From contig NW_014040549.1 of assembly GCF_001186125.1 (NCBI RefSeq), positions 230,319 through 271,893 of the forward strand: a stretch of 41,575 bases of DNA, in the 5' to 3' direction. A program made the translations under genes and the position numbers. Positions 1-41,575 of this stretch are shown piece by piece. Below the pieces are notes generated by a model that saw only the letters and a list, made by a program, of their open reading frames with translations, searched no databases and had not been told where the DNA came from. The DNA comes from Sphaeroforma arctica JP610 (lineage: Eukaryota). Numbering within the stretch: the first letter of the stretch is position 1; each line of letters starts with the position of its first letter.

Positions 1-792
1 TATACAAATATAAATATAGACGCAGACATAGACACAGAACGAAGTATATATACATACACACAATATATATATGCATACACATGCACAAACACAAAAAGAT
101 ACACATACATTTGACCGTATATGTATGCAATCGTTTCTACACACATACAAGCATACATACATACGCGCACGTTAACTACACTATATAAAACATATGACAA
201 GTAAACATATACCGAACATTGAAATTCACCTGTTAAAAATATGCACTTAACTTTCCGTTATTCAGACGATAGGTGCTCTTTGGTATATAGATAAGTTAAA
301 TATGTACAAGACTCAGTATATCACGATATATAATTCATTATTTTGTATATATATATTGTAATATGTCACCCAAAAAGGTAGTTGAGCATAGGAGACCCCT
401 CATACAACCTGTGATCATATCATATTTATTAATGGTGGATATTTAGTCCTCCAGAGCTCTTCACAACGATATGTTGATCTGAAAATCAATACAATCCAAT
501 ATTTGGCGCGTGTGTATCATACAAATATATTTGAGTCGATATAAATTTCACCTACACACCTCCATGGGTAGTCACATACAATATATGGATGCCATACCCC
601 TAAATTGATTGTCCATTTATGTTTTCAAAGTCGCACCGCGGTCACACGATAGATGTATTGTAGCTATCCTTTTCTTGTTCCAACAACTAAAAATACTAGT
701 GCTTGGAAACTTTGTAATTATTTATATAGCAAATGGCCATTGATATACATACCCGTGAATGCATTTCTGTCTTTATTTATTTATTTATTTGA

Positions 793-793
793 G

Positions 794-842
<49 letters not shown>

Positions 843-846
843 GAGA
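793..846. repeat. (GA)n microsatellite
   Basis: Direct GA run upstream of the + strand gene. Confidence 0.95.
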
Positions 847-1071
847 CTCTCCTCTGATCGAAAAGATTACATACCTGTATTTTTTATTTGTTTTTTTATA
901 TAGAAAATAACTAGCGATTGAAAATACCGTCGGTTCTTCCACTTTCCCCCCTCAGGGCCTCGTGTCTGGTCATATACTTGCGGCATATGCCTCTTAGAGT
1001 GATCACATTGCATACGTACATTCACAAATAAATATCAAAGTCAAGAATCGAGGGTGTAACGATCTACTACC

Positions 1072-4000
1072 ATGTCTACTTACAGGTCTTTTGGTACGTT
1101 CACAACCTTGTGGTCGACTGCTCAAAGACTGTCACCCGTGTGCAATCAGGCAAAGCCAGTAGCAGCCCGTTGTGCAGGTATGTGTTATTGGAATCCTGCA
1201 TAAGCGTTACTTGATAGTATAGATCTTACTAAAGGAGAATGTGTTGCTTAATAGAATGGAGCCTGCTCAACGAGCGTGTGCCATCTAGTCTAAGTATAGA
1301 CTCGTTGTTAGTCGGGTATGTGTTTACTCTCTAGCGAAATGTACTTATATGCAACTATGTGTTTTGATAATTTAGGAATTGTGCGATAATTGGTTTGCAG
1401 GCAACCCTGTTCATCGATAGCATTATGATGAGCTTTTAGACCGTGTTTGGTCCCTACTGGGAGTGATAGCACCGATCTGGGCGTGTGCGTTCGTTGTGCG
1501 AGATGTTGAGGAAAATTATTTCTTTGCCATTGATTGTTGAACTTGGGGTTAAATCGGATCGCCTTAACGCTCTAGTATGCCGTAGTCAATACAATTCACA
1601 TGTTACATCTAGAAATATGTCATTCACTAGTACAAGAATAAGTGGGCTGAGTGGGTAACTCTATTCCGTTGTTAATATTTGATGCCGCAACTTCTACTCT
1701 GTCGCCAACATATGTACACCGCTGAACATTGCAAAGGGGGCATATGTTCATAGTAGAATGAATGGCCCTGTGCATATATGCCATCAGATACTAGATCAAC
1801 TACAATAGTTGCGAACTCAGTCAGGGCTCAAAGATGTTTGCAAGACATCGCAATTGTATGTGCATGGTGCACACAGTGTGGAGCGCAAATTTAGTACTCG
1901 GGGGTTCTTTTGCGCTGGCTATTGGCCCACGCAATGGCTTGATTGTACGCACGGGCGAGCTCTCAGCTCCTCGTCAGAAACGACACTTCCCGTAATCTTT
2001 CTCTTGCACTTATTTTCTTGTACACTGAGAAGATACTAATTATACCTGGACACGTGCACATCGCTACATTCTTATACACTTGTACGCGTATAGCGATACT
2101 CATACTCGGAGCCACACGGACACTCTTCTTCAGTCCTTCTCTTGCATATAATATCTTAACACATTTGAACATATGTAGTGAGACTTGGGCATGTGGATAT
2201 TGTCCCGTGGTCTTTCACTCGCACGTAATATCTTACACATTTAAACATGTGATACTTGAATATGTGGATATTGTCCCGTGGTCTTCCTCTCGCATGTAAT
2301 ATCTCACAAATTTGAACATTTGTAATGATACTTAGATATGTAGATATTGTCCCATGGTGTTTCTCTAGCACTTAGCAACTCGTACAGTTGTCTATATGTA
2401 ACGATGTGCGGACATGTGGCTCGCGTGACTGCATCGTTGCTTATCCCCTGGCTGTATTGGCAACCGCATGGTTCCCAACGTATCATAGTAAATAGTAGAT
2501 TTCCTGTTTTTCTATCTTTCTATCTATCGCACCTCTATCGCAGCACGTGATCCACCCAATTATGTATGTATGGTGCGAAATTCGGGCACCAGATGTATGG
2601 ATCTAAAATATTCAGACATAATCAGTCATGCGTCTGATAATTATTTGCTCATATCACGTGTTACGAGGCTGGATCTAGAGCGAGTGCATTCTCTATGCTT
2701 CGCATTCTTCGCTCATAATTACACATATTCCGGTTTAATACTTATGTGGAGTGACCCTCTTTGTAGAACTCAGTAAATAGGCCTCCATGGCATTCTTAAT
2801 AAATTAGGCGTCCTTCGCTATACGAAATACACTTGTACATGTATCGTCTGGACTCCAAATGAATTTGCTTTCAATCATGTCTGTTGTGTTGATTGCTGTG
2901 CATAGTCAGGTGCATGGTCACGAAGACCACTCCCGTGAAAGATGGGAACACGGTAGAAAGCCGAGCTTTTATACACGAACGCGATAGTGGGGAAGTGGTA
3001 CTTTCTTACCTGGAAGACGACACGCTGGCCCGAGGTGCGTGTGTAATTATTGGCATACCTGCATATTTTGGTTGTAGTGTGTCTAAAGTCATTCACTTGT
3101 ATTGTCTTGTACTGGTACATGTGGGTTCTCTCACGGTCAGCACTATTCAATTACTACGAGTGTGTCTTTTGTCAACTTGTCACAGTTGTATAATGTTCTG
3201 GTTCTCCACTACTACATCGTGTGAGGGTTTCTCATAGAGTATGTCCACCTGTGTGGGACTCTTTGTCTGTGGTACTCTCCTCTCGTTAGTTGGCTGGGCA
3301 TACATCTGAGACGCGTGTTCGGGTTCATTCACTGGTAAGGGGCACGGGCACTTGTATCAGACTTTCGTGTCTGGCATGAATTACTGGCCTAGGGCATAGA
3401 CGCGTGTGAGAGTTGTGTGTGTTTAGTACTATTCACTCATATGAAACGCTCTTTTACCTGACACTTTCGTAATTGACCACAACCACTATGTGTATGGCAA
3501 TTTGATGGGGGACTATGCGTCCAGCATAACTAAAAAACTCGAGGATCATACTTGCATTACCGTATTCACTAGTGCAGGACATGGCGCTTTTGTGAGATGT
3601 TGGTGTTTAGCGTCGATCATCAGTATTGCATGGACAGTTGTGAGCAACTCTCGTGACAAGCGTCAATCGCGAGTACTGGGTCTACACGCTTGTCTGGGAC
3701 CTTTTGTGTCCCGCAACGATCATTAGTACCTGGCACATAGGGACTTTCTTGTTGGTAGTTGTTTTTTATAAATCTGTAAAATGGGCACCTTTATGAAGCT
3801 CTCGTGAAAGATGGGAAGTATCATATGGTTGGCTGAGTTCCTAGAGGCGATATTACTAGGGGCCATGGTATAAAAATATCTATTAGCTGTTTCAATAGAT
3901 GGTTGCTCGGTACGCGCTCTTAGAAATCACATCGGCGCCGCTTAGACATTGTTGTGACAGCCGCATACCTTTGAGAGCTGTTTTGTAATGCTTATATAGT

Positions 4001-4707
4001 AACACTTTCAGCTAACCATGAGTCACTATCGAGGGAAAGTCCATTCCCTTTGTTGTGTAAACTTTAGCTTCAAATATACATATCTTAAAGGACAATGTGG
4101 TTTTTAGTTGACATATTTGTGGAACAAGCATCTTGACACACCAAGGCATCCCTGTTTGATGTAGGTCCCGCCGTTATAGGATGGTTGAAACGAGGGTGCA
4201 GTGTAACACCTGCCAACTTTGAAGATAACAAAGAATTTATCAGATTCTTTCAGAAAGTAGTCGGCGATAATATAGTGGATGACGAGGACCACAAGTACCT
4301 TGCCCAGATGATTGACGTAGGTTGGATGCACGTGAATGATCCTAGGAATCCACCCTATCAGAATAGGTACGTACCAATGTTTTTAATGGGGGTTCAAGCG
4401 CATATTGCCTGTCTTACGTTCGGGTAACCTTGTCCTGGCAATCATTGACAGTGTGTTGTGTGTAAACGGCAGCCTGTCGTTCGTACATGTTTTTGACACA
4501 TAATTATATTTAATCCATAAACTCTTGCTACCTTTCAGGATTGCCGAACACGAAGATATATTAGGTAGTGTACGCGTGGCAGAAGGGAAGATGGTGCCGG
4601 GCACATATGAGCCTATGCCGGTACACCGCGTAGTATCACCTAAGGGACTCATGCGGTTACAACCATTCCTTCACGATCGGTTGCTTCGGGCTTATTCTGA
4701 GATATGA
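1072..4707 (+). CDS. Spliced gene (exons 1072-1177, 2906-3034, 4165-4366, 4539-4707), about 201 aa; conserved uncharacterised protein, possibly mitochondrial
   Basis: GT-AG introns with matching phases (1,1,2). The assembled protein runs MSTYRSFGTFTTLWSTAQRL... (Ser/Thr/Arg-rich, presequence-like) ...GWMHVNDPRNPPYQNRIAEHEDILGSVRVAEGKMVPGTYEPMPVHRVVSPKGLMRL. This resembles a family of uncharacterised fungal proteins (GWxHxxDxRxPPxxxRIxxxEDIxGSV), recognised from memory. Confidence 0.8.
2130..2375. repeat. Degenerate intronic tandem repeat, unit about 70-75 bp, about 3 copies
   Basis: Recurrent gatattgtccc(g/a)tggt cores near 2197, 2268 and 2343, each preceded by aatatct...attt(g/a)aacat. Confidence 0.8.
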
Positions 4708-6727
4708 TCGTCCAAGTCCTATATGGCACGATTATGACAGTAAAATAAGATGAATATTCTCACTCAAATATATATAGGACAATTGACACGCGCATAATGC
4801 TGCATATAATTTAAATATACAAAAGTGGTACACGCCTGCAGCATCGAATCACATCTCTATTGAATAATATATTCTGTTCGGAGCATGTATGTAGCGCACT
4901 TTTAGTATTTTATGCATTGTTTGGCTTCTCAATTCTATACAGGGCTGCTTCGGTATAGCTGGCGCAATCGTAGGGTGTATTTGCAGATATAATTGTCTTA
5001 ATTGTCTACCCTGATTGTTTTCGGATTAATTCCGGATCCACATAGTACTTAACCCGAAATGATGTTCGTACTGTCTTGAAAGTCGGCTCCACTCGAGAGT
5101 ATAGACTCGTGTTCGCAGCGAATGGCTTGTTATACTGAATTGTATCTCTGTCTGATACATTAAAGACTGAATCATGAATCAGTAAGCTCAACAAAATAAT
5201 TCTGCCTGATACGATAAACGCTATCGCACAGCGAAAGCAAGCTCAATACAATGTGCTGACGCTACATACTTTGCGCAATAGACCCACTTCAATATAGTAT
5301 GATGTAGGCTCTCGCAGGCTAGACTGATGTGATTTTACAAGCAGTCTTGTCACGGCCCATGCGTTGCTCAGTAATATTTTTGGTGTATATCGTGTTTATT
5401 TTAGGTCCCAACAAGGTGTATAATGATTTTCTGATTGATTCAGTCATTTCTATTGAGTAGCGCCGAGCCACATCATATCCGCGAGGGTGGGATCTCGTGA
5501 AATAGAAGTTTTTCTATTCGGATTCTTTGTCCACGCTCGTTGACATATAAGGCCTTTGAAAATGATATGTCATGAATTTATGCATCAGATTGGAAAGTTC
5601 ACAATACGTGCATAATCCTACGCATCTAAATCACGTGAGAAAGCCTCATGAATGAATGAATCTTAGTCATCAAATGGGACATATGCGAACATGTGCGAGT
5701 ATACGAAGTGATGTAAAAGCTGCTCTATTGTCTTCAAAACGTCTATTTAACAATAATTTATGCTTTGAAATGTGAACGGATTGATTTCAATACGTGTATA
5801 AGCAGATATTGTACCAAATGTTTGTTTTCGAGCGGAATCAACATATAATCAACGAATGAGAATATGTTGGGAGATCCATTCCTATATGTACCGAACAGCT
5901 GGAGGATTTGAATAACTGACGCCGCTAACATCCTTATTGGGCTATCATTTTGTGCTAATAGATTACTGTACAATCGTGTGATAAATATCATTTGCATTGA
6001 TGAAGAATATAGTCGTTTTCATAATTTTCTGCTCCGTGAATCACCACATGTTGGGTACTATTATATGCCTCGCTCATGGGCAGGCGGTAATAATAAATTT
6101 GATCCCATCCTTCTAAGTTCATTTTTGAAATAAGTTTAATTGATATTATACTTTCATAACACGCTACATACTGCGTGGCATTACTATTTTGTATATATCA
6201 TCAGTCTGGCGGATGATACATTCATCCCATTCAAATATGCACGCACTAGCCATGTGAAGGCTATGGGTACCACAACCGCTCGAATATATCATCGCGGCTA
6301 AGGCCTACTTTCTTAAGGAGCAGCAGCCACGTACGGATGCACAATACGTATTGGCTGTGCACTCCGATGCGAACAACTCAGCGCTCCAGCAGCAGCCCGC
6401 AGATGTGAACGCCTCCCAACGAACACACCTGTGGACAAATACTTGCTTAGACAACTATTCTGCGTGAGTAGAGAAAGACTGCCGATGGCATGGGGATTCT
6501 TTGCGGCTGTCAAAGTTCAGTTATGAAATTAGATTACCATTCTTCAACACCCCCAGCACATATCTATCCAGGTTGGTGGTAGTCATATGAGTGCACTCGA
6601 TTTACCGAAAGGTTGAATATGGTACACATCGCTTGCGTACAGTCCAGGTATGCAGCGACCAATTCTCACATGGGACTCAGGAGCCTGCACGCAAAGTAGG
6701 AGCAAATCTCTTGAAGCATACGGAATC

Positions 6728-25288
<18,561 letters not shown>

Positions 25289-25730
25289 ACTGTATAGAAT
25301 TGCTTATGTAGATACAGGCTTACAAACTGACAGTATTCTGTTCTGAGAAACGAGCTTCCACTGATGTATGTACTTGAGCGTAGGCTTGTACACGTGGCGA
25401 TTAAAAGGGGAAGTTGACCATAAACGCACTTCCGTTTGCCTATACAACAGAGTATATTCGTGTCTCTCTCTGGCTTCACCCACTACCATAGGTGAAATAA
25501 ATATACAATACAAGAGTACTACACACCTGCGCTGGCAACAAAACGAGAGACTACACACCAAATCCTCTCTAACTTTCTCTCTCGTGGGCTTGTTTTGGCG
25601 GAGGAAATTACACAATGTAGGTGAATAAACTACGGTTTATTCAAATACAAACAAAGTGACAACCGACAACCGACCCAGTTTTTATTTGATAATAAAAAAC
25701 TTGGAACATAGACTACCCCGCAAAGGGGAG

Positions 25731-25917
25731 TGAGCTGAGCTCAGTGTCAGAGCGAACCAAGTTCACTCTACCGGTTTTAGAACCCTACACCAGGTTTTTC
25801 TACAGTGTGCCCACCGGGTCCACCACGCGGACCAAAGTCCCACTCGGATATGCATATATCCAGTTTTCACATCAATAAACCCTTTAGTTCTTCCAAACCA
25901 AAGTTTATAGAGGTTCA
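25731..25917 (+). repeat. Candidate 5' LTR (TG...CA, 187 bp)
   Basis: Ends gttca, 2 nt before the PBS; contains a TATA-like catatat (about 25853) and AATAAA (25874). The left boundary is uncertain because no second LTR is available for comparison. Confidence 0.45.
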
Positions 25918-25919
25918 TA

Positions 25920-25929
25920 GGTTATGGGC
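25920..25929 (+). promoter_or_regulatory. Primer-binding site GGTTATGGGC (half-tRNA-iMet priming, Drosophila copia/Ty5 type)
   Basis: Complementary to the anticodon stem-loop of initiator tRNA-Met (GCCCAUAACC); lies 23 nt upstream of the gag ATG. Confidence 0.8.
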
Positions 25930-25951
25930 ATTTATTTTGAACTCTCTCTCT

Positions 25952-26996
25952 ATGGTTCGAAGTTCTGACGACGACTCTGTACGAGTCTCATCCTACAATG
26001 GTCCCCGCCTCGCTCTAGACGGGGCCAACGTTGACAAGTGGTACGCCAGACTAACTGTCAACTCCATAGCCGGCCAGAAACAATCCTTGGCTCACATCTT
26101 TGAGTTCCATGATCAGACACCCGACGAAGTTGCCGACATCACATCGCAACAGGTATCAGCAGCGATTGAACAGAGACTCCTTCACGCCCGGACCCCCCTC
26201 CGCCACCCCACGCTCCAGCGCACTACGCTAGCCAGTACTTTTCTCGATGATCACACTATAGACTCCACGTACCACAAGGCCCAATCCTTGCATATGCGTT
26301 TATTTTCTGACGAAGTCATTGACTCTCTGAACCAAGGGCTCCTCATCGCCCCACCGTGGGTCCTTCTTGCACACCTGCTTCAGGAATACGGCCATATGTC
26401 TCACAAGAAGTATAAGTCAATCAATAGACAATACCTTCGAGATTTTGAACGAGAACCAACCAAACACGTGCGTATATGAGCTACACGTTGCTCCAAACTC
26501 CAAGAGCTTGCCGAGAATCAACAACTAATTCTCACTAATGACTTCATCATGGATATATTCCTCCGTGGTCTGGACTCCGATAAACAGGAACAAGCACACC
26601 AATATCTTGTCAACAGACACCCACGGCCCACCCCACCACCCCTATGCATCTACAAGCACCTTGAAACATGGGCACAAACTAAACCTGATTTCGTCAACGC
26701 CCCCCACTGTTGCCGCTATTAAGCCTACTAGTCAAGCAAAAGGGGTCACATCCCCGACTGACCAAACACTTCAACTACTGCTTAAACATCTGGATCGCCT
26801 TGAGGGCGCAACTGCTAACAACCAACACCATAGCACTCAAGCACACCATGCACAAACACGTCCTCCACCCGGCCGCCCTCCGTGCTTTGTATGCTGGTCT
26901 ACAAACCACACTGCAAATGTATGCATGCGTGCGTGTGGTCGCTGCGGTACTAAGGATCACATGAACAAGGACTGCACTGCTGGCTTGCCAAGCTAA
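25952..26996 (+). pseudogene. gag: Copia gag, frameshifted, with two CCHC zinc knuckles
   Basis: MVRSS...RLALDGANVDKWY resembles the copia gag N-terminal LxGxNYxxW motif; knuckles CFVCWSTNHTANVC and CGRCGTKDHMNKDC at about 26883-26975. Confidence 0.85.
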
Positions 26997-27099
26997 GGGA
27001 CACAAATCTATTGTATGCGGTAAACATACCAATAAAGACAATTTCCCCTATTTGCATTATCCCAAAATTGCATCCATCACTATTGATAATTCTCTATGA

Positions 27100-30000
27100 C
27101 GTCACCAAGACCACCTACAGGTAGACAGTGGTGCTGGTGTCAACTATATACCAGACTATCTTTCACATCTATTAGTCGATACACACACAGGACAGTTTTT
27201 ACTCCGTCTCGCCGACAATTCTACCATCATTATTATACTCAAGCGTGGTATCCTACCCGGTCTTGGTGTTACTTATGTCGGAACAAATGAAATCCAGCCG
27301 TTGGTATCGCAAAACCAACTTCAAGATAACGGGTTCCATCTTATTTTCCCCCAAAATACAAGATAGTGCATTATCAAACACTCGGACAACACATTATACC
27401 TGTCACAAAGTAAGGAAGGGTACCATGTTCTATACCAGAAACTCCATCAATTGACAACACTCTTGTCAACATGTCCCCCTGCAGTCAAGAATGCCACGCC
27501 ACAGCACTCCAAGCAACCACCAACTGCAACGCACCCGACTATTGACAGCACACAGCAGCAAACCAACCAACCAAGCAACTCCTGCTACGCAACGCCCTCC
27601 TGCCGATACGCCACAGCAAACCAACCACGCACCGGCTGTAACGCCACATGTGACACCACAACGCAGACATGCTCCCACCCAACCACCCGCGGGCACACAA
27701 AACACTAACACACAACAACGTGTACACACTCAGCCTGCACCCGCTGCAGATGCAAACACCAGGGCCTCTCAGTCCACCACTCAGCCAGCAACAACAACCC
27801 CTGCATGAGGTACAACACAATCATATGACTCCTACCATCGAGTCATGGGTCATCTCAGCCGTGCAACCACACTAAAAATGGCTAAGAAAGCAGGCATCAC
27901 ACTCACATTCCCACCGACAGTGAACGTTCGCACAGAATAATGGTTTCTTAATAAGAAAGATGTGCTAGACGGTCTCACATACCTGGATGTGGAGTGTGAT
28001 ATCGACCTATGTGCTTACAAGGATAATGAGCAAGCGCCTTTATTTACCGGCCCGGACGGTGGCATCGTCGATGACTGGCGCAAAGTCACAACTTTGTAGA
28101 TTATAAACTATGCTATACTAATCCTAAATGGTCTGATATATCCCAGATGCTGGCTGTTAACGCATCCTCCGGACTAAACTAGTTATGGTTCTCCCACTCC
28201 GTCCTTGTGCAAAATGGTGGAACACAATCATGTCCCGGATACAGTCACAGCCATACATCATACGCAACACAGAGACCACGTTCCTACGCCACGGTGACCA
28301 AGTTGTCGGCAAACCATCATGGACATACACACTTATTGCACTAGTTGGGCCAATACACACGTTCGTATCTCCACAACAAACACTCAACGATGCTATTATC
28401 TTTGTGCGTGCCAATCCTGAGTACCCTAAACACTGCCCTGTCTGCATCGAGGGTAAAATCCAGAACAAGAACGTGCACATGGCACAACCGACTCTCCAAG
28501 GACCCATCCCAGCTAACAGAAATGGATACCGATACACCCTCAATATGATCTTTGACGCCACTAAATTTGGCACTCACTCCCAACTCAAAGCGAAAGAAAA
28601 CATGCACACACACATCCGCAAGTTACTAGTTCAAATACCACGCCAATGAAAACCTCACACCATCGTTGCCGACGGTGACTCCGTTTTCAACAGCCGCAAC
28701 ACTCAAGAGGAGATACTCACAGACAAAATTATCATGAGACAACTCCACCCAACACACTGCAACTCAATGGCCTGGTCGAACGCGCCCATGGTACTCTCAA
28801 CGGACTCACACGTACAGCACTTTTGGATGCCTGTATGCCTTTACCATTATGGGGTTATGCCAAAACTTGGGCTGATTACATCTGCAACACTACGCTTGCC
28901 ACCAAAAACATGCACAACACATCACTTGAATCATTTCACCAATGTAAGCTCATCTGCAATCCCACAGCTCGATTTGTATGCATTGTAGCCTTCCGCCTCT
29001 CCGATGATACACTTAAGAAACAGCACAAGTACAGCACTCGCGTGGTCTTGATGTATTCTTGGGCATGACACCCAACTCTACCACTGACACTTATCGCATT
29101 CGAAATTTGGCTACACAACACATCCTCGACTGCCGCGATATCAGATTTTACACTAGTGAGAATGCTCAATGGTCTTCAGATGGCAAGCGTGCAACACGAT
29201 CAAAAACCCCATCGTCTTACACCATACCGACACTGTGGACAAACCCTGCTACGACCACTAACAATCCACAATCGACCACTGTCCCCTATGTTGGTCCGGT
29301 ACCACCACCAGCTACTGCCCCGCTCCCGGATTCAGTTCCCTCCAATGGTACCAGTCCCAACACTACAACCAATACCGTGCCACCCACCCCCAATATGCAC
29401 GGTCCCACTAACACTGATACAATATCACATACCTTACCACATCCACCACTACCACCAACGCAGTCACCTACCGCAGTACCATTACCTGTCCCCAGCAGCA
29501 CTAATCCTGTCCCTGCCGATCCCCTGAACCAATCCTTTGCCTCCAATGACTCTCAGCACAACAACCATGGCTCGTGCACTTCTCACTCGCACACTTCGTC
29601 GTCCGACTACCACTCATTCTCCGACTCATCCTCTCCACCTGGCCCACCTGCCTGGTGGGCCTCCTCCCCTGATACGTATCAGCATTTTGTATAAAAAAAA
29701 CATGCTGCCCTGGTCGCCCAGCGAGCTAAACAGCGAGCGGCTGCTCATGATTACGAACTTCGCTCTCTACCTTCATCTACAACAACCACCGCCCAGGCTT
29801 CTCCCCCAGTACGCACGCCCCAGCCAACACCACTCTTTCAGGTTCCACGAGTGACACCAGTGGCATTCACTCCAGCTCCAGCCTTGGATCCATACCTTCG
29901 TACGCAGTCCACTCCTCATACCCAACCTGCTAATTTTACCACCCACCCGCCTACTGAATCCGGTCCGGCTGTACCCACCCGCCCGTCAATCGCGACCGCC

Positions 30001-31683
30001 TCGGAAACATCTACTCATGCTGAGCAGATTCTCCCACCTTCCGCCTTCGCCATCACACCTTCTAATAGATCTGAGATCACTCTCCTCGAAATTGCTTCAC
30101 TGCTTGATGACAATGTCCCCAAATCTATCCCAGCCGCGATGAAGCTTTGTGGNNNNNNNNNNNNNNNNNNNNAATGGCACACAGCTATCACAAAGGAATT
30201 CACAGCACACGCAAACAATCACCTCGCTAACAACATATAACAGTCACAGGTACCGCCACATACAAAAATTATACACTCCAAGTATGTATTTGCACGCAAG
30301 CATTATGAACATGGCAACCCAACAATATACAAAGCACGCATGGTCGCACGCGGCGATGAACAAGAAAAAGGAGATTCATATCTTGATACGTATGCCCATG
30401 CTGCTTCCGCCGTCACACTCCGCCTCTTCCTCGCTGCGGCTGCCGCCTCGGGTAAGGCTATTGATCACTTTGACGTTGACTCTGCATCTCTATACAGCAA
30501 ATTAGACACACCAGTTTATATGTAATCCCCTAAAGAAGCTATTGAACTCGGCCACTACTCGCCAGGAACCATTCTCCGCCTTAAACGTGGACTATATGGA
30601 CTCAAACAGTCTGGCCGAATATGGAACTTTGACATCGCTGACAAACTCATGCAACATGGCTTCACGCAGAGCGCCGCAGACGAAAGCATTTGGAACCACT
30701 CCACACGCGACATCTTTGTCCTATTATACGTTGATGAGATTCGTCATCCCACAATGCCATCCACCACAGACAGTACCTGGCTCTACAGCACACTCTCCAA
30801 ACATTACAGTCTCAAAATTCTCGGCCGCGTCACACATCTAGTTGGCATACGAGTTACACAACACAACGGCTGCATCAGTATAGACCAATAAGCGTACATT
30901 GAACGCATGCTCCACGCATTCCAACTTGTCGACGCACATCCTAAACATACACCAGACACTGACACACACCCTGGCCACTTAGACGGCGATCCGGATACAG
31001 GCAAATACCGCCGCCTGCTCGGCGCACTTGGCTACGTTGCAAATATGACATGTCTGGACATTGCTTGCACACTCAATATGCTTGCATCATTCAACACACA
31101 GCCACTTTGAGCCCACTACGAAGTACTTGAACGTATCCTCCTCTATCTGGGAACAACAAAAACACATCGCATCACTTACCGCCCTCTCACCAACCCTAAG
31201 GGCAGAATCGCAGACACATCAGTTGCCTACACAGATAGCGACTGGGCCACATGTCCACTCACACGTAAATCACAATCAGGCATGCTAATATGTCTCAACA
31301 ACTCACCGGTGTTCTGGAAATCTCAACGGCAAAAGGACGTCAGCCTTAGCTCTGGCGAAGCGGAGTATATGGCAGCATTGGAAACAGCACTCACATCGCA
31401 TTGGACTCGCAACATACTTACTGCTCTTCGTTGTGACTCACATCAACACACGTCCCTACACATCGACAACCAGAGTGCCATCATAATAACACTTGGCACG
31501 GACACACCTAAAGGCCTGAAGCACATTGACATCCGTCATCCCTATCTCCGGGACTGTGCTCGCCGCCACATGCTCAACTTACACTACATCAGTACTCACG
31601 ACAACTCCGCCAACTTTCTCACTAAAATCCTCGGTCGCACTAAGCACGAGAAATTCACATCAATGCTACTCAACACAGCATAA
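27100..31683 (+). pseudogene. pol: Copia pol: protease, integrase, reverse transcriptase, RNase H (disrupted)
   Basis: PR VDSGAGVNY (27121). IN HRVMGH (27836) ... CPVCIEGK (28434), LQGP, ADGD, LNGLVERAHGTL. RT YKARMVARG, HFDVDSASLY, LYGLKQSGRIW, LLYVDE. RH YTDSDWA, RKSQSG, SLSSGEAEY, IDNQSAI, KHIDIR. Confidence 0.95.
27935..28350 (+). pseudogene. N6-adenine DNA methyltransferase-like domain (phage Dam/DIRS MT type) embedded in copia pol
   Basis: Reconstructed with 1 stop and 2 frameshifts: E*WFLNKKDVLDGLTYLDVECDIDLCAYKDNEQAPLFTGPDGGIVDDWRKV/NFVDYKLCYTNPKWSDISQMLA/RTKLVMVLPLRPCAKWWNTIMSRIQSQPYII...TFLRHG...GKPSW. Motif-I-like DIDLCA...N at 27998 and NPPY/W-like NPKW at 28120-28131. Confidence 0.75.
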
Positions 31684-31879
31684 CACTCTCTCAGTACGCA
31701 CTTCCGCTTGATACACAACCATACATTCATAAACATACATACTCACACACACATACATCACTAGTGAGAAACTGATTGTCGCTACACTACACACTTCGCA
31801 ATTCCCATACTAACAGACAAACTACAAATTACACAGCACACACACTGAAATTCGTTGCCTGTGAATACAACTCGACTCA

Positions 31880-33244
31880 ATGGCCAGCACAAATCCACTT
31901 ACCCCTCTGACGCAACCCGCCTGGGCCCACGACAAACCATCACTCCGCTTCCCGTACAGTATCTATGCTCACCTGAAAACTGTACACAAAACCACGGGCG
32001 GGCGTACACCCGACCATGTAGCCCTCCGTCAACGTTGTGACAACATCAGGAAGAACTCAACAAAATGTTGGTCCAACAAGGAGATCGCAGCAATGGCCCG
32101 GCGTTAATACTACTACCAACTGGTTATGGGTAAANNNNNNNNNNNNNNNNNNNNNNNNNNNNNNNNNNNNNNNNNNNNNNNNNNNNNNNNNNNNNNNNNN
32201 NNNNNNNNNNNNNNNNNNNNNNNNNNNNNNNNNNNNNNNNNNNNNNNNNNNNNNNNNNNNNNNNNNNNNNNNNNNNNNNNNNNNNNNNNNNNNNNNNNNN
32301 NNNNNNNNNNNNNNNNNNNNNNNNNNNNNNNNNNNNNNNNNNNNNNNNNNNNNNNNNNNNNNNNNNNNNNNNNNNNNNNNNNNNNNNNNNNNNNNNNNNN
32401 NNNNNNNNNNNNNNNNNNNNNNNNNNNNNNNNNNNNNNNNNNNNNNNNNNNNNNNNNNNNNNNNNNNNNNNNNNNNNNNNNNNNNNNNNNNNNNNNNNNN
32501 NNNNNNNNNNNNNNNNNNNNNNNNNNNNNNNGGCTCTGTGCTATGATTGTAACGAATACGTACATGTTTACATTGCTCGACTACCGCACCGACGACTGTC
32601 TCTGCCCTGTCTGCCCCGGTAGCCACAAGTTCACTGCCTGCCACTTTGCCTGCATCCAACAACTGATTCGACGCATCCTGGTAGGCCCGAAACTGCCGCC
32701 CATTGGCCCTGACCTCCTTCAGCAATTACAGAAGTGCCACGACTTCCACGGTATCTGGACCCTCCACGAACACCTTGGATCTTATCTCCAGCATATTGAA
32801 GAACCACCGTACCCTCACCCGTCCCTGACACATCAACAGATGTTCCCCATACCCCGGCTAATCACGCTGTTGAAGTACTACTTCCAAATTTCGGTTCGAA
32901 CCAAATCATCGCGCTTGTTGGTTCCGCCTATGATACTTCCGATCCAGGCCAGCCAACACATACCGAATTCATCCGTGGTCTGGTGCGGCATTGGCTTACC
33001 CCCATCCTCGCTCCTCGACTGGATTATGATGGATAACCTGGTCCTTCTCGGTATTTCGTACTCTGTACTAACCCATCCCGCCGCACTACACGGCGCAGAC
33101 CCGATCCGTACCACAGAGATGGGTACTCTACTTAGTAGGTCAGCAAGCGAATATATGGAACATTCGATAGGGATAATAATATTTATTTCAAAAATGGTAA
33201 GTATGTATGATACAATGTATGAACATATGGTATGGCTCTCATAG
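31880..33244 (+). CDS. Extra ORF downstream of copia RNase H (unknown protein; one in-frame stop; spans an N gap)
   Basis: ORF 31880-32107 continues in the same frame past a TAA (YYYQLVMGK) into the gap. About 237 open codons follow the gap, including DCLCPVCPGSHKFTACHFAC. Composition is C-rich like the element. Confidence 0.5.
32135..32531. other. Assembly gap (N run)
   Basis: Run of n; a second short gap is at 30153-30172. Confidence 1.
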
Positions 33245-33575
33245 TCGCTGTAGGGACCCTCCCAAACAGCGCGCGAAGGCAGTTGATCCAGTTTTCAGAC
33301 ATTCCAGCGTGACAGTACCCATAGGCGTGTGAGAGCGACCTTGTCGTATGCATTGGTTATGTCCAGACAGACGTCGTTCCACTCCTCTTCTGACTGTGTC
33401 TCAGATTCCATGGCGGCAAGTGCTTGGGTATGACATGAGTACCGTGATTCGAAGCCAGCTTGGGTAGCATGGGTAGCAGAACCGGGGTGGCTCGTAATCA
33501 GATTAAGAAAGCACTTTTCAAAGATGCGTAACAGTGTTTGTCAACACCGGCCCGAATTGACTCAGCGCATATCTT
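33243..33575 (-). mobile_element. Non-LTR (LINE) reverse transcriptase fragment
   Basis: The minus strand gives ...FEKCFLNLI...THATQAGFESRYSCHTQALA...DVCLDITNAYDKVALTRLW / MSENWINCLRALF. These match the non-LTR RT motifs QAGF (33462-33451) and LD..AYD.V (33366-33337). Confidence 0.8.
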
Positions 33576-33589
33576 CCAACGGTCGACTC

Positions 33590-36400
33590 ACTTGGCCCAA
33601 ATCCATGAGTATTGTTTCATGCAGACCAATCCAATATAATAAATTCCATGCACGAGCTTATCTTTAGAAAGCAAAGCCATGATGAATGGCTCGTTGTTCG
33701 TTCCCTCTTTCATAGCGTCGGTTGAGAAGTGACGGCCATACCATGAGTCCACTAACCATATTGCTACTGTAGTAAGCTCTGCATCAGTAGTCTATGTAGT
33801 TCAATAAAAGGTTGTGCTCATTACTATTTTCAATATTTAAAATTGAAATACCTTAGTTGTATGAGATACCAGCTGGGAGTTGTCTACCGACGAGTCTTTT
33901 TCTACGAATTCTTGGTCAATAGCTAAAGAAGGATAATTATTTTCTTCTTCATCATCACTGCGTATGTCCAGACACGCATACTGGTCCATGAATCCATCTT
34001 CGTCAATGCGTCGACCTGCATTAACTGTAGATGTATGTATACAATTTGAGCATAGTTTCTGGACACACACACCTTCTAAACGGCGAACTTGTGCGGTGAA
34101 AGGCTCGTCGGAGTCCTCGTCATCATTGTTCTCAGCAGTCCCAGGCACAAAGGCTCTAGAACTTATGAACTTACGCGCATCCACATCTTTAAGTGCTAAT
34201 GTTTGTCCAACTGTGCCTGTTATTAGTAGCTGTCTAAGATTAAACCAATCATTACAGCGCTGGGACACAGTGAGAATAATGATTGTTCGTAGCAAACGAG
34301 TTTCTAGCTCAACAATTTCCTTTGAACGGTCTAGCCCCGCTTCTGGCCAGAACAGTGTGCTTGTGATAATTGCTGCAGAAGGACGAGGTCGCTTGACGGC
34401 GACAAATGTGTTCTTTAGAGAAACTGTTTTGGGATAGTCTACGCACATAAATCGCAACACATCGCAGGGTGTATTATGATTCTCTCGCTTACGCGGCATT
34501 TGCCGCACAGCGAACGCTACTAAAGTAGACTCTTTGGACACAGTACTCTGCGAGGTTTTAAGCGTGGACGTAGCACTTACAACTAGGTCGCCCATTATTG
34601 GTGCATCATTGACAAGAAACCGAGTTGGATACTTGTGTGATGTTTCTATGCTAGCACCCACCCATGGAAAGCCTCGCCACATTTTGCTGTGTACTATGAC
34701 CACTCCGCCAAGGCCATGGTTTCCCATTAACTTCCATAGATGTCGCTCACCGTAGCCTCTTTCGGCCGATAACTGTAAATAAACAATTACTATTGCCAGA
34801 ATACGTATATTAAATGAATAAAAACACTTGAAAAAATCCAACATACTTGTGCAGCACCCGTGGTGCGACGGGAAGTATAAGCTGTGTACAATCTGACAAT
34901 AATTTTTTTGTTGCCTTCTTCTGTTTGTAATCGCGTTCGTGGAAACGCACAAGTAATAAGGAATAGAATACTGCGCACGCTATGGCTTCGGATTTGAATC
35001 ACCACGTCTTAGATTTTCTATCAGCCTTTGACTTCTTGGGGATGTCTTTGACTCTCGACCCAGTCTGCTCGCTATCCAAGGTTAAAACAATACTCTCTGT
35101 TAAAAAAAGCCTATCACTTTTTGCAAAGACTTCGTACTCGAATTCTCGTATGTTTTGTACAGCGTTCCATCAATTGGGATGGTCTACTGGATTATATCCC
35201 AGCATAGACTTAAAAATGAAGTTGTATCTTTCTGTGCCTATTACTGCGTCTTTGGTGTCCTCATAACGTGAAGCCCACATCTACTAAGGCCTAGGAGTCC
35301 ATATGTGAAGTGCTGGGCAAAAAACGCCTTCAACTCCTACAGTCTTCGACATCTACAAGTCGAAGATTGTCGGAGTTGTTGTTTTGGCGCTCTACTCTAA
35401 TTGAAGCGTTAATCCAAGACAACAATTCGGGAACAATGTCTTCAACTAACATCATGAGCACAGACGCACCATCCACTTGTGATTCCTCGTCCCTTTCTAG
35501 AGCCATACTGTACATTCGCTCCTTCACTACACGTGCGTGAGCGTGTGCCTTATTCCTTGTGTGCTCGTTAATAAAATCTCTCTCATATTGTATATTGACG
35601 GCGTCCGTATAACAGCCTGATTCCTTCTGCTGTTTCTCTGTTAGTTCAGGAATATCAGGCAATGACAGAGATTTTGCTCTCTTCTTAGTCGCACCTGGAA
35701 TGTCGTTTGTTTTAGGGTTTTAGGGGTTTTTAGGGTTTAAAAGTTTGTTTGCCTGTTTTTGTGTTGTGTTGACTTGTGCAGTTGTGTCATCGTTATTGAT
35801 ATTGTCTACTACATTCGCTACGTTTAACGCATCCCTTATTGCATATACAGGTGATTGCGAACACCGCTGGCATAACGCTGACGCCCCATACCCTTCTTGA
35901 TCCAATGTTATAGAACATGGCGTAATGGGATGGACTCTACATAAACATCTAATACACATATGTGGAATGTCCCGCCCTAAAGAACAAGTAATGTAGTACA
36001 CTTATAATACTGTATTAGTTCTGACCATCTATCAACAGACGAGCATTCCACGTGTACAGTACTTTGACATAAAGCACATACTGTTTCTCCCTCAGTTGGT
36101 TTCTCACAAACACCGCAGCTGTGGGCTAGCCCTGTCGCTGACATTGACTGCAATGCATTATAGTATTCCTTGTTGTGTGGTTGTTCATGATTATGAGAAT
36201 CGTAATCCTGGTGCATACACTTTGTTATAATGCAATGCAATGTATGGGTCTATTGCATGCAGTGAATCGATATCCATCGATTCACTATTGATGTCTTGGA
36301 TTGCATCGCTGTTGTGTTCATTATTGTTCGCACTATAGCTTTCTTGTTGTCTGTTGTTAAAAGGTGGTGGCCTTAGCTCTACACCGGCGCTTCGTGCCAT
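33590..36400 (-). pseudogene. Decayed piggyBac-like DDE transposase with N-terminal Cys/His (PHD-like) fingers and a C-terminal YqaJ/lambda-exonuclease domain
   Basis: Fingers: CGVC...CALCQSTVHVEC...CTTC and CIRC...VH...C...CQRC (about 36120-35860). PiggyBac-like blocks: ELLSWIN, ELKAFFAQHFTYGL, VLTLDSEQTGSR...RKSKTW*FK...AC, SAERGY. YqaJ-like blocks: LTVSQRCNDWFNLRQLLITGT (34262-34212), STDAMKxGTNNEP (about 33726-33686), GLVCMKQYSWI (about 33633-33600). Confidence 0.7.
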
Positions 36401-36766
36401 TATCAACAGTAACACATAGTCACACTCACTCAAAAATAGCGATTATAGTAACGTGCATGCGTACTAAAACAACTCATATACATGCGTTATTACGGTGATT
36501 AAACCCAAAATTTAATTCCAGTTCGATTCCGATAAAAATCAATGTCGTAAATTAAACCATTCTATGCGTAAACGGGTGCAATAAAAAATACGACAGAGAA
36601 TACTGCGACTCGCAGTATTCCAAAAAAAAAATATTTCGGGCCAAAAATTCAGAATACCGCGAACAGAAGCATTCTTTGACACTGGTGATATATATATATA
36701 GAGTTGTGAAAAGCGGAGATGGACCACAATGTAATAAGCCGGGCCTCCACATTAGACTCTATGTAT

Positions 36767-36915
36767 AAACGTACTCTTAAGCAGTACGCAAATTATAAAC
36801 GTACTCTTAATAGTACGAGGAACTTAAGTTTCCTAAATGTGCTCTTAATAGTACGAGGAACTTAAGTCTCCTAAATGTGCTCTTAGTAGCACGAGGAACT
36901 TAAGTTTCCTAAAAT
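36767..36915. repeat. Tandem repeat of about 38 bp x3 with near-palindromic core AGGAACTTAAGTTTCCT
   Basis: tagtacgaggaacttaagt(t/c)tcctaaatgtgctctta repeated. Confidence 0.9.
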
Positions 36916-37299
36916 GGTTTTTAGTGGTTTTATTAATTAAACCTTTTCCATTTAACATATCAGATATTTGGATGAGGCCATTAAAAGGCCTCAGTAAAAT
37001 ACCAAACATAAAAGAGTTGGTCTAGTTCTATTATTAGAGCTTTATTTACTTTCCAACTTTATTTATATCTGAATACTTCGGTAACGAGACGGCTCAACCA
37101 AATATAGGTTTCTAGGGACTATTAACGTTACCTAGTTGATCCTCCGATAAGCCAACCAGATGTGCCAGTATGATGAAGGCTAAGTCGGTAATTCTTGATA
37201 GTGGCAAAGTATTGGTTAAAATAATATTTTGACATGTAATAACTGTAAGTGTATGTACAAAGCATGCGAACGTACATATATATGTTCTTATGTTTTCAT

Positions 37300-37850
37300 G
37301 TAGGTGGGCCGTGTGTGCGCGTCTGTATGATTGTGTGCATCTTTATACATATATGTTTATATATGTGCTCACATACGGCATGTGAGGGTGAGTGGGTGGA
37401 CCGTGTGTGCGTGTGTGTGTGATTGTGTGTGTGTTTACATATATATGTTTACATATGTGCTCACATACGGCATGTGTGAGTGGATGGGTGGGCCGTGTGT
37501 ATGCGTCTGTGTGATTGTTTGTATGTTTACACAAAATACATTTACATATGTTTACATAAATATATTGTGCGTGTATGTGTGTGCGTTGTGTGATTGTGCG
37601 TGTGTGTTTGCACATGTGACTAATTTAAGTGCATGCGTTGTGAGTTTCTATGATCCAGCACTCACACGCACTTACATTGGTCTAACTGCATGTACATATG
37701 TGTGTATTTTAGTGATTATCATACGGCGTGCGCGTGCGCGCGTGTGTGATTGCGCGTTGTGGTATGTGTTTCTGCGCATGCGACCAATGTAAATGATCCT
37801 GCACTCACACGCACTTACATTGGCCTAACTGCATGTGAATATATGTGTAT
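37300..37850. repeat. GT-rich low-complexity region with direct repeats
   Basis: (GT)n-like runs; atgatcc(a/t)gcactcacacgcacttacattgg(t/c)ctaactgcatgt occurs twice (about 37650 and about 37794). Confidence 0.85.
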
Positions 37851-37863
37851 ATTCGTAACGTAC

Positions 37864-38284
37864 CTTTCTTAGCTCCCGAAGACAGTCTAACTGCAGTTCG
37901 AAGGACGTATAGCGGGCGGATGTTTCCATGATACGTCGTGTGTAGTTAAGATCATATCTCAACACACGCAGGAGAGTCGTAAAGGACACCTTTCTTCCAA
38001 AACGCTCTGTGACTTTAGTTTGATGTTCATTTAGATAGAGCGCGAGATTCTGTGAGTATCATTCTTTCACTATATGAGTCAATCGTGTACATCTTAATCT
38101 ATCTGATCGTGCCTGTCTTTGTACGAGTTCTACAAGGAAATGGCGAGCCTATTATTTCGAATCTTGTTACGAATCCTTGTGCACTTCTCTCAGATACGTG
38201 AAATATTAGTCGTATATCTTCCCAATCGATGCTATAATAGTAACGAGCTATAACTACAAGCCATGAAACTTCAGCTGATATCAT
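37864..38284 (-). pseudogene. IS630/Tc1-mariner-like transposase N-terminal HTH remnant
   Basis: MISAEVSWLVVIARYYYSIDWEDIRLIFHVSERSAQGFVTRFEIIG (HTH1) and QNLALYLNEHQTKVTERFGRKVSFTTLLRVLRYDLNYTRRIMETSAR (HTH2, like LYLxE...vSxsTixRxL...gxtrK); no DDE domain found. Confidence 0.65.
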
Positions 38285-38927
38285 TGTGTGTGTTTCTGTG
38301 TTGTTGTTTTGAAATATTGTCAATGTTCAAATATTGATTGTCGAATATTTGTTCATTTGAGACTGATTTTCAGACAAGCTTTGGTACCGGCCCCAAAGAC
38401 CTAGCAGACCGGCTTGTGTGCACCTAGAGTCCCAGAAAAGGGTTTTGTATTCACCAATCATACGGCGCCATTGATTTTCCTTTGCCAAGAATTGTTCATC
38501 GTCCGTGGTGTAGGATGAGGATATCAAATTGGAAGTGCTGAATTATAGAATCTAAAAATAACTTGATCCAATAAAATTTCAAGCTCGATATTTTTTTTAT
38601 AATTCATACAATAAGGAGCGCACTCCGACGACAAATTTTCCAACATGTTGCCTTGAGGCTGAGACTTGTTGACGGGCGCTAACCTCTAGGGGTGACTGCC
38701 AAAATATCTGGAATCGACAATGTGTCATATATAAGGGCGGGCAGAAACTAAGAGTCCAAGAGACCAAGAGTCCAAGACCCCTATGACGTATGAAAACGTA
38801 GTACGTTTTACGTTAACGGATCAATTTGAAAGCGTATTTACGTATTACGAATAGAAGTCTGGTTGAGACCAAGAGACCTAAAAAAAGCAGTTGAGACTGT
38901 TTCTCAAATCTTCTTGCAATAAATAAA

Positions 38928-39125
38928 TAAAAACAGTACCGCAATTCGCACCGACTGCACACTCAGTGCACAGTGTACGTCATCAGGAAAGTCAGGTTTG
39001 ACTTCTAAAACAAAATGAATGCATTTAAACATAGCCTACTAAATAAAACAATTTAAAAAACAAAACAAAACAGTTCCGTAATCCGCAGTTCCACACCGAC
39101 TGCAGTGACAGTGTACGTCATCAGT
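38928..39125. repeat. Imperfect direct repeat of about 60-70 bp x2
   Basis: aaaacagt.ccg.aat.cgca...ccgactgca...cagtgtacgtcatcag at about 38930 and about 39067. Confidence 0.8.
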
Positions 39126-39136
39126 AAAATCTGCAA

Positions 39137-39756
39137 TTTTTACTAGAGTTTGACCCAGAGGTACCTTACAAAATTCGATCTCATTGGCACTTAGACGACA
39201 TAAATTCTTCGTTCTGACGAGTAATAAATGTATGCTTATTCTCATCCTGATTCGACCATTGGTTAAAAAGTTATAAAGGGTTCCAGTTTGTACCAGAACT
39301 GGGATAAACTAACCATACGCAAGCGTTATACAAGTCCATCCATACCTAACAGACCTTTCTGGCATTATAGCATACTACTTATGGAGGGCCATAAGTGCGC
39401 GCATAGCGAGTCTGGACGTGTATTTTGGATACCTCATATTCTAACCAGTAACTTTTGTACCAGCGAGAATATGAGGTACCAAAAATACAAGTCCAGACTC
39501 GCTATACGCGCACGACATAGTGTTAGGTATGGGTGAACAGTATGATGCTTATATTTGGCTTGAGAGTATGACTCAGTTCTGGTCACATTTCTGGTTATCT
39601 GGTACAAACTGAAATCCTTCATAAACACTTTTGAACCAATAGTCCGATCGAGATAAGTCTTAAGTATGCGTTTATTACTCGTCAAGACAAGAACTCGCTA
39701 AGTGCCAATGATATTCATTTTTCAAGGTACCTATGGGTCAATCTCTATAGTAAAAA
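39137..39756. mobile_element. About 620-bp imperfect palindrome (foldback/MITE-like element)
   Basis: Inner arms gtgcgcgcatagcgagtctggacgtgtattttggatacctcatattct / agaatatgaggtaccaaaaatacaagtccagactcgctatacgcgcac. Outer matches: tgaccc.gaggtacctt / aaggtacctatgggtca, tcattggcacttag / ctaagtgccaatga, cagtttgtaccaga / tctggtacaaactg. Confidence 0.8.
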
Positions 39757-41511
39757 CACTCCCTATCTGGCCCTCTCCGTCCAAATTTTTATGTTATCCG
39801 GGCCCTATACAAACAACTATTTACAAACCATACTGCTTGTTTTTATTATTAAACAAAACACCTCTTCAATTTAAAAAACAAACAAACAAATTATGTCCAA
39901 TTTTGAAGGCTAAAAACATAGCCCTGAGCCCTCATTGACACTAAAAATATGTATTTATGTAAATATAAAATAAATAACAGCTTTGAATTGTATAAAATTG
40001 CAGCAGCAAGAGCCAGCAACTCCCACACACACAATTCACAACTCACAACACACAACAAAAGAGAAGCAAAGAGTCCCAGACTCCCAGACCCAAAACTCCC
40101 AAGTTCAAGAGTCCCAGTTACTGCGAGAGAGTGAGTGACAGTGCGAGTCTGTGTCTCACTGTGACAGTCGCAGTCTCCCACCACACACCAGCAGAGAGAG
40201 ACTCAGACGGACCAGCAGATCACCGGCGTCCCGAGTCCCGACTGCAGAGTGAGAGGACCAAAGTTCAAAGTCTTCATGTTCAATAGCTTCAATGACAATT
40301 AGAGCCTAAAAATAGAGGGCCACATATTTTTATACAAAACACACCTTTTTTTAAGAACGACTGATGAGCCGAAATATTATTGGTTTATTGTTAAAAAATA
40401 TATACAAACTTTCTCGTCGTCTAATAATAAATATAAAAAATCGAGCCAGTAAAATGAATTTGAAGGCACTGGAAACTTAAAAAGAAAAAAAAGACGGAGA
40501 ACCAAAAGGCAAAAAGTAACCGTCAATGTCAACTGCCGGCTTCCTCTTTGTGTGTGAGTGTGTGTGGCTGTGTGCGTGTGTTGTGTGACTTGAGTGTGTG
40601 AGAGAGAAATGAAAGGGCATTCTACACAGGTCTTAAGAAATACCCAAATATACAACAGTATCGTGTATTTGAATATGTGTATCTGAACACAGAAAACAGT
40701 AGTTATATCTTTAGGCTCCTACGGCCGGGGCCCGTACTGTGTATAAATTTGCACTCTTATTTTCAATACTATATAGATGTATATCACTACTGGGATATAG
40801 ATCGATATACATATATTTGTACAAACGTTTATGTATATATATATTAATAGAACGGGAAGCTGACAACATGAGACGAAATTCACAATCTGTTCCGGACCTG
40901 ACGGCGTTCATGAAATCTGGGTACGTAATTTGCACCGTGTGGTATTTTATACATAAACGGACATATCCAATCCTGGTTTATTTGTACATAAGTTACTGTA
41001 TTATATATAAATCCTGCCGCAAGGATCTTAATTGAAAGACCGTGGCGAGGATATGCTAGTGTACAAATATAAATACAAATATTTCCTGATAAATTAGCAT
41101 ATGTTCCCAATAAAGTTAGTTAGGTTTGCACCCGTATATATGTGTGAACTTATAGATAGCTTCAGTGAATGGGCGTGTGTTGTAGAAGTACGGGTTTCAC
41201 TAAGTCGTACAGGGACTATGAGTTTTTTTACATGTAAATTGTGGTAACTTAATCTAAATAATTCTCATTCTCGGCCAAACGAAGTTTAGGCTTATACACT
41301 TGTTATATGTATGCATGTCGCTATTATAAAACTAGAATTTTTTACTCGTTTGTTTCAGTTGACTGAAATGTGCTTGAATAAAAAAAATGTATTTGTAGAT
41401 ATGAAAGTGCTGCTAGATGGTTGCTGGAATATACACGGAAGGAAAATTTCCGTGTCTAATATACTGATACTATTTCTCTACAAACTTCTACGCGACATCA
41501 TTAACGCACAA

Positions 41512-41552
<41 letters not shown>

Positions 41553-41575
41553 CTCTCTACTACTTCTACGTAGAC

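What the first reader, a model, noticed from the sequence alone, without database searches (positions are those of the whole stretch)
27833..28450. Ty1/copia retrotransposon with an N6-adenine DNA methyltransferase domain inserted inside the integrase zinc finger
Seen: the integrase HH (HRVMGH, 27836-27853) and CC (CPVCIEGK, from 28434) halves are about 190 codons apart, whereas a few tens is usual. The intervening DNA translates to W...DIDLCAYKDN...DDW...CYTNPKWSDISQML...LVMVLP...AKWW...F...GKPSW. It is in frame with the HH half apart from one TAA, and its C-terminal part runs in one open frame (28185-28649) into CxxC and the integrase core, so it looks like part of the polyprotein rather than a nested insertion. 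Established: this motif order (DxxA..N SAM-binding, then NPPY/W, then vlP...WW) is that of phage Dam-type N6-adenine MTases and of the MT domain of DIRS1 tyrosine-recombinase retrotransposons; it is not a standard Ty1/copia domain. Inference: a copia lineage captured an m6A MTase and fused it to integrase, possibly to mark cDNA or insertion sites. The NPKW motif is atypical, so it could instead be an inactive DNA-binding module.
Basis: partly seen in the sequence, partly recalled or inferred. Interest (0 to 1): 0.88.

Follow-up and report, generated by a model that had tools for sequence, protein, structure and literature searches.

The report
Copia integrase with built-in adenine methyltransferase
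This is a broken copy of a copia-type jumping gene whose integrase carries an adenine-methyltransferase-like domain wedged between the two halves of its zinc finger, a layout shared by a diverged relative, so the domain likely travelled with the integrase and would have marked or recognised DNA during insertion.

Summary
Confirmed. In this decayed Ty1/copia element the integrase HH and CC halves are 580 nt apart; 107 of 120 control copia polyproteins show 17-39 aa. The insert, read with X at its breaks, scores 23-25 bits on phage Dam profiles, above every null. A diverged relative, Sphaeroforma arctica gene model SARC_09551, has protease-HH-Dam-CC in one open protein. Its spacing is 194 aa, identity 47%, Pfam Dam E 1.2e-5. 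So this is a family trait, not a nested fragment. Its predicted fold best matches PCIF1/CAPAM (Z 9.3). Both copia copies read N-P-x-W; 5 of 5 gypsy/orphan relatives keep NPPW. Catalysis and zinc-finger closure are untested. Dam-bearing LTR elements are known from a 2026 preprint, but as Ty3/gypsy only; 'copia' does not occur in its main text. This scan earlier noted a gypsy case in another genome, no copia case. Verdict: a new variant, likely an independent capture that fixes the domain inside integrase.

The parts
25745..25917 (+). 5' LTR, TG...CA, 173 bp; no second copy in the window
   Evidence: Other contigs match 25745/25764-25919 and diverge on both sides; self-search finds no 3' LTR
25920..25929 (+). 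Primer-binding site candidate GGTTATGGGC, half-tRNA (hemivirus/copia) type
   Evidence: Sequence. The match to internal initiator tRNA-Met is recalled; ICTV profile PMC8515867 says hemiviruses use a short tRNA segment
25952..26996 (+). gag, broken, with a zinc knuckle near its end
   Evidence: Translation; zf-CCHC weak, E 0.061
27100..27435 (+). Aspartic protease (VDSGA at 27121), broken
   Evidence: 40% identical to P0126 residues 3-105
27836..27940 (+). Integrase zinc-finger HH half, following helix and linker
   Evidence: best blastx rows are copia controls, weak, E 0.008; 53% to P0126
27941..27943 (+). In-frame stop in this copy
27944..28346 (+). Dam-like (PF05869-type) N6-adenine methyltransferase domain, broken by two frameshifts near 28090 and 28165
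   Evidence: Profile scores; 43% identical to the Dam domain of P0126; fold of P0126
27998..28015 (+). Motif I-like DIDLCA, predicted SAM-binding
   Evidence: Aligns to DxDxxA of phage Dams
28120..28131 (+). Motif IV NPKW; second proline replaced (NPIW in P0126)
28347..28457 (+). Predicted helix and CxxC half of the zinc finger (CxxC 28434-28445)
   Evidence: 57% to P0126; helix 338-347 in the model at pLDDT about 50
28458..29100 (+). Copia-type integrase core, broken (stop 28647-28649, frameshift near 28765)
   Evidence: blastx rows for 28400-29110 are copia controls (best E 2e-8), none of the 3 gypsy proteins; no Pfam rve hit on the pieces
30175..31683 (+). Reverse transcriptase and RNase H, one frame with 4 stops in 502 codons; YVDE at the polymerase motif
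   Evidence: RVT_2 E 1.4e-14 and 9.2e-16

Best explanation
A Ty1/copia family carries a Dam-like adenine methyltransferase domain inserted in frame between the HH and CC halves of its integrase zinc finger, and the domain likely stayed on the mature integrase and likely methylated adenines of the element's own new DNA or its insertion site. Shown: the architecture, in this broken copy and in one open relative; Dam-family sequence; conservation on a par with the protease. Predicted: the methyltransferase fold. Inferred steps: (1) the domain came by recombination from a eukaryotic retroelement, most simply a gypsy DAM-LTR in the same lineage; (2) it landed in the loop after the HH helix, so the finger can close around it; (3) protease processing cannot free it without splitting the finger, so it enters the integration complex; (4) there it writes 6mA, which host maintenance keeps as a permissive mark, the model the preprint proposes for gypsy DAM-LTRs. 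The copy in the window is dead.
For: P0126 is colinear with the X-bridged window sequence over HH-CC, 97 of 207 identical with two one-residue gaps; Dam core 43%, protease 40%, protease-HH linker 23-29%. P0130 has the Dam C-half, then CxxC..GK and a copia-type DxGxEF core. Three further contigs match the HH or WW regions at 84-87% in 4 of 4 runs, and the 3 listed substitutions in the Dam part are synonymous. N, first P and W of motif IV are among 14 positions invariant in 5 of 5 full-length eukaryotic rows. These are the parts that activate and stack the target adenine (PMC3814359 and PMC7544214, passages). The two copia domains are sisters (99/99) inside the eukaryotic group (100/100 against 19 phage rows). 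The preprint reports more 6mA and more expression on gypsy DAM-LTR copies in S. arctica.
Against: The second proline is invariant in 17 of 17 phage Dams and 5 of 5 gypsy/orphan rows, yet is replaced by different residues in both copia rows. The preprint's expression of eukaryotic DAMs in Dam-less E. coli gave no 6mA. Iyer et al. judge DIRS1 domains likely inactive (PMC4738411, passage). The Pfam score of P0126 (25.5 bits) is under the curated cut-off 28.1. P0126 is a gene model whose DNA I did not see, and it ends about 35 residues after CC, so no complete polyprotein was found. No dN/dS could be computed. The CC region of the model has pLDDT under 50. No DIRS rows were in the tree, so the donor is open.
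Confidence: 0.45

Rival explanations
1. The domain is a kept but catalytically dead reader: it binds flipped or methylated adenine or linker DNA and steers the integrase to or away from 6mA-marked chromatin, as chromodomains steer chromovirus integrases.
For: Second proline free to vary in 2 of 2 copia rows. It lacks 3 of the 8 columns invariant in phage Dams (T16, P70, R135, read against by eye). Negative heterologous assays and the inactive-DIRS view. A position inside integrase suits a targeting role.
Against: N, first P, W and the DLxA motif are kept at 44% identity. Gypsy DAM-LTR copies are 6mA-enriched, which fits writing as well as targeting.
Confidence: 0.33
2. The substrate is RNA or the RNA:DNA intermediate: the domain methylates the element's genomic RNA or primer inside the particle, as its structural relative PCIF1/CAPAM methylates cap-adjacent adenosine.
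For: Best structural match is CAPAM 6IRX (Z 9.3, rmsd 3.5, 133 aligned), followed by rRNA methyltransferases. Iyer et al. place DIRS domains with PCIF1. The preprint raises hybrids as a possible substrate.
Against: T4 Dam scores Z 7.8 and the rows between are near ties, so fold does not tell substrate. The sequence family PF05869 is annotated as DNA methyltransferases.
Confidence: 0.12
3. The domain is a tolerated passenger or a one-off nested fragment with no function.
For: No complete copy was found; motif IV is altered; the Dam segment has a weaker strand skew than the rest of the element (GC skew -0.09 against -0.17 to -0.46).
Against: Same insertion, same length, open frame in a copy that is 47% identical. 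Dam core conserved like the protease and above the linker. Four-fold-site composition does not differ from the rest of the element (p 0.35, 64 sites, low power). No DIRS or gypsy RT, RNase H or integrase sequence flanks it.
Confidence: 0.08

Closest known systems
DAM-LTR retrotransposons, above all the ichthyosporean lineage (Fernandez-Moreno et al., bioRxiv 10.64898/2026.05.21.726589; read parts 1-4 of 5 and a term search; supplements not seen)
   Same: LTR element with a eukaryotic DAM-family domain inside pol. The nearest Dam relatives found (P0128, P0133) are protease-RT-RH-Dam-integrase gypsy polyproteins, 26-32% identical to the copia domains.
   Different: All lineages described are Ty3/gypsy-like and were classed by RVT_1; 'copia' occurs 0 times in the main text. 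In P0128 and P0133 Dam lies before an intact HHCC finger and reads NPPW. Here the host is copia (RVT_2), Dam splits the finger, and the motif is N-P-x-W.
DIRS1 tyrosine-recombinase retrotransposon MT domain (PMC3783388 passages; PMC4738411 passages)
   Same: PF05869-type domain in a retroelement polyprotein, PCIF1-related. Atlas structural neighbours of P0126 include eukaryotic RVT_1-linked clusters at TM 0.60-0.68.
   Different: DIRS have no protease or DDE integrase and place MT after RNase H. This element has LTR, protease and DDE integrase, with MT inside integrase.
Phage T1/HP1-type Dam methyltransferases (PF05869)
   Same: Motif order W, DxDxxA, W, NP.aromatic, vlP, W; 5 of the 8 columns invariant in 17 phage proteins are kept.
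   Different: Stand-alone phage enzymes with an invariant second proline; separated from the eukaryotic rows by a 100/100 branch.
Cytosine-DNMT retrotransposons (SymbioLINE/DIRS-Dnmt, KnitGypsy-Dnmt3; PMC5890265 passages)
   Same: Retrotransposon capture of a DNA methyltransferase, kept under selection.
   Different: Unrelated C5 enzymes. One later paper mentions DNMT3 in 'LTR Copia and DIRS' elements in passing (PMC12344493); that is a cytosine enzyme, and the paper it cites describes gypsy.

Membership tests
Ty1/copia (Pseudoviridae) | pol order protease-integrase-RT-RNase H | tested here: met
   definition from PMC8515867 (whole text)
Ty1/copia (Pseudoviridae) | RVT_2-type reverse transcriptase | tested here: met
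   PF07727 E 1.4e-14 and 9.2e-16; best relatives at most 35% identical
Ty1/copia (Pseudoviridae) | Two LTRs, PBS and polypurine tract | tested here: inconclusive
   5' LTR and PBS candidate present; no 3' LTR in the window; a high-depth repeat from about 31854 and an N gap at 32135-32531 follow the element
Eukaryotic DAM family (PF05869-like) | Sequence match to the Dam profile | tested here: met
   Window read-through 23-25 bits on own profiles, above all nulls; P0126 Pfam E 1.2e-5, 25.5 bits, under the 28.1 cut-off
Eukaryotic DAM family (PF05869-like) | Class I SAM-dependent methyltransferase fold | tested here: met
   Predicted model of P0126 residues 187-328: CAPAM Z 9.3, rmsd 3.5, 133 aligned; T4 Dam Z 7.8, rmsd 2.9, 107 aligned; Atlas model aligned part named PF05869 in 1 of 10 rows; Foldseek had no row at E <= 0.001
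Eukaryotic DAM family (PF05869-like) | Groups with retroelement DAMs rather than phage DAMs | tested here: met
   7 eukaryotic rows against 19 phage rows, 100/100; the eukaryotic rows were found with the window as query, and no DIRS row was available
Active amino-methyltransferase | Motif IV (D/N/S)-P-P-(Y/F/W) | tested here: not met
   NPKW in the window, NPIW in P0126; consensus from PMC7544214. N, first P and the aromatic are kept
Active amino-methyltransferase | SAM binding and methyl transfer | not testable with these tools
   Needs a biochemical assay
DAM-LTR lineages of the 2026 preprint | Ty3/gypsy-like RT (RVT_1) and organisation | tested here: not met
   RVT_2 and copia order; no gypsy row matched HH, integrase core or RT-RH
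DAM-LTR lineages of the 2026 preprint | 6mA enrichment on copies in an AMT1-encoding host | not testable with these tools
   No methylation data and no whole genome
DIRS1 | Tyrosine recombinase, inverted terminal repeats, RT-RH-MT order | tested here: not met
   DDE integrase and protease flank the domain
Integrase HHCC domain | HH and CC bind one zinc ion | tested here: inconclusive
   All four ligands are kept in the window and in P0126; the CC region is under pLDDT 50 in the model

The most novel reading that the evidence does not exclude
The first Ty1/copia lineage with an adenine methyltransferase, and a DDE integrase whose zinc finger closes around a whole methyltransferase domain. The enzyme cannot be parted from the integrase, so it writes or reads 6mA at the moment of integration, through a non-canonical N-P-x-W site.
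Probability: 0.55. Interest if true: 0.85.

Novelty: new variant of a known kind. Interest (0 to 1): 0.7.

Why it matters
What retrotransposon DAM domains do is open: they look catalytic but gave no activity in E. coli. In DIRS and gypsy elements the domain sits between or behind other pol domains and could act with RT or alone. Here it sits inside the integrase finger, which points to the integration complex as the place of action and gives a small natural construct to assay. It would extend DAM capture to the other LTR superfamily, which a screen built on RVT_1 would likely class as orphan DAMs. It would also show that the HHCC fold tolerates a 135-residue domain insertion.

Tried and rejected
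Pfam and PHROGs on single-frame pieces: no Dam hit. hhalign of pieces against the phage alignment: right register, low probability, 7% and 14%. Word-index homolog searches with P0002: 0 of 62 and 0 of 7 candidates. Viral-contig scan, 0 of 11 stretches; phage tblastn, no match; metagenome scan gave L001, an antisense chance match in a LysR-like gene, rejected. None of 120 copia controls carries the motif or the insert; the best Dam score was 9.3 bits for P0070, with no NPP-like motif. PDB sequence search with the phage profile gave only 4 chance-level rows, top 16.2 bits. Fold of T1 Dam failed, pLDDT 45. Complex prediction of the HH half with the CC half plus zinc: no answer, score 0.04, no evidence either way. 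Foldseek: no row at E <= 0.001. Atlas feature search: no usable hit. A 7-nt repeat at 27924 and 28359 as a target-site duplication: rejected, 2 found against about 0.7 expected, and in different codon phase. RT tree (48 of 121 rows, quick method): the window is a long branch with no supported neighbour. No RNA holder listed. No tRNA gene in the window. Literature searches that found no copia adenine methyltransferase: (listings), and the term search in the preprint; one search was on motif IV and on primer type. Preprint supplements were not seen and may list copia-linked or orphan DAMs.

Full report
The element. The window holds a decayed Ty1/copia retrotransposon on the + strand. It has a 173-bp 5' LTR (25745-25917, TG...CA) that other contigs share and leave on both sides, a primer-site candidate at 25920-25929, gag, protease, integrase, an RVT_2 reverse transcriptase (E 1.4e-14 and 9.2e-16) and RNase H ending at 31683. 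No 3' LTR is in the window. The RT-RH frame has 4 stops in 502 codons. Its best relatives among proteins over 880 aa are at most 35% identical. No whole genome was held.

The observation. HRVMGH (27836-27853) and CPVC (28434) are 580 nt apart. In 107 of 120 control copia polyproteins the spacing is 17-39 aa; 13 gave no pattern match. The segment between is spread over three frames by one stop and two frameshifts. In 4 of 4 runs laid, one contig spans 27700-28900 with no difference, so the breaks are in the DNA; these records may be the source of the window.

Is it a Dam-like methyltransferase? The single-frame pieces hit nothing relevant in Pfam or PHROGs. I built profiles from phage Dam proteins fetched with the tools. 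The segment read with X at each break scores 23.0 bits (P 2.6e-9) on a 19-sequence profile. None of 2000 shuffles reaches this (1485 scored, top 6.3), nor any of 1515 windows of copia controls (top 13.0). On the 17-sequence profile it scores 24.6 bits. With two free frameshifts it scores 27.8, against a top of 10.4 in 68 other windows, of which 2 passed the filters. The same alignment searched against 177,635 PDB sequences gave a top chance score of 16.2.

Is it a family trait? A search of 1.84 billion representatives with the open frame 28161-28649 returned 9 proteins at E <= 0.001; 5 of the 9 are Sphaeroforma arctica JP610 gene models and 4 are unnamed. The best, P0126 (SARC_09551, 394 aa), reads protease-HH-Dam-CC in one protein. 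Its HH-CC spacing is 194 aa and it aligns to the window at 97 of 207 positions with two one-residue gaps: HH region 53%, Dam core 43%, CC region 57%, protease 40%, protease-HH linker 23-29%. Its Pfam Dam match is E 1.2e-5, 25.5 bits, under the 28.1 cut-off. P0130 (SARC_05500) has the Dam C-half followed by CxxC..GK and a copia-type core. In the runs laid, three more contigs match the HH or the WW region at 84-87%; their 30-letter loose ends, translated by eye, go on as homologous protein, and the 3 listed substitutions in the Dam part are synonymous. Whether those contigs are copia was not shown. P0126 is a gene model whose DNA I did not see, and it ends soon after CC, so no complete copy is in hand. 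The host of the window was not determined; from these hits it is likely Sphaeroforma or a close ichthyosporean (inference).

Fold. AlphaFold2 on P0126 with a 13-row alignment gave mean pLDDT 51.6, with 79-90 over residues 241-330 and 86 over 191-210, about 70 for the HH helices and under 50 from residue 355 on. Residues 187-328 match CAPAM/PCIF1 best (Z 9.3, rmsd 3.5, 133 aligned), then DIMT1, ErmE and others; T4 Dam scores Z 7.8. The alignment held gypsy Dam rows, so this model is not independent of them. The Atlas's own model of the protein has neighbours at TM 0.60-0.68 among mostly eukaryotic clusters, one aligned part named PF05869. Foldseek gave no row at E <= 0.001. Whether the zinc finger closes is not resolved.

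Origin. Six of the 9 hits match Pfam Dam, 3 above the cut-off. P0128 and P0133 are gypsy polyproteins in the order protease-RT-RH-Dam-integrase, with an intact HHCC after Dam. In a 26-row tree the two copia domains are sisters (99/99) within the 7 eukaryotic rows, apart from 19 phage rows (100/100); the bootstrap had not fully settled, and no DIRS row was available. HH, integrase core and RT-RH of the window match copia controls and none of the 3 gypsy proteins. So only the Dam domain is foreign. A gypsy DAM-LTR donor is the simplest reading; a DIRS donor is not excluded.

Active site. Both copia copies read N-P-x-W (K in the window, I in P0126); 5 of 5 gypsy or orphan rows read NPPW, and the second proline is invariant in 17 of 17 phage rows. 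It is one of only two positions invariant in the gypsy/orphan rows and changed in both copia rows. The asparagine, the first proline's carbonyl and the aromatic residue are the parts that activate and stack the adenine (PMC3814359, PMC7544214; passages), and these are kept. Activity is therefore open, not excluded.

How it likely works. Shown: an in-frame, conserved Dam-like domain between HH and CC. Inferred: the finger closes around it; the protease cannot free it without breaking the finger; it therefore rides on integrase into the integration complex. I put 0.45 on it writing 6mA on the new DNA or target site, 0.33 on a dead reader that steers integration, 0.12 on an RNA or hybrid substrate, and 0.08 on a passenger.

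What is known. Fernandez-Moreno et al. (bioRxiv 10.64898/2026.05.21.726589; parts 1-4 of 5 read) describe DAM domains in DIRS and in at least four independent Ty3/gypsy-like LTR lineages, one of them ichthyosporean, with raised 6mA on copies and no activity in E. coli. Their RT classification used RVT_1, and 'copia' occurs 0 times in the main text; supplements were not seen. Seven searches listed no paper on an adenine methyltransferase in copia or inside an integrase finger. One paper mentions cytosine DNMT3 in 'LTR Copia' in passing. This scan noted a gypsy DAM-LTR in another genome and nothing like this sequence.

Verdict. Interest 0.7.

Noticed in passing
window:7482-14258 (- strand): A 2258-codon open frame with six RanBP1 domains (Pfam E 5e-193) repeated at about 920-1050 nt spacing; a RanBP2/Nup358-like gene.
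   Followed up: no
window:31854-32130: A repeat with summed contig depth about 1000-fold above the element begins about 170 nt after RNase H, where the 3' LTR would be; no Pfam hit.
   Followed up: partly
window:32534-32890: Cys/His-rich reading frame after the N gap; residues 74-109 of P0127 match 32723-32830 at 67% while its first part matches the integrase CC region, so this sequence may sit next to the family in another copy too. No Pfam hit.
   Followed up: partly
window:16889-18063: Tandem array of a 23-nt unit, about 45 copies; a second array with a 47-48-nt unit at 18565-19043.
   Followed up: no
window:25920-25929 and 32124-32131: The primer-site candidate GGTTATGGG also occurs just before the N gap at 32135, perhaps by chance.
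   Followed up: no
window:33837-34979 (- strand): A 380-codon open frame with an acidic stretch and no convincing Pfam hit.
   Followed up: no
P0070 residues 95-285: Top-scoring control window on the Dam profile (13.0 bits; 9.3 for the whole protein), in the gag region, with no NPP-like motif; taken as chance.
   Followed up: partly
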